The notes under the pieces: model-generated | The model's input: the letters and a program-made list of their open reading frames with translations, nothing else | Databases searched by the model: none | What the model was told of the DNA's origin: nothing | Origin: Oscillospiraceae bacterium | GTDB lineage: Bacteria; Bacillota; Clostridia; Oscillospirales; CAG-272 | Length of the DNA stretch: 64,000 nucleotides | Reading direction: 5' to 3' | Assembly (NCBI GenBank): GCA_015063695.1 | Contig: SVTQ01000001.1 | Location: forward strand, 70,311 to 134,310 | In this document: positions 1-64,000 of the stretch, piece after piece | Numbering within the stretch: position 1 is the first letter of the stretch | How the letters are laid out: each line of letters opens with the position of its first letter | Program-made: the position numbers and the translations under genes

Positions 1-40
1 ATGACTCCTGGAGAATGCCTGCGGCGTTTATCGTTAATTA

Positions 41-156
41 AAACGGGGCGTCGAGAACGTCGCCCACTACAAAAGAACACCAAATTTTCGGAGCTGATTT
101 GTGATCCGCTGTGACAAGAGAGCCCCAAGCTGAGATTTTTCAGCTTGGGGCTCTCT
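41..156. repeat. GC-rich palindromic (REP-like) intergenic modules
   Basis: aacggggcgtcgagaacgtcgcccactac has ggggcg/cgccc arms. It is followed by a 14-17 bp hairpin, gagccccaagctga-gatttt-tcagcttggggctc (120-153). The same architecture, with a conserved base and a different stem top, recurs at 28000-28097 and 31713-31751. Confidence 0.5.
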
Positions 157-234
157 TTATCCGTTCTTAATTCCGAAAAAGCGTTTCAGAATGGGGGCAA
201 GTATTCTCGGGCTTTTGATAACTCTTATTCTCAT
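157..234 (-). CDS. spoVM: Stage V sporulation protein M-like 25-aa peptide (below the ORF-track size cut-off)
   Basis: ATG at 234 (minus strand) with AAGGGAGAG 4 nt upstream. It translates to MRIRVIKSPRILAPILKRFFGIKNG*. This aligns without gaps to B. subtilis SpoVM as I recall it (MKFYTIKLPKFLGGIVRAMLGSFRKD), sharing M, IK, P, L, I and G positions. It lies downstream of rsgA, in the same neighbourhood as spoVM in B. subtilis. Confidence 0.6.
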   Translation of the reverse strand: MRIRVIKSPRILAPILKRFFGIKNG

Positions 235-292
235 AAAACTCTCCCTTAACAATTTCTGTTGTTAGTATATGTAAGGGAAGTTTTTTTGTTAA

Positions 293-1261
293 TCAGAGCT
301 TTTCTTCTTTTCTTCTCTTCCACTCGGGCTTCTGTTTTATCTCTTCATAGAGAAGGCAGTAGCTCTCGTGTCTCTCCTTTGGTATCTCACCGTTTTCCAC
401 TCTTTCAAGAACCGCACAGCCCTCCTCTTTGAGGTGGGTGCATTTGGTATATCTGCACTCCCCAAGGGACTCTCTGAATTCTCTGAAGGCATAGGGCAGC
501 TCTTTAAGGTCATAGAAATTGAAGCGGTTGAAGTCAAGAAGGGAAAAACCGGGAGTGTCCGCTATAAAGCATCTGTTGTTTTCAAAAACGGAAAAGACCT
601 CCGTGTGGCGTGTGGTATGGCGGCCTCTCTGGGTCTTTCGGCTGACCTCTCCCGTTTTTAAATCGAGAGCGGGAAAAAGTCTTGTGAGAAGGGTCGACTT
701 TCCTGCCGCAGATGCGCCTGCAAAAGCAGAGAGCATTATTCCCTTTTCGCTTTCATTCACGAAAAAGTCGTAGAGAGCCTCGCATCCTTCGCCCGTTGCG
801 GCGCTGAGAAGAAAGCAGTTAAAACCCACCTTTTCATAGACGGTCTTAATTCTCGTTGCTTCCTCTGGGTCAAGGTCAAGCTTATTGACTATTACCACAG
901 GCTCAATTCCCTTGGAGTCTGCTATGGAAATAAGCTTGTCCACCGTCAGAAGGTCGGGCTTCGGCTTTGCTGACGGTACGATTATAAACAGATGGGAAAG
1001 GTTAGCAATGGCAGGTCTTATAAGAGAGTTTTTTCGCTCTTCTATCTTGTCGATAACAAATCCGCTCTCTCCCTCTTCGCTGTCGGTCACCACCGTCACT
1101 CGGTCGCCCACAAGGAGAGTGATATTTTCATATCTGAAAACTCCCCTTGCCTTGCAGCGAATGTCTTCCCTGCCGTCATCGGGACGGACGGTATAAAGAC
1201 CTCCAACACCCTTTATAACGGTTCCTTTTATCTGTGTTTCTTTTGTTTTGGTCTCCTGCAT
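293..1261 (-). CDS. rsgA: Ribosome small-subunit biogenesis GTPase RsgA (YjeQ/CpgA)
   Basis: Circularly permuted GTPase order: NKLD, then GASAAGKSTLL, then DTPG. C-terminal zinc knuckle CRYTKCTHLKEEGC. Position after prkC matches Bacillus. Confidence 0.9.
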   Translation of the reverse strand: MQETKTKETQIKGTVIKGVGGLYTVRPDDGREDIRCKARGVFRYENITLLVGDRVTVVTDSEEGESGFVIDKIEERKNSLIRPAIANLSHLFIIVPSAKPKPDLLTVDKLISIADSKGIEPVVIVNKLDLDPEEATRIKTVYEKVGFNCFLLSAATGEGCEALYDFFVNESEKGIMLSAFAGASAAGKSTLLTRLFPALDLKTGEVSRKTQRGRHTTRHTEVFSVFENNRCFIADTPGFSLLDFNRFNFYDLKELPYAFREFRESLGECRYTKCTHLKEEGCAVLERVENGEIPKERHESYCLLYEEIKQKPEWKRRKEEKL

Positions 1262-1266
1262 CTCAA

Positions 1267-3192
1267 TTAAACCTCGGGCTCCTCTCCTACGGGAGCGGCA
1301 TCACCCGTGGTTTCTTCGGTACTTTCGGTGTTTTCAGCTTCGGTCGTATCTGCAGTTGTTGTATCTGCCTCAGTTTCGGTATCGGGTTCCTTTGTGGTCG
1401 TTTCGGGGGCAGGTGTTGTTTCGGGCTTCTTTGAGGTCTCAGGCTTCTTTGAAGTCTCAGGCTTCTTTGTAGTATCCTTTTCGGTTTCGCTTTCCGTTTC
1501 TGTCTCTGTGTCAAAGCCCTTGTCGGGGTCATAGTCCTTGCCGCCGCTGACGGTAAGATCTATCTTTGTGTTAGCCGCAACCTTCGTTCCCTTGTCTACA
1601 CTCTGAGAGATTACCGTACCTGCCGTCTTATCTGACTTTTCGTACTTTATCTCACCCATGCGAAGACCGCTCTCAAGTATCTTAGAGAGAGCAACTGCCT
1701 CGGTTGAGCCTACGAGGTCGGGTACTTCCGTGTCCCCCTCGGAGGGGCCGATGCTGATATAGACGGTAAGAGTTTCCCCGTCCTTTATCTTCTCTCCTGC
1801 GGCAGGTTCGGTCTTTACGACCTGACCCGATGCAAAGGCATCGTCGGTTATTTCTTCAACAGTGAACTTAATTCCCATTTCCTTGAGCTTGAGCTCTGCT
1901 CGTCTGCGTTCAAATGCCGTAATATTGGGAACGGTTAGATCCGCTTCGCTTTTGCTGACTGTAAGAGAGATCTCGCAGAAGGTTATTCCCGTTTCCACCT
2001 TTTTCTTGGAGCCTGCCTTGGGATGCTGAGAGATAATATATCCGTCGTCATACTCGCTGTCATATTCGTACTTTATCTCGACCCTGTATATGCCCGATGC
2101 GGAGAGCTCCGCAGCCAACTCTTCGGTGTAATAGTTACCTTCAAACTGAGGAACTGTTACGGTCTCTGCCTTGGACTCGGTGTTGATGATACTGCTGAAG
2201 AGAATTCCCACTGCGATCACAGCGATAATAAGGAAGGGCACTGTAACGCCAAGTACAATAGGAAGCATGGATCCGCCCGTAAAGAGCTGTTTGATAACTC
2301 CCTTGAAGCCCTTTTCCTCTTCCTTCTTTGCAGAATACTTGAAGGTTGACGAAGGATTTTCATAGAGCTTGTTGATATCGGAGAGCATTTCTCCCGCGCT
2401 CTGAAATCTTACCTCGGGCTCCTTCTCCATGGCTCTCATTATTATCTGCTGAAGTCCCATGGGAACTTCGGGGTTGACCTCTCTTGGTGATATAGCCTGT
2501 TCGTTTACCTGCATCAGAGCTACGGAAACGGGGCTTTCTGCATTGAAGGGCAGCTCTCCCGTTGCCATTTCATAGAGACAAACGCCCAGAGAATAGATAT
2601 CGCTTCTTGCATCTATGGTCTGTCCGCTTGCCTGCTCGGGGCTGATATAATAGACCGTACCGATAGCCTTATCGGTCATGGTCACGGTTTCCGCATTGGG
2701 AAGCTTTGCGATACCGAAGTCCGCAACCTTTATCTGACCGTTGCGAAGGAGCATGATGTTCTGAGGCTTTATGTCTCTGTGAACGATTCCCTTTGAATGG
2801 GCATGCTCAAGGGCGCTGAGTATCTGTCTCGCAAAGGAGAGCGTCTCCTTTACGGAGAGCACTTTTTTCTTCTGCATATAGGTCTTGAGAGTAATTCCCT
2901 CAACGTATTCCATAACGATATATTTGAGGTTTTCCTTTACGGATACCGCAAATATCTTTACGATATTGGGGTGGGACAGCATGGATACCGCCTTGGACTC
3001 GTTGATGAAGCGCTTTACGCTCTCCTCATCCTGCGCCATATCCTCTTTAAGAAGCTTTACGGCAACGTATCTTCCGTTTGTTATGTCAACGGCCTTGAAT
3101 ACTACCGCCATACCGCCGATACCGATTACTTTTTCTATTTTATATCTGCCGTCAAAAACGACACCTAAATATTTATCATATGTGTTTTCCAT
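1267..3192 (-). CDS. prkC: Ser/Thr protein kinase with extracellular PASTA repeats (PrkC/PknB type)
   Basis: Kinase motifs GIGGMAVVFKA, HRDIKPQN, DFGIA and SPEQ. One TM helix, then three PASTA-like repeats, then an acidic T/E/P-rich tail. Start moved to ATG 3192 (AGAGG, 7-nt spacer); the ORF-track start is a TTG. Confidence 0.9.
   Translation of the reverse strand: MENTYDKYLGVVFDGRYKIEKVIGIGGMAVVFKAVDITNGRYVAVKLLKEDMAQDEESVKRFINESKAVSMLSHPNIVKIFAVSVKENLKYIVMEYVEGITLKTYMQKKKVLSVKETLSFARQILSALEHAHSKGIVHRDIKPQNIMLLRNGQIKVADFGIAKLPNAETVTMTDKAIGTVYYISPEQASGQTIDARSDIYSLGVCLYEMATGELPFNAESPVSVALMQVNEQAISPREVNPEVPMGLQQIIMRAMEKEPEVRFQSAGEMLSDINKLYENPSSTFKYSAKKEEEKGFKGVIKQLFTGGSMLPIVLGVTVPFLIIAVIAVGILFSSIINTESKAETVTVPQFEGNYYTEELAAELSASGIYRVEIKYEYDSEYDDGYIISQHPKAGSKKKVETGITFCEISLTVSKSEADLTVPNITAFERRRAELKLKEMGIKFTVEEITDDAFASGQVVKTEPAAGEKIKDGETLTVYISIGPSEGDTEVPDLVGSTEAVALSKILESGLRMGEIKYEKSDKTAGTVISQSVDKGTKVAANTKIDLTVSGGKDYDPDKGFDTETETESETEKDTTKKPETSKKPETSKKPETTPAPETTTKEPDTETEADTTTADTTEAENTESTEETTGDAAPVGEEPEV
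1424..1468. repeat. 18-nt tandem repeat (2.5 copies) inside the prkC tail
   Basis: ggcttctttgaRgtctca occurs twice plus a partial third copy. On the minus strand it encodes KKPETS-KKPETS-KKPETT. Confidence 0.8.
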
Positions 3193-3219
3193 AATAATAC
3201 CTCTCTGCAACTTGAAATC

Positions 3220-4014
3220 TTAAACGGAAATAAGAACTGCCGTGATGTTGTCGCTTCCGCCGTTTTGGTTGGCGGCATCCACAAGCTCGCGGACAAGCTC
3301 TTCCGTAGTGTCGACCATGGAGGACTCGCCTTCTCTTATCATTCTGTATATCTCCTCGGGCGGCACGTGGTTTGTCAGCCCGTCGGTACACAGAAGGATA
3401 TGTATTCCCGTTGAGAAGTCGATGCCCTCTTTCTTTATTTCCGTCAGATATATATCGGGTTCAATATCGCTTTCGGTTCCCACTGCCCTTGTGATGATGT
3501 TCTTATTCATTGAATTTCTTGCTTCCTCGGCAGTCATTTTGCCGATATCCACAAGATACTGAACGTAGGAGTGGTCGTGGGTTATCTGAACTATCTTATC
3601 GCCGTCGGCAAGGTACATTCTGCTGTCTCCCACGTTTATGGTATAGATACTGTTCCCAATAACAAGAGATGCCACAAGGGTCGTTCCCATACCTTGAAGG
3701 TCGGGATCCTCTTTTGCTCTTTCATAGACCTCGTAGTTGGCGTTATATACTCCCTCAAGAAGCACTTCAGCCACTTCGTATTCACCGGGCATCTTACTGC
3801 TTCTGTCAAGGTGCTTCATCATGGAGTCAACGGTCTCAACAAACTTTTCAACGGCAAGTCTGCTTGCAACCTGACCGCCCGAGGCTCCGCCCATGCCGTC
3901 ACATACGACACCGAGCACGGCACCGCATCTGTATTTCTTTACGTTGAAGCTGTCCTGATTTGTGGAACGCCTCATTCCTATGTCACTTATTCCCGAAAAA
4001 TACAAGGCTGTCAC
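3220..4014 (-). CDS. prpC: PP2C-family Ser/Thr phosphatase (PrpC/Stp)
   Basis: RSTNQDSF, VCDGMGG, LLCTDGL and GGSDNITAVL motifs. The GTG start overlaps the rlmN stop (GTGA), suggesting translational coupling. Confidence 0.9.
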   Translation of the reverse strand: MTALYFSGISDIGMRRSTNQDSFNVKKYRCGAVLGVVCDGMGGASGGQVASRLAVEKFVETVDSMMKHLDRSSKMPGEYEVAEVLLEGVYNANYEVYERAKEDPDLQGMGTTLVASLVIGNSIYTINVGDSRMYLADGDKIVQITHDHSYVQYLVDIGKMTAEEARNSMNKNIITRAVGTESDIEPDIYLTEIKKEGIDFSTGIHILLCTDGLTNHVPPEEIYRMIREGESSMVDTTEELVRELVDAANQNGGSDNITAVLISV

Positions 4015-5087
4015 CTCTTTTCTTTTGAACTTTTAAGTCTCAGCTGACCGCAGGAGGCGTTGATATCGCTTCCGAGCCTTCTTCTGACCGTTGCGTTTAC
4101 GCCCTTTGAACAGAGGCGCTTACAGAAAGCGTCGGCTCTTTCCTTCTGGACGGAAACGAATTTTGTTTCGCTCACTTCGTTGAGCATAATAAGATTTACG
4201 TGGCAGGGACAGGACATGCCTTTTTTTATTACGGATGCAAGTTTATCCGCATCCTCAAAGCTGTCGTTCTGCCCTGCTATAAGGGTATATTCAAAGGACA
4301 CACGTCTGCCCGTTGTTTCAAAATAATATCTGCAGGCTGAGAGAAGCTCGTCAATGCCGTACTTATTGTTTATGGGCATAAGAGAGGAGCGCCTTTCGTC
4401 CTCTGCCGCATGGAGAGATACGGAAAGAGTTACGGGAAGACCTTCCTCTGCCAGCTTTCTTATCTTCGGCACAAGTCCGCAGGTCGAAACCGAGATATGT
4501 CTCAGTCCTATATTCAGCCCCTTCTCTGCGGAAACGAGCTTTAAGAACTTTATGGTGTTATCGTAGTTATCGAGGGGCTCGCCTATTCCCATCATAACGA
4601 TACCGCCTACGCGAAGTCCCGTATCGCGGCTTATGACCGCTATCTGACCCAGTATTTCGGAAGGCTCAAGGTCACGGTTTCTGCCGTTTAAGGTCGAAGC
4701 GCAGAAGCGGCATCCCATACGGCATCCTGCCTGACAGGACACGCAGACGGTGTTTCCGTGCTCATACTGCATGAAAACGCTTTCAACGCACTCGCCGTCC
4801 ACCATTTCCATAAGATATTTAATTGTTCCGTCAAGCTTTGAAACAAGCCTTTCGGCAATTTTCGGAAGTCTGTAAAGAGCCTTTTCGCAAAGCTTCTTTT
4901 TGAAGGAAGCAGGAAGGTTCTTCATTTCCGAAACGGGCGCGCCCTTCTGCATCCATCCGTAAAGCTGAGCCGCTCTGAAGCGTGGCTCGCCGAGCTCTTC
5001 GACTACAAATCTTTCAAGCTCGCTCTCGGTCATGGAGAGGATATCGGCACCCTGCATATTTACGTTCTCTTTTATGTTTTCTGTCAT
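4011..5087 (-). CDS. rlmN: 23S rRNA/tRNA A2503 C2-methyltransferase RlmN (radical SAM)
   Basis: Radical-SAM cluster CxxxCxxC (GCRMGCRFCAS) and a C-terminal catalytic Cys (DINASCGQL). Synteny with yloN. Confidence 0.9.
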   Translation of the reverse strand: MTENIKENVNMQGADILSMTESELERFVVEELGEPRFRAAQLYGWMQKGAPVSEMKNLPASFKKKLCEKALYRLPKIAERLVSKLDGTIKYLMEMVDGECVESVFMQYEHGNTVCVSCQAGCRMGCRFCASTLNGRNRDLEPSEILGQIAVISRDTGLRVGGIVMMGIGEPLDNYDNTIKFLKLVSAEKGLNIGLRHISVSTCGLVPKIRKLAEEGLPVTLSVSLHAAEDERRSSLMPINNKYGIDELLSACRYYFETTGRRVSFEYTLIAGQNDSFEDADKLASVIKKGMSCPCHVNLIMLNEVSETKFVSVQKERADAFCKRLCSKGVNATVRRRLGSDINASCGQLRLKSSKEKR

Positions 5088-5130
5088 AGCTTCAGGTTTT
5101 CCGCTGCGTGGGCGGTTTATATGTGGATTG

Positions 5131-6456
5131 TTACTTATTTTTCACCATTTTTGCGGCGAAGAAGCCGTCCGTCCCGTGGATATGAGGATAGAAGGTCATC
5201 ATTCCGTCCTCTGCCGTAAGGCTTTCACCGAGTTCAGCGGGGACAAGGGAAAATTCGGGGTTTTCCAAAAGGAAATTTTTAACAACTTCCTCGTTTTCAA
5301 GAGGGTTTACGGTGCAGGTGGAATACACAAGCACTCCGCCTTTCTTCACGTACTTTGAGGCTCCCGTCAGAACGCGGAGCTGAACGGTGGGAAGTCTTTC
5401 TATATCGGAAATACTCTTATACTTTATGTCGGGCTTCTTGGCAATTACTCCAAGTCCCGAGCAGGGCGCGTCACAGAGCACTCTGTCCGCTTTTCCGATA
5501 AGATTTTCGTCGGGGTCCGTTGCATCGCGGCATGAGGCTTTGATACAGGAAAGGCCGAGTTTTTCCGCTCCCTTCGTTATAAGGGAAACTTTATTCTTAT
5601 GAAGATCAAAGGAGTAGACCGTCCCTTCGTTTTTCATATCGATTGCGATCGAGAAGGATTTTCCTCCGGGAGCGGCGCAGGTATCGATTACCGTTTCGCC
5701 CGCCTTCGGGTCAAGCATTTTGACCGTTAGTCTTGATGCTCCGTCCTGAACGAAATATCTTCCGTCGGGAGAAAAAGGCGCACCGAGAGCTTTGACTTCG
5801 ATAAGGTCGTTTGAAAGCCCGCTTACCTTTCCTTCGGGAAATACTTCGGAAATAACCTCTTCGGCGTTCGCCTTTATTGTGTTGACTCTAATGGTGACGG
5901 GGGTTTCTCGAAGGGTGCCTGAAATGACCTTCTCCGCCGTTTCTCTGTCAAAAACAGAGAGGAAGAAGCGGCAAAGCTCCGCGGGGCAGGAATATTTTAC
6001 CGCCAGATGATCTTCGGCATCTGTCTCAGAAGGAAGCTCATACTGCTTATTTCTTCTTATAAACTCACGAAGGAGGGCGTTTACAAAGCCCTTTGAGCTC
6101 TTCGGGGATATAGCAACAGTTTCGGAAACTGCCGCGTGGTCGGGAATTCTGTCCATGAAAAGGAGCTGATAAATTCCCAGCCTCAGAATATTTAAGGTAT
6201 CGGCATCTATCTTCTCAAGGGGTCTTGAAGAAAGCCCTGCGATTATATAGTCAAGGGTCATAAGCCTTTCGGTGACACCGTAGACAAGTCTTGTGAAAAG
6301 CCCTCTGTCAGCTCCTTCAAATTGATATTTTTCAAGAGCTGAGGATATTTCAAGGTTTGAATATTTACCGTGCCTGAAGCATGCGGAAAGGGACTTTGCC
6401 GCCGCTTCTCTGACGGTAACTTCTTTGTTTTTCATTTTAGTATTTTCAGATCTCAT
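5131..6456 (-). CDS. rsmB: 16S rRNA m5C967 methyltransferase RsmB (Sun)
   Basis: N-terminal NusB-like domain. SAM-MTase motifs DTCAAPGGKS, DAPCSG and YSTCT. Confidence 0.85.
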   Translation of the reverse strand: MRSENTKMKNKEVTVREAAAKSLSACFRHGKYSNLEISSALEKYQFEGADRGLFTRLVYGVTERLMTLDYIIAGLSSRPLEKIDADTLNILRLGIYQLLFMDRIPDHAAVSETVAISPKSSKGFVNALLREFIRRNKQYELPSETDAEDHLAVKYSCPAELCRFFLSVFDRETAEKVISGTLRETPVTIRVNTIKANAEEVISEVFPEGKVSGLSNDLIEVKALGAPFSPDGRYFVQDGASRLTVKMLDPKAGETVIDTCAAPGGKSFSIAIDMKNEGTVYSFDLHKNKVSLITKGAEKLGLSCIKASCRDATDPDENLIGKADRVLCDAPCSGLGVIAKKPDIKYKSISDIERLPTVQLRVLTGASKYVKKGGVLVYSTCTVNPLENEEVVKNFLLENPEFSLVPAELGESLTAEDGMMTFYPHIHGTDGFFAAKMVKNK

Positions 6457-6500
6457 AAAGTTTCTTCGCGTTTCTTAATTATTTATACCGAACTCCGCCG

Positions 6501-7445
6501 TCAGTTTTTTTCGCCGAGAACGTCGCCCTCTGCAATTCTACGTCCTCTCACAAAATCTGCGGCCTTCATTTTGCCCTTGCCCTCGGGAATTACTTCTTTT
6601 ACAAGGAGAACTCCTTCACCGCAGGCAACCGCAAAGCCCTCTGAGTCGGCGGAAATGACCGTACCGGGTGCCGCATCGGACTTTTTGTCACAGCAGACAG
6701 AGCCGCAGGTTATCTGAAGCATCTTTCCGTCGGGAAGATAGGTGAATGCTCGGGGGAAAGGGTAAAGTCCGCGTATCTTATTACAGACACAGCATGCAGA
6801 AGCACCAAAGTCTATAATTCTGTCTTCTTTTAAGATCTTTGCAGCATAGGTCGCTTTTGTATCGTCCTGCTTTTCTCGGGGAATACATCCGCACTTTGCC
6901 GCTTCGATAGTTCTGAGAATTGCCTTGCATCCGCAGAGTGCAAGCTTATCGTGGAGAGTTTCAAAATTATCCTCGTCGGTAATATCCGTTTTTTCCACGA
7001 AAATAACGTCGCCCGTATCAAGACCCTCGTCCATATACATGGCGCAGACTCCGCTCTCACACTTGCCGTCCATTATCGCTCTCTGGATGGGCGCAGCTCC
7101 TCTGTATTCGGGGAGAATGGAGCCGTGGGCATTTATACATCCGAACTTCGGATAATCTATGATGTAAGCAGGAAGAATTTTTCCGTAAGCGGCAACTACT
7201 ATCATTTCGGGATCAAGCTCACGGAGTGTGGGAAGGAAAGCCTCGTCCTTCATGGTCTCGGGCTGGAAAACGGGAAGTCCCTTTTCTTCAGCGTAGACCT
7301 TAACGGGAGGCGCGACCATGGCATATCCTCTGCCTTTGGGCTTGTCGGGCTGAGTTACGACACCGACTATCTCCTCGCCTGCTTCATATATGCTTTTAAG
7401 AATTTCAAGGGCAAAATCGGGAGTGCCCATAAAAAGTATTTTCAT
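6501..7445 (-). CDS. fmt: Methionyl-tRNA formyltransferase
   Basis: MKILFMGTPDFA N-terminus, NAHGSILPEYRGAAPIQ motif, and a position downstream of def. Start set to ATG 7445 (GAGGTG RBS). Confidence 0.9.
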   Translation of the reverse strand: MKILFMGTPDFALEILKSIYEAGEEIVGVVTQPDKPKGRGYAMVAPPVKVYAEEKGLPVFQPETMKDEAFLPTLRELDPEMIVVAAYGKILPAYIIDYPKFGCINAHGSILPEYRGAAPIQRAIMDGKCESGVCAMYMDEGLDTGDVIFVEKTDITDEDNFETLHDKLALCGCKAILRTIEAAKCGCIPREKQDDTKATYAAKILKEDRIIDFGASACCVCNKIRGLYPFPRAFTYLPDGKMLQITCGSVCCDKKSDAAPGTVISADSEGFAVACGEGVLLVKEVIPEGKGKMKAADFVRGRRIAEGDVLGEKN

Positions 7446-7468
7446 TTTTGTCACCTCGCATCGGGTCC

Positions 7469-7951
7469 TTACTCTCCGAACAGCTCGTCTATTTCCCTCT
7501 GTGTGAGCATGTGCACCGCTTCATCGGAGAACACCTTGCCGTCAAGATGGTCTATCTCGTGACAGAAGGCTCTCGCCTTAAGGCCGGTACCCGTTACGGT
7601 GTACTCTTTTCCGTGTCTGTCAAGGGCTCTGACCGTTACCTTTTCGGGACGCTTTGTATATCCCCACTTGCCGGGAAGAGAGAGGCAGCCTTCAAGCTCT
7701 TCCTGCTCGCCTTCGGCTTCAATAATTTCGGGGTTTATCATTTCGTAAAGCTCGCCCTCTTCAACTTCAACAAGACAGATGCGGCGCACTACTCCCACCT
7801 GAGGAGCCGCAAGACCGACACCGTCAGCATCGTGGAGAGTTTCTATCATATCGTCAAGAAGGGTGAGTATTCTGGGGGTTATCTCTATTACGGGACGGCA
7901 CTTCTTGCGAAGCACCTCGTCACCGAGTTTTACTATATTAAGCTTTGCCAT
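7469..7951 (-). CDS. def: Peptide deformylase
   Basis: The three PDF motifs GVGLAAPQ, EGCLS and HEIDHL are all present. Confidence 0.92.
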   Translation of the reverse strand: MAKLNIVKLGDEVLRKKCRPVIEITPRILTLLDDMIETLHDADGVGLAAPQVGVVRRICLVEVEEGELYEMINPEIIEAEGEQEELEGCLSLPGKWGYTKRPEKVTVRALDRHGKEYTVTGTGLKARAFCHEIDHLDGKVFSDEAVHMLTQREIDELFGE

Positions 7952-8027
7952 TGTAAAATCTCCTTTCGGATCAGTCAGTAAGGCGGAAGACCGCCCGTGT
8001 TATGTATTATACGATACCGTCAGCACC

Positions 8028-10565
8028 TTAAAGTCCCGAAGGATTTATATCAATGCTGAGATTAACTTTCTTTTTCGTGTTCTTTCCGAACTCAAGAAGA
8101 AGCTCCGATAGCATCTTCCTAAGCCTTTTATTTACTCTGCATTTCAGAACCATTCTCATACGGCAGACGTTCTGTACCTTGTAAACGGGGTTTTCAAAGG
8201 GGCCGAATGCCTGAAGTCCTATATCGGGATATTCCTTTTTCAGCATATCCTGAAGTCTTTCCGAAAGCTTTACCGCAGAGGCTGAAAGCAGTGCCTCGTC
8301 AGATGCCGCAAGGGTGAGCACCACCATATCGCAGAAGGGGGGGAAGGCAAGATTTTTTCTTATTCTTATCTCCCGCTCGTAAAAAGCACGGTAGTTCTGC
8401 GTTGCCGCTTCTCTTATTACACTGCAGTCGGGATTAAGGGTCTGCACAACGGCAAGTCCCTCTTCGCCGCCTTTTCTTCCTGCTCTGCCTATGACCTGAG
8501 TGAGCATTGAAAAGGTTCTCTCCGCCGCTCTGTAATCGTCAAGGTAGAGAGAGGAGTCAGCTCCCATTACACCGACCAGGGTGACCTTGGGAAAATCGTG
8601 CCCCTTTGCCACCATCTGTGTTCCCAGAAGTATATTTGTTTTCTCACTTCTGAATTCTTCAAGAATTTCTCCATGGGCGCTTTTCGTTCCCGTTGTATCC
8701 ATATCCATTCGGGATATTTTAGCATCGGGCACTATCTTCTTTATCTCTTCCTCCGCCTTCTGGGTTCCGCATCCCATAAAGCGGAAATGCTCCTTCTTAC
8801 AGGAGGGACACTTTTCGGGAACCTTCTCGCGGTGGCCGCAGTAATGGCAGATAAGATATCCCGAGCGCGCTCTGCTTTTTTCAAGGTCGCTTCCGTCGGC
8901 GGAAACCGACACTCTTCCCGTATGGAAGGTGAGGGAAACGGAGCAGTTGGGACATTTCACCGTCTCGCCGCAGGACATGCAGGTGACGGAGCTGTTGTAT
9001 CCTCGTCTGTTGAGGAAAACTATCGCCTGTCTCCCCTTTTCAACTGTTTCGGAAAGCCGTGTTGCAAGCTCCATTCCGATGGGGGAGGCGTTGCCTGCGG
9101 ACACCTCACGGCGCATATCGCATATTTTAACCTGAGGAAGGGTTGCCCCGCCGTATCTCTCCTTCAGCTCCACAAGGGAATATTTTCCGCTGACTGCTTT
9201 ATAGTAGCTTGCGAAGGAGGGCGTTGCCGAGGCAAGGAGAAGCATGGAGGAATGGACCATGGAGCGGTATCTTGCAACGTCATGGGCAAGGTACTTGGGG
9301 TCGGAGTCCGACTTATAGGTGTGCTCCTGCTCCTCGTCGATAATAATCAGTCCTATGTTTTTGAGGGGTGCAAAAATTGCACTTCTCGTTCCGATGACTA
9401 TATCGGAAAGTCCGTCGCGGATCCTTCTGTAGGCATCAAAGCGCTCCCCTTGGGAAAGTCCCGAATGGAGCACCGAAACGCACTCACCGTAATATCCGCA
9501 GAAGACCGCAACCGCCTGAGGGGTGAGAGCAATTTCGGGGACAAGCATAATGACCCCTTTGCCGTCCGCCCTTGCGCGGTCTATCATTTTTTTGATAACA
9601 CTTGTCTTGCCCGAGCCCGTCACTCCGTAAAGAAGCGCCGCCTTAGGCGATGGGTCCTCGTAAAGGGAGCAGAGCTTATGGTAAGCTCTCGTCTGTTCTT
9701 CGGACAAAACTATATTTTCTTTTATGGGTGTTGAGTTTTTGTAAGGATTTCGGAAAACCGTTTCTTTTCTTGTGGTCACAAGCCCCTTTTTCTCAAGGGC
9801 GGAAATATGGGCAGTTGTACATCCGCAGGCGGCGCTGAGCTCTTCTCTGCTCATTTCACCCGAAGCGGCGAGGCACCTTAGCACCTCTGCCTGCTTTTCG
9901 CTTCTGAGGCGCAAAGCTCCCGGTGCTCCGTTTGCGATGTCAAGGGCTTCCTCGGCTGATACCGCAAGGGTCGCCACAAGCTCCGTCTTGCCCTTGGAGC
10001 CTTCGGAAACGTCGGTAAAGCGGATAACGTACTTTCCCTTAACAAGAGGAGCAAAGTATTTGCTGTAATCTTCGCCGAATTCGACGGAAAGCTTTGAAAG
10101 GTGGACCTTATCAAAGCCGCCGATGTAGTTAAGGATAGCCACGGAGCGCTCCGAGAGCTTTCCCGATGCCGCATCGTACTCTTTATCGGGATTTATCCTT
10201 GCATATTCTGTTATCTTTGAGAAGGCGGCAGAGGGCACTATGGCGCGAAGCGCTTCGCCCACGGTGCAAAGGGTATATTCCTTCAAAAACTCTGCAAGAG
10301 CCATCTGCTCGGAGTCCACAAGAGGTTCATCTCCCGAAACGCTGATAATGGGTTTCAGACTGTCGTACCCGGAGACGTCGGAGATCTGCCGGACCACCCC
10401 GTTCATACGGCGGTTTCCCGTACCGAAGGGCACGCTTACAAGAGAGCCTTCAAAGACTTTTGCGGACAGCTCCGCCGGTATATAATAATCGTAAAGCTTA
10501 TCTGCAAAATAGGGCACGTCAACAAGGTATAATCTTGCTATATCGCCCTTCCGTAAACTCTCCAC
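8028..10565 (-). CDS. priA: Primosomal replication-restart helicase PriA
   Basis: Walker A GVTGSGKT, DEEH box, and a Cys-rich insertion (CMSCGETVKCPNC...CHYCG...CPSC). GTG start with AAAGGAG 6 nt upstream. Confidence 0.9.
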   Translation of the reverse strand: MESLRKGDIARLYLVDVPYFADKLYDYYIPAELSAKVFEGSLVSVPFGTGNRRMNGVVRQISDVSGYDSLKPIISVSGDEPLVDSEQMALAEFLKEYTLCTVGEALRAIVPSAAFSKITEYARINPDKEYDAASGKLSERSVAILNYIGGFDKVHLSKLSVEFGEDYSKYFAPLVKGKYVIRFTDVSEGSKGKTELVATLAVSAEEALDIANGAPGALRLRSEKQAEVLRCLAASGEMSREELSAACGCTTAHISALEKKGLVTTRKETVFRNPYKNSTPIKENIVLSEEQTRAYHKLCSLYEDPSPKAALLYGVTGSGKTSVIKKMIDRARADGKGVIMLVPEIALTPQAVAVFCGYYGECVSVLHSGLSQGERFDAYRRIRDGLSDIVIGTRSAIFAPLKNIGLIIIDEEQEHTYKSDSDPKYLAHDVARYRSMVHSSMLLLASATPSFASYYKAVSGKYSLVELKERYGGATLPQVKICDMRREVSAGNASPIGMELATRLSETVEKGRQAIVFLNRRGYNSSVTCMSCGETVKCPNCSVSLTFHTGRVSVSADGSDLEKSRARSGYLICHYCGHREKVPEKCPSCKKEHFRFMGCGTQKAEEEIKKIVPDAKISRMDMDTTGTKSAHGEILEEFRSEKTNILLGTQMVAKGHDFPKVTLVGVMGADSSLYLDDYRAAERTFSMLTQVIGRAGRKGGEEGLAVVQTLNPDCSVIREAATQNYRAFYEREIRIRKNLAFPPFCDMVVLTLAASDEALLSASAVKLSERLQDMLKKEYPDIGLQAFGPFENPVYKVQNVCRMRMVLKCRVNKRLRKMLSELLLEFGKNTKKKVNLSIDINPSGL

Positions 10566-10603
10566 AGCCTGCTCCTTTCGATAAAGTTATTTTTGCCGTT
10601 TGA

Positions 10604-10906
10604 TTATTCGGCGTCTGCGGCTTCTTCAGCTTCAGTTATTTCTTCTTCGCCGTCTTCAAGAATTTCAAATCTTCCCTCATAGAGTCTGTTCACTGCGGTC
10701 TTGACTGCCTTTTCGTCTCTGTATTCCTTCTTGATAAGTGCGGCAATAGACTTGTCTGTTTCCTTGCTTGCGATCTTCTTTTCCGCAAATTCGCGCTGCA
10801 TTACGTATTCGTCAGTAATAACTCTCGCGCACTTTGCCGTAGCGATAACGAGCATATACTTGTTGTACTTACCTTTTGAAAGATCATTGATTGAAGGGAA
10901 TATCAT
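10604..10906 (-). CDS. rpoZ: RNA polymerase omega subunit with acidic C-terminal extension
   Basis: PSINDLSKGKYNKYMLVIATAKCAR parallels B. subtilis YloH [25 protein letters not shown]. Sits between gmk and priA. Confidence 0.75.
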   Translation of the reverse strand: MIFPSINDLSKGKYNKYMLVIATAKCARVITDEYVMQREFAEKKIASKETDKSIAALIKKEYRDEKAVKTAVNRLYEGRFEILEDGEEEITEAEEAADAE

Positions 10907-10955
10907 ATTTTTCTCCTTTGAAATAGTGTTTTATATGTATTTTTTCTTTATTTTT

Positions 10956-11573
10956 TCAGTTATTGAAGAATGTATCGGTGAAGTCCTTCATGCGGTCTTT
11001 TTTGGAATGCTCCGCTTCGATGATGGAAAGAAGTCTGTCAGCGCATTTTTCAGCTTCGTTCTCTCCGTTGACTATTACGTAGTCATAGTAGGGGAGGTAG
11101 CCGAGCTCCTCTCGTGCTCTTTCGAGTCTGCGCTTTATTACCTCGTCGGTCTCAGTGCCGCGACCGCGAAGGCGCGCTTCAAGCACTTCGGCACTCGGAG
11201 GGAGAAGCATTACGGTAACTGCATCGGGGCATGCCTTTTTGACCTGAGTTGCGCCGTCGACCTCAATTTCCAGGATAAGGTCACGGCCCTCGCCTACCAC
11301 CTTATCGGCTTCGGATTTCAGCGTGCCGTAATAGTTTCCGCAGTACTCGGTGTGCTCAAGGACCTCGCTTTTCGAGAGCTTTTCTTCAAAAGCTTCTTTT
11401 GTAATATAGTAGTAGTGAACTCCGTCGACCTCTCCGGGTCTCGGCGCTCTTGTGGTAGCGGAAACGGAAAAGCCGATGGTGGGAAGCTTCTCACGGAGAA
11501 GCTTTACAACAGTGCCCTTGCCGCTTCCCGCAGGGCCCGAAACTACGATATAAAGACCTTTACTCATCTTCAT
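10956..11573 (-). CDS. gmk: Guanylate kinase
   Basis: P-loop GPAGSGKGT, SATTRAPRPGE and YYG motifs. Overlaps the remA stop. Confidence 0.9.
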   Translation of the reverse strand: MKMSKGLYIVVSGPAGSGKGTVVKLLREKLPTIGFSVSATTRAPRPGEVDGVHYYYITKEAFEEKLSKSEVLEHTEYCGNYYGTLKSEADKVVGEGRDLILEIEVDGATQVKKACPDAVTVMLLPPSAEVLEARLRGRGTETDEVIKRRLERAREELGYLPYYDYVIVNGENEAEKCADRLLSIIEAEHSKKDRMKDFTDTFFNN

Positions 11574-11817
11574 CCTCCGTTTCTTCGTCAGATACTCTCT
11601 TTGCTATCTTCTCCGTTTCAAGGGAGGACAGAATTACGTGTCCGCTGTCGGTAACTATCACCGAGCGGGTCTTCTTACCGCCCGTACAGTCAATAGCGCG
11701 TCCGTTATCCTTTGAGTCCTGAACAAGTCTCTTGGAAGGGGCGGAGTCAAAACTGACGAGAGCTACGACCTTATCGGCGCATATCATATTGTTAAATCCT
11801 ACGTTTATAAGCTTCAT
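11560..11817 (-). CDS. remA: RemA/YlzA (DUF370) regulator
   Basis: MKLINVGFNN...TRSVIVTDSGHVILSS closely parallels B. subtilis RemA. Conserved position between yicC and gmk. Confidence 0.8.
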   Translation of the reverse strand: MKLINVGFNNMICADKVVALVSFDSAPSKRLVQDSKDNGRAIDCTGGKKTRSVIVTDSGHVILSSLETEKIAKRVSDEETEDEDE

Positions 11818-11832
11818 TTCTGCATCTCCCCA

Positions 11833-12726
11833 TCATTCGATATTCTGGATCTGCTCGCGGATCTTTTCAAGCTCGCTCTTGATGTCGACCACAAGGTGAG
11901 CTATCTCGGCGTTACCTGCTTTGGAGCCGATGGTGTTTGTTTCGCGGTTCATTTCCTGAAGGAGGAAGTCAAGCTTTCTGCCTGCAGGCTCTGGCTTTTC
12001 TATAATACCGTTCATTGCTTCAAAATGACTGTCAAGACGGACAAGCTCTTCGTCTATCGCCGCTTTGTCCGCAAAGATAGCGGCTTCCGTGAGTATTCTC
12101 TGCTGAGCTATCTCAACGTCAAAGTCGTCAAGGAACTTTCTTATCTTTTCCTCAAGCTTTGTACTGTACCCTGCGATCTCCGCTTCGGAAAGGACTTTTA
12201 TCCTTCCTGCGTACTCTTTGATTATACCCACTTTTTTCATTATATCTGCTTCAAGGTTTGCGCCCTCGCGCTCTCTCGCATCAAGGAACATGTCAAGAGC
12301 CTCGGAGAGAACGTTCTTAACGTCCTGCCAGTCCTTCTCCATATCGTCCTCGGGCTTTACCACTGTGAATATATCGCGGTACTGAGCAACTCTCATTACG
12401 GATATATCGTCGCGCAGATCAAACTTATCTCTCAGCTCATGGAGAGCCGCGATATAGGACTCTGCCACAGCGGCATCAAGGGCGATGGAAAGACCTGTCT
12501 GCTCAACAACGTCTATTCCTATATATATCTCAATCTTACCTCTTGAAACTCCTCTTTGAGCGAGGTATTCCTTGATCCTGTCCTCAAGGAAGCTGTACAT
12601 TCTTGGAAGCTTTACGGTGCAGTCAAGGTATCTGCTGTTTACGGATTTTATTTCCGCGGTGATATCCTTATCTCCTGCCGCGCTTCTCTGTCTGGCTCTT
12701 CCGAAGCCTGTCATACTTTTCAGCAT
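11833..12726 (-). CDS. yicC: YicC/YloC family endoribonuclease
   Basis: MTGFGR N-terminus and C-terminal LLQEMNRETNTIGSK...EQIQNIE (DUF1732-like). Confidence 0.85.
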   Translation of the reverse strand: MLKSMTGFGRARQRSAAGDKDITAEIKSVNSRYLDCTVKLPRMYSFLEDRIKEYLAQRGVSRGKIEIYIGIDVVEQTGLSIALDAAVAESYIAALHELRDKFDLRDDISVMRVAQYRDIFTVVKPEDDMEKDWQDVKNVLSEALDMFLDAREREGANLEADIMKKVGIIKEYAGRIKVLSEAEIAGYSTKLEEKIRKFLDDFDVEIAQQRILTEAAIFADKAAIDEELVRLDSHFEAMNGIIEKPEPAGRKLDFLLQEMNRETNTIGSKAGNAEIAHLVVDIKSELEKIREQIQNIE

Positions 12727-12807
12727 ACTTTTCTCTCTTTCCTGTATTTGTTTTTATCTGTATGCAACGTCCCCGCACACCTGCGGCATTTTATCGCATA
12801 TATATTA

Positions 12808-12837
12808 ATTATACAATATATTATAAATAATTGTCAA
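12808..12837 (-). promoter_or_regulatory. Sigma-A-type promoter for the yicC-remA-gmk operon
   Basis: Minus strand: TTGACA (12837-12832), 18-nt spacer, TATAAT (12813-12808). It lies about 80 nt upstream of the yicC ATG. Confidence 0.5.
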
Positions 12838-12928
12838 CATTAAAAAGGTGGATTTTTCCCCACACAAGCCGTTTTTAAAGCTGTTTTTTGACTTCGGAAG
12901 GATTTTTTTATTTTTTTTGGTTAAACCC

Positions 12929-12957
12929 TTGACAAGCAAAATCTTTTGTGATACTAT
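12929..12957 (+). promoter_or_regulatory. tRNA-cluster promoter with upstream T-rich UP-like tract
   Basis: TTGACA (12929-34), 17-nt spacer ending TGA, TACTAT (12952-57). A T-run at 12904-12918 lies upstream, and tRNA-Gly starts at 12975. Confidence 0.5.
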
Positions 12958-12974
12958 AATTAAGCTGTAAACAC

Positions 12975-13048
12975 GCGGGTGTAGTTCAGTGGTAGAATTC
13001 CAGCCTTCCAAGCTGGTTATGTGGGTTCGATTCCCATCACCCGCTCCA
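12975..13048 (+). tRNA. tRNA-Gly (anticodon TCC), CCA encoded
   Basis: Hand-folded cloverleaf: acceptor gcgggtg/cacccgc, anticodon stem ccagc/gctgg with loop cttccaa, T-loop ttcgatt. Confidence 0.93.
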
Positions 13049-13056
13049 ACAAATAT

Positions 13057-13133
13057 GTACCTTTAGCTCAGCAGGATAGAGCAACTGCCTTCTAAGCAGT
13101 AGGTCGGGGGTTCGAATCCCTCAAGGTACGCCA
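13057..13133 (+). tRNA. tRNA-Arg (anticodon TCT), CCA encoded
   Basis: Acceptor gtacctt/aaggtac, anticodon stem actgc/gcagt with loop cttctaa, T-arm ggggg-ttcgaat-ccctc. Confidence 0.93.
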
Positions 13134-13136
13134 TAC

Positions 13137-13214
13137 GGTGGGTGTAGCTCAGTTGGTTAGAGCGCCAGGTTGTGGCCCTGGAGGCCGTGGGTTCGAATCC
13201 CATCATTCACCCCA
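13137..13214 (+). tRNA. tRNA-His (anticodon GTG) with encoded G-1, CCA encoded
   Basis: The extra 5' G pairs with discriminator C. Acceptor gtgggtg/cattcac, anticodon stem ccagg/cctgg with loop ttgtggc. Confidence 0.93.
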
Positions 13215-13215
13215 G

Positions 13216-13247
13216 AAAAAAAGCACTTCTTCGGAAGTGCTTTTTTT
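13216..13247 (+). terminator. Intrinsic terminator after the tRNA cluster
   Basis: aaaaaaagcacttc-ttcg-gaagtgcttttttt: a 9-bp stem, a UUCG loop and a 7-T run. Confidence 0.85.
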
Positions 13248-13248
13248 C

Positions 13249-13436
13249 AGCTAAATTCGGCTCCTAAAGGCGCCGAGCTAAATTCCAAGCGGAGCTAAAT
13301 TGACCTTCGGTCAGCTAAATGTGTGCCTCCGGCACACGCTGTTCAGCCGAATTTTATTTAGCTTCACAAAGTGAAATTTAGCTGTGAGCAACGCGAACAA
13401 TTTAGCTGTTTTGCCGCGAGGCAAAATTATTTAGCT
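13249..13436. repeat. 4+4 mirror array of the octamer AGCTAAAT / ATTTAGCT with mini-hairpin spacers
   Basis: Exact AGCTAAAT at 13249, 13276, 13293 and 13313. Exact reverse complement ATTTAGCT at 13356, 13376, 13400 and 13429. Most spacers are self-complementary. Confidence 0.9.
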
Positions 13437-13483
13437 ATATTCGTACTGAAAAGCATCCTCCAAGCTGCAAAAGCCGCAAACTG

Positions 13484-13506
13484 ACCAACCGAAAGGTTGG
13501 TTTTTT
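13484..13506 (+). terminator. Intrinsic terminator closing the octamer-array region
   Basis: accaacc-gaaa-ggttggt followed by tttttt. Confidence 0.75.
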
Positions 13507-13531
13507 CGCTTAAAAATGGGGATTTTCACCA

Positions 13532-13560
13532 TTGACATTAAAGAGGAAAAAATATACAAT
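13532..13560 (+). promoter_or_regulatory. Near-consensus sigma-A promoter of the SulP gene
   Basis: TTGACA (13532-37), 17-nt spacer, TACAAT (13555-60). Confidence 0.6.
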
Positions 13561-13646
13561 ACCTAAGGCAAAAAAGATTGTCGAAAAACTTCGAAAAACA
13601 AGGGATTAAAGAGCTTCCTCTTTAAATGTACAGAAAGGTGCTTGAC

Positions 13647-14945
13647 ATGAAAGATTTCTATCTTATGCCTAAATTTTTTCAGGTCATAAAAAGCTACACC
13701 AAAAAGCAGTTTATATCCGACCTTGCGGCAGGCGTAATAGTTGCGATAATCGCTCTTCCCCTCTCCATCGCTCTTGCTCTCGCTTCGGGTGTTGAGCCTG
13801 CCTGCGGTGTTTACACTGCCATTGCCGCCGGCTTTATCGTTTCCCTTTTCGGCGGCAGCCGTATTCAGATAGCAGGCCCCACAGCCGCATTTGCTACCAT
13901 CGTTGCAGGTGTCGTTGCCACTCAGGGCATGGACGGTCTCTTTATCGCCACCGTCATGGCAGGTATTCTTCTCATCCTCATGGGCGTTCTGAAGCTCGGC
14001 TCACTTATCCGCTTTATGCCTCATCCCATTACGGTGGGCTTTACGGGCGGTATTGCGGTGACCATCCTTTTCGGTCAGATAAAGGACTTCTTCGGAATTA
14101 CTTATGCAGAGGGTGTCCGTCCCATTGAGACTATTGAAAAGATAGAAGCGAATATTGAGCACTTCTCAACTTTCTCCGTTGAAGCTCTTATTATCGGACT
14201 TATTTCCCTTGCGATCCTCATTATCTATCCCAAGCTCGAAAAGCGCGTTCCCCCTTCACTTATTGCGGTAATCGTCGGCGCTCTTGCAGTGGGGCTCATT
14301 CCTGCCCTCGGCGAAAACGTTTACACCATCGGCGACCTTTACACTATCCCCACGGGACTTCCCAAGGTGGACTTCGCTTCCATGGACTTCAGCACCGAAA
14401 AGATAATTGCGGTCATCCCCAATGCAGTGACCATCGCGATCCTTGCGGCCATCGAATCCCTTCTCTCCTGCGTTGTTGCAGACAACATGATAAAAACTGA
14501 CGGTACTCCCGAAAAGCACAACTCCAACGTCGAGCTCGTTGCTCAGGGTCTCGGTAACATCGCCTCCGTATTCTTCGGCGGCATCCCCGCTACAGGCGCT
14601 ATCGCAAGAACCTCTGCAAATGCCAAAAACGGCGGCAGAACACCTGTTGCAGGAATGGTACACGCCCTCATTCTTCTTCTCGTTCTTCTCTTCCTCATGC
14701 CCTACGCGGCGCTTATTCCCATGCCCACCATCGCGGCGATCCTCTTTATGGTCGCATATAACATGAGCGAATGGAAGAGCTTTGTGGGGATCGCAAAAAC
14801 AAAGAAATTTACCGACATCATCCTTCTTTTCGTGACCTTCGCGCTCACCGTTATTTTCGACCTTGTGGTTGCCATTGCAGTAGGTGTCGGCATCAAAATC
14901 GTATTTGTAATAATCGAAAAGCTCACAAAGAAAAACGAAAAATAA
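13647..14945 (+). CDS. SulP-family anion transporter lacking a STAS domain
   Basis: SulP N-terminal pattern (DLAAGVIVAIIALPLSIALALASG, IQIAGPTAAFA) and ~12-14 TM segments. The protein ends right after the last TM. Start 13647 preferred (GAAAGG RBS); 13626 is the alternative. Confidence 0.8.
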   Translation: MKDFYLMPKFFQVIKSYTKKQFISDLAAGVIVAIIALPLSIALALASGVEPACGVYTAIAAGFIVSLFGGSRIQIAGPTAAFATIVAGVVATQGMDGLFIATVMAGILLILMGVLKLGSLIRFMPHPITVGFTGGIAVTILFGQIKDFFGITYAEGVRPIETIEKIEANIEHFSTFSVEALIIGLISLAILIIYPKLEKRVPPSLIAVIVGALAVGLIPALGENVYTIGDLYTIPTGLPKVDFASMDFSTEKIIAVIPNAVTIAILAAIESLLSCVVADNMIKTDGTPEKHNSNVELVAQGLGNIASVFFGGIPATGAIARTSANAKNGGRTPVAGMVHALILLLVLLFLMPYAALIPMPTIAAILFMVAYNMSEWKSFVGIAKTKKFTDIILLFVTFALTVIFDLVVAIAVGVGIKIVFVIIEKLTKKNEK

Positions 14946-15043
14946 AGAAACAAACGCATTTCGCAAGAGGTGCGTTTTTCGTTTCGGGACTAAGCTTTCA
15001 GCCTTCCGAAAAGCCGCCCTTTCAAAAGATTTCCGCGAAACCC

Positions 15044-15072
15044 TTGCATTTTATGACGTTTTATATTATGAT
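15044..15072 (+). promoter_or_regulatory. Candidate promoter of the DUF5685/J-domain operon
   Basis: TTGCAT (15044-49), 17-nt spacer, TATGAT (15067-72). Confidence 0.4.
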
Positions 15073-15114
15073 AAAATGAGATATGGTTTACAAAACTTGA
15101 AAAGGAGGAATTAT

Positions 15115-16035
15115 ATGTTCGGATATATCAAGCCCTGCGTTCCTCTTTTGACAGTTGCAGAATATGAGGCGTACACGGGAGTTTACTGCGGTCTTTGCCG
15201 CGAGATGGGCCGCGTCACGGGGCAGGCTTCCCGAATGACGCTCAGCTATGACTTTGCCTTTCTCGCCTTCCTTCGCATGGCGGTCGAGAAGACTTATACG
15301 GAGTTTGACAAAAAGGCTTGCATCGCTCACCCTCTAAAGAAAAAGGCGTTTGCCAAAAGTAATTCGGTGCTCACCTACTGTGCCGCGGCAACGGCAATTC
15401 TTGCCGCCGAAAAAACAAGGGACGACCTGAGGGACGAAAAGGGCGCAAAAAAGCTCGGTGCAAAAATTCTTCTTCCCTTTGAAGAAAAAAACGTTTCCAA
15501 AACGGATGCCTCTCTTCTGCCTTTAAGAGAAAAGGTCAAAATGCACCTTGACCGTCTTTATGAATCGGAAGAAAAAAAGACCTCATCCATTGACGTGCCT
15601 GCGGAGATCTTCGGCGAGCTTCTCGGAAGCATCTGCTCCTTCGGATATGACGGTGCAGAAGAGAGAATTACGGAAGAGATAGGCCGATGTGTGGGCAAGA
15701 TAATATACGTACTGGACGCGGCTGACGATATTTCAGACGACGTAAAATGCGAAAAATACAATCCTATCGCGTTAGTATATGATGATCCGACCGAAATCCG
15801 CTCTGAAAACGGGAAGGAAATTACCGTTCTTCGCGCCGATATAAGAGAAACTCTGAAAACTGCAGTGAGCCTTGAGCTTAAAAGAGCAAGAGCGGCTTTC
15901 TCCCTTCTTGACACAGAGGGCTGCACAGTGTACCCAAATATTCTCACAAATATCCTCGAGCACGGAATTCCCGAAGAAACGGAAAAGATTTTAAACAAAA
16001 GCGGACGTGAGCATCCGCTGAGACGTAAAGTATAG
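15115..16035 (+). CDS. DUF5685-like protein (unknown function)
   Basis: N-terminus MFGYIKPCVPLLTVAEYEAYTGVYCGLCREMG matches my memory of the DUF5685 family signature (MFGY...YCGLC). Start at ATG 15115 with AAAGGAGG 6 nt upstream. Confidence 0.6.
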   Translation: MFGYIKPCVPLLTVAEYEAYTGVYCGLCREMGRVTGQASRMTLSYDFAFLAFLRMAVEKTYTEFDKKACIAHPLKKKAFAKSNSVLTYCAAATAILAAEKTRDDLRDEKGAKKLGAKILLPFEEKNVSKTDASLLPLREKVKMHLDRLYESEEKKTSSIDVPAEIFGELLGSICSFGYDGAEERITEEIGRCVGKIIYVLDAADDISDDVKCEKYNPIALVYDDPTEIRSENGKEITVLRADIRETLKTAVSLELKRARAAFSLLDTEGCTVYPNILTNILEHGIPEETEKILNKSGREHPLRRKV

Positions 16036-16091
16036 AAAAAAACACATGCCGCCCCTACCGGCAGGCAAAAAACATGAAAAGGAAATAAAAA

Positions 16092-16697
16092 ATGAACGAT
16101 CCTTACAAGATTTTAGGTGTTTCGCCTACGGCGACCGATGAAGAGATCAAAAAAGCTTACAGAAAGCTTGCGGTAAAATACCATCCCGACAACTACGTTG
16201 ACAATCCTCTTGCAGACCTTGCGGAAGAGAGGATGAAGGAGATAAACGAAGCGTACGACCGCATTCAGAAGGAGCGCGCGCAAGGCGGTTCTTCGGGCGC
16301 AGGCTCCTCTTACGGCGGCTCATCCTACGGCTCATCTTCATACAGCGGTTCCTCCGCTTTTGCAGAGGTTCGCCGTTGTATCAATGAGAATAATATTCTG
16401 AAAGCCGAACAGCTTCTCTCTTCAACTCCTTCAGAAGGACGAAACGCGGAATGGAACTTCCTTATGGGATGCCTTTATCTCAAAAAGGGCAACTATTTCG
16501 ACGCTCAGAAATATATTGAGACCGCATGCTACATGGATCCCTCAAATCTTGAATACAAGAACATGAGAGCTAACATGAGAGCGAGCACACAGGGACGGAC
16601 AAATCCTTACAGCACAACGGGTACTGCAGGCAACTGCGATGCCTGCGACATCTGCACTCTGCTTATGTGCGCCGACTGTCTTTGCGACTGCTGCTGA
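16092..16697 (+). CDS. J-domain protein with Gly/Ser linker, TPR-like region and Cys-rich C-terminal tail
   Basis: DPYKILGV...[14 protein letters not shown] (the HPD motif is present), a (G/S/Y) low-complexity linker, and a C-terminus [22 protein letters not shown]. Confidence 0.85.
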
Positions 16698-16720
16698 TAA
16701 GCTGAAAGGCGGTATAAATA

Positions 16721-25968: not shown

Positions 25969-26991
25969 ATGAAAATAAATCCGAAATACGGAGATAAAAT
26001 AATTACCATCCCCGGCACTCAGGTTCTTGAATACCTGAAGGAGGCAAGCGGTGCGGAGCTTCGCGTTCTGATCTTCTCTCTTGCAAATCAGAGCTGCACC
26101 TTAACCGAAATTGCAGATGCCACGGGGCTTTCAAGGAACGAGGTACACGATGCGCTCACCCTCTGGAAAAAGAAGGGTGTCATGTCCGTTACGGGGCTTG
26201 GCAAAAAGGCAGAGGCTCCCGTCGAAAAGACAGAAAAGACCGAGAGTGCAAAAGCCGAAAGCGAGAGCACCGATAGCAAAAAGAGCTCAAAGGTCGTTAT
26301 CATGTCCTCGGAGCTTCCCGTTTACAGCACCGATCAGATAAACAGAATTCTTGAAAAGAATAAAGAGACCAAGGCGCTTATCGACAACTGTCAGCAGGTA
26401 CTGGGCAAGATAATGTCCGTCCATGAGGTTGAGGTCATCCTCAAGCTTATAGACTACTTAAACCTTGACGCAGACTTTGTCCTTCTTCTCTGCACTCACT
26501 GCGCAAGCATAAAGAAGACCTCTCTCAGATACATAGAAAAAACTGCAGTTTCCCTTTTCGATGCGGGAATTACGGAATATCAGAGCCTTGAAAAGTATAT
26601 CGAGCATCACGCTCTTGCAAAAAGCCGTGAAGGCAAGATGAGAACTCTTCTCGGTATCGGAGACCGCTCCCTTACCAAGAAGGAAAAGGATGCCTTTATG
26701 AACTGGGCTTCCCTTGAAATTCCAATGGAAGTCGTTGAAAAGGCATTTGAGATAACAGCCGAAAACACAAAGCGTTTTTCCATAAGCTACATGAACACCA
26801 TTCTTGAGCGTTGGCACAAGGACGGGCTCTTGACCGTTGAGGCCATTGAAAAATCAAGAGAAAGCTACAAGAGTCAAAATGCACCCAAGGATAAGCCGAA
26901 GGAAAAGAAGGGCAGCTTCGATACGGATGATTTCTTTGAAGCAGCCCTCAAGCGCTCCTACGGCGCAGATTACACACTTGACAAATCCTAA
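25969..26991 (+). CDS. DnaD-domain replication initiation / helicase-loading protein (DnaB/DnaD type)
   Basis: N-terminal winged-helix-like region and two DnaD-type C-terminal repeats (..YIEKTAVSLFDAGI.. and ..YMNTILERWHKDGL..). Followed by a DnaI-like ATPase. Confidence 0.75.
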   Translation: MKINPKYGDKIITIPGTQVLEYLKEASGAELRVLIFSLANQSCTLTEIADATGLSRNEVHDALTLWKKKGVMSVTGLGKKAEAPVEKTEKTESAKAESESTDSKKSSKVVIMSSELPVYSTDQINRILEKNKETKALIDNCQQVLGKIMSVHEVEVILKLIDYLNLDADFVLLLCTHCASIKKTSLRYIEKTAVSLFDAGITEYQSLEKYIEHHALAKSREGKMRTLLGIGDRSLTKKEKDAFMNWASLEIPMEVVEKAFEITAENTKRFSISYMNTILERWHKDGLLTVEAIEKSRESYKSQNAPKDKPKEKKGSFDTDDFFEAALKRSYGADYTLDKS

Positions 26992-27025
26992 GTAAAATAA
27001 ACGATAATCGAAAGGAGTCGGGAAT

Positions 27026-27985
27026 TTGAAAACCAGTAACACAGCCCGTCTGATGGAAGAATTCTCAAAGAAGAGAGACGCTGCCATCACTGAAATGGAA
27101 AGAAAAAGAACGGAAGTTCACTCCCTCGTTCCCGGTGTTTTTGAAATAGACAGAAAGCTTTCCGCCACCTGCTCGGAAATCGCCATGGCGGCTCTCAGCG
27201 GCGACGACTACGAAGAAAAGCTCTCGGCTATAAAAAATGAGAATATGAAGCTTCGCGCTGAACGCGCCGCCCTTCTCAAAGAGAAAGGGTATCCCGAGGA
27301 CTACACCGAAGTTAAGTTTGAATGTCCTCTTTGCAACGACACAGGTTTCGTTGGAATAAATATGTGCTCCTGCCTTAAGAAGATCGTTGCCATGGGCGCA
27401 TTCAAGGACTCCGGCATCGGGGAGCTTGTGAAGAAGCAGTCATTTGAGAGCTTTTCCTTTGATTTCTACAGCGGAGAGGCATTAAAACACGCAAAAAATA
27501 ACTTTGATACGCTGAAAAGCTTTGCGGAAAATTTCAAGCAAGGAAACGGAATGAGCTTCATTCTCATGGGCGATACGGGGCTCGGCAAGACCCATCTTTC
27601 AACCTCCGTTGCAAAGGTAGTTATCGAAAAAGGCTTCTCTGTTGCCTACGACACCGTAAACGAGATAATGGCCGATTTTGAGGCTCAGCGCTTCAGAGGC
27701 TCCGTAAGCGAAGACGAAATAAGAAAAAGATATTACGACAGCGACCTGCTTATAATTGATGACCTCGGCTGCGAGATAATAAATCAGTTTACGGTCTCCG
27801 TCGTTTACAATCTCGTAAACACAAGAATAAATAACGGTCTTTCAACCATCATAAACACAAACCTCACTCAGTCGGAGCTTCGCGAAAAATATGCGGACAG
27901 AATATTAAGCCGCATCTTCGGCGAGTTCAAGCCCCTTCGTTTCCTCGGAAACGATATAAGAGCGCAGAAGATCAAGAGAATGTAA
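27026..27985 (+). CDS. dnaI: DnaI/DnaC-like helicase-loader AAA+ ATPase
   Basis: Zinc module CPLCNDTGF..CSC, Walker A GDTGLGKTHL, Walker B LLIIDDLG. TTG start with AAAGGAG 8 nt upstream. Confidence 0.8.
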   Translation: MKTSNTARLMEEFSKKRDAAITEMERKRTEVHSLVPGVFEIDRKLSATCSEIAMAALSGDDYEEKLSAIKNENMKLRAERAALLKEKGYPEDYTEVKFECPLCNDTGFVGINMCSCLKKIVAMGAFKDSGIGELVKKQSFESFSFDFYSGEALKHAKNNFDTLKSFAENFKQGNGMSFILMGDTGLGKTHLSTSVAKVVIEKGFSVAYDTVNEIMADFEAQRFRGSVSEDEIRKRYYDSDLLIIDDLGCEIINQFTVSVVYNLVNTRINNGLSTIINTNLTQSELREKYADRILSRIFGEFKPLRFLGNDIRAQKIKRM

Positions 27986-28097
27986 AAGAGAACCCCAAGC
28001 CGTCTTGCGACAAGAACGGGGCGTCGAGGCTCCGCCCCCTACGGAGGACCCCTTGTCAAAAGAGAACCCCAAGTCAGCTAAAGCTGACTTGGGGGCA
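27984..28097. repeat. 58-bp GC-rich palindromic insert flanked by 16-bp direct repeats, followed by a terminator hairpin
   Basis: aaaagagaaccccaag occurs at 27984-27999 and again at 28058-28073. The insert at 28000-28057 contains ggggcg...cgcccc and gacaag...cttgtc arms. Confidence 0.8.
28066..28097. terminator. Terminator hairpin between convergent dnaI-like gene and small Cys-rich gene
   Basis: ccccaagtcagc-taaa-gctgacttgggg (12-bp stem). On the minus strand it is followed by ttctctttt. Confidence 0.7.
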
Positions 28098-28113
28098 CAT
28101 ATATATTTGATTT

Positions 28114-28275
28114 TTAGCAGCAGCCGTGTGTATTGTTGTTATAAGAAGTACAGCCGTTGTTACCGCCGAGGCAGTAACCGCAGCCGCCGTTATCACAAAC
28201 TGCAAAGAGAATGATAAGGGCGATTATGATGAGCCAAAGCACTTCGTTATCGAAAATATTACAGAAACAATTCAT
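28114..28275 (-). CDS. 53-aa Cys/Gly/Asn-rich small membrane protein (below the ORF-track cut-off)
   Basis: Minus-strand ATG at 28275 to TAA at 28114: MNCFCNIFDNEVLWLIIIALIILFAVCDNGGCGYCLGGNNGCTSYNNNTHGCC. One TM helix. A strong terminator lies 16-20 nt downstream. The RBS is weak (GGAAAAAG). Confidence 0.55.
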   Translation of the reverse strand: MNCFCNIFDNEVLWLIIIALIILFAVCDNGGCGYCLGGNNGCTSYNNNTHGCC

Positions 28276-28408
28276 ATTACACTTTTTCCGGCGAGACCTC
28301 GCCGAAGTCCTTTCATTTTTTCCGAGGAGGTTTTCCGTCCTCTGTTATCATGTTATGCATGAAGGAGCTTTCGGTTACTGTTTGTCGGATTTTTTCATAA
28401 TATGATCC

Positions 28409-29044
28409 TCAGCTTAGCGTCAACTCATCCGTATGAAGAAATGCGTTTGCGGCAAGAGTGCTTCCTGCAGGGATCTCAACGCTTTTTCCGCATTCCTTAC
28501 AGGTAACGATAACACTGCTGTCGGTGACGGACACTTCATATCGTCCCTCGCCCGGCTCACAGCCGCAGTATATCTTCTTTTCCTCGGCAAGGTCGCCTAT
28601 AACGTAGAGGATGATATCGAGTATCTGAGGGTCGTCGAAAACGCTCTCCTTCTTACCGCAGGAAAGGTCTGAGAAATCGTTTTCTCCAAGCATTTCCGCA
28701 AGCAGAAGGTCGGACTCTTCAATAGCTTTTTCAACCTGCTCCGCTTCACCAAGAAAGCCTATGTCAACTCCCGTGTAGGAGCAAGGCAGGGAGAATATAT
28801 CCTTGGAATAGAAAATGTTTTCGCTCACCGTAAATATATGGGGCTTGGGGCAAAGGAAGCAGGGCACCGTAAGGCGCATCTTTCCGTCGCGCTTATGCTC
28901 CACGGTCATTTCGCTCTCGCCGCAGGGACACTTAAGTCTCACAAGGTCTCCCCCAAGGACAAAGGCTCCCATAACGCTCTTGACGGTCATTCCGCAGGCA
29001 GGGCATCTGTATGCAACGGTGGTCATCTTCTTATCAAGTATCAT
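28409..29044 (-). CDS. Hypothetical multi-zinc-ribbon protein
   Basis: CPACG...CPCG, CFLCP and CGC...CKECG cysteine pairs. No family was recognised. Start at ATG 29044 (GAAGG RBS). Confidence 0.6.
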   Translation of the reverse strand: MILDKKMTTVAYRCPACGMTVKSVMGAFVLGGDLVRLKCPCGESEMTVEHKRDGKMRLTVPCFLCPKPHIFTVSENIFYSKDIFSLPCSYTGVDIGFLGEAEQVEKAIEESDLLLAEMLGENDFSDLSCGKKESVFDDPQILDIILYVIGDLAEEKKIYCGCEPGEGRYEVSVTDSSVIVTCKECGKSVEIPAGSTLAANAFLHTDELTLS

Positions 29045-29173
29045 AAACAAACCTTCATTTCCGATTTTTAAAGCTGCAGTTTTACTGCAACACAGTTAGT
29101 ATACCACTTTATAACAATTTATGCAACACCGAAAAGGCCATACACAAAAAATTAAAGACAAGGAGGTAAAGCC

Positions 29174-31552
29174 ATGAATATAAAGCTGTCGGATGCGGGC
29201 GAAATAATCATCTCTGCCCGTGAGATATGCGTGTGCCCCGACATACCCTTCGGGACTTATCCCATGTTTTTACCTTCCGCATCTCCCACCGAAGAAAGGG
29301 AGATGCCGTCTGACGTTTCCTGCCGTATGCTCTTTGAAGGTGAAGCTTTTATAATCGAAACCTCAAACGACGGAATTTCAAAGACCAAGGACGGACTTGT
29401 AATTGAGAAAACAAAGCAGGTAAAGAGAGCGCCCATGCGCATTTTTTCAGACAGCTCCTTCGTTGCGGAAGGTTGTATTTCAGCCCTTGCGCTCTGCAGA
29501 GAGAGAAAGCTCAGCGGAGTTTCCCTTCAGCTCACTTACATTGACAAAAACGACAACGCCACGGGATACAGAGCATATCTTTCCTATCCTCTGCTTGAAA
29601 GAATAGTTAAAATTCTCCTTGAAAACTCATTCTTTTTTGCGAAGGTCAGAAAGGACTTTCTCCAAAAAGGAATAGACAATATAAAGAATATGCCCTTCCC
29701 CTACAAGAGCATCCGAGAGGGTCAAAGGGATTTTATCCTCAAGGCATTCAAGGCCATCAAAACGGGAAAAAGACTTGTTGCCGTTGCCCCCACGGGAATA
29801 GGCAAGACCGTTTCCGCACTCTATCCTGCAGTAAAATCTCTTGCCACGGGACATACTGAAAAGATATTTTATCTAACCGCAAAAACGGTGACGGGAAAAG
29901 CGGCGGAGGAAACTGCCGCTGTCATAAATAAGTTCGTTCCCGAGCTTCGCACCGTGACTATCGTTGCAAAGGAACGTATGTGCCCTTCAAAGGACAAGAA
30001 GAATCCCTTCAAGGTGGATAAGTGCACCTTTAACTGCCCCCGTCTGTGCGACAGTCAGGACGGCTCTTACTCCACCCGAGTGAAAGCAGCGCTGACGGAG
30101 CTTTTGTCAAGCGGTACGGTCTACGGCTCCGATGAAATACGTGCCGCAGCCGAGAAATTTGCCCTTTGTCCCTATGAATTATCCCTTGACCTCAGCGAAT
30201 ACTGTCAGATAATAATCTGCGACTACAACTACGCCTTTGACACCCGCATCCGCTTCAGAAGGTATTTTACCGAAAATGACCTCAGATACGTTTTCCTTAT
30301 TGACGAGGCCCACAATCTGCCCGACCGCGCAAGGGAGATGTACTGCGGAAATCTTGACGTTTCCCTTATAAAGAACCTTGTTGAAACGGCAACGGAAGTG
30401 AAATATTTCAATGCCACTCTTCACGAAAAAGCAAATTCCCTTATCTCAAATTTTGAAGCGGTGAGGGCGCTTTGCCTCGAAAACACGGAGCTTGCGGGAG
30501 CCGAGAGCTACGGATATTCTGTTGAAAACGAGATACCGAAAGAACTTCTGCGTTCCATAAGAGAGCTTTCCCGAGCCCTTTCGGATGCAGAAAAATTCTG
30601 CGAGAACGAAAAGCTTCTGCCCCTTATCGAAAAAGCATCCTCAAAGCTTTCGGACATTCTTCACGCCGCCGATTTCTTTGACGAGCATTTCGTTTTCTTC
30701 GGCGAAGCTATCGGTGACACCCTTCGTTTCAGAATACTCTGCCTTGACCCATCAAATATTCTTGACACCATCATGAAAGGCGCAGTTTCAACTATTCTTT
30801 TCTCGGCAACTCTCACGCCCACGGACTATTTTGCCGACCTCTTCGGATGCAGAAAGGCAACACTCCTTGAGCTTGACTCACCCTACGACTCCGAAAATCT
30901 TTGTCTTGTTGCCATGGACAAGGTGAGCACGCGCTACGTCACAAGAGGGGACACCGCAAAGAAGATAGCCGAGATCATAATTACAACCGTCTTGGCAAAG
31001 GCGGGGAATTACATGATCTACTTTCCTTCCTATGAATATATGAACACAGTAGTAAAGGAATTTCTCCGCGCGGCACCGAAACACATTAAGGCGGTGGCGC
31101 AGAAATCGGGAATGTCCGTTGAAGCAAGAGCGCGTTTTCTTTCATTCTTTGAAAATGCAACTGACGGCGAGACCCTTGTGGGCTTCTGTGTTCTTGGCGG
31201 AATATTCTCAGAGGGCATTGACCTGCCCGACAAAATGCTTATCGGCGCGGTCCTTGTGGGAATCGGTCTTCCGGGTATCTCTTCTGAGCTTAATATCTTA
31301 AAAGATTATTACGACAGAACGAGAGAGGACGGCCACGGCTTTGCCTACCTCTATCCTGCCATGATAAAAATCCAGCAGGCGGCAGGCAGAGTTATAAGAA
31401 GCGGCACTGACCGCGGAGTTGTTGTTCTCATTGATGAAAGATATGCCGACAGGCAGATACAAAAGCTATTTCCATCACACTGGAGCCACATGAAATACGT
31501 CGGCGACACCTATTCCCTCTCGGGAGTTCTTGAAAAGTTTTGGAAGCTGTAA
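29174..31552 (+). CDS. XPD/DinG (Rad3)-family Fe-S DNA helicase with an extra ~170-aa N-terminal domain
   Basis: Walker A APTGIGKT, a DEAH box (LIDEAHNL), four Cys of the Fe-S domain (MCPS, DKC, FNCPRLC, ALCPYE), and C-terminal helicase_C_2-like QAAGRVIRS. AAGGAGG RBS. Confidence 0.85.
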   Translation: MNIKLSDAGEIIISAREICVCPDIPFGTYPMFLPSASPTEEREMPSDVSCRMLFEGEAFIIETSNDGISKTKDGLVIEKTKQVKRAPMRIFSDSSFVAEGCISALALCRERKLSGVSLQLTYIDKNDNATGYRAYLSYPLLERIVKILLENSFFFAKVRKDFLQKGIDNIKNMPFPYKSIREGQRDFILKAFKAIKTGKRLVAVAPTGIGKTVSALYPAVKSLATGHTEKIFYLTAKTVTGKAAEETAAVINKFVPELRTVTIVAKERMCPSKDKKNPFKVDKCTFNCPRLCDSQDGSYSTRVKAALTELLSSGTVYGSDEIRAAAEKFALCPYELSLDLSEYCQIIICDYNYAFDTRIRFRRYFTENDLRYVFLIDEAHNLPDRAREMYCGNLDVSLIKNLVETATEVKYFNATLHEKANSLISNFEAVRALCLENTELAGAESYGYSVENEIPKELLRSIRELSRALSDAEKFCENEKLLPLIEKASSKLSDILHAADFFDEHFVFFGEAIGDTLRFRILCLDPSNILDTIMKGAVSTILFSATLTPTDYFADLFGCRKATLLELDSPYDSENLCLVAMDKVSTRYVTRGDTAKKIAEIIITTVLAKAGNYMIYFPSYEYMNTVVKEFLRAAPKHIKAVAQKSGMSVEARARFLSFFENATDGETLVGFCVLGGIFSEGIDLPDKMLIGAVLVGIGLPGISSELNILKDYYDRTREDGHGFAYLYPAMIKIQQAAGRVIRSGTDRGVVVLIDERYADRQIQKLFPSHWSHMKYVGDTYSLSGVLEKFWKL

Positions 31553-31563
31553 CCGTATAAGAT

Positions 31564-31942
31564 AATACCCCGACTACTCTGTCGGGGTATTCAGACCGAA
31601 GACAAACTTGGTATAACGCAGATGTGAGAAGAAAAGATTCTTCAAAACAATTATTTCTTGATGAAATCATCTGACATGGAAAAGGCGGGCAAAATGCCCG
31701 CCACATCTGTTTAAGGGGTCCTCAAGTTAGCTTTGCTGACTTGGGGTTCTCTTTAGGCGAGTTTTTCCCTCTACCATAGGCAACTACGGCGTGAACCCCA
31801 AACATTCGATGAATGTTTGAGGACCCCTTGCGCCTACGAGGAAAAAATCGCCAAATCTACCTGCGTTTCTCTCAGTCTGATCCAGAGTGCAGACTTTGTC
31901 TGCACTCTGAAACCTCAGACTACTTTGCAGTCTGAGGTTTTT
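31564..31942 (-). mobile_element. Copy B of the structured, MITE-like element (core 31592-31909), inverted relative to copy A
   Basis: The reverse complement aligns with 22782-23058. For example, the 36-nt block cagatgtggcgggcattttgcccgccttttSCatgt has 1 mismatch, and ggtagatttggcgattttt is identical. It carries an extra 40-bp hairpin module at 31713-31751. Confidence 0.7.
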
Positions 31943-31943
31943 A

Positions 31944-32615
31944 TCATATCACGTAAAATCTGATACAAATAAACTGAAGTAAGGTTCCGAGAAGGACAAA
32001 GATATGGAATATTGAATGAACGTATCTGTGTTTCTTTCCGATGCCGTACATTACGGCACCCACGGTGTATGCAATTCCGCCGAAAAGAAGATACATAAGT
32101 CCTGCAAAGGGAATGGCCTCAATAGCCGTTTTTGCCGCCATAAGAATACACCATCCCATGCCTATATAGCAGACCATAGAGAACTTGAAATATTTCTTTA
32201 TATCGATGGCGGTAAGTATTGTGGCAATTATGGCAAATCCCCATTCAAGGGCAAATATTATCCATGCCCAAACCTGTGAAACGGGGAGGATGGAGCAGAA
32301 AAGAATGGGAGTGTAGGTACCCGCAATAAGAAAATAGATGGTGCAGTGGTCGATTATCTGCATCACTTTTTTTGTCATTTCGTGGCTTATTCCGTGGTAA
32401 AGGCTTGATGCTGTGTAGAGAATAATAAGGGATGCGCCGTATATGGAGCAACCTGTTATTCCCCATGGGTCGTTCTTTGCGGCGGAGAGTGCGATACAGG
32501 AGATGAGAGCAAATATGCCGAAAAGCGCACCTGTAACGTGGGATGCGGTATTTATAAATTCTTCCCCTTTTGTATAGGTGGGAAGTATTCTGTCTGAAAG
32601 CTTTGTTCGGGTCAT
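31944..32615 (-). CDS. Hemolysin-III / PAQR-family membrane protein
   Basis: Seven TM segments with conserved His pattern (SSLYHG..., DHCTIY, ...HSIFHIFVL). Confidence 0.85.
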   Translation of the reverse strand: MTRTKLSDRILPTYTKGEEFINTASHVTGALFGIFALISCIALSAAKNDPWGITGCSIYGASLIILYTASSLYHGISHEMTKKVMQIIDHCTIYFLIAGTYTPILFCSILPVSQVWAWIIFALEWGFAIIATILTAIDIKKYFKFSMVCYIGMGWCILMAAKTAIEAIPFAGLMYLLFGGIAYTVGAVMYGIGKKHRYVHSIFHIFVLLGTLLQFICIRFYVI

Positions 32616-32859
32616 GGTTCTTCCTTTCGGCTTTTTGATACAGTCATTTTACCCGCCGGAGTTTGTTTTTTCAACCTACGGTAAGGTTTTATAAGTATAC
32701 CGCAAAGGAACTGACGGGTAGAGACGAAAAATACAACTCTACCCGCGGTAGAAGTGACTTTTTCAGCGATTTTTGCCCCTTAATTCATTATGTAATATAT
32801 TGTGTTGTTTTGAAGGAATTTCCATTGAAGTTTTTCTTTGTTTGTGATAGAATTAATAA

Positions 32860-32873
32860 CGAACAAATGTTCG
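32860..32873. promoter_or_regulatory. LexA (SOS/Cheo) box upstream of dinB
   Basis: CGAACAAATGTTCG is a perfect palindrome matching the Firmicute GAAC-N4-GTTC consensus. It lies 35 nt upstream of the dinB TTG start. Confidence 0.75.
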
Positions 32874-32907
32874 GTGTTGAACCGAGCATCAGAAAGGAGC
32901 GGCTTTT

Positions 32908-34155
32908 TTGGAAAGAACTATTCTTCATTCCGACCTCAATAATTTTTTTGCATCGGTGGAGTGTCACCTTGACCCGACACTTAAAGGGCATCCCGTTGCA
33001 GTGGCAGGTGACCCTGAAAAGAGACACGGAATAATTCTCGCAAAGAATTATGAAGCGAAAAGCTTCGGTGTTCAGACGGGCGAGCCTCTTTGGCAGGCAA
33101 AGCAAAAATGCCCCTCACTTATCTGTGTTCCGCCCCACTATGGGGAATACGAAAAATTTTCTGCGGCGGCAAGGAAGATATATGCGGATTACACCGACCT
33201 TGTGGAGTCCTACGGTATGGACGAATGTTGGCTTGACGTTACGGGCAGTCGCCGCCTTTTCGGCGACGGAAGGACTATTGCCGACGAGATACGTGAGCGG
33301 ATAAAAAAAGAGCTTGGAGTCACTGTTTCCGTGGGAGTTTCCTTCAACAAGGTCTTTGCAAAGCTTGGAAGTGATATGAAAAAGCCCGATGCCACAACGG
33401 TTATAGATAAGGATAATTTCAGAAATCAGATATGGGATCTTCCCGTCAGAGACCTTCTTTACGTTGGACGGAAAAGCGGAGAAAAGCTTGAAAATTTAGG
33501 TATCACCACCATAGGAAAGCTTGCAAGAACTCCCATTGAGGCATTGAGATATTTTATGGGTAAAAACGGAGAGATGCTGTGGACCTTTGCCAACGGTCTT
33601 GATATGTCTCCCGTTGCAAATATCAATGCCAAAACTCTTGTGAAATCCGTATCCTGCGGAAATACTTCCCACCGTGATTTAGTCTGTGACGACGATATAA
33701 GATGCGCTCTTCTCCCCCTTTGTACAAAGGTCTCCTCAAGGCTCAGAGAATACGGTTTTTTCTGCCGCACAGTACGGCTTTATGTCCGTGACTTTGAGCT
33801 TAGTTCTTATGAAAGGCAGAAAAAGCTCAGGGTCCCTTGCCGCACCTCAACGGAGATATTCAGAGCCGCCCATGAGCTTTTTCTGAAGAACCACCGCTCG
33901 GGAAAGCCTGTCCGTTCTCTCAGCGTTCAGGCATCCGACCTTATTTATACGGAAGAAATCCAGCTTTCCCTTGACCCCGAAATAATGAAATTGCAGCGAA
34001 GGGAATTTCTTGAGGCAGCCTGCGACAGACTTGAGGGGCGATACGGAAAGGGAACTGTCTTTCGCGGAGTTTACCTTGCAGATCCCGAGATCGCGGGACT
34101 TCATATCCATTCGGGGTGTGAGAATATTATGCCGGGCAGGATGAATATGATTTGA
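32908..34155 (+). CDS. dinB: DNA polymerase IV (Y-family)
   Basis: ILHSDLNNFFASVE, SYGMDECWLDVT and SVGVSFNKVFAKLGSDMKKPD motifs. TTG start with AAAGGAG 8 nt upstream. Confidence 0.9.
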   Translation: MERTILHSDLNNFFASVECHLDPTLKGHPVAVAGDPEKRHGIILAKNYEAKSFGVQTGEPLWQAKQKCPSLICVPPHYGEYEKFSAAARKIYADYTDLVESYGMDECWLDVTGSRRLFGDGRTIADEIRERIKKELGVTVSVGVSFNKVFAKLGSDMKKPDATTVIDKDNFRNQIWDLPVRDLLYVGRKSGEKLENLGITTIGKLARTPIEALRYFMGKNGEMLWTFANGLDMSPVANINAKTLVKSVSCGNTSHRDLVCDDDIRCALLPLCTKVSSRLREYGFFCRTVRLYVRDFELSSYERQKKLRVPCRTSTEIFRAAHELFLKNHRSGKPVRSLSVQASDLIYTEEIQLSLDPEIMKLQRREFLEAACDRLEGRYGKGTVFRGVYLADPEIAGLHIHSGCENIMPGRMNMI

Positions 34156-34234
34156 GGAAAAAGAGCCTTCCAAGCATTATTTGCTTTGTGAAGCGGGGGC
34201 GTAGGGGGCGTTGCCCTCTGCGGAGAATATCGGT

Positions 34235-34265
34235 TAAAAAAGCACCCGCCGAAGCGAGTGCTTTT
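34235..34265 (-). terminator. Intrinsic terminator of the solute-binding protein gene
   Basis: Minus strand: gcactcgc-ttcg-gcgggtgc followed by tttttt, about 30 nt after the stop codon. Confidence 0.7.
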
Positions 34266-34290
34266 CATTGCCCGAGGGCTTTGTTTTCAA

Positions 34291-35811
34291 TTAGTCAAGA
34301 AGAGAAATTGCGTTGTATGTATCGTCAATAGCCTTCTTAAGTCTTGTTTCGGACTGCTTGTAAGCAGAAGCGATACCACGGCTCTGATACATCTTAGCAA
34401 GTGTATCGTTGATCGTCTTGCCGCTGCCGCCTACCTGGAGAACGTTTGTCCAGTCATAACGTCCGCAAGCCTTAACGATCTCGAGCATATCCTTGTTCTT
34501 TTCGATAGTCTGACGCTGACCCTTGATAGTTGTTTCGTAGTATGCGTTTACAACAGAGCCATCTTCATCTTTACCGGAAAGGTATGCAAGGTATTCAAGA
34601 ATTGTACCTGTACGTTCGAAGGAAGCGGAAGAGATACCGTCGTTACGAACCGTGTTGGGGATTGCGAAGATACCTGCGCAGGGGTCGATGTTAGCGCGGT
34701 ATTCAGTCTGGTTTTCGTCAAACTTAGGAAGCGGAACAACACCGTAGCCGCCTTCCATATCCTTGAATTCACGTGTGAGCTCGGGAGTACCGCCGATGAA
34801 GAGGGAGTGGCCCTTTGCGAAGTAGGAACGTGTGTATTCCCATTCGTCGTAACCTGTTCTGTCAGCACCGGAGTTGATCTGCTCGTGTGTGAATACGTGG
34901 TCAGCGTCTGTGAGAGTTTCCTTAAGCTTAGTGATGAGGTCAACTACCTTTGTTTCGCCGATAGCGAGTGTGTAGTAACCGTCAGCATCCTTAACTGTGT
35001 TTGTGATGTTACAACCTGCGATAAGGCCGTTTTCATCGGAGAATGTGATGTAACCGTAACGGTCTTCTTTTGTGAAGGAGGAACCGTCGCCGTCTGTATC
35101 GTCGTGTACGGCTGCAACCATTTCAAGGAACTTGTCGATGGTCCACTTGTTGGAGTCAACGAGATCCTGGGGATTTTCAAGGCCGTAAACGTCGATGATC
35201 TCGGGGTTGAAGAAGAGACAACCTGTCCAGGAGAGCTTACTCATTGTAATATCGTTGATTGCAACGTAAGTTTTTCCTGCGATCGTAAGGTCTTCGTTAG
35301 CTGCAGGGCTCCAGTAGTCGTTTTCCATGTTGATGTAGCCTGCTTCGTCAAGCTCTCTGAAATCATAGAAGAGGTTGGATGTGATAACGGGACCGAAACG
35401 GAGACCCCATCCGTAGATAACGTCGAAGCAGTAGTCGCCTGCCATGTAGTATTCCTGAAGTTCTTCTGCGCCTTCGCCGGCGAGCTTTTCTTCGATCACT
35501 ACGCGGTATTTGTCTTCACATGCCTTGTTTCTCTTGAACACAGCGTCGTTTGTAGCAACACCTGTGATTGCTTCGGCATCGATCCACTGACCGCAGTAAT
35601 ACTCGTTGGTATCTGTGCTGGAAGTGAACTTAGCGAATGTGAAAACTTCGTTTTCGTAGTCGGCTGCTGCAAATGCGCCGTTGTCAGAGCTTGCTTCGCC
35701 GCCGTTAGGGTTTACGAATTCTTCGGGACCCTTGTCGCAGGAAGTGAGCATCAGAGCTGACATGCAGAAGCAAGCAACCAGAAGGAGTGCAAGAATGCGT
35801 TTGAAGTTCAT
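34291..35811 (-). CDS. ABC-transporter extracellular solute-binding lipoprotein (large carbohydrate-type)
   Basis: Lipobox LMLTS-C. About 500 aa, rich in aromatic and acidic residues as in family-1 sugar binding proteins. Start at ATG 35811 (GTGAGG RBS). No permease or ATPase genes are adjacent. Confidence 0.7.
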   Translation of the reverse strand: MNFKRILALLLVACFCMSALMLTSCDKGPEEFVNPNGGEASSDNGAFAAADYENEVFTFAKFTSSTDTNEYYCGQWIDAEAITGVATNDAVFKRNKACEDKYRVVIEEKLAGEGAEELQEYYMAGDYCFDVIYGWGLRFGPVITSNLFYDFRELDEAGYINMENDYWSPAANEDLTIAGKTYVAINDITMSKLSWTGCLFFNPEIIDVYGLENPQDLVDSNKWTIDKFLEMVAAVHDDTDGDGSSFTKEDRYGYITFSDENGLIAGCNITNTVKDADGYYTLAIGETKVVDLITKLKETLTDADHVFTHEQINSGADRTGYDEWEYTRSYFAKGHSLFIGGTPELTREFKDMEGGYGVVPLPKFDENQTEYRANIDPCAGIFAIPNTVRNDGISSASFERTGTILEYLAYLSGKDEDGSVVNAYYETTIKGQRQTIEKNKDMLEIVKACGRYDWTNVLQVGGSGKTINDTLAKMYQSRGIASAYKQSETRLKKAIDDTYNAISLLD

Positions 35812-35894
35812 TTTGTACCTCACTTTTTAAATATATATTTTTTTATTTTTTATATCATAAAGCCTTGCCTTACGGAAAGGACTTGTTTTTATTC

Positions 35895-37286
35895 TCAGTC
35901 TACGATGACCGTTTCAAGGCCGAGGATCTTTGCGAAGAATTCAACCTCGGAAATTGTTGCATCATAGATAAGGGAGCTGTGGTGAGTAACACCCGCCATG
36001 CTTATTCTTTCAAGGAATTCGGGAAGGGGCATCTTGGGACGCATCCAGCCTCTCACTGTGCCGACAAAGTTATCTTCTCTTACGTCGAGCATCTCAACGG
36101 GAGAGATAAGCATTGTGTAGGTGCCCTTTTCGTTCTTGAATACGTTTGTGAAGATGGCCTCGCCGCCCTTATAGCAGCCGTAGCCTACGATGGGATCGTC
36201 AGCTTCGCCGAAGATGAAGGATATCTTCTTCATTTCGCTCTTGCCGTTTGCAAGCGCCATATTGTATTCACCCATGTGGCTGAGCATAAGGGAGCCTCCC
36301 TTCCAGTCGGGGCAGAAGATTTCAACGAATGCCGCTGTGCCGAAGCCGCGCATCATAGCGCCCGTTACAGCCGCAGTCATAACGTCGCCTTCGCCTGCGT
36401 AACCGATGCCGCGAGCCATTGCTTTACATGCTTCCATGAAAGGCATGATCTCAAGACCGTTTTCGGGACGGATCTCACGGAAGTTTACGGTGAACGCTTC
36501 AAGTCCGTGCTTTTCTATCCAGTGTCTTACTGCGAGACAGTTTCTTACGGTCTTTCTGTGAGTTTCCTCGTCGATATCGCTGATGGCTATGTAGTTTTCT
36601 GCATCCCATGCCATTTCAGCTTCGATCTCTTCGTCGGTAACTTCGTTTCTGAGAGCTGTGAGCTCTGCGCCGTCGGAATAAACTGCTTCAACGCCGAAAA
36701 CTTCTTTCAGTTCTTCGTCGGAGATAAGGAAGTCGCCCATGCCGTCAAAGCTGCCGCCGATGGTGCCTACCTTTGTTCCCTTGAGGCTTGCCGCACCCAC
36801 TGCCGCCTTAACGTAGCCTGCCGCTTTTTCAACCACGTTTGATGTGGGATAGTGGCCTGCCGCGATAGCGTAAGCCTTGCCTGCTCTTTTCAGCATATTG
36901 GTCATATCCATTACGCCGTGGATGCCGTGGCAGTAGTTGAGCTCGTCGCCGTCCTGAAGGGGGCTGAAGTCATAAACCTCGGTGGTGTCGAGAACTACGA
37001 TGGGAAGGGACGTTCCCGAAAGAACTTTGATACATTCAAGGGAGGGTGAGTAAGCCGCGTGCCACGTTACGATGCAGTCAGCGCCTTCCTCTTCAAACTT
37101 TGAAACAGCCGCCTTGAATTCTTCTTCAACGTTGCAGAAGGGGCTTCTCATTACGTCAAATCCAAGCTCTTCAAATCTGCATGCAAGCTCTTCATAGAAG
37201 GGCTCTGTGCGGGGACGGACTACGAAGCCGCAGTCGTCATAAAGTTTAATGTATAAGGGCAAAAAGCCGATTTTAATCTTTTTCAA
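35895..37286 (-). CDS. L-fucose/L-arabinose isomerase-family protein (tentative)
   Basis: KIGFLPLYIKLYD N-terminus and an overall size and pattern reminiscent of AraA/FucI-like isomerases. This assignment is from memory only. Confidence 0.45.
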   Translation of the reverse strand: MKKIKIGFLPLYIKLYDDCGFVVRPRTEPFYEELACRFEELGFDVMRSPFCNVEEEFKAAVSKFEEEGADCIVTWHAAYSPSLECIKVLSGTSLPIVVLDTTEVYDFSPLQDGDELNYCHGIHGVMDMTNMLKRAGKAYAIAAGHYPTSNVVEKAAGYVKAAVGAASLKGTKVGTIGGSFDGMGDFLISDEELKEVFGVEAVYSDGAELTALRNEVTDEEIEAEMAWDAENYIAISDIDEETHRKTVRNCLAVRHWIEKHGLEAFTVNFREIRPENGLEIMPFMEACKAMARGIGYAGEGDVMTAAVTGAMMRGFGTAAFVEIFCPDWKGGSLMLSHMGEYNMALANGKSEMKKISFIFGEADDPIVGYGCYKGGEAIFTNVFKNEKGTYTMLISPVEMLDVREDNFVGTVRGWMRPKMPLPEFLERISMAGVTHHSSLIYDATISEVEFFAKILGLETVIVD

Positions 37287-37307
37287 TTTTTTGTACCTTG
37301 TTTTCTT

Positions 37308-38333
37308 TTAAATTTCCATTCCGAAAAGCCTTGCCGCATTCTTGTACATGATATTCTCAACGTCCTCTCTTGAGAGGTTCAGAATTTCGGCGCACTTTTT
37401 GAAGGAGCGAAGCTCCTCGTACATGAAGGTGGTGATGTCAGTTTCGTTCGTTTCTCTCATATGAGGGTCATCGGAAACGTCGCCGTAGGCACCACGCGGA
37501 ACAACGTTTACGTAGCTGCCGTTTTCCACTATTCTGTACATTCTCATTTTTGTAATGGGCATGTCGGAGCCAAACATAAGTCTTTCGGTTCCCACCGCCT
37601 TAATACACTCAACCATAGCCTCGGTAAGAGTGTTTGCGGTGAAATCGAACATCATGTTTTTGGTGTTCTTCAGAATTTCAAATGAATCTCCGATATCCTC
37701 AACGGCATAAGCTCTGCCGATGTGAGCGATTATTACCTTGGCGTTGGGATATTTTTCTTCGATCTCCATCATCTGCGCCAGGTTGATGGGGTCGCGGAGT
37801 CTGAGGGAACGGGGAATATGAAGCATTACGATACCGCCAAGCTCATCCATTACCTCAAGGTGTTCGTGGGTGAGAAAGTCAAAAATTCTCACTTCCTTTT
37901 CGGGTATGTAGGAGGGGGAGTTGTTAAGGTAGGGCTTTATTCCCGCGAAGCCGCGCGCCATGGCATCTCTTATCTCTTCCTTCGTAGAGTTCCAGTTTGT
38001 GCAGTAAAGAGCAGGGATGTTATCTCTTTTTGCACACTCGAGAGCGTATTCATTTACCTCATCGAGTCTGCAGGTGGGCATGCCCATGATAACTGCGCTG
38101 ACCTTTTTGCCGGGGAACATCTGCGAGAAGGACTGCCACATGTCGTCTATCTGCAGGTCGGGCGCAACGATATGGGGCCACATAACACAGCCTTTTCTGT
38201 CCTCGGACTCCCATTTCTGCATTTCTTCCTTGTAGATATGAACGTGACAGTCTATAATTTTATCGGGCAGAAAGTCTTTCAGTTCTTCTTCCCAGACTTT
38301 TCTGTCGTAATCGGTTACGTTTACTCCGAACAT
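37308..38333 (-). CDS. Amidohydrolase-superfamily (TIM-barrel metal-dependent hydrolase) protein
   Basis: The N-terminal metal-binding pair in IDCHVHIY, later His (MLHIPR, IIAHIG) and Asp (FGSDMP) ligands typical of amidohydrolase_2. Confidence 0.65.
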   Translation of the reverse strand: MFGVNVTDYDRKVWEEELKDFLPDKIIDCHVHIYKEEMQKWESEDRKGCVMWPHIVAPDLQIDDMWQSFSQMFPGKKVSAVIMGMPTCRLDEVNEYALECAKRDNIPALYCTNWNSTKEEIRDAMARGFAGIKPYLNNSPSYIPEKEVRIFDFLTHEHLEVMDELGGIVMLHIPRSLRLRDPINLAQMMEIEEKYPNAKVIIAHIGRAYAVEDIGDSFEILKNTKNMMFDFTANTLTEAMVECIKAVGTERLMFGSDMPITKMRMYRIVENGSYVNVVPRGAYGDVSDDPHMRETNETDITTFMYEELRSFKKCAEILNLSREDVENIMYKNAARLFGMEI

Positions 38334-38483
38334 TATCTGCCTCTCATATTATATATATTTCTTCATATAAAAGATACCATAAAAGAATTAAAAAGTCAAC
38401 TGATAAATAACTAATTTTTAAAAGCGGAAATAATTAACTTTTGTCATGCTTTCTCCTTCCGTTTGTTAAGACGGAAAAACGGC

Positions 38484-38517
38484 GAAAAAAGTTCCGCCCG
38501 TTTGAGAATAAGGGCGG
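38484..38517 (-). terminator. Intrinsic terminator of dapA
   Basis: Minus strand: ccgccc-ttattctcaaac-gggcgg followed by aacttttttc. Confidence 0.55.
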
Positions 38518-38532
38518 AGGTTTTCGGCCTTT

Positions 38533-39420
38533 TTATATGACGCTCAGATTTCTTAGAACATCCGTGAGATATTCTCTGTTTTTTTCGCTCATTTCGCAGA
38601 GAGGAAGGCGGAATTCGGCGTTGCAAAAGCCCATTTCGGCAAGTGCCGTTTTGACGGGAATGGGGTTTATCTCGCAGAAAAGAGCTTTGATAAGAGGGTG
38701 CAGAGAGGCAGAGAGCTCTGATGCCCGTTTTGTGTTTTCTGCAAACGCCAAATTGCATAATCCGACTACCATTTCGGGTACAATATTTGAGAGAACGGAG
38801 ATGACTCCGTCGCCGCCCAGTGCGAGGATCGGAAGGTTTATTTCATCTGCTCCCGAATAGATAAAATACCGCTCTTTGAACAGAGAAATAAGCTCCGCGC
38901 TCCTTGCGGCATTCCCCGATGCTTCCTTTATTCCGAGGATATTTTCGGTGTCCTGAAGCTCTTCGTAAACTTCTGTTGGAATATCAACTCCCGTCCTTCC
39001 GGGGACGTTGTAAAGTATTATGGGAAGCTTAGTTGCCGAGGCTATTTTTTTGTAGTGGAGAACAAGTCCCCGAGGGGTCGCCTTGTTGTAATAGGGGGTA
39101 ACTGAGAGTATGCCGTCTGCACCCAGATCTTCGGCGAGAGCGGTCTTATATTCGGCATTTGCCGTTGAATTTGAACCGCACCCTGCAATAACGGGAACCT
39201 TTCCCTTTGAATGATCTACGGCAAAGGAGAGCGTATCTCTCCATTCTCTGTCGGAAAGAGTGCAGGATTCCCCCGTTGTGCCGCTTATGACAAGGGCGTT
39301 TATGCCGGAGCTTATTTGAAAATCAAGGATCTTTTCAAAGGCTGAATAATCAACGTTTCCGTTTTTAAAGGGGGTGACTACGGCAGTTGCCGCGCCCCGA
39401 AAAAGCTGTTTGTTTTTCAT
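38533..39420 (-). CDS. dapA: 4-hydroxy-tetrahydrodipicolinate synthase
   Basis: GAATAVVTPF, GTTGES, YNVPGRTG, and the Schiff-base Lys context GIKEASG. Confidence 0.92.
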   Translation of the reverse strand: MKNKQLFRGAATAVVTPFKNGNVDYSAFEKILDFQISSGINALVISGTTGESCTLSDREWRDTLSFAVDHSKGKVPVIAGCGSNSTANAEYKTALAEDLGADGILSVTPYYNKATPRGLVLHYKKIASATKLPIILYNVPGRTGVDIPTEVYEELQDTENILGIKEASGNAARSAELISLFKERYFIYSGADEINLPILALGGDGVISVLSNIVPEMVVGLCNLAFAENTKRASELSASLHPLIKALFCEINPIPVKTALAEMGFCNAEFRLPLCEMSEKNREYLTDVLRNLSVI

Positions 39421-39521
39421 ATTATATGTACCGCCTTTTGCATTTTATTTCATTTTATGACGGAAAAAGCCATTTTGACACAGCAGGAGGAAAGGGCGGA
39501 GCATAAATTTTTGTTTAAATA

Positions 39522-39550
39522 TTGACACGGTGACCTGTTACATTTATAAT
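39522..39550 (+). promoter_or_regulatory. Consensus sigma-A promoter of asnA
   Basis: TTGACA (39522-27), 17-nt spacer, TATAAT (39545-50). Confidence 0.65.
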
Positions 39551-39615
39551 ATTAGTTAGTATTTCATTGATGAAGGTCTGTCTTTTATGGGGCCTTCGGA
39601 CAAGGAGAGATCGTT

Positions 39616-40617
39616 ATGGCACTGACCATTCCAAAGGATTATAAATCACATCTCAACATCAGATATACCCAGCTTGCCATCAAAAAGGTCAAGGACTTTT
39701 TTGAGCGCGACCTCGCAATAGAGCTTAATCTGACCCGTGTTTCCGCACCCGTTTTCGTGGACTCCGAAAGCGGTCTTAACGATAACCTGAACGGCGTTGA
39801 ACGTCCCGTTTCCTTTACTATCCGCGACGAGGGTAATTTTGAAATAGTTCATTCTCTTGCAAAGTGGAAGAGAATGGCGCTTCGCGATTACGGCTTTGAA
39901 GTGGGCGAAGGTCTCTATACCGATATGACGGCTCTGCGCCGTGACGAGGAGACCGACAACATCCACTCCATCTACGTTGACCAGTGGGACTGGGAGAAGG
40001 TCATCTCCAAAGAGGACAGATGCGAGAAGACCCTGAAAAAGACCGTAAAATATATTTACGAGGCATTAAGACATACCGAAAACTATATCGTTGACGACTA
40101 TAACTTTATCGGCAGACTTCTTCCCGAGAAGATAACCTTTATCTATTCCTCGGAGCTTGAAGAGCGTTATCCCGATAAGACCGCCAAGGAAAGAGAATAT
40201 CTTGCGGTCAAGGAATACGGAGCTATCTTCCTTATGAAGATAGGCGGCGCCCTTGCAAGCGGAAAGCCTCACGACGGAAGAGCCCCCGACTATGACGACT
40301 GGGAGCTCAACGGCGACATTATCGTTTACTATCCCGTCCTTGATATAGCACTTGAGCTTTCCTCAATGGGTATCAGAGTTGACGAGGAGGCACTCCGCCG
40401 TCAGCTTGAAATTGCAGGATGCGAGGACAGAGCGTCTCTTCCTTTCCACAAGGCGCTTCTGAACGGTGAGCTTCCTTATACCATAGGCGGAGGTATCGGT
40501 CAGTCCAGAATGTGTATGTTCTTCCTTCGTAAAGCTCATATCGGCGAGGTTCAGAGCTCTTACTGGTCCCCCGAGGTGAGAGAAGAGTGCAAGAAGAACG
40601 GAATTTATCTGCTTTAA
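39616..40617 (+). CDS. asnA: Aspartate-ammonia ligase (asparagine synthetase A)
   Basis: 333 aa, collinear with E. coli AsnA (class-II aaRS-like: ..RDE..D..H..YVDQWDWE.., GGGIGQSR). Confidence 0.9.
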   Translation: MALTIPKDYKSHLNIRYTQLAIKKVKDFFERDLAIELNLTRVSAPVFVDSESGLNDNLNGVERPVSFTIRDEGNFEIVHSLAKWKRMALRDYGFEVGEGLYTDMTALRRDEETDNIHSIYVDQWDWEKVISKEDRCEKTLKKTVKYIYEALRHTENYIVDDYNFIGRLLPEKITFIYSSELEERYPDKTAKEREYLAVKEYGAIFLMKIGGALASGKPHDGRAPDYDDWELNGDIIVYYPVLDIALELSSMGIRVDEEALRRQLEIAGCEDRASLPFHKALLNGELPYTIGGGIGQSRMCMFFLRKAHIGEVQSSYWSPEVREECKKNGIYLL

Positions 40618-40649
40618 AATAATAAACCGAAAAGAAGGAGAATGAAAAA

Positions 40650-41426
40650 ATGACAGTTCTTGAATTCATGAAAAAGGTCGACGGTCCGGGATTTCAGACA
40701 GAGGGAACGGTTGACAATTTTAAATACGGCGATACAGACCGCGAGGTAAAGAAGGTCGTAACCTGCCTTACCGCAACGGTTGACGTGCTGAAGGCGGCAA
40801 AAGAATGGGGTGCCGATCTTCTTATTACTCACGAACCCACTTATTATACTCACGTTGATTTTATTGACGAATATCCTCTCGTAAAAATGAAGGAAGCACT
40901 TGTTAAGGAGTGCGATATTCCCATTTGCCGTTTTCATGACCACATGCACTTCGGCCGCGACGATATGATATCTCTCGGCTTCCTTAAGTACATCGGTTGG
41001 AAGGGTACCTTTGACGGTGACGTTGAGTTTATTCTTGATGAACCAAAAAGCCCCCTTGAAATAGCAAAGGAAATTGAGGAAAAGATGGATGTGCGCCACG
41101 TGAGAATTGTCGGCGCAAGAGAAGGAAAGGTTACAAAGATCGGGCTCTTCCTCGGTCACCGAGGCGACGAATGTTGGGGAAAGCTTAGTAAATCCGATAA
41201 GTACGAGCTTGCCCTCGGCGGCGAATGGTGCGAATGGTGTGACGGCGAAAAGATCCGTGACGCAGCTCAGTTCGGTCAGCAGAAGACAGCTCTTATGCTG
41301 GGTCACTGCGCAAGTGAACGCTACGGCATGAAGTACCTCGCAGAACTTATAAATGAAGAATATGCATCAGAAGGCATCGAAGCACTTTATATCGAAAGCG
41401 GAGAACTGTTTACATATACGGACTAA
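40650..41426 (+). CDS. NIF3-family (DUF34) dinuclear-metal protein
   Basis: GADLLITHEPTYY and C-terminal ..LGHCASERYGM.. metal-ligand patterns. Confidence 0.75.
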   Translation: MTVLEFMKKVDGPGFQTEGTVDNFKYGDTDREVKKVVTCLTATVDVLKAAKEWGADLLITHEPTYYTHVDFIDEYPLVKMKEALVKECDIPICRFHDHMHFGRDDMISLGFLKYIGWKGTFDGDVEFILDEPKSPLEIAKEIEEKMDVRHVRIVGAREGKVTKIGLFLGHRGDECWGKLSKSDKYELALGGEWCEWCDGEKIRDAAQFGQQKTALMLGHCASERYGMKYLAELINEEYASEGIEALYIESGELFTYTD

Positions 41427-41618
41427 CAAAATCGGGGCGGAATTTTCCGCCCCATAATTCTATTATAATTTTAAAAAGTATTTGCAGTGCTTGTTTGCGA
41501 TATGGTTTGATGTAAATGGATTAATTTTTCAAATCAACAGTTATTTTGTTTTGTGTTGTTCAGTTCTTTGTTTTGAAGCTGTATAATACAGTTGCAAAAT
41601 TCAAAGGAGGTTCGTTAT

Positions 41619-41969
41619 ATGAACACAGACAAGATCATTGCAGAATCCATAGCAAAGGATTATGCACCTAAGGACAATTCAAAAATCGTTGCTCTCAAAA
41701 AGCTTGATAACAAGGCAAAGCTTCCCGCTGTTATTTTTGCTTATTCTTGCGGTATAATATCAGCACTTGTTTTCGGTACGGGAATGTGTCTTGCCATGCA
41801 GGTCATAGGCAATGGTGTTACGGGTATGGTAATGGGAGTTATCGTCGGCATTATCGGTCTTTTGGGCTGCGGAGTGAACTATCCGATTTACAAGAAGATA
41901 CTTGGAAAGGGTAAGTCCAAATATGCTTATGAGATCGTACGGCTTGCCCGAGAAATAAGCGAAAGCTAA
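41619..41969 (+). CDS. Small membrane protein (2 TM), unknown function
   Basis: ATG 41619 with AAAGGAGG 8 nt upstream. Two hydrophobic helices. Immediately upstream of a TetR-family regulator gene. Confidence 0.55.
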   Translation: MNTDKIIAESIAKDYAPKDNSKIVALKKLDNKAKLPAVIFAYSCGIISALVFGTGMCLAMQVIGNGVTGMVMGVIVGIIGLLGCGVNYPIYKKILGKGKSKYAYEIVRLAREISES

Positions 41970-42011
41970 CAGATAACAATCCTGCAAGGGATGATAACAA
42001 GGGGTGGTAAT

Positions 42012-42602
42012 ATGAACAAATCCGAAAGCAAATATTTTAATACTGCCGCTAAAATGGACCTTGCGCTTATTTTTCTGTTGAAAAAGAAGCCTTTCGAATA
42101 CATTACCGTAAGCGAAATATGCAAAACGGCGGGGGTGAACCGTTCAACCTTTTATTTGCATTATGAGACCATCGGAGATTTGCTCGATGAAACGACAAAG
42201 TATTTGTTGAATGACTTTTTGTCTTATTTCGGAGCAGATCTAAAGTCAGTCGCGTTTAATTTAAAGGATCGTGAGCTTAGTGAATTGGTTTTTATTTGCG
42301 ATAAATACCTTACCCCTTATCTATCATATATAAAAGACCATAGGGAAGTGTTTTTAACAGCACTGCTGCACAATAAAACTTTTGGTTTTGAAGCTGTATA
42401 TAAGAGGCTGTTTGAAAGCATTTTCAATCCTATTCTTGAACGTTTTGATTATCCGAAGGATGATAGAAAATATGTTATGATGTATTATCTCAACGGGATC
42501 ACGGCGATAATAAACGTATGGTTAAAAGACGGTTGCAGCAAATCCGTTAAGGAGATATCAAAGATCATAACGATCTGTATCTACGGATTTAAAGCGGAAT
42601 GA
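42012..42602 (+). CDS. TetR/AcrR-family transcriptional regulator
   Basis: N-terminal HTH ITVSEICKTAGVNRSTFYLHYETIGDLL. Start at ATG 42012 (GGGGTGG RBS). Confidence 0.85.
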   Translation: MNKSESKYFNTAAKMDLALIFLLKKKPFEYITVSEICKTAGVNRSTFYLHYETIGDLLDETTKYLLNDFLSYFGADLKSVAFNLKDRELSELVFICDKYLTPYLSYIKDHREVFLTALLHNKTFGFEAVYKRLFESIFNPILERFDYPKDDRKYVMMYYLNGITAIINVWLKDGCSKSVKEISKIITICIYGFKAE

Positions 42603-42689
42603 CGTGTATTTTGTTTTTAGCAGACAAAAAGCAGAGTGAAGAGGCACACTCCGTAAGGAAGCGCTCCTCTTCGCCCTGCTTTTTGAATT

Positions 42690-44147
42690 TTACATTATCT
42701 TAGAAAGAAGCTCTCTGTATTTTGCGTACTTCTTATCGTAGAAGGCATAAAGCTCGGGTCTGTCAAGCTCCAGTTTTTTGCTTCTTACCATAGCCGCTTT
42801 ACCTTCGTTATAGTCTGCGTAAACTCCGAGCCCGACGAAAGCAGACATGGCAGCACCTACACAGCAGGTCTCGGGTTCTTCCATGCGGTAGACCTCACAG
42901 CCCGTAACGTAGCCGACTATCTCGCTCCAGAGCTGGCTTCTTGCGGCACCGCCCGTCATCATCAGCTTATTTATCTTCATGCCCTTTGCGGCAAATTCTT
43001 CAAGAACGCATCTTGCTTCAAAGGCAACGCCTTCCATGAAAGCACGTCCGATGTGATACTTATCGTGGGAGAGGTCAAAGCCTATCACGGCACCGCCCAT
43101 ATCGGGTCTGTTATGAGGAAATCCTGCTCCTGCAACGTAGGGGAAAACGAAAAGGTTCTCAGAGCTTTCGAGTCTCTTTTCCGCTTCAATATCCATGGTC
43201 TTGAAATCGCCGTCAATAAGGTTTTTGTACCATTTGAGGGCACTTCCTGCGCTGACGAGGGATGCCATGGCACCGTAGTTTCCCGCAGGGTGGATGCCGG
43301 GGCAGATGTGGTTATCTGTGTAGAGAAGGGAGTCTGTAACGCCGAGAACTACCCATGCGGTTCCCGTTGCAAGGAGCATGTCTCCGGACTCAACGGCACC
43401 GCTGCCGAGAGCTGCGCAGTACTGGTCGTGTGCTCCGTTGAATACGGTAACGTCCTCGGAAAGACCGAGAGCCTCTGCCGCCTTTGCGGAGAGCTTGCCG
43501 ACGGGGGCTCCCATGGGGATGACCTTGGGAAGAAGCTCTTCTGTGATGCCGAGGGCTTCAAGGATCTCGCCGTCCCATTTTCCTGTCTTTATGTTGAAAA
43601 GCTGACGGATTGCGGCATTCGTGGGGTCAGCCACAAACTTTCCCGTCAGATGGAAGTTTACAAATTCAAGAGTAGAGGGGAAGCAGGCGGTCTTTTTTAA
43701 AACTTCGGGAAGGTTTTTCTTTATCCAGAGTATCTTTGCCGCATCCCCTGCAGGGGTAAGAGGCCAGCCGCATTTTTCGTATACCTTTTCTCTGCCGACG
43801 GCACTATCAAGGAAGGAGGCTTCCTCAGCGGCGCGGGAATCCATCCACGTAATAACGTCGCAAAGGGGATTTCCTTCAGCATCGCATGCAAGCATACTTG
43901 CGCCCTGTGTGGAAATACCGATGGCGCAGATCTTTTCATCGTTCCCTTTTTCTCTGAGCTCTTTAACGGAGCAGTTTACAGTGTAAACAACGGCATCCCA
44001 CCAGTCCTCTGCCTTCTGGGAAACTCTTCCTCCGCCTTCGCTTATAAGCTCATATTCTTTGTAAGCACCTGCAAGTATTCTGCCTTTTTCATCGGCGATA
44101 ACCGCTTTTGTGCCTGTTGTTCCTACGTCAAGTCCGATTACTAACAT
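42690..44147 (-). CDS. FGGY-family carbohydrate kinase
   Basis: MLVIGLDVGTTGTKAV phosphate-1 motif and C-terminal MTGGAARS motif. Start at ATG 44147 (AAGAGGA RBS). Substrate not assignable. Confidence 0.85.
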   Translation of the reverse strand: MLVIGLDVGTTGTKAVIADEKGRILAGAYKEYELISEGGGRVSQKAEDWWDAVVYTVNCSVKELREKGNDEKICAIGISTQGASMLACDAEGNPLCDVITWMDSRAAEEASFLDSAVGREKVYEKCGWPLTPAGDAAKILWIKKNLPEVLKKTACFPSTLEFVNFHLTGKFVADPTNAAIRQLFNIKTGKWDGEILEALGITEELLPKVIPMGAPVGKLSAKAAEALGLSEDVTVFNGAHDQYCAALGSGAVESGDMLLATGTAWVVLGVTDSLLYTDNHICPGIHPAGNYGAMASLVSAGSALKWYKNLIDGDFKTMDIEAEKRLESSENLFVFPYVAGAGFPHNRPDMGGAVIGFDLSHDKYHIGRAFMEGVAFEARCVLEEFAAKGMKINKLMMTGGAARSQLWSEIVGYVTGCEVYRMEEPETCCVGAAMSAFVGLGVYADYNEGKAAMVRSKKLELDRPELYAFYDKKYAKYRELLSKIM

Positions 44148-44216
44148 TTTAAATCCTCTTTTCAATAGATAAGGGACGCTATTAAAACAGCGCCCCTTTT
44201 TATGTTCTTTACTTAA

Positions 44217-45752
44217 TTATTTAACGAGGCTTTCGATTACTTCGAGAATATAATCAACCGTTGCTTCGGATGCGATCACGGGAGGCTTCATAAGAAGGGC
44301 GGGAGGACAGTTTACCTTGTAGGTCTGAGCAGATGCGTCGATGTAAGCTTCCTTCATCTTTTTTGCAAAGCCTGCAGCTGCTTCAACGGACGTGAAGTGG
44401 AGAGCTGCAAGAAGCTCAAGTCCTTCGACCTTGAGAATGGTTTCGGGATATTTAGCCTGGATAGCGCGAAGACCGTTTTCAAATCTTACGCCCATTTCGG
44501 TAACCTTATCACCGTTTGCTCTCATAAAGGTCATAGTGATGAGGTATGCGAGAGAAGCGAGCTCTTCCTGACCGTTTGTAACGAGAGCACCGAACTGGTT
44601 CAGTGTATCCATTTCAGCAGTTGTGATTATCTTACTTGCAGGATATTCGCCGCCGGGGAAGCCCTTACCTACGATGGCGAAGTCGGGCTTCAGGTCGTAA
44701 AGTCTGAAGAGGAACATTCCCTTGTACCACATGCAGGACTGAATTTCGTCAACAAGCGTGGGAGTGTCGTACTGTTCGCATATCTCATAAGCGCCCTGTA
44801 AGAATTCCTTTGTAAGTCTTATTCCGCCGTAGTTCATAAGGATGATCTCATGGAGGAAGCCTGCGGTCTTGTAGTTTCCGCTGTTGTACTTTTCCATCTT
44901 TGCCTTGAAATCGTCAAGGTCGTTTATCATAACGGGAACTACCTTGTAGATTCCTGCCTCTTCCTGCTTCTTGTAGTAGTCGGGCCAGAGACCGCGGAAG
45001 GTCTGTGTGATTGTTGTTGTACCGTGATAGTTAGCCTCGGATGCGCCCGTCTTGTCAGCCATAACGAAGAAAACGGGAGTCTTGCCCTCGTACTTGGGAG
45101 CGGGGAACTCGGGGGAGAGCTTGTAGAAGCGTGCAAGCATCATCTTAACGCCTGCTTCAACTGCGAGAGAGCCTGTTTCAAGGTTGATTACTCTGTTAAG
45201 TACTTTATGTTCAGTAGAGGCAAGAACCTCTGCTGTTGCCTTGTCGTCTTCCCATTCGATGCCGTTTGCGGACTGAACGAGGCGAACCTCGCAAAGTCTT
45301 GTAACAAAACCTCTTGTGTTGTTGTGAGTTGCGTTGAGAATACCGAGAGCGCGTGCGTTGTCGATAAGCTTATACCCGTCAAACTTGTGGCCGAGGGGAG
45401 TGTGGTAATGTTCACTCTTGCCAACGAGGTAGAGCTTGCCGTCTTCACCTACACGGTAGTTGCAGATACCTGTGATGGGAGCGGAATCCTTGCTGAGAGC
45501 GTGCTGGAAAGCAGCAGTTGCCGCGCCGTCAACGTCATTCTTAAAGGGAGCAATTATCTCTTTTCCTACCTTGCAGAGAAGCTCGTCGTTTTTAGCCTGC
45601 TTTGCTTCGGGATAGAAGTCGATCTTTTCGGCAGCTATTTTTTTACCTTCCTCGGCATCCATTACGCCGAAAACGTCATTAGCTTCTACGATTTTTGCCA
45701 GATATTCCTTTCCGAGAATATCCTCAAGAGAAAGCTTAGGGGAAACAAACAT
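44217..45752 (-). CDS. Class-III aminotransferase-fold PLP enzyme (divergent, ~100-aa N-terminal extension)
   Basis: ETGSLAVEAGVKMMLAR...NYHGTT and LVDEIQSCMW...PDFAIVGKGFPGG parallel the class-III patterns SGSEA..A.K.AR / YHG.T / DEVQTGFGR..PD....K..GGG, including the PLP lysine. Confidence 0.65.
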   Translation of the reverse strand: MFVSPKLSLEDILGKEYLAKIVEANDVFGVMDAEEGKKIAAEKIDFYPEAKQAKNDELLCKVGKEIIAPFKNDVDGAATAAFQHALSKDSAPITGICNYRVGEDGKLYLVGKSEHYHTPLGHKFDGYKLIDNARALGILNATHNNTRGFVTRLCEVRLVQSANGIEWEDDKATAEVLASTEHKVLNRVINLETGSLAVEAGVKMMLARFYKLSPEFPAPKYEGKTPVFFVMADKTGASEANYHGTTTITQTFRGLWPDYYKKQEEAGIYKVVPVMINDLDDFKAKMEKYNSGNYKTAGFLHEIILMNYGGIRLTKEFLQGAYEICEQYDTPTLVDEIQSCMWYKGMFLFRLYDLKPDFAIVGKGFPGGEYPASKIITTAEMDTLNQFGALVTNGQEELASLAYLITMTFMRANGDKVTEMGVRFENGLRAIQAKYPETILKVEGLELLAALHFTSVEAAAGFAKKMKEAYIDASAQTYKVNCPPALLMKPPVIASEATVDYILEVIESLVK

Positions 45753-45858
45753 TTTCCATACCTCCGTATATGTGAAATATAATTATCGTGTTATCGTGGC
45801 TTGGGGCTTCGTCCGTTTTGCAGTCCGAAAGCCTATTTATACATAATAATACATTTTA

Positions 45859-45887
45859 ATAGTAACAGAAACACCGCCTTTTGTCAA
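45859..45887 (-). promoter_or_regulatory. Promoter of the aminotransferase-kinase operon
   Basis: Minus strand: TTGACA (45887-82), 17-nt spacer, TACTAT (45864-59). It lies about 100 nt upstream of the ATG. Confidence 0.55.
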
Positions 45888-45973
45888 ATGAAAAATGACC
45901 GTTTTAGAATAATTCATCAAAAACAGTCATTTTGCCGTAGTTTTTACGGTTTTTATTGTGTATTTATTTATTT

Positions 45974-47047
45974 TCAGTTGCCTGCGTCGTCGAGGGATAG
46001 CTGTGAGCCTGCGGCAGGAGCGGCGCGGAAGGGAATTCCCAGATGCTCGTATGCGAGACGTGTGGCACATCTGCCTCGGGGAGTACGGGAGAGAAATCCT
46101 ATCTGCATGAGATAGGGCTCGTAAACGTCCTCGATGGTTATAGCCTCTTCTCCGATGGTTGCGGCAAGAGTTTCAAGACCGACGGGGCCTCCGTCGTAGA
46201 ATTTTATAATGGTCTCAAGCATTCTGCGGTCTGTGTTGTCAAGGCCGAGCTCGTCAACGTCAAGCATTTTCAGAGCCTTCTGTGCCACGGCGAGAGTAAT
46301 TTCGCCGTCGCCCATTACCTGAGCGTAGTCGCGCACTCTCTTTAAAAACCTGTTGGCAATACGGGGAGTTCCTCTTGAACGCGATGCGATCTCAAGGGCG
46401 CCTTCTTCGGTTATGGGAACGCCTAAAATTCCCGCACTTCTCGTTACTATCTCCGCAAGCTCGGAGGGTGTATAAAGCTCAAGCTTCAGAAGAACTCCGA
46501 AACGGTCGCGCAGAGGCTGAGTCAGCTGACCTGCTCTCGTTGTGGCGCCGATGAGAGTGAAGCGTGGAAGGGGAAGATGAATGCTTCTTGCGGCAGGACC
46601 CTTGCCGATGATGATATCAAGCTTGAAGTCCTCCATGGCAGGATAAAGAATTTCCTCTATGTTTCGTGAGAGACGGTGTATCTCGTCGATGAAAAGCACG
46701 TCGCCTTCGGAGAGGTTTGTGAGAAGCGCCGCAAGGTCTCCCTGCTTTTCGATGGCAGGGCCCGAGGTCACTCTGAAGTTTACTCCCAGCTCGTTTGCAA
46801 CGATGCCCGAAAGGGTGGTCTTACCGAGACCGGGCGGGCCGTAAAGGAGCACGTGGTCAAGGCAGTCTCCGCGAAGCTTAACTGCTTCAATATATATTTT
46901 CAGTATTTCCTTGTTCTTTTCCTGTCCTATGTATTCGTCAAGGGAATGGGGGCGCAGGGACAGCTCGGTCTCCGTGTCCTCGGGAGTGTACTCCGTGTCA
47001 ACCATTCTGCCTTCGTAATCAAATTCTGTATCGTCAAAGTATTCCAT
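45974..47047 (-). CDS. ruvB: Holliday junction branch-migration helicase RuvB
   Basis: RP..L.EYIGQE, Walker [10 protein letters not shown], and FIDEIHRL. Confidence 0.95.
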
Positions 47048-47083
47048 GGCTTTTCCTTTCAGAAGGGTATTTTTCCGTTAAGC

Positions 47084-47704
47084 TCAGCTCATAAGAAAGG
47101 CGAGAGCCTGTCTGATTATTGTCTCAACGTCTGCGCTCTGGTCAACGTTTTTCAGAGCCTTCATAGCCTCAGCAGATGTATAGCCGAGAACAATAAGGGC
47201 ATCTTTGGCATCGGAGAGCTTTGTGGTTGAAACGGGAGATGCGCTCTTTCCCGAAACGACCTTTGTTGCCGCCGCATCGGAAACGGGGAAGTTCTTTGCG
47301 AACTTGTCCTTGAGCTCAAGAACGACGCGCGCCGCGGTCTTCGCACCCACACCCTGAGCTCTTGCAATAGCCTTTGAGTCCTCGGTGGAAACGGCGAGGG
47401 CAAGTGCATCGGGGGAGAGCACCGAAAGAATGGCGCAAGCCGCCTTAGGGCCGACACCCGAAACGGTTATGAGAAGGCGGAACATTTCAAGCTCCTTTGT
47501 GTCGTAGAAACCGTAGAGCTCAACGGCATCCTCTCTCACCTGCATGTGAGTGTAAATTCTCACGCTTGCTCTGTCGGCGGCAGAAAGCTTTGTAAGGGTA
47601 TTCGCGGTAACGGTGGTCTTATATCCCACACCGCCGCAGTCAACGACGGCTGTATACGTGAGCGCATCAAGGTAAATGAGCTCACCTGTAAGACAGTATA
47701 TCAT
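47084..47704 (-). CDS. ruvA: Holliday junction DNA-binding protein RuvA
   Basis: MIYCLTGEL..., helix-hairpin-helix SGVGPKAA / QGVGAKTA, and a C-terminal domain III. The ORF-track 5' extension to 47995 overlaps the upstream gene and was discarded. Confidence 0.9.
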   Translation of the reverse strand: MIYCLTGELIYLDALTYTAVVDCGGVGYKTTVTANTLTKLSAADRASVRIYTHMQVREDAVELYGFYDTKELEMFRLLITVSGVGPKAACAILSVLSPDALALAVSTEDSKAIARAQGVGAKTAARVVLELKDKFAKNFPVSDAAATKVVSGKSASPVSTTKLSDAKDALIVLGYTSAEAMKALKNVDQSADVETIIRQALAFLMS

Positions 47705-47726
47705 GTCATTGTCCTTTCGTTTTATA

Positions 47727-50615
47727 TCAGTCTTCTTTTTTTGTGTTTTTTCTCGCGAGGATCTCAGATGCTCCCATAAGGACAGCCGCAAGAAGTCCCG
47801 CGACACTGATGATAACACCGTATTTGAAGCAGTCGGGGCTGTATTCAAGTCTGAGGTCGTGCTCGCCTTCGGGAAGCTCAAAGGTAATGAGCGCATCTGC
47901 ACCCTTTGCATAGGAAACTTCTTCTCCGTCGCAGATGATCCTCCAGCCCTCGTCGTAGGGGATGGAGGTAAATATCTGAGTTTGGTCGCCGGCAACGTCT
48001 ATCGTGCCGAGAAGCTGTGTGTCGGTATGCTTGGTTATTTCAAACTGAGAAGCGGAGAGCTTTTCCATTGCGTACTTAAATCTGTCTGCATTTGTCTGCC
48101 AGAAGTAGTAACCGCTGTCCCAGATATAGAGATTGTCCTTTTTAAGCTCAAGCCTTACGGTAACCGTGTCGCCTTTTTCGTATGTGCCGAGGTCAACTAT
48201 GCGGTAGGTCTCGTTTCCGAAATAGGTTCCGTCCTGCTCACCGTCAATAAAGAGAGTGCACTCTCTGATATATTCGCTTGGGAAATAGCAGTAGAGGGGA
48301 CCGTCATAAACAGCCGTTACAAAGAAGGTGACCGAGGAAGCCTCGTCTTTGTTTACAGGCTCATATTTAATATGGGAGGAAACGTAGACCTCCGAGAGGT
48401 TTGAGGTCGTATTGATATCGTAATCAATGCCCGTGAAAACTCCTTCCCCGTCAGGCTCGCCCAACATGTGGTTTACAAGGGTGTTCATTTTAGCGGGGGG
48501 AGAGGGATAGGTGCCGTCGTCACCGATGGAAGAGTTTGTGTAAAGCGGGGAAACACCGTAGGCAAGGGAGAGAGCATAGGGGTTCTCATAGTAACGGTAT
48601 TCGGGCTTTTCGTATTCCTTCACAAGGTCATAAAAATCAACGTATTCTTCTTTATCCGTAATGAGATACTTGATGCCGAGAAGGGAGTCGGCCACAGGTG
48701 TTCTGCCCAGATATTTGGTCCAGTGGGACTTTGAGGAAAGCCCCATTCTGTTGAGAAATTCAATGGTTTCGGCGTTGAGGGTAGAGGTGGAATTGGAAAG
48801 ACCGTTTATGCCGAGAGCAAGGTTGTCATTGGTCTTTCTGTGGACGGTCTTTTCCATTCTGTAGAAAGAGTCATCGTTTTCTTTTATGTCGAAAACGACC
48901 TCGCGCAGCCCGTCGATATGGTCGCGGTAGCCGGTTCTTCCCGAGAACTTAACGTCCTCGTCAAGGTCGAAGAAATTGACAAGTCCCGCTCCGAAAAGCT
49001 CGAAGGAAACTATCATCGTGAGAGCTATAACCGCAGTTATATGGGTGAGGTCGTTTTTCGATGCGGCACCTGTCAGAATACCGAGGTAAATGAGGGCGGC
49101 ACCGATGGTGACCCAAACAGAGAGAAGGTCGGGCAGGTTTTCGTATTCAAGCTTCTGCAGAATAACGATAAGTCCTATAACACCCATCGCCGACCCTGCG
49201 ATATAGCTGAATTTTATCTCTCTTATTTTTTCGAATACTCTGAAAGCAAGGTAAACAAGGAAGAAAGAAAGCATGAAGGCGTATCGGTAATTGAGCCAGT
49301 TGGGCTTCTGCATACCGTGCCAGATAAGGTCGAGGGTGGATGCGTTCATGCTGAAAATGAAGAATACGATGAGGATTGCGGACGCTATCTTTTCTCTTAA
49401 GCTGAATTTTTTTGAAATAAAAAACGAGGGGACAAGAAGGAGAGAGAGGGTTCCCGTATAGAGGAAGGGAAGCCCTTCGGGACGAACAGTGTCGTAGGAA
49501 CCGAAGAACAATTTCGTCAGCATATCGGCAAAATCAAATTTCTGAGTGAGGAGCCACTTGGGCGTTGAAAAGTCTGTTTTGCCAAATGACAGGGAATAGT
49601 AGGTGGGAAGGATTATGACGGCGCAGATACAAACCGCAAGAATTCCGCCTGCGGCAAATTTTCCAAATCTCGTTATAAAATGCTTCTTTATGCCGAGAGG
49701 ATTTCTCTCCTCGGGAGTTGATTTGAAATAGTAGAAGAAAAAGTATGCCGCCGAGAAAATACACATCATATAACCGATGTAGAAGTTACTGAAAACGGCT
49801 ATTGTCAGAGGTATTACGAAGCGGAAAATCCCGCCGTTTTTGATAAGGTGTTCAATGCCCAGCATAATGAGCGGAAGGAGGATAAGGTTGTCCGTCCACA
49901 TGGTGTTATGCTGCATTACCACCGCGAAGGCGCAGAGGGCATACATTGAGGAGAAAAGCACTGCTGAGACGGGGGCTCTCGGTCTTGTTTTATGAACGTA
50001 ATAACCGAAGGTGAAGCCGCAGAGACCGCATTTCAGAATAAACATAAAATACAGTGCTTCCGTAATATTTTCCTTTGGGAAAAGAGCCACGATAAGGGAC
50101 AGAGGGCTTGAGAGATAGTAGGCGAAAATGCCCATGAACTCTCCGCCGAGAGCTCTTTTAAAGGAATAGAGAAGGCTTCCGCCTTCGGTGATTATATCGC
50201 GAAGAGCTTCAAAATAATAGACGTACTGACCGTTGAGGTCAAGAACGAGAACGGAGTTGCTTCCGAAGGGGAAAACTCCCATAACGGCATAGATGAGAGC
50301 CATTATGAAAGCAGGGACGAAAAAGCAGAGAAGAAGGTATTTTTTGCCCTTCAGCTTTTCTGAGATCCTTCTGAAAAAGGTTTTTTTTCTTATGGGAACA
50401 GCATCGTCCGAACCGTCGGCATTAAGGGCATCGCTTTCGGAAATAAAGTCCTCAAATTCGTTTTTATCAAAGGAGAGATCTTCAAAGTCTCCCTCGTTTG
50501 CATCGGGCTCGGCGAACTCATTTTCATCCATTACGGGGTCTTCGAAAGTCATTTCTTCCGTTCCCTCAAAGGAGTTTTCGGGAGCGTTATTTTCGTTTTC
50601 GTATTCAGCTCTCAT
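47727..50615 (-). CDS. YfhO-family large polytopic membrane protein with acidic N-terminal tail (tentative family call)
   Basis: About 13 TM segments followed by a ~350-aa extracytoplasmic C-terminal domain. Size and layout fit YfhO-type glycosyl-transfer proteins. Start at ATG 50615 (AGGAGG, 9-nt spacer). Confidence 0.55.
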   Translation of the reverse strand: MRAEYENENNAPENSFEGTEEMTFEDPVMDENEFAEPDANEGDFEDLSFDKNEFEDFISESDALNADGSDDAVPIRKKTFFRRISEKLKGKKYLLLCFFVPAFIMALIYAVMGVFPFGSNSVLVLDLNGQYVYYFEALRDIITEGGSLLYSFKRALGGEFMGIFAYYLSSPLSLIVALFPKENITEALYFMFILKCGLCGFTFGYYVHKTRPRAPVSAVLFSSMYALCAFAVVMQHNTMWTDNLILLPLIMLGIEHLIKNGGIFRFVIPLTIAVFSNFYIGYMMCIFSAAYFFFYYFKSTPEERNPLGIKKHFITRFGKFAAGGILAVCICAVIILPTYYSLSFGKTDFSTPKWLLTQKFDFADMLTKLFFGSYDTVRPEGLPFLYTGTLSLLLVPSFFISKKFSLREKIASAILIVFFIFSMNASTLDLIWHGMQKPNWLNYRYAFMLSFFLVYLAFRVFEKIREIKFSYIAGSAMGVIGLIVILQKLEYENLPDLLSVWVTIGAALIYLGILTGAASKNDLTHITAVIALTMIVSFELFGAGLVNFFDLDEDVKFSGRTGYRDHIDGLREVVFDIKENDDSFYRMEKTVHRKTNDNLALGINGLSNSTSTLNAETIEFLNRMGLSSKSHWTKYLGRTPVADSLLGIKYLITDKEEYVDFYDLVKEYEKPEYRYYENPYALSLAYGVSPLYTNSSIGDDGTYPSPPAKMNTLVNHMLGEPDGEGVFTGIDYDINTTSNLSEVYVSSHIKYEPVNKDEASSVTFFVTAVYDGPLYCYFPSEYIRECTLFIDGEQDGTYFGNETYRIVDLGTYEKGDTVTVRLELKKDNLYIWDSGYYFWQTNADRFKYAMEKLSASQFEITKHTDTQLLGTIDVAGDQTQIFTSIPYDEGWRIICDGEEVSYAKGADALITFELPEGEHDLRLEYSPDCFKYGVIISVAGLLAAVLMGASEILARKNTKKED

Positions 50616-50811
50616 CGGTATTTTCCTCCTTTGTAACTTTCTTAACGGAGCGCTCAAGCTTTTCTCTGGGAAGGGTCATGTCTCTGCCGCAACCGAGGCA
50701 CTGTATTCTCACGTCAGAGCCTGTGCGGAGTACGCAAAATCTTTTCTCGCCGCAGGGGTGGGGCTTTTTCAGTTCAAGAACGTCGCCCTGCTGAAATCTG
50801 ATTATATTCAA
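50605..50811 (-). CDS. DUF951-family small protein
   Basis: GDVLELKKPHPCGEKRFCVLRTGSDVRIQCLGCGR matches the DUF951 signature (..MKKPHPCG....C.GC). TTG start at 50811 with AAAGGAG 8 nt upstream. The 3' end overlaps the yfhO-like start by 11 nt. Confidence 0.7.
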   Translation of the reverse strand: MNIIRFQQGDVLELKKPHPCGEKRFCVLRTGSDVRIQCLGCGRDMTLPREKLERSVKKVTKEENTDES

Positions 50812-50947
50812 GTTGAGAACTCCTTTCGTAAAAAATGAGTATCGCATAATATCCTAACCTACATTTTACCATGAAAACAGGTCTTTGTAAACAACTTTGA
50901 CGAAAATTTGTTCGTCAGCTTTTTACAAAATACATAATTCTTTAAGG

Positions 50948-50976
50948 TTGACTTGAGAGATATAACATGCTATAAT
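50948..50976 (+). promoter_or_regulatory. Promoter of ruvC
   Basis: TTGACT (50948-53), 17-nt spacer, TATAAT (50971-76). Confidence 0.6.
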
Positions 50977-51011
50977 ATATTAATATAAATTTTAAAATGG
51001 GGGAGTATGCC

Positions 51012-51509
51012 GTGAGAATACTTGGAATAGACCCGGGAATTGCCATCGTTGGTTGGGGAGTGCTTGACTATGCGAACTTTAAATTCAAGCCCGTGGCATA
51101 CGATTCCATAACTACGAAAGCGGGGCTTCCCGTTGAGGAGAGACTTTCTCAGATATACACACAGCTTTCCGAGATAATTGAAAAATACAAGCCCGAAGCC
51201 ATGGCGGTGGAGGAGCTCTTCTGGAATACCAACCAGAAGACGGGTATTGTCGTTGCCGAGGCGCGAGGAGTAATTCTTCTCTGTGCGAGACAGCACGGAA
51301 TTCCCATTTTTGAGTACACCCCTCTGCAGGTCAAGCAGGCGGTGGTAGGCTACGGCAGAGCGGAGAAGAAGCAGGTCATCACAATGGTGACTACCCTTCT
51401 CGGTCTCCCGAAACCCCCGAAGCCCGACGATACGGCGGACGCCCTGGCTCTCGCCATGTGCCACGGTCACGTGGGAGCATCTGTGCTCAGTAAGTATTAC
51501 AAGATGTGA
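51012..51509 (+). CDS. ruvC: Crossover junction endodeoxyribonuclease RuvC
   Basis: RILGIDPG (catalytic Asp), AVEELF, and DAADALALA. GTG start at 51012 after GGGGGAG. Confidence 0.9.
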   Translation: MRILGIDPGIAIVGWGVLDYANFKFKPVAYDSITTKAGLPVEERLSQIYTQLSEIIEKYKPEAMAVEELFWNTNQKTGIVVAEARGVILLCARQHGIPIFEYTPLQVKQAVVGYGRAEKKQVITMVTTLLGLPKPPKPDDTADALALAMCHGHVGASVLSKYYKM

Positions 51510-51522
51510 AAGGAAAAACGGT

Positions 51523-52407
51523 ATGTGGACAAGCGATAAATGGATAGATTACGAGCTTCTCGATGCGGAAGGCGGCGAGCGCCTTGAAAGATGGGGTGAC
51601 TATATTCTTATCAGACCCGACCCTCAGATAATATGGACGGGTGAGCGCAAAAATCCCCTTTGGAGAAAAGCTCACGGTGTTTACAGACGTTCAAAGAGCG
51701 GCGGCGGTAAGTGGGTGGTAAACAAGATGCCCGACAACTGGAATATAAATTACGGAAAGCTTACCTTCAAGCTCCGTCCCATGGGCTTTAAGCATACGGG
51801 TCTTTTCCCCGAGCAGGCGGTAAACTGGGATTGGTTCTCAGCACTTATCCGCGAGAGAGTTGAAAAGGAGCCCGACAAAAAGCCTAAGGTGCTGAACCTA
51901 TTTGCATATACGGGCGGTGCTACTGCGGCAGCAGCGGCGGCAGGAGCGGCAGTCTGTCACGTTGACGCATCAAAAGGAATGGTGGGTGCGGCAAAGGAAA
52001 ACCTTGCCCTCTCGGGCCTCGGTGACGCGCCCGTAAGATATATCGTTGACGACTGCAAGAAGTTCGTTGAACGTGAAATTCGCCGCGGCAACAAATACGA
52101 CGGTATCATAATGGACCCTCCCTCCTACGGCAGAGGCCCCGGCGGCGAGGTGTGGAAGCTTGAGGACTGCGCCTTTGAGCTCATTTCCCTTGCGGCATCC
52201 CTTCTTACGGAAAAGCCCATCTTTTTCCTTATCAATTCCTACACCACGGGCCTTTCCCCTGCCACCATGGGATATATGCTTATGAAGTCCCTACCCGAAG
52301 CTACCGCCAAAATGGGTCAGCTTGAAACGGGCGAGCTCGGGCTTCGCGTTAAGGACAGCGGCCTGCCTCTTCCTGCAGGCGCAAGCGCAAGATTTTTTAT
52401 AAAGTAA
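51523..52407 (+). CDS. Class-I SAM-dependent methyltransferase (RlmI/YwbD-like catalytic domain, no PUA)
   Basis: SAM motif I LNLFAYTGGAT, the acidic residue in HVDAS, and motif IV IIMDPPSY. Confidence 0.7.
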   Translation: MWTSDKWIDYELLDAEGGERLERWGDYILIRPDPQIIWTGERKNPLWRKAHGVYRRSKSGGGKWVVNKMPDNWNINYGKLTFKLRPMGFKHTGLFPEQAVNWDWFSALIRERVEKEPDKKPKVLNLFAYTGGATAAAAAAGAAVCHVDASKGMVGAAKENLALSGLGDAPVRYIVDDCKKFVEREIRRGNKYDGIIMDPPSYGRGPGGEVWKLEDCAFELISLAASLLTEKPIFFLINSYTTGLSPATMGYMLMKSLPEATAKMGQLETGELGLRVKDSGLPLPAGASARFFIK

Positions 52408-52466
52408 CACTACGTAACAGATTTTGGAGAGCGGCGCATCTTCGGGAAGTGCCGTTTTGGAGAACG

Positions 52467-53339
52467 ATGAGTAAGATAGTCAAGGCTGAAAATATATGCT
52501 TCGCCTACGAGGGTGAAACTCCCGAGGAAAAGGTAGAAGCGCTGAAAGACGTTAGCTTTGAGATAGAAGAAGGCTCCTTTGTTGCCATTTTAGGCAGAAA
52601 CGGAAGCGGAAAATCTACTCTTGCAAAGCTTTTGTGTATGATAAATGCTCCCGACAGCGGAAAGCTTACCGTGGACGGAGTTGAGGTTACCTCCGAGGGC
52701 GCATCCGAAGAGGATATTTACAGGGCGAGAAGAAACGTGGGAATGGTGTTCCAGAACCCCGATAACCAGATAGTTGCAACTATCGTGGAGGAGGATGTGG
52801 CATTCGGTCCCGAAAACTTAGGACTTCCCTCTGAAAAAATAAGACACCGTGTGGACGAGGCTCTTGAAACGGTGGGCATGACAAAATATGCCCGTCATTC
52901 TGCGGCGCGCCTTTCGGGCGGTCAGAAGCAGCGTATCGCCATCGCAGGCGTTATTGCCATGCGCCGTAAGTGCATCATCTTCGACGAGAGCACGGCAATG
53001 CTGGACCCCCTCGGCAGACACGAGGTCATGGAAAACATTGTGAAGCTCAACCGCGAGGAAGGCATAACCGTTATCATGATCACCCATTATATGAACGAAG
53101 CATCCCTTGCGGACAGAGTTATCGTTATGGAGGACGGCGGCATTATTATGGACGGCTCCCCCGAAGAAGTATTTGTGAGAGCTGAAGAGCTTTGGAAGGC
53201 AGGTCTTGACGTGCCTCAGACCACCGAGCTTATGTGGCGTCTTCGCGCCGAGGGACTTGACGTGCCCCTTGACGCATTTGAGCCCGAGGAGTGCGCGGCG
53301 GCAGTGCGCGCGGCTCTTGAGAAAAGGGGGTGCCTGTAA
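52467..53339 (+). CDS. ecfA1: ECF transporter ATPase EcfA1
   Basis: Walker A GRNGSGKST, signature LSGGQKQR, Walker B IIFDEST. Followed by ecfA2-ecfT. Confidence 0.9.
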   Translation: MSKIVKAENICFAYEGETPEEKVEALKDVSFEIEEGSFVAILGRNGSGKSTLAKLLCMINAPDSGKLTVDGVEVTSEGASEEDIYRARRNVGMVFQNPDNQIVATIVEEDVAFGPENLGLPSEKIRHRVDEALETVGMTKYARHSAARLSGGQKQRIAIAGVIAMRRKCIIFDESTAMLDPLGRHEVMENIVKLNREEGITVIMITHYMNEASLADRVIVMEDGGIIMDGSPEEVFVRAEELWKAGLDVPQTTELMWRLRAEGLDVPLDAFEPEECAAAVRAALEKRGCL

Positions 53340-54229
53340 TGAACAGAGAATTTGTTCCGGACAGTGAAAAATATATAGCTCAGTTCAGAAACGTAAATTT
53401 CGTATACAATAAGGGCGTTGCCTATGAAACGGTTGCCCTTGAGAACGTCGACCTCGATATTGAAAGGAACTGTATCACGGGCATAATCGGCGCAACGGGA
53501 AGCGGTAAATCCACCCTTGTGCAGATGCTCAACGGCCTTCTGAAGCCTATGACCGGCGAGGTATATATTGACGGTGTCAACATACACGGCAAAAAAGTGA
53601 AAATGAGAGATATCCGCTTCAAGGTGGGTCTTGTTATGCAGTATCCCGAGTATCAGCTTTTTGACGAGACCGTGGCAGATGATATCGCCTTCGGCCCCAA
53701 GAATATGGGTATAACGGGCGATGAGCTTGCCCTTCGCGTAATGAAAGCGGCGGATTTTTCGGGGCTTGATAAAAGTCTTCTTTCCAAATCTCCCTTTGAC
53801 CTCTCGGGCGGTCAAAAGCGCCGTGCCGCACTTGCAGGCGTTATGGCGATGGATCCGGCACTTCTCGTTCTTGACGAGCCTGCGGCAGGACTTGACCCTG
53901 CAGGCAGAAGAAATATTCTCGGAAGAATAAGAGAATATCAGAGAGAGAAGGGGACCTCCGTTGTAATAGTCAGCCACAGCATGGAGGATATGGCGAGATA
54001 CTGTGACAGACTTATCGTTATGGAGCACGGAAGGGTTGCCATGAACGACAAAACGGAAAACGTCTTTGCAAACCATGAGAGACTGAGAGCGGCGGGGCTT
54101 GACGTGCCCGAGATAACAAAGGTCGCAGAGGAGCTGAAAAAGCTTGGCATTGATATCGGTGACGATATCTATACGGTGAAGTATGCGGCAGGCGTTATTG
54201 CCGAAAAGTTTCTCGGCAAAAGGTTCTGA
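53339..54229 (+). CDS. ecfA2: ECF transporter ATPase EcfA2
   Basis: GATGSGKST, LSGGQKRR, and LVLDEPAAGLD. The ATG overlaps the ecfA1 stop (TAATG). Confidence 0.9.
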   Translation: MNREFVPDSEKYIAQFRNVNFVYNKGVAYETVALENVDLDIERNCITGIIGATGSGKSTLVQMLNGLLKPMTGEVYIDGVNIHGKKVKMRDIRFKVGLVMQYPEYQLFDETVADDIAFGPKNMGITGDELALRVMKAADFSGLDKSLLSKSPFDLSGGQKRRAALAGVMAMDPALLVLDEPAAGLDPAGRRNILGRIREYQREKGTSVVIVSHSMEDMARYCDRLIVMEHGRVAMNDKTENVFANHERLRAAGLDVPEITKVAEELKKLGIDIGDDIYTVKYAAGVIAEKFLGKRF

Positions 54230-54264
54230 TAAACCAAATTTCCAAAAATAACAGGTAATTACAG

Positions 54265-55092
54265 ATGAATTTTGATATAGCATTCGGTCAGTACTGCGAG
54301 GGGGCAAGCCCTCTTCACAAGCTTGACCCGAGAGCCAAAATAATAATGTCCCTCCTTTTCATCGTGGACATTTTTATGGCAAAAAGCGTGTGGGCATTTG
54401 CCCTGCTTGCCGCAGCAACGGCAGGGCTTGTGATAACGTCCCGGATACCTCTGAAGGTAATTCTCAGAGGTCTTCGCCCCGTCATTATAATTATGGTCTT
54501 CACGGCGGTGATAAATATCTTTTGGTACGCGGGAGAAACGCTCCTTGTGAGCTTCTGGGTGATAAACATTTACCTTGAAGGTATATACAATGCCTTTCTC
54601 ATAGTCCTCAGGGTCATCCTTCTTCTTATGGGCACCTGCGTTATCCTCACCTATACAACGACACCCCTTGCGCTGACAGACGGACTTGAACAGCTTCTGT
54701 CCCCTCTTGCAAAGCTTAAGGTGCCCGTCCATGAGTTCTCTCTCATGATGACCATAGCACTTCGTTTTATACCCACTCTTATTGAAGAAACAAACAAGAT
54801 AATGAACGCTCAGAAGGCGAGAGGCGCAGATTTCTCCGAGGGCTCTCTTATAAAACGCGCAAAGGCGCTTATTCCTATTTTGGTGCCCCTGTTTGCATCT
54901 GCCTTCAGACGTGCGGACGAGCTTGCGGTCGCCATGGAGTGCCGCTGTTACAGAGGCGGAGAGGGAAGAACGAGAATGAACGTGCTGAAGGCATCCGTCT
55001 CCGACGTTCTTTGGGTTCTTGTCCTTGTTTTACTTGGAGCGGCGGTAATTTTCATAAACAGAAACGCCACGGGCTTTGCAATAGGCTGGTAA
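54265..55092 (+). CDS. ecfT: ECF transporter transmembrane component EcfT
   Basis: CbiQ/EcfT pattern including LDPRAK and the coupling helices (..ALRFIP.., ..ARGA..). Confidence 0.88.
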   Translation: MNFDIAFGQYCEGASPLHKLDPRAKIIMSLLFIVDIFMAKSVWAFALLAAATAGLVITSRIPLKVILRGLRPVIIIMVFTAVINIFWYAGETLLVSFWVINIYLEGIYNAFLIVLRVILLLMGTCVILTYTTTPLALTDGLEQLLSPLAKLKVPVHEFSLMMTIALRFIPTLIEETNKIMNAQKARGADFSEGSLIKRAKALIPILVPLFASAFRRADELAVAMECRCYRGGEGRTRMNVLKASVSDVLWVLVLVLLGAAVIFINRNATGFAIGW

Positions 55093-55102
55093 GGAGAATT
55101 TT

Positions 55103-55879
55103 GTGAAGATACTTCTTAAGATAATGTATGACGGCAAAGGCTTTCACGGCTTTCAGGCTCAGCCGGGACTTCGTACAGTCCAAGGGGAGCTGACGGAAAA
55201 GCTGGCGAGGCTCTTCGGCGCGCCCGTTATGGTGACGGGGTGCAGCCGTACCGACAGCGGAGTTCATGCTCTCGGCTTCTGTGTGACCGCGGAAAGACAG
55301 GACAAAAAGGATATAACTCTGCCCGTCTCCAAAATAACCCATGCCGCGCCGGGAATACTTCCTCAGGATATAACTGTTGCGGCGGCGGCAGTGGTGGACG
55401 ATGAATTCCATCCCCGGTATTCCGTGGTTAAAAAGAAATACGTATATAAAATATGGGACAGTCATATAGTTCCTCCCTTTATGAGAGGGCACGTTCTTGA
55501 GTATAAAAAGCACATATCAGATGATGCGATCCTTTTGATGAAAGAGGCGGCAGAGCATTTCAAAGGGACCCACGATTTCACATCCTTTATGGCTCAGGGC
55601 TCAAAGATCGTGGATGCCACCCGTACCGTTTTTGAAACGGACGTGTACCGTGACAGTGAAGGATGCCTCTGCTTTTCAGTAAGCGCAGACGGATTTCTTT
55701 ACAACATGGTCAGAATAATGACGGGAACGCTTCTTTCTGTAGCTGAAGGAAAGGTCTCTCCTTCCGACATCCCGCGTATTATCGAAAACAGGGACAGAAA
55801 CGGTGCGGGAGAAACCGTTCCCCCTCAGGGGCTCTACCTTAAGGAAGTCACCTATCCCTTTCCCGTAAACTGGGAATAA
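55103..55879 (+). CDS. truA: tRNA pseudouridine(38-40) synthase TruA
   Basis: YDG..FHGFQ.Q, catalytic GCSRTDSGVHA, and FLYNMVR. GTG start. The position after ecfT is typical for Firmicutes. Confidence 0.9.
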   Translation: MKILLKIMYDGKGFHGFQAQPGLRTVQGELTEKLARLFGAPVMVTGCSRTDSGVHALGFCVTAERQDKKDITLPVSKITHAAPGILPQDITVAAAAVVDDEFHPRYSVVKKKYVYKIWDSHIVPPFMRGHVLEYKKHISDDAILLMKEAAEHFKGTHDFTSFMAQGSKIVDATRTVFETDVYRDSEGCLCFSVSADGFLYNMVRIMTGTLLSVAEGKVSPSDIPRIIENRDRNGAGETVPPQGLYLKEVTYPFPVNWE

Positions 55880-55966
55880 CAGGTGCGAAAAGTATTAAAG
55901 CCGCACGTTCTTTACGTGAGGAGCCGCGGCATTTACCCGTTACTTTAAATAAAAGGCGGTGATAAA

Positions 55967-57313
55967 ATGAAAAACGGCACAAAGGCCGAAAATGAAAAAA
56001 GAACCTCTTCTCCTTCGGGAGGAGCTGAGAAGATAAGAATAGACAGAGAAAAACGGACACACAATGCTTATTATCTCAGAGTGTCAAAGGGATATAAGGC
56101 GGCGAAATTTTTTGCTCTTGCCCTTTTTGTGGGATATCTTATCGTAATGATGTGTATGTACCGTTCCTCAATTACATATGATAATCTTATGTATCTCATA
56201 AGAGATTTTGAAACGGACGTTGACGTGTCCTCTCAGGGGTTTGAAAACGTAAATTACAGTGAGAGTGAAAAAATGAGCTTCGCCGTGTACAAGGACCGCC
56301 TTGCGCTGGCAACGGGCACAGAGTTTACACTCTATAATACCACGGGCTCCGTGGAGCTTGAATACGACCATTCAATGGAAAACCCCAAGATCGAAACGGG
56401 AGAAAAGTATGCTCTCGTTTACGATATCGGCGGAACCTCCTATTCTATATACAACACGATCGCGAGAGTAAGCACAAAACGCACGGACTTTGCCATTCAG
56501 GGCGCGGATATCAGCGAGAGCGGTGCGCTTGCCATGATCACCCGTTCCAAGGAAAACAGGTACGTTGTAAGCCTTTATGACGACTCTTTCCGCGAGCTTC
56601 TCAGAGTGTATAAGGATAAATACGTAACGGACGTTGGAATGTCTGCAGACGGAAAGAAGTACGCCCTTGTTTCCTGTAACGTTTCAGGGTCGGATTTTAT
56701 AACCGAGGTCGTTTCGGGGTCTGTTTATTCCGATGCTTCCGCGTCATTTGAAGTGCCCGGACTTCTTCCTCTTTCGGTAGACTTTTTTGACTGCGGAGAT
56801 TTCGTTGCGGTCTGTGACGGCGCGGCGGTATTTGTGAATGCCGAGGGTGAGCTTAAAACCAAATATGACTTTTCGGACATGAGACTTACGAGTGCTTACG
56901 TAGAGGGAGACAGACTTCTTCTGACGGGAAGCGGGAACATCGTGGGAAGTGCATCCGTGGCCATTGTTCTTGACAAGGACGGAGCGGTAATTGACCGATT
57001 TACCTATGACGGAAAAATAACGAGCGGAGTTCTCTCCGAAAACTTCGTATTCTGCCTTGCGGGAGAAGAGATAATAAAACGCGGAGCGGACGGTGCCATG
57101 ACCGTTGAAAGGTGCCCCGCATATGTAAAGACTATCGTGCCCTGCTTTGATAACGTTGCCCTCTGCAGCGGAACAACGGTGACAATGGGCTTTGAGCCCG
57201 AAAAGAATGATCCTCTCACGGGAGCTGCCGCAGAAGATACGGCAGAGGATACCGAAAAGGATACCGCGGAAGCCGAAGAGACCCTTGACGTTGAAATGGA
57301 CGTGCTCGATTAA
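55967..57313 (+). CDS. Membrane-anchored hypothetical protein (DUF5711-like, tentative)
   Basis: Basic N-terminus, one TM segment (FFALALFVGYLIVMMCM), a ~330-aa beta-rich region, and an acidic tail. Confidence 0.5.
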   Translation: MKNGTKAENEKRTSSPSGGAEKIRIDREKRTHNAYYLRVSKGYKAAKFFALALFVGYLIVMMCMYRSSITYDNLMYLIRDFETDVDVSSQGFENVNYSESEKMSFAVYKDRLALATGTEFTLYNTTGSVELEYDHSMENPKIETGEKYALVYDIGGTSYSIYNTIARVSTKRTDFAIQGADISESGALAMITRSKENRYVVSLYDDSFRELLRVYKDKYVTDVGMSADGKKYALVSCNVSGSDFITEVVSGSVYSDASASFEVPGLLPLSVDFFDCGDFVAVCDGAAVFVNAEGELKTKYDFSDMRLTSAYVEGDRLLLTGSGNIVGSASVAIVLDKDGAVIDRFTYDGKITSGVLSENFVFCLAGEEIIKRGADGAMTVERCPAYVKTIVPCFDNVALCSGTTVTMGFEPEKNDPLTGAAAEDTAEDTEKDTAEAEETLDVEMDVLD

Positions 57314-57352
57314 CTTTATAATTTTTAAGTAAATTTTAGCGGAGAAGACATA

Positions 57353-58078
57353 ATGAGTATAGTAATTGATATTCTGCTTATCGCAGTTGCCGCGGCGGCA
57401 GTTGTTGCAGGCTATAAAAGCGGACTTGTTAAAACAGTTCTTTCATTTGCCAGAAGCATTGTGGCGGCAATAGTTGCCTATGCCTTCACACCTTATTTGT
57501 CCCCTGTCTTTTACAACAGCTTCATTCTGAAAAAGATAGCCGACGGTATTGAAAAAACGATAGACTCTCTTGCCAAAAGCGGAGATGGCTATGATTTCGT
57601 AAAGTTCCTTGAGGACGGCCCCAAGGTGCTCTCTCAGATGCTTGAAAAGTACGGAGTGACAAACGAAGCTCTCGGCGCTCACGTTGAAGGAATGAGCGAA
57701 ACGGGAGAGGGAGCCGTCAGAAACGTAGCGGAGTTTATTTCAACTCCCGTTGCAACGGTTATTTCAAATGCCCTTGCTTTTATCATTATCTTTGCGGCGG
57801 CATTTATCGTGCTTCTTCTTGTAAGTAAGCTTATTGAAGTTGTTTTCAAAGCGCCCGTTCTCAAAACTGCCGACAAGCTGGGCGGTCTTGCTCTGGGCGC
57901 AGTAAACGCCCTTGTCCTTCTCTGGATAATCAGTATGGTAGTCTCTCACGGCGTTACGGCGCTGGGCGCTCTTGCTCCCGATTGGTTCGGCGAGAGCGTT
58001 GTTGAAGGCTCCATTCTTCTTCAGTTCTTCTCGAAGATAAATCCCCTTCAGCTTCTTAAAGACGTGATGGGAGCTTAA
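57353..58078 (+). CDS. cvpA: CvpA-family membrane protein
   Basis: N-terminus IVIDILLIAVAAAAVVAGYKSGLVK and a 4-TM layout typical of the colicin V production protein family. Confidence 0.7.
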   Translation: MSIVIDILLIAVAAAAVVAGYKSGLVKTVLSFARSIVAAIVAYAFTPYLSPVFYNSFILKKIADGIEKTIDSLAKSGDGYDFVKFLEDGPKVLSQMLEKYGVTNEALGAHVEGMSETGEGAVRNVAEFISTPVATVISNALAFIIIFAAAFIVLLLVSKLIEVVFKAPVLKTADKLGGLALGAVNALVLLWIISMVVSHGVTALGALAPDWFGESVVEGSILLQFFSKINPLQLLKDVMGA

Positions 58079-58141
58079 CGGACCTTGACGGTCCCTTTGG
58101 GCGCTTTGCCCCTTAACCCTTAGGAAAAGGAGAAAAACAGT

Positions 58142-60445
58142 ATGAATATGACAATGTGTTCAAGATGCCATAAAAGAGTGGCAGTAGTATTTATGACCAA
58201 GATAGAAAACGGCGAGACCAAGCAGGAGGGCATCTGCCTCAAGTGTGCCCGTGAGCTTGGAATTAAACCCGTTAACGATATAATAAGTAAAATGGGTCTG
58301 TCCGATGAGGATATCGAAAAAATGAACTCCGATATAGAGAATTTCATATCGGACAACGGCGAAGGTATGCTCAGTCAGATAATGGGTGACGACCTTCCCG
58401 ATGAATTTGAGGACGACGAGACTGATGCCCGCGCCCCCGCCATGGACTTTTCAAAGCTTGTGGAAAGAGCAAATAAAGAAAAAGCAGATGAAGAAAAGAA
58501 AAAGGGCAAAAAGAAAAAGGAAACAAAGTTCCTCACAACTTATTGTACCAACATGACCGAACGTGCCGCCATGGGTAAAATGGACAACGTTGTGGGCCGT
58601 GACCGCGAGCTTGCACGCGTAATTCAGATCCTCTGCCGCAGACAGAAGAACAACCCCTGTCTTATAGGTGAGCCCGGTGTCGGTAAGACGGCGATAGCAG
58701 AGGCTCTTGCTCAGAAGATAGTAAAGGGCGAGGTTCCCTATGCCCTCAAGAATAAAGAAGTTTACCTTGTTGACCTCACAGCTCTCGTTGCGGGAACTCA
58801 GTTCAGAGGTCAGTTTGAAAGCCGCGTGCTGGGTCTTCTCGGCGAAGTCAAGGCGCTCGGTAACGTAATTCTCGTGATCGACGAGGTCCACAATATCGTC
58901 GGCGCAGGGGATGCAGAGGGAAGCATGAACGCGGCGAATATTCTCAAGCCCGCTCTCTCCCGCGGTGAGATTCAGGTCATCGGCGCAACTACCCTTACCG
59001 AGTACAGAAAGTATATCGAAAAGGATACCGCCCTTGAAAGACGCTTCCAGCCTGTAACCGTTGACGAGCCAAGCATGGATGACACGGAAAAGATACTCCG
59101 CGGAATAAAGCATTATTATGAGGAGTACCATTCCATAACTATTCCTGCAACCGTTCTTTCCTATGCCGTTTCTCTCAGCGAAAGATATATCACCGACAGA
59201 TACCTTCCCGATAAGGCTATCGACCTTATTGACGAGGCGGCGTCCCACATCTCTCTCTCCTCCGCCGAGATAAACGAAAAGCGCGAGTGCATGGATACCA
59301 TAAAGGTCCTTGAAAACGAGAGGGGCAGACTTGAGGCCGAAGCTGAAAAGGGCGAAAATACCGAAGATATATACAGAAGACTTGCCGAGGTCAAGAGTGA
59401 GACCCTTTCCCTTCAGGCAAAGGTAGAAGAGCTTACTCCCCTTTGCGAAAAGGTAGAAATGAAGGTCTCCGACCTTGCGGACGTTATTGAAATATGGACG
59501 GGAATTCCCGCCTCCTCCATCAACGAGGACGAATTCTCCCGTCTCGAAGGACTTTCCGACAGAATAAAGCGCCGCATCGTAGGTCAGGACAAGGCAGTCG
59601 ATGCGGTCGTCAGAGCCGTAAAGCGCGGCAGAACCGGAATTTCACCCAAGAGAAAGCCCGTGTCCTTCATCTTTGCAGGCCCCACTGGAGTGGGTAAGAC
59701 CGAGCTTGTAAAGGTGCTTGCAGAGGACCTCTTCTCCTCTCCCGAAACACTTATAAGACTTGACATGAGTGAATTTATGGATAAGTTCTCAGTGTCCAGA
59801 ATTATAGGTGCGCCTCCCGGATACGTGGGCTATGACGATGCAGGTCAGCTCACCGAGAAGATAAGAAGAAAGCCCTATTCCGTAGTCCTCTTTGACGAAA
59901 TAGAAAAAGCTCATCCCGACGTTATGAATATCCTGCTTCAGATACTTGACGACGGCAGAATTACCGATGCCCACGGCAAGCAGGTAAGCTTTGAAAATAC
60001 AGTTATCGTAATGACCACAAACGCAGGCTCCATGGACGGCTCCCTTCTTTCGGGCTTCACAGATGCTCCCGAGCTCATGTCCGAGGAAAAGACCCATAAG
60101 GCACTCTCCACCTTCCTTCGTCCCGAGTTCATCAACAGAGTTGACGAGGTCATCACCTTCAGAAGCCTTGCGGAAGAAGACTTTGCCCGTATTGCGCGCA
60201 TCATGATATCCGACCTTGAAAAGGTAATGGCGGAAAAGGAGATCACCCTTACGGTCTCCGAGGCGGCAATCGACTATATCGCGAAAAAATCCTTCTCCGT
60301 CAAGTACGGTGCGAGAAATATGCGCAGATTTATCGAGACCGAGGTTCAGGACAGAATTGCCGAGGAGATCATCAGAAATCGCGGCAAACTCACCTCCGTC
60401 AGCATAGATGCAGACGAGACGGGAATAACAGCTGTTTCAGTTTGA
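58142..60445 (+). CDS. clpE: Clp ATPase of the ClpE type (N-terminal zinc ribbon, two AAA+ modules)
   Basis: N-terminal CSRCH...CLKC replaces the Clp_N repeat, as in Firmicute ClpE. D1 GEPGVGKTA, D2 GPTGVGKTE, and a short coiled-coil middle domain. The putative ClpP loop reads LSGF. Confidence 0.8.
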   Translation: MNMTMCSRCHKRVAVVFMTKIENGETKQEGICLKCARELGIKPVNDIISKMGLSDEDIEKMNSDIENFISDNGEGMLSQIMGDDLPDEFEDDETDARAPAMDFSKLVERANKEKADEEKKKGKKKKETKFLTTYCTNMTERAAMGKMDNVVGRDRELARVIQILCRRQKNNPCLIGEPGVGKTAIAEALAQKIVKGEVPYALKNKEVYLVDLTALVAGTQFRGQFESRVLGLLGEVKALGNVILVIDEVHNIVGAGDAEGSMNAANILKPALSRGEIQVIGATTLTEYRKYIEKDTALERRFQPVTVDEPSMDDTEKILRGIKHYYEEYHSITIPATVLSYAVSLSERYITDRYLPDKAIDLIDEAASHISLSSAEINEKRECMDTIKVLENERGRLEAEAEKGENTEDIYRRLAEVKSETLSLQAKVEELTPLCEKVEMKVSDLADVIEIWTGIPASSINEDEFSRLEGLSDRIKRRIVGQDKAVDAVVRAVKRGRTGISPKRKPVSFIFAGPTGVGKTELVKVLAEDLFSSPETLIRLDMSEFMDKFSVSRIIGAPPGYVGYDDAGQLTEKIRRKPYSVVLFDEIEKAHPDVMNILLQILDDGRITDAHGKQVSFENTVIVMTTNAGSMDGSLLSGFTDAPELMSEEKTHKALSTFLRPEFINRVDEVITFRSLAEEDFARIARIMISDLEKVMAEKEITLTVSEAAIDYIAKKSFSVKYGARNMRRFIETEVQDRIAEEIIRNRGKLTSVSIDADETGITAVSV

Positions 60446-60743
60446 TAGAAGAACAAAAATTTTTCGTAACTCCTCATCCACCGCTCAAGGTTTTGAGCGG
60501 TCCCCCTTCTCCCGCAGGAGAAGGCTGTTGCGGCAAACTCACCTCCGTCAGCATAGATGCAGACGAGACGGGAATAACAGCTGTTTCAGTTTGATAGAAG
60601 AACAAAGATTTTTCGTAACTCCTCATCCACCGCTCAAGGTTTTGAGCGGTCCCCCTTCTCCCGCAGGAGAAGGCTGTTGCGGCAAACTTACTTCTGTCAG
60701 CATAGATGCAAACGAGAACGGAATTATTGCAGCTTCAATATAA
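60381..60743 (+). repeat. 149-bp tandem repeat (2 near-identical copies plus a diverged 65-bp third copy) spanning the clpE 3' end
   Basis: Copies start at 60381, 60530 and 60679. Copies 1 and 2 differ at 1 nt. Each begins with the last ~21 codons plus the stop codon of clpE, and copies 1-2 end with an 84-bp double-hairpin segment. Confidence 0.9.
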
Positions 60744-60796
60744 CGTTTTGATGTCCCCGGGAGGGGAACATTTAAAAAATAATGCAGGAGGCATAT

Positions 60797-63532
60797 ATGA
60801 AGATAGATACCAACTGGCATTCCTGGAGCGAGGAGCTTTTGTGTCAGACCCTTAAGACCGACACGGCAAGAGGGCTTTCACGTAAAGCGGCATCGCGCCG
60901 TATGGCAAAAAACGGCCCCAACAGAATATGGTCGGTGAAAAGAGCATCCGTTTCGGAATTTGCCGTTCAGATGCTCCTTGACCTTGCAACCATTCTTCTC
61001 GTTATCTTTGCGGTAATTGCGGCTATCTTTGACAGAACGGGGGAGACCCTTGCTATCTGCGCCGTAGTTGTTGCAGGCGGTGCGCTTCGAATATTCACCT
61101 ATATCAGAGCCCGCCGTATCTTTGAAGAAAAAGCCCGAGGAGTAATCCCCCGAATAAGGGTGATCCGCGACGGTGAGTCAAAAATTATGACCGCCGAAAA
61201 TCTTGTTGAGGGCGACGTTATTTTCCTCGAGGCAGGAGACACCGTACCAGCCGATGCAAGAATAACCCACAGCCGTGACCTTCTTGTGTATGAAAATAAG
61301 ATGACCGAAAATAAGAGCGTCGTGCTTAAAAATCCCGCGGTCATAAACGAGGACGGATTTGGCGAAGTTCCCATCGAAAAAAGAGATAATATGCTCTATG
61401 CGGGAAGCACCGTTGTTTCGGGCGAAGCGAGAGCTATCGTCGTGGCAACGGGTAAAAATACCCTTGCATGCTCGAAGTTCGGAACGCTTATCATCCCATC
61501 GGGCGAAAAGATAAGAATAATCGAAAAACTGACCCATTGGTGCAGATTCGGAAGTCTCTCCATGATAGTTGCGGTCGCGGTCATAACAGTTGCCGCAGTG
61601 CTTATCAAGAACGTATCCGTTGTTGATATATTCCTCTCAACTCTCGGTCTTGCGGTCGCTTCCATGAGCGAATTTTTCACCGTCCTCGGATATATCGTTA
61701 TCGCTATCTCCGTAAAGAAAGCGGACAGCGAAGAGGCAGGCCGCGCCAAGATAAAGGATGCGGCATCCGTTGAAGTCATGAACGAAACGGATACCATAGT
61801 CCTCGAAAGCCCCGAAATGATAAAGGCGGGGGATATCACCCTCACATCTTATTTCCAAAGTGACCGCATAGTAAACGTGGACGAGCCTGTTGAAGGCTAT
61901 TCTCCCGCGGAGATACTGAGACTTGCTTACCTTACCACGGGAACTCTCCCTCAGGGCTCCGTTACGGCAGGACGTCTTGAGGCGGAGCGCGAGAGTATAT
62001 CGGTGGACTATTCGGGAATACATAAAGTATATGAAGAGTATTTCCGCTTTACGGGTGAGAGCAGAATAATTGAAAACGTTATCATTGCAGGACACGAGCC
62101 TGCGGGCAGCCTTGAATCGGGCGGACTTGATACCACGCTTATTTGTAAAAACGGTAATTTTGAAGCGGCGGTAAGCGGCCCCGTAAACGAGGTTCTCACC
62201 TGTTGTTCCCATATAAGAAAAAACGGCAAGGTGTACCCCATCACCCGTGAGGACGTGGCAAAGATAGTCTCCGAGTCCGAAAAGCTCCGCAAACGCGGCG
62301 TGTTCACCGTGGGCGTTTCCTCGAGAAATTCGCCCTACAGTAATATGAACAGAGTGTCTGCTCTTCAGATGTGTATGGTCTTTGAGGGCTTCCTGTCCCT
62401 TTCCGACCGTGTTCACGGCGATGCCCTTGACGTTATAAGAAAATGCCGCGAGGGTGATACAGCCATAGTATGCTTCTCCGAAGGCTCGCCCGAGGACAGG
62501 GCATTCCTTGAATCCGTGGGAATTCTCGGTGAAAACGACAGATATATCACCCTTGAAGAAGCGGTGAGTTCTGAAAAAATAACCCTTGAAAAGGGACAGT
62601 TTGCTGTTATCGCAACGGGTGTTGCAGGCGCACATAAGTGCCGCCGCGAATTCCTTAAAAAGCTGAAGGACGGCGGCTCGAAGCTTGCCTATGTCAGCAA
62701 GGAGCCCCGTGATATGTGGGCGATGAAGGAGGCGGACGTTTCCTTCGCAGTGCCCGAGGCGGCAACGGTCAAAAAGACCATTCCTCAGTCCATAAGAGCG
62801 GCGGCTCACGTAGTCGTAACTCCGTCGGGTAACGGCGGCGGTGTGTTCGAAGCCTTCCGTGTTCTTGAGTTTGCCAAGAGCGCAATGCTTAACCTACGCA
62901 GATGCGCCGATTACCTCATAGCCTCTCAGGTGGCAAGACTTCTTTACGTAATAGTATCCGCCCTTGCTCCCTTTGCGGTGGCGGACCCCGTCCACCTTCT
63001 GTTCTGGGGACTTATCGTTGACTTCGGAATAGTTATCGTGACCGCGTTCAGAGATCCGCCGTGGAATATGATAAGTGTGGGAGAAGAGAAGAGAAAGCTC
63101 CACAGCACTCCCCATGAATTTGCTTATCCCGTGGCGGTAGGCTTTATCTGGGCGGCTCTGCTTCTCTGTATGCCGACAGTGTTCCTCTCTCTCGGAAACG
63201 CTTTCGGCCGAGAGACAACGGGCGCGCTTCTTTCAAATGTCATCTTCGTGTCAGCAATGCTCTCCGCACCCATTGTTGGAACTGAGCTTATGACAAACGG
63301 AAGCATCTTCAAGAAGTCGAAGCGTCGCAGTAACGCGATACCCCTTATGCACATCGGAATGCTTGTTCTTTCCGTTCTTCTCGCCTTCCGCGAAGGCTTT
63401 TCATCGGTAACGGGAGTTGAAACTCTCGGAGGCCCCACCTATTTCGTTTGCTTTATCCCCGCTCTTGTTATGCTGGCAGTGTTTGAGATAAGAAAGCTAC
63501 TTAAACTGAGAGCACCGAAGGAAACAAAATAA
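60797..63532 (+). CDS. P-type (type II-like) cation ATPase homologue with degenerate catalytic motifs
   Basis: Cation_ATPase_N-like start (GLSRKAASRRMAKNGPNRI), AGDTVPADARI retained, and ~10 TM segments. TGES is replaced by TENK, DKTGT by ESPEM, and TGDGVND by VSKEPRD. Start at ATG 60797 (AGGAGG, 5-nt spacer). Confidence 0.8.
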   Translation: MKIDTNWHSWSEELLCQTLKTDTARGLSRKAASRRMAKNGPNRIWSVKRASVSEFAVQMLLDLATILLVIFAVIAAIFDRTGETLAICAVVVAGGALRIFTYIRARRIFEEKARGVIPRIRVIRDGESKIMTAENLVEGDVIFLEAGDTVPADARITHSRDLLVYENKMTENKSVVLKNPAVINEDGFGEVPIEKRDNMLYAGSTVVSGEARAIVVATGKNTLACSKFGTLIIPSGEKIRIIEKLTHWCRFGSLSMIVAVAVITVAAVLIKNVSVVDIFLSTLGLAVASMSEFFTVLGYIVIAISVKKADSEEAGRAKIKDAASVEVMNETDTIVLESPEMIKAGDITLTSYFQSDRIVNVDEPVEGYSPAEILRLAYLTTGTLPQGSVTAGRLEAERESISVDYSGIHKVYEEYFRFTGESRIIENVIIAGHEPAGSLESGGLDTTLICKNGNFEAAVSGPVNEVLTCCSHIRKNGKVYPITREDVAKIVSESEKLRKRGVFTVGVSSRNSPYSNMNRVSALQMCMVFEGFLSLSDRVHGDALDVIRKCREGDTAIVCFSEGSPEDRAFLESVGILGENDRYITLEEAVSSEKITLEKGQFAVIATGVAGAHKCRREFLKKLKDGGSKLAYVSKEPRDMWAMKEADVSFAVPEAATVKKTIPQSIRAAAHVVVTPSGNGGGVFEAFRVLEFAKSAMLNLRRCADYLIASQVARLLYVIVSALAPFAVADPVHLLFWGLIVDFGIVIVTAFRDPPWNMISVGEEKRKLHSTPHEFAYPVAVGFIWAALLLCMPTVFLSLGNAFGRETTGALLSNVIFVSAMLSAPIVGTELMTNGSIFKKSKRRSNAIPLMHIGMLVLSVLLAFREGFSSVTGVETLGGPTYFVCFIPALVMLAVFEIRKLLKLRAPKETK

Positions 63533-63618
63533 AAAGTTTATCATTCAAGATATCGGGACCTCCCGATATCCGATAATATAATTACATTAACCCGCAGGAT
63601 GCGGAAAGGAGATAAAAA

Positions 63619-64000
63619 ATGTCAGAATGTACACATGACTGTTCAAGCTGTTCTGCAGATTGTGCCTCCAGAAACAGCGCACCTGTCCATGAAAAGCCCC
63701 ATCAGGACAGTAAAATTAAAAAGGTCATCGGCGTTGTAAGCGGTAAGGGCGGCGTTGGTAAATCCATCGTAACCTCCATGCTTGCAGTTGCAATGATGAA
63801 AAAAGGCCACAAGGTAGCTATCCTTGATGCCGACATCACAGGTCCCTCAATTCCCAAGGCTTTCGGTGTGTCCGGCCAGGTTTACCAGGAAAGAGGCGGC
63901 CTTCTCCCCCTTCAGAGCAAGGGCGGAATAAAGGTAATGTCCCTCAATCTTCTTCTCGAGGATGAAACAGCTCCCGTAGTGTGGAGAGGTCCCGTTATCG
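63619..64000 (+). CDS. mrp: Mrp/ApbC/NBP35-family Fe-S cluster carrier ATPase (3' end outside the window)
   Basis: ATG 63619 with AAAGGAG 7 nt upstream. Cys-rich N-terminus (CTHDCSSCSADC) and deviant Walker A SGKGGVGKS. The frame stays open to the window end. Confidence 0.8.
   Translation, partial: MSECTHDCSSCSADCASRNSAPVHEKPHQDSKIKKVIGVVSGKGGVGKSIVTSMLAVAMMKKGHKVAILDADITGPSIPKAFGVSGQVYQERGGLLPLQSKGGIKVMSLNLLLEDETAPVVWRGPVI

Follow-up and report, generated by a model that had tools for sequence, protein, structure and literature searches.

The window, as we call the whole 64-kb stretch of DNA that was analysed, contains a tRNA-Gly(tcc)/tRNA-Arg(tct)/tRNA-His(gtg) operon on the + strand at positions 12975–13214, predicted by ARAGORN and matched by the Rfam tRNA models. 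The encoded CCA of tRNA-His (13212–13214) abuts the element described here. The element begins with the intrinsic terminator Term1 (13215–13248, not assigned to a strand), G-A7-GCACTTC-TTCG-GAAGTGC-T7-C, whose 7-bp stem, TTCG loop, and T7 run were read directly from the sequence; the terminator scan missed it because the A7 and T7 runs extend its stem. The sequence-only reading, an earlier annotation of this DNA, had named this hairpin the tRNA terminator. A terminator is present, but it is symmetric and hence bidirectional in form. Hairpins of the Term1 type form the left end of the repeated unit in most orphan (gene-less) copies.

Eight exact copies of the octamer AGCTAAAT follow within 188 bp, four on each strand. 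The left half of the array (13249–13320, + strand) carries AGCTAAAT at 13249, 13276, 13293, and 13313, and the right half (13356–13436, − strand) carries ATTTAGCT at 13356, 13376, 13400, and 13429; the 4+4 mirrored arrangement reported previously was thus recovered at all eight positions by sequence count. The array begins 1 nt after the T-run, separated from it by the C at 13248, and not 2 nt after it as had been given. The spacers are hp1 (13257–13275), hp2 (13284–13292), and hp3 (13301–13312) in the left half and hp5 (13364–13375), hp6 (13384–13399), and hp7 (13408–13428) in the right half. Between the halves lies an asymmetric centre (13321–13355, + strand) composed of hp4, gtgtgcc-tcc-ggcacac (13321–13337), and then GCTgttcaGCCGAATTTT. 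The hp2 sequence, tccaagcgg, is a 3-bp mini-hairpin closed by a T:A pair, and hp6, gtgagcaacgcgaaca, has tandem G.A/A.G mismatches as an internal loop; both recur at equal positions in relatives. The five spacer hairpins listed earlier are all present, but the statement that most spacers are hairpins fell short, as the remaining two are also hairpins and all seven spacers of the window can fold in this way.

To the right of the array, the flank of the orphan element, atattcgtactgaaaaGCATCC...AAAGCC, occupies 13437–13482 (+ strand). It is followed by a second intrinsic terminator, Term2 (13483–13506, + strand; 13483–13502 plus the T-run), which the terminator scan detected, and by the SulP promoter TTGACA-17-TACAAT (13532–13560, + strand), which forms the context outside the element. 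Both the terminator behind the array and the near-consensus SulP promoter had been proposed before and were found. Term2 and the SulP promoter are also found together in two array-less relatives (L200 and L204), so this terminator probably belongs to the locus itself. No independent promoter adjoining the array was found for either strand; a weak minus-strand match lies further to the right (13584–13556), and inspection of the conserved right flank by eye resolved no sigma-70 promoter.

The octamer is confined to the array: the remainder of the 64-kb window, in which the check on local enrichment was run, contains no copy. The chance expectation is 2.74 copies per 64 kb, and none of 100 dinucleotide-preserving shuffles reached eight, which upholds the claim of a count far above chance. 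In an Rfam search of window positions 12500–14000 with E-values up to 10, tRNAs alone reached the gathering threshold and no such match lay on the array; at 18 loci of the family described below, no model overlapped the arrays. Searches of the literature for the octamer and related terms returned primers and unrelated matches only, and a description of the array or of its association with a gene was found neither in Rfam nor in the literature searched, in agreement with the earlier opinion that the layout belongs to no described RNA family. As to its identity, Chi-like sites were rejected on account of the absence of the octamer from the rest of the window, and a CRISPR array on account of the 8-nt repeat, the palindromic spacers of 9–21 nt, and the inverted halves, where CRISPR would have direct repeats of about 23–50 nt in a single orientation, separated by unique spacers of comparable length. 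Type III antitoxin repeats and an attC site were also considered and rejected.

A scan for three spaced octamers, with one genome per species, returned at least 120 loci. The matches listed came mostly from rumen and gut Ruminococcaceae, Oscillospiraceae, Acutalibacteraceae, and unclassified Clostridia MAGs (mostly Oscillospirales); many of them had + strand copies followed by − strand copies, and the octamer spacing among the listed members was commonly 17–29 bp. At least 58 members with a common layout, from rumen and gut Oscillospirales MAGs, were found and oriented through the asymmetric central motif, so that the search for homologous arrays in relatives was positive. The family consists, in order, of an A-run/hairpin/T-run terminator separated by one C from the first octamer; (AGCTAAAT-T-hairpin) units, usually four, followed by the centre; four (hairpin-ATTTAGCT) units, in which the seventh octamer is often ATTTCGCT; and the flank AAAAnnnnTGGCATCTAAAnnATTC...CCA(G), often with a second terminator behind it. 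The consensus of the centre is hp-GCTnnnnGCGAATTTA followed by ATTTAGCT, and the polarity of the element derives from it. With its 4+4 layout the window copy is canonical, and its right flank has diverged from that of the family. Direct-only arrays of up to 13 units also occur; in one MAG, such arrays occupy, on the sense strand, the intergenic gaps of a co-directional series of dprA, topA, an SDR gene, and trmFO. A blastn search of phages and plasmids with the element gave no match; in a pattern search of viral contigs, most matches were ordinary tandem repeats, and L174 was the one genuine member.

The boundaries of the element were examined by blastn among family members with 1 kb of flank on each side. 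Homology between copies begins with the A-run of the terminator, about 45 nt ahead of the first octamer, and ends 25–40 nt past the last one; beyond these sharp ends the flanks are unrelated between copies. The copies L069 and L097 were 88% identical over 254 nt, and the pairs L089/L097 and L071/L099 were 88% and 91% identical, respectively. In copies linked to a gene, homology spans the interval from the first octamer to the gene end. Among the matches listed, 12 arrays besides that of the window have a tRNA or tmRNA gene in the same orientation ending 32–58 nt upstream. The upstream RNAs differ (tRNA-Leu, -Val, -Met, -Asn, -Pro, and -Cys, and tmRNA twice, with tRNA-His in the window), one array closes a 23S-5S-tRNA operon, and about 19 of the 58 left flanks read ...CCA-GAAAAAA-hairpin.

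The tRNA-His-to-SulP interval was compared with those of the two close relatives, and the array is absent from both. L200, whose SulP is 92% identical, has the same tRNA operon, Term2, and promoter; a different terminator and a mirrored pyrimidine/purine repeat occupy its site, together with genes for a PF05635 and a NUDIX protein. In L204, whose SulP is 93% identical, the Term1 hairpin is identical, and 95 nt of unrelated sequence separate it from an identical Term2. More distant SulP homologues were not syntenic. No target-site duplication was evident at the junctions in the comparison of the window with L204 and L200; owing to rearrangements immediately upstream of Term1 in the closest relatives, the insertion junction is placed only approximately, not to the base. 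We regard the description of these arrays as a mobile family as nearly certain. Within 1.5 kb of the arrays in 65 loci, no Y1/RAYT, transposase, or integrase gene was recurrent, and the sole recurrent neighbour was a small gene for a four-helix-bundle protein, PF05635. Of the identities offered in the sequence-only reading, integrase arm-type sites are not supported, no integrase gene being associated with the arrays at these loci. A non-autonomous element of about 190 bp beside a tRNA gene came close to the comparative data, but the transposase implied by that proposal is not linked to the arrays, and a target-site duplication was not seen.

At eight genome loci, a same-strand ORF of 119–122 amino acids (MAESIML...) begins 20–50 nt beyond the last octamer. 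The product belongs to PF05635 (Pfam E-value of about 1e-28) and TIGR02436, "four helix bundle protein", and the closest solved structures are 2RLD and 2GSC, in each of which five chains were deposited. PF05635 proteins are uncharacterised, known from ORFs within rRNA intervening sequences, and related to Avd of diversity-generating retroelements (PMC11270868, PMC10053308, PMC4990558). Such a protein is encoded in L076 and L082, which are members of the array family, and in the cassette without an array that L200 has at the site orthologous to the window locus.

In a survey that started from the protein, 80 metagenome loci were fetched with the L076 protein as the reference. AGCTAAAT/ATTTAGCT occurred within 320 nt upstream in 38 of the 39 loci whose protein was at least 65% identical to the reference, the exception being L208, for which only 26 nt of upstream DNA is present, and in 0 of the 41 loci with an identity of 63% or less. 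The array usually lies directly upstream of the gene and is sometimes split around it; in L235, L239, and L240, which belong to the AGCTAAAT clade, a + array, the gene, and a − array follow one another, with 15 downstream units in L239. In L076 and L231, the interval from the upstream terminator to the start of the gene contains no sigma-70-type promoter, and in L082 the single same-strand match of this type overlaps the start codon; the cassette is therefore probably expressed by read-through.

Distant homologues of the protein have arrays of other motifs, 7–8 nt in length, at an equal location. TAATGAAG, ATGAAAT, and ATTTCAAG alternate with hairpin spacers; AGTGAATA, AATGATGA, AGATAATA, and AGTGAACA are contiguous, with the purine-rich motif first and its complement following; and AATGCAGA and AATGCACA form direct fourfold repeats only. 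The clades with contiguous repeats have an equal potential for a long stem. These arrays often stand directly behind the CCA of a tRNA or tmRNA and a hairpin. A strictly mirrored array ending 7–93 nt before the ATG was observed in 38 of 64 loci, and an upstream tRNA or tmRNA in 21 of 64. In L245, which has a TAATGAAG-motif array, one spacer is identical to hp6 of the window, indicating that the scaffold is common and the motif different. Complete records of cultured organisms gave further examples. In Monoglobus pectinilyticus (NZ_OY725736, near 80.8 kb), the gene lies between inverted TAATTAGGAATGAG repeats and is inserted between hsdS and hsdR; in Treponema saccharophilum (pTS1, near 162.6 kb), tens of purine-rich 8-mers stand upstream, with the complement on both sides of the gene; and in Nostoc sp. 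ATCC 53789 (pNsp_b, near 84.1 kb), AAGTCGC repeats lie upstream of the gene and more than 25 GACTTGC heptamers downstream.

The linkage of gene and array with clade-specific motifs was observed directly: protein clusters coincide with the motif classes, with mean identities of 0.74 within and 0.49 between classes. This co-variation could in part reflect the shared descent of the gene and its upstream region, not recognition. A functional tie of the array to PF05635 is likely in our judgement.

The spacers and the octamers are conserved in different ways. Each spacer was anchored on its flanking octamers, and its four basal pairs were scored; the evidence for the right-half hairpins comes from this anchor-based count, the MAFFT alignment within them being too ragged for column pair counts. 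The basal pairs were Watson–Crick in 90.5% of cases, as against 44% after shuffling, and 64 distinct 4-nt stems occurred among 153 distinct units. In an alignment of 21 sequences, two-sided changes were found at three of the four pairs of hp1 and at all three pairs of hp2. The spacer hairpins thus covary. Conversely, the four nested helices proposed for the octamers, 32 pairs in all, showed zero compensatory changes in the same alignment, and one pair was broken in 7 of the 21 sequences, where ATTTCGCT at the seventh octamer faces AGCTAAAT uncompensated. The lack of covariation and this mismatch indicate that the octamer is conserved as a sequence and not merely as a pairing partner.

It had been suggested that the array folds into a rod of four nested 8-bp helices. 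The energy of the rod fold was −67.3 kcal/mol on the + strand and −67.7 kcal/mol on the − strand, compared with minimum free energies (MFE) of −70.8 and −67.9 kcal/mol, respectively, and the z-scores for fold strength were −5.05 and −4.13, respectively. The rod is therefore energetically near-optimal on both strands, but its helices have no support from covariation. Wobble pairs were scarce, with 2 G.T and 3 A.C against 930 Watson–Crick pairs, and the corresponding counts in direct arrays were 4 and 1 against 261; these numbers are too small for the assignment of a strand. Such a near-absence of wobble would be unusual if the element were selected only as one RNA strand. The loops are of the T..C type in the left half and of the G..A type in the right half, where the hairpin with tandem G.A mismatches is also located. 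Since the G..A loops and the tandem G.A are always on the strand that reads hairpin-ATTTAGCT, the favoured strand flips at the centre. Single-stranded DNA, or a role for both strands, would account for this flip no less well than one RNA would.

Taken on sequence comparison, the window array is probably, though with some reserve, the cis-repeat module of a PF05635 cassette in the form of an orphan, MITE-like copy. The orphan element is a dispersed intergenic unit of about 250–290 bp in rumen and gut Oscillospirales, and cassettes and orphan arrays alike settle preferentially just downstream of tRNA, tmRNA, and rRNA operons. The gene-less 4+4 arrays may relate to the gene-carrying cassette as a MITE does to its transposon. 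In this model, the octamer would be the recognition unit of an oligomeric four-helix-bundle protein that acts in trans on orphan copies. Protein recognition appears the most likely basis for the motif because it is invariant within a clade while the spacers drift, and is replaced at all positions elsewhere. Direct binding of the octamer by the protein is plausible from these patterns, although we stop just short of calling it probable. The active form may be a folded single strand, which is favoured by the maintenance of the spacers as hairpins, and most likely a read-through transcript of the upstream stable-RNA operon; for the window, this would be a tRNA-operon read-through transcript ending at 13506. 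The spacer hairpins would bring the octamers side by side, mimicking the contiguous arrays of other clades. Pairing with the mirrored half would then give a stem of roughly 32 bp with interruptions, which would resemble the RNase III stems known from rRNA intervening sequences.

Several observations run against this reading. The 64-kb window contains no PF05635 homologue detectable by tblastn. Term1, which lies between the tRNA genes and the array, would stop most transcription. The lack of a recombinase gene in the 65 loci and of a target-site duplication in the comparison with L204 also belongs here, as do the near-absence of wobble pairs and the flip of the favoured strand at the centre.

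Three other explanations were weighed. The element might be a self-sufficient structured sRNA of about 200–290 nt, read from one strand or the other with Term1 or Term2 as its limit, which acts, for example, as a sponge or scaffold; its four nested 8-bp helices would carry seven side hairpins, and the link to PF05635 would amount to a shared insertion site only. The strong fold on both strands, a rod within 3.5 kcal/mol of the MFE, the covarying spacer hairpins, and the bracketing terminators all agree with such an RNA. However, its octamer helices would have to persist without covariation and with a recurrent mismatch, its stems nearly lack G.U pairs, no promoter adjoins the array on either strand, and the rod is impossible in the direct-only arrays, which are common. 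In addition, the motif changes with the protein clade, which a protein-independent RNA would not predict, and we consider this explanation improbable. It is likewise unlikely that the array is a set of double-stranded DNA sites (operator, transposase, or integrase sites) for PF05635 or another factor, with the spacers providing spacing only. The 4+4 inverted layout upstream of the partner gene does resemble autoregulated operators and multi-site transposon ends, an octamer spacing of commonly 17–29 bp would suit such sites, and the repeats are contiguous in several clades. Reading of a duplex, however, needs no compensatory change, and such change keeps the spacers as hairpins here while their sequence and length vary; moreover, the spacing is not constant, and neither a linked transposase or integrase gene (65 loci) nor a target-site duplication (window versus L204) was found.

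The location of the arrays behind tRNA, tmRNA, and rRNA operons and between genes could also be accounted for by a passive or host-serving terminator-insulator cluster, which would block read-through of stable-RNA genes in both directions with no dedicated protein and would have spread by slippage and recombination. In such a cluster, GC-rich hairpins, each followed by AUUUAGCU in the 3′ half of whichever strand is read, would be bracketed by two strong terminators. The symmetric design, the perfect Watson–Crick stems, the G..A-stabilised loops in the 3′ half of each strand, and the bidirectional terminators at the flanks are in line with this idea. Termination, however, explains neither the strict conservation of 8 nt at eight positions nor the concerted replacement of the motif in other PF05635 clades; the stem of each unit is followed by only three U, and the direct arrays of L035 are oriented, with respect to the genes on either side, so that they would not terminate. 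We therefore hold a terminator-insulator role to be a poor prospect, and retain the orphan copy of a PF05635 cassette as the preferred reading.

The nearest known counterparts of the element are the PF05635-bearing rRNA intervening sequences on the one hand and REP/REPIN- or MITE-type repeats on the other, and the element links the two. Intervening sequences of 23S rRNA carry a PF05635 ("S23p") ORF, for example in Coxiella burnetii (PMC4990558), and ORF-less versions exist alongside ORF-carrying ones (PMC11270868). As in those sequences, the PF05635 family is involved here, versions with and without the ORF occur, and a small, selfish-looking cassette resides in a stable-RNA transcription unit; a long stem enclosing or adjoining the ORF is likewise predicted from the terminal inverted sequences (L235, L239, and L240). 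Unlike them, the arrays of the family lie behind tRNA, tmRNA, or rRNA operons or between genes, outside rRNA helices, and the window copy follows tRNA-His and has no ORF. Their arms are also different, being arrays of a repeated 7–8-nt motif broken by variable hairpins.

With REP, BIME, and REPIN sequences, the element shares an extragenic position, often just after genes or terminators, hairpin-forming units that come in inverted pairs, a short conserved stretch next to every hairpin, and a high copy number. A further likeness would be one protein that acts in trans and recognizes single-strand hairpins, as is proposed here. However, the hairpins vary, both from position to position and from copy to copy, and the 8-nt linker is constant, the reverse of the situation in REP, and in place of one conserved imperfect palindrome with its conserved 5′ tetranucleotide there are the 64 distinct stems in 153 units. 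Unlike in REPIN-RAYT systems, no IS200/IS605-type Y1/HUH transposase was found within 1.5 kb of the arrays in 65 loci, and the associated protein is a four-helix bundle without a known catalytic motif. MITEs and the pneumococcal BOX element are similar in being short non-coding derivatives of a gene-carrying unit with a variable number of internal modules, sharp ends, and presence/absence among relatives. Derivation from a longer gene-carrying element is indicated by the arrays upstream of and around PF05635 genes, although the linked gene is not a known transposase. Unlike in MITEs, no simple terminal inverted repeat, target-site duplication, or transposase was found; the ends consist of a terminator and a non-inverted flank, and the element brings its own terminator along.

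A precedent for an oligomeric protein that reads tandem short RNA repeats is TRAP, which recognizes 11 G/UAG triplets. The similarities to TRAP are several copies of a short motif with variable spacers, an array upstream of a gene, and a small ring-forming partner protein (five chains in 2RLD and 2GSC), whose binding is putative here. The motifs differ in being 7–8 nt long, and a complementary array is usually present.

We raise, as a tentative wider possibility suggested by these comparisons, that PF05635/TIGR02436 proteins might be sequence-specific readers of tandem 7–8-nt repeats with a motif particular to each clade. The gene and its inverted arrays would then amount to a selfish cassette of very small size, resident within or just after the stable-RNA genes of Firmicutes, Bacteroidota, Spirochaetes, and Cyanobacteria. 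Gene-less arrays such as that of the window, and possibly certain tandem heptamers of Cyanobacteria, would descend from it as non-autonomous forms. One explanation may thereby connect rRNA intervening sequences, tRNA-flanking cassettes, and the short tandem repeat arrays of other phyla. PF05635 is a large and widespread family with solved structures, and we know of no function for it outside diversity-generating retroelements; the clade-specific cognate array beside the gene provides a concrete candidate ligand. For the poorly studied rumen and gut Clostridia, the arrays represent a new class of dispersed intergenic repeat, and their presence at the ends of tRNA, tmRNA, and rRNA operons may affect read-through, RNA processing, and genome rearrangement.

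On the minus strand of the window, a weak promoter-like site (TCGACA-17-TATTGT, 13556–13584) was located to the right of the array and directed leftwards, towards the array. Because Term2, the terminator on the right side of the array, has no T-run on this strand, a transcript from this site would traverse the array and stop at Term1, the bidirectional-type terminator on the left side. At the orthologous site of the relative L200 (1695–2790), where SulP was 92% identical to that of the window, tRNA-His was present as in the window but was followed by a different terminator. This site contained a mirrored pyrimidine-rich/purine-rich repeat (CTCTTCACTCTTCTC...GAGAAGAGTGAAGAG) and a promoter (TTGATT-17-TATAAT), together with a NUDIX gene and a PF05635 gene that belongs to a different clade. 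In another locus, L034, the PF05635 gene was likewise followed by a NUDIX-like ORF.

PF05635 genes accompanied by repeats were also present in three named organisms. In Monoglobus pectinilyticus, an unannotated PF05635 ORF (NZ_OY725736, 80876–81217) was placed between hsdS and hsdR of a type I restriction system, with inverted TAATTAGGAATGAG repeats at both flanks. In Treponema saccharophilum, a gene annotated as "four helix bundle protein", near position 162.6 kb of pTS1, was preceded by tens of purine-rich 8-mers (GGTGAAAG, ATGAAAGC, and GGAAAGTG) and flanked on either side by pyrimidine-rich complements. The PF05635 gene of Nostoc sp. ATCC 53789 (plasmid pNsp_b, 84.1–84.8 kb) was preceded by AAGTCGC repeats and followed by over 25 GACTTGC heptamers in tandem. 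This arrangement is similar to the short tandemly repeated heptamers (STRR), a long-recognised feature of heterocystous cyanobacteria; no link between STRR and the PF05635-flanking heptamers was found in the literature searched.

Outside the Clostridia MAGs, a complete 4+4-type array was found behind a tRNA-like 3′ end in IMG/VR contig 3300029514_000151 (145–327), which is classified as viral and was the sole clear member of the array family among 78 viral matches. In Paludibacteraceae and Saprospiraceae MAGs (L043, L046, L048, and L108), the full-length 12-bp palindrome ATTTAGCTAAAT was repeated every ~28–32 nt. This pattern is unlike that of the Clostridia array family, and the two may be unrelated.

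Two other recurrent sequences were observed beside or within the cassettes and arrays. The unrelated loci L076 (2590–2830) and L014 (right flank of the array, about 520–720) share, downstream of the cassette, a conserved GC-rich stretch of ~200 nt (cctcccctgtgtaaggggaggtgggtt...ggaggggttgtaaa...caatccctcagtcag). This stretch matched no Rfam family at the gathering score and may represent a further structured element. In L115 (4926–5432), each of the two arrays contained, within one spacer, an insert of ~50 nt (ggggaccccgaaGcgagcttgCcgagCtttggggaatggg or a nearly identical sequence). The insert was also present next to the TAATGAAG array of L245, on its upstream side, and has the appearance of a small hairpin repeat in its own right.

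A single 186-kb contig of one MAG, JAGASR010000034.1 (L017, L029, and L035), was rich in AGCTAAAT-hairpin arrays, the longest with 10 units. These arrays lay between housekeeping genes in L035, the stretch whose ORFs were read, and two converging arrays shared one bidirectional terminator in L029. These observations suggest a lineage-specific expansion.

Follow-up and report, generated by a model that had tools for sequence, protein, structure and literature searches.

An apparent pseudoenzyme family descended from P2A-type Ca2+-ATPases in uncultured gut and rumen Clostridia

The 64,000-nucleotide stretch of DNA analysed here (the window) carries, at 60797..63532 on the + strand, a gene for a 911-aa homologue of P2A-type ATPases that appears to be catalytically dead, as judged from its ORF, Pfam matches, AlphaFold2 model and Foldseek search; it is referred to below as the pseudo-pump. 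We consider it reasonably probable that the protein is a functional pseudoenzyme, a descendant of the P2A Ca2+-ATPases remodelled as a non-catalytic membrane component. The broader statement, that the pseudo-pump is a selected non-catalytic protein, is highly likely, and no single specific role rises above unlikely. What defines the P-type ATPase superfamily is the phosphorylated Asp of DKTGT. Bacterial proteins of the superfamily receive a default annotation as cation pumps, a label that NCBI also gives to several members of the pseudo-pump family.

The reading frame was unbroken (911 aa plus stop). The ribosome-binding site AGGAGG, read from the sequence at 60786..60791 (+), lies 5 nt 5' of the ATG at 60797, in agreement with the strong ribosome-binding site claimed in the initial annotation. 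Start and ribosome-binding site were conserved in orthologues: the GCAGGAG...ATG junction was also found in one of them (L006), and the start Met was common to the orthologues (consensus MxIDTNWHSW). A protein identical to that of the window was recorded from two contigs (P0001), indicating that a sequencing error is unlikely.

Three Pfam models matched the pseudo-pump above their gathering scores, namely E1-E2_ATPase (1.5e-22), Cation_ATPase_N (3.8e-10) and Cation_ATPase_C (7.4e-9). The HAD model PF00702 matched all of the true pumps, but in the Pfam search it missed the query and every one of its close relatives in the family (about 48). No NCBIfam P-type model was passed; the equivalogs TIGR01116, TIGR01522 and TIGR01517 scored 86, 97 and 46 bits, far under their respective cutoffs of 703, 798 and 507. 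The closest phmmer relative was the Listeria Ca2+-ATPase LMCA1 (E 2.9e-30). When only the C-terminal membrane half of the pseudo-pump was compared with the PDB, nothing matched, and the family profile was used in its place; LMCA1 scored best with this profile (378 bits), followed at lower scores by SPCA1, MgtA and SERCA. The AlphaFold2 model (pLDDT 83.6, pTM 0.79) had ten TM helices, and in Foldseek it reached a TM-score of 0.80 to Na,K-ATPase (E1) and an E value of 6e-42 to P2 pumps. A whole P2-type architecture is predicted by the model, with A, N, P and M domains and an M1-M6 core plus M7-M10. Membership of the superfamily is established by homology and fold, and the alignments indicate that the family descends from LMCA1/YloB-type P2A Ca2+-ATPases. 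The initial annotation had proposed a type-II (YloB-type) homologue with about ten TM helices, and both points held. The checks that it had suggested, alignment to HMMs and superposition of a predicted structure, returned E1-E2_ATPase and Cation_ATPase_C with no HAD domain, and a complete P2 fold.

Motif columns were set by the phmmer alignment to LMCA1 and a 193-sequence MAFFT alignment. In these alignments, T170-E-N-K173 (61304..61315, +) replaced the TGES dephosphorylation loop, E337-S-P-E-M341 (61805..61819, +) the DKTGT phosphorylation site, S561-E-G (62477..62485, +) the HAD motif TGD, and V633-S-K-E-P-R-D639 (62693..62713, +) the TGDGVND motif, a HAD motif and Mg2+ site. With MSEFF on PEGLP and SKEPRD on GDGxND, every catalytic signature was replaced, as the initial annotation had claimed from the letters of the sequence; its coordinates for TENK, ESPEM and nt 62693-62713 were exact. 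The nucleotide pocket, formed in SERCA by Phe487, Lys492 and Lys515, read Ala436, Gly442 and Ser460 in the query; the KGA motif and the adenine-stacking Phe were gone. No intact copy of DKTGT, TGES or GDGxND was present elsewhere in the query protein. A search of the family turned up intact motifs only in P0263, which is an ordinary pump whose gene context is unrelated; an off-register DKTGS in P0127 was a chance match.

The same losses ran through the family. The catalytic Glu of TGES (E183 column) was retained in 7% of members, and within the GDGxND columns D703, N706 and D707 were retained in 6, 2 and 56%, respectively. Canonical pocket residues were found in 2-3% of the family (F487 and K515 in 2% each). 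The phospho-Asp column held most commonly Pro (30%), followed by Glu (11%), Ser (10%) and Cys (10%), with Asp in 2%. At the phospho-Asp, TGES Glu and D703 columns the substituted state was shared; at the first of these the replacing residue itself varied (Pro/Glu/Ser/Cys). The suggestion in the initial annotation that Asp to Glu mimics a permanently modified state was not supported at family level, since Glu at 11% is a feature of a sub-clade and not a conserved property of the family. No polar residue of the P and N domains was conserved at 85% or more family-wide; only Gly and Cys columns were. Judged by the alignments, every catalytic and nucleotide-contacting residue has been lost throughout the family, and canonical ATP binding, aspartyl-phosphate formation and dephosphorylation would no longer be possible. 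On this evidence the family would be one of pseudoenzymes, with clear homology to enzymes and loss of the essential catalytic residues.

Among representatives at 50% identity, the top 149 of the best 150 were full length, lacked the catalytic motifs and scored 470-1220 bits, and rank 150 was an intact pump. All catalytic and nucleotide-binding residues were lost in approximately 148 full-length clusters (50% identity). The dN/dS of the pseudo-pump against its closest orthologue was 0.060, compared with 0.044 for the neighbouring ClpE-like gene, 0.066 for EcfT, 0.10 for TruA and 0.18 for CvpA and DUF5711; dS was near saturation (1.66), so the absolute values are rough and the comparison with neighbouring genes is robust. 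The ratio was low in every domain (e.g., 0.011 in the former P1 segment and 0.059 in the N domain), and the pseudo-pump is under purifying selection in all domains. The survey of orthologues, with dN/dS below 1 and a catalytic loss shared family-wide, bore out the earlier view that the gene is not a decaying pseudogene.

In the conservation profile, the best-conserved part of the family was the A-domain core (residues ~115-235; 61139..61501, +), in which P118, R124, G139, D140, G147, P151, D153, R155, N198 and G209 were invariant. Information content relative to real pumps was 0.75 in the A domain, 0.75-0.81 in the A domain plus N-terminus and 0.46-0.48 in the P domain; constraint appears from these profiles to have moved from the P domain toward the A domain and N-terminus. 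M1-M6 were more conserved than M7-M10. The family diverged fast, pseudo-pumps sharing 26-33% identity where ClpE-like proteins shared 62-71%. Reduced versions, with six TM helices in L020 and no A domain in the L022 remnant, and the loss of the gene in L021 suggest that constraint is weaker, or the protein dispensable, in some lineages. Long members (1,040-1,290 aa) carried acidic, Pro-rich, low-complexity C-terminal tails in which no Pfam domain was found. The hosts were uncultured gut and rumen Clostridia under names such as 'Clostridia bacterium', 'Eubacteriales bacterium' and 'uncultured Ruminococcus sp.'; when a cultured host was sought among the source names of the family, all proved to be MAGs. 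The family arose once, within one clade of these bacteria, and was vertically inherited.

The membrane ion site was kept in part. In M4, M290-S-E292-F-F294 (61664..61678, +) replaced I-P-E-G-L in the alignments, with the Glu kept (E292, 82% of the family) and the helix-breaking Pro lost (Pro in 3%). In M6, G738-L-I-V-D742 (63008..63022, +) kept the Asp (SERCA D800 / LMCA1 D720) and had Gly for the Asn (N796 / N716); all family members (100%) had D742, and 97% had G738, a position at which 91% of real pumps had Asn. Of the three ligands at site II of LMCA1, two correspond to E292 and D742. A complete P2A site II was nevertheless not found, given MSEF for PEGL, Gly for Asn and the loss of both the M4 and M6 prolines. 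In M5, R714 (62936..62938, +) aligned with SERCA Glu771 / LMCA1 Ala691 and would place a positive charge in site I; this column was Arg in 89% of the family, compared with Glu in 92% of real pumps. In LMCA1, Arg795 on M8 occupies the former site I (published LMCA1 site description). The TM ion site may have been remodelled to a self-neutralised core of Glu292 (M4), Asp742 (M6) and Arg714 (M5), probably through an R714-D742/E292 salt bridge. Arg714 would then extend the built-in Arg795 solution of LMCA1, and such a core would allow stable folding of a TM bundle that transports no ions.

The conserved immediate upstream neighbour was a ClpE-like gene (58142..60445, +), which by Pfam encodes a double-ring Clp/Hsp100 AAA+ protein with an N-terminal CX2CX22CX2C zinc ribbon, a zinc finger that we take to be the ClpE-defining motif. 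The protein was intact, with invariant Cys6/9/32/35 (22-residue spacing), both Walker A/B pairs and an invariant G638-F639 at the ClpP-docking loop position; the zinc-finger motif, two AAA+ modules and ClpP-docking loop of the ClpE type were all found. It scored below the ClpB/ClpA cutoffs in NCBIfam and had no ClpE-specific match there. Genes for DUF5711 and CvpA-family membrane proteins (55967..58078, +; Pfam and synteny) preceded it, and the pseudo-pump ended the conserved string ecf-truA-DUF5711-cvpA-ClpE-like. Downstream neighbours differed between loci; the Mrp/ApbC-type gene (ParA/NUBPL in Pfam; 63619..64000, +, running off the window) followed the pseudo-pump in some clades only.

Among the 17 loci reached via the pseudo-pump, the ClpE-like gene was directly upstream in 16, down to 22-31% pump identity, and the exception (P0044, locus L014) had an overlapping stand-alone HAD hydrolase gene upstream. 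In the window, a 149-nt tandem repeat of 2.4 copies duplicating the ClpE-like 3' end (60381..60737, +) widened the gap between the two genes to 351 nt, a 298-nt repeat insertion. The genes of relatives were separated by 3-52 nt or overlapped (ATGA or 20 nt), showing that co-transcription with the ClpE-like gene is probable. Viewed from the other side, about 45 loci with a zinc-ribbon ClpE-like gene extended far enough downstream to be judged, and only three of them carried a pseudo-pump. All pseudo-pump-bearing loci formed one clade of the ClpE-like tree, with the whole upstream string conserved. Since most ClpE-like genes are without the pump and those with it fall in one clade, the adjacency may be mere inherited gene order. 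A real pump 3' of a ClpE-like gene, which could represent the positional ancestor, was sought among 80 metagenome loci and not found. By hhalign (probability 0.1%), a large ORF (894 aa) 3' of the ClpE-like gene in L033 had no relationship to the pseudo-pumps, and other large ORFs in this position in pump-less loci were RluA-like, MCP, ferredoxin/flavodoxin and similar genes.

Within the favoured reading, the pseudo-pump would be a membrane component that does no catalysis, and its headpiece and A domain, the latter still under constraint, would provide a module for docking or conformational change; scaffold, regulator and cation/proton-responsive sensor are candidate roles. A rival reading, a membrane adaptor or anchor whose cytoplasmic headpiece would dock the zinc-ribbon ClpE-like AAA+ protein (and ClpP) at the membrane for membrane-protein quality control or cation-coupled proteolysis, is unlikely. 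It would account for the position directly 3' of an intact ClpE-like gene with an invariant GF at the ClpP loop while downstream genes differ, and for the strong constraint on an A domain that has lost TGES. However, the linkage is one-way, vertical inheritance of gene order in a single clade can explain the adjacency, and the repeat insertion parts the two genes in the window. The combined version is quite improbable: a putative pseudo-pump that senses membrane or cation status via its Glu/Asp/Arg core and signals through the intact actuator (A) domain to a co-transcribed ClpE-like unfoldase, as a receptor/adaptor for regulated proteolysis derived from a transporter scaffold. A putative ATP-independent ion pathway or cation/proton sensor, in which the M4 Glu and M6 Asp would bind Ca2+, Mg2+ or H+ in a leak, channel or ligand-gated switch, is rather unlikely. 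The two retained site-II ligands, the better conservation of M1-M6 and the 6-TM core variant are consistent with it, but the third ligand is Gly in nearly all members, the lost prolines are those that unwind the helices and expose backbone carbonyls, and the gating machinery is gone. A cation channel is also argued against by the conserved built-in Arg, whose charge would keep cations away and which is probably paired with the carboxylates.

Two further explanations would set aside the non-catalytic component altogether. The protein could still be an energised enzyme or transporter, either through non-canonical chemistry or with a trans-acting partner, for which a stand-alone HAD protein and the adjacent AAA+ ATPase would be candidates. 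The HAD gene overlapping P0044 and the purifying selection on the N and P domains point that way; nevertheless, that HAD neighbour occurs in one locus of 17, no polar P- or N-domain column is conserved at 85% or more, Pro, Ser, Cys or Glu occupies most of the nucleophile column, and the nucleotide pocket has lost its adenine-stacking Phe and its two lysines, so that this reading is very unlikely. Fast divergence and the truncated or lost versions in some lineages would fit a decaying pseudogene, neutral relic, or sequencing or assembly artefact, yet this is largely refuted, and improbable in the extreme, given the unbroken 911-codon frame, the identical protein on two contigs, the many full-length clusters, the low dN/dS in each domain and the conserved start codon and ribosome-binding site.

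Literature searches on inactive (pseudo) P-type ATPases, on FUPA families and DUF5711, and on a link between ClpE and the pump turned up nothing relevant for bacteria, and a brief mention may exist elsewhere, such as in TCDB. A bacterial pseudo-P-type-ATPase family was not described in Pfam, NCBIfam or the searchable literature, in line with the initial annotation, which had named no characterised bacterial family of this kind; a 2023 field review mentions no bacterial P-type ATPase pseudoenzyme family (PMC10654040). A large selected family in which the fold is kept and the chemistry discarded suggests that the scaffold is useful independent of pumping, and its recognition sets right a mis-annotation made systematically in the genomes of gut and rumen Clostridia. 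The family also offers a natural experiment in which the A domain and TM ion site are uncoupled from ATP. Should the link to ClpE prove functional, proteolysis would be coupled to the membrane by a novel route.

LMCA1 (lmo0841, Listeria monocytogenes) and YloB-type pumps were the best match for both the query protein and the family profile. Like the pseudo-pump, LMCA1 has about 900 aa, a Cation_ATPase_N/A/P/N/Cation_ATPase_C layout and ten TM helices; the pseudo-pump preserves two residues of the single Ca2+ site of LMCA1, the M4 Glu and the M6 Asp, and an Arg in the former site I is common to both. By contrast, the pseudo-pump lacks DKTGT, TGES, TGD, GDGxND, KGA and the adenine-stacking Phe, has MSEF for PEGLP and Gly for the site-II Asn, and bears its built-in Arg on M5 (LMCA1 Ala691 / SERCA Glu771) rather than on M8 (Arg795). 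In the H,K-ATPases (Lys-bearing) and Na,K-ATPase alpha2KK, a basic residue takes the place of a bound cation in the TM site; H,K-ATPase and alpha2KK structures were among the structure-database matches of the pseudo-pump. These built-in-cation pumps, LMCA1 included, are still active with reduced stoichiometry, whereas in the pseudo-pump the basic residue accompanies complete loss of energy coupling. Bacterial pseudoenzymes such as pseudokinases share with the pseudo-pump enzyme homology, catalytic loss and purifying selection. The closest analogue appears to be the degenerate P4-ATPase module of eukaryotic guanylate cyclases. In P4GC of alveolates and stramenopiles (e.g., Cryptosporidium, Plasmodium GC-beta), the DKTGT Asp and A-domain Glu of this module are altered or missing in some lineages, and the degenerate module is retained and thought to be supporting, possibly non-catalytic (PMC13466520). 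The P4GC modules are eukaryotic, belong to the P4 subtype and have an obvious function through the cyclase to which they are fused, and their degeneration is partial and lineage-specific; the pseudo-pump, in contrast, is a stand-alone bacterial protein of apparent P2A descent in which the loss is total and family-wide.

The pump gene (60797-63532, + strand) comprised 911 codons plus a stop in an unbroken frame, and AGGAGG was read in the window sequence 5 nt 5' of its ATG. In the HMM check proposed by the initial annotation, the protein matched the Pfam domains E1-E2_ATPase (1.5e-22), Cation_ATPase_N (3.8e-10) and Cation_ATPase_C (7.4e-9); the HAD hydrolase domain, which every true P-type pump matches, was not matched. 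All NCBIfam P-type models scored far under cutoff, the top one being the MgtA type (136 bits vs 611). When the protein was aligned to the Listeria monocytogenes Ca2+-ATPase LMCA1 with phmmer (E 2.9e-30), each substitution fell at its motif position: TENK at TGES, MSEFF at IPEAL, ESPEM at DKTGT, SEG at TGD and SKEPRD at GDGVND. The same placement came out of MAFFT alignments that included bona fide pumps, confirming that all catalytic signatures are replaced, as the initial annotation had claimed with exact nucleotide coordinates for the motifs. Two contigs on record carried an identical pump protein.

A first search returned approximately 48 clusters, from 100% down to 22% identical to the pump protein, all without PF00702 (HAD hydrolase) or any of the five motifs; every match beyond them was a normal pump. 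Searching 1.84 billion representatives with a profile yielded at least 150 full-length proteins (470-1220 bits). The motifs were absent in 149 of 150, and the lowest scorer, P0263, was an intact pump that marks the family boundary. The gene thus belongs to a family and is not an accident. In SERCA numbering, the phospho-Asp (D351), adenine-stacking Phe487, Lys515 and Asn706 were each kept in 2% of the family, Asp703 in 6% and the TGES Glu (E183) in 7%. Since Pro was commonest in the phosphorylation column (30%) and Glu reached only 11%, the earlier reading of Asp to Glu as a phosphomimic does not describe the family. Several long members (P0142, P0137, P0135, P0149, P0038, P0143, P0134, P0138 and others) had C-terminal tails of 150-370 aa past about residue 920, cytoplasmic, acidic, Pro-rich and of low complexity, in which Pfam recognised no domain. 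Near the tail end, P0142 and P0149 had the short motif F[ST]GIGYLFS[ED]xEY in common. Among distant matches, P0264, P0274, P0276 and P0278 were intact P-type ATPases of about 1,700 aa, roughly twice the normal length, with an extra PF19991 domain.

An AlphaFold2 model built on a 45-sequence family alignment (pLDDT 83.6, pTM 0.79) had ten TM helices and the A, N and P domains. In the structural superposition that had been suggested, Foldseek matched P2-type pumps in the PDB along the whole length of the model, best Na,K-ATPase E1.Mg2+ (8jfz; E 6e-42, TM 0.80), followed by E1 forms of SERCA and SPCA1 (TM 0.77-0.78) and E2 forms (about 0.57); the E1-like pose of the model is not taken to mean that the protein prefers this state. 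The family profile scored LMCA1 best among PDB proteins (378 bits, E 7.5e-112), ahead of SPCA1 (332), MgtA (272), SERCA (269) and the Na,K/H,K-ATPases (about 250), indicating that the family descends from LMCA1/YloB-type P2A Ca2+ pumps, the ancestry first proposed. LMCA1 binds a single Ca2+ at site II through Glu292, Asn716 and Asp720; Arg795 of M8 blocks its site I, and the counterpart of SERCA Glu771 is Ala691 (PMC11468904). In the family, the M4 Glu (E292) was retained in 82% and the M6 Asp (D742) in 100%, Gly stood in place of the site-II Asn in 97%, the prolines of M4 and M6 were lost, the M5 position of Glu771/Ala691 was Arg (R714) in 89%, and the M8 position of Arg795 was Gln or Ala. 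By these residues, the ion site reads as remodelled rather than erased; the buried carboxylates may be paired with R714, which would make the core self-neutralised.

Nei-Gojobori dN/dS against the closest orthologue locus (L006, 85% identity) was 0.060 for the whole pump gene, 0.044 for the ClpE-like neighbour, 0.066 for EcfT, 0.104 for TruA and 0.18 for both CvpA and DUF5711; because dS was near saturation (1.66), the comparison with neighbour genes is robust and the absolute values are not. Within the pump gene, the corresponding values were 0.011 for the former phosphorylation segment (P1), 0.059 for the N domain and 0.063 for the second P segment (P2). The gene is under selection, and the initial annotation was right that it is not a decaying pseudogene. 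At deeper divergence, the pump protein was 26-33% identical where the ClpE-like protein was 62-71%, a fast change resembling that of DUF5711 and CvpA. Relative to 89 real pumps, information content per column fell furthest in the P domain (0.46-0.48) and held up best in the A domain and N-terminus (0.75-0.81).

In the window, the pump gene was preceded by ecfA-ecfA'-ecfT, truA, a DUF5711 gene, a CvpA-family gene and the ClpE-like gene (58142-60445, +), and followed by an Mrp/ApbC gene. The ClpE-like product (767 aa) was a double-ring Clp/Hsp100: its N-terminus carried a CX2CX22CX2C zinc ribbon, its Walker motifs were intact, and GF was invariant at the position of the ClpP loop. Of 17 loci found via the pump, 16 shared this upstream string and had the ClpE-like gene directly before the pump, including members only 22-31% identical; genes 3' of the pump varied (mrp; a PRC-barrel gene followed by rpsB-tsf; SASA; unknowns). 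Outside the window, these loci had ClpE-pump gaps of 3-52 nt or overlaps, implying that the two genes are probably co-transcribed. The lone exception was P0044 (L014, 5330-8754). Here a stand-alone HAD hydrolase gene (223 aa, PF00702/HAD_2) preceded the pump, its stop overlapping the start of the pump gene, an arrangement that may be coincidental or may provide a HAD domain in trans. Rhamnosidase and dockerin genes surrounded this locus. The string ecfA-ecfA'-ecfT-truA-DUF5711-CvpA-(PgsA-like in some)-ClpE-like was kept across diverse Clostridia metagenome contigs, including human gut (window 55967-60445; L001-L075). NCBIfam had no equivalog for DUF5711 or the zinc-ribbon Clp/Hsp100, and both appear uncharacterised. 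In some genomes a PRC-barrel (YlmC/YmxH-like) gene lay right 3' of the pump (L017 9712-10038; L018 9786-10079). L017 also carried STAS, HATPase_c_2 and sigma-70 genes (15085-16694) ordered as in spoIIAA-spoIIAB-sigF, which suggests that its host lineage forms endospores.

At the junction of the ClpE-like and pump genes, the window carried a 149-nt tandem repeat (region 60381-60800). Two full copies, 60381-60529 and 60530-60678, were 99-100% identical, and a third, incomplete one (60679-60737) was 81% identical. Each full unit held the last 65 nt or so of the ClpE-like ORF and a perfect hairpin, ACCGCTCAAGGTTTTGAGCGGT. Copy 3 and the stretch between it and the pump start aligned with the native ClpE-end/spacer/RBS of L006, indicating an insertion of about 298 nt that preserved the ClpE-like reading frame. 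The repeat might stem from a small insertion element, from recombination or from an assembly error.

A ClpE-like query retrieved 80 metagenome loci, only three with the pump. About 40 others, many from human gut, had the zinc ribbon and extended far enough downstream; they kept the ecfT-truA-(DUF5711)-(cvpA)-ClpE string and carried unrelated genes at the pump position, showing that the linkage is asymmetric. When 63 ClpE-like proteins were placed on a neighbour-joining tree, the loci with a pump, including L019 with its overlapping pump start, all fell into one clade. Within it, the gene was completely gone in one locus (L021). L022 retained a 753-aa ORF (7338-9599) without A domain or Pfam match, aligning only to P/N and M5-M10 columns of the family profile (hhalign probability 94%), and L020 (7329-9566) encoded a 745-aa form stopping right after M6, a 6-TM core. 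A single origin followed by vertical inheritance is the simplest history, so ClpE adjacency may reflect inherited gene order no less than a functional link.

The gene very probably encodes a pseudoenzyme, descended from a bacterial Ca2+ pump, catalytically dead and maintained by selection. In the reading we favour, the product is a membrane protein that does not transport; the built-in Arg would stabilise its TM core, and the A domain and headpiece, which remain constrained, would act as a module for docking or conformational change. That it acts as an adaptor or anchor of ClpE is an attractive idea but unlikely; the two genes are adjacent in nearly all pump loci, and the one-way linkage weakens this reading. 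An ATP-independent channel or sensor, for which the retained M4 and M6 carboxylates might be cited, seems quite improbable given the conserved Arg and the loss of the Asn and the prolines. That a partner, such as a HAD domain in trans, confers cryptic activity is very doubtful; no polar residue was conserved at 85% or more in the P and N domains across the family, which argues against a relocated active site. A pseudogene or artefact is scarcely credible beside a dN/dS comparable to that of neighbouring genes, despite the reduced forms in L020 and L022.

The family is real and conserved, and apparently undescribed: it had no model in Pfam or NCBIfam, a 2023 field review (PMC10654040) did not mention inactive P-type ATPases, and no bacterial one was found in the full-text literature searched, in line with the initial annotation, which knew of no characterised bacterial family. 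By fold and Pfam domains the family is homologous to the P-type ATPase superfamily; however, it fails every defining feature of a working pump, and the label "cation-transporting P-type ATPase", carried by several members, should not be applied. Its identity is solid, and its role is a proposal. The closest published analogue is the P4-ATPase modules of alveolate and stramenopile guanylate cyclases, for which a supporting role has been proposed and whose DKTGT and LDGET motifs have degenerated in some lineages (PMC13466520); unlike the pseudo-pump, these modules are eukaryotic, cyclase-fused and degenerate in part only.
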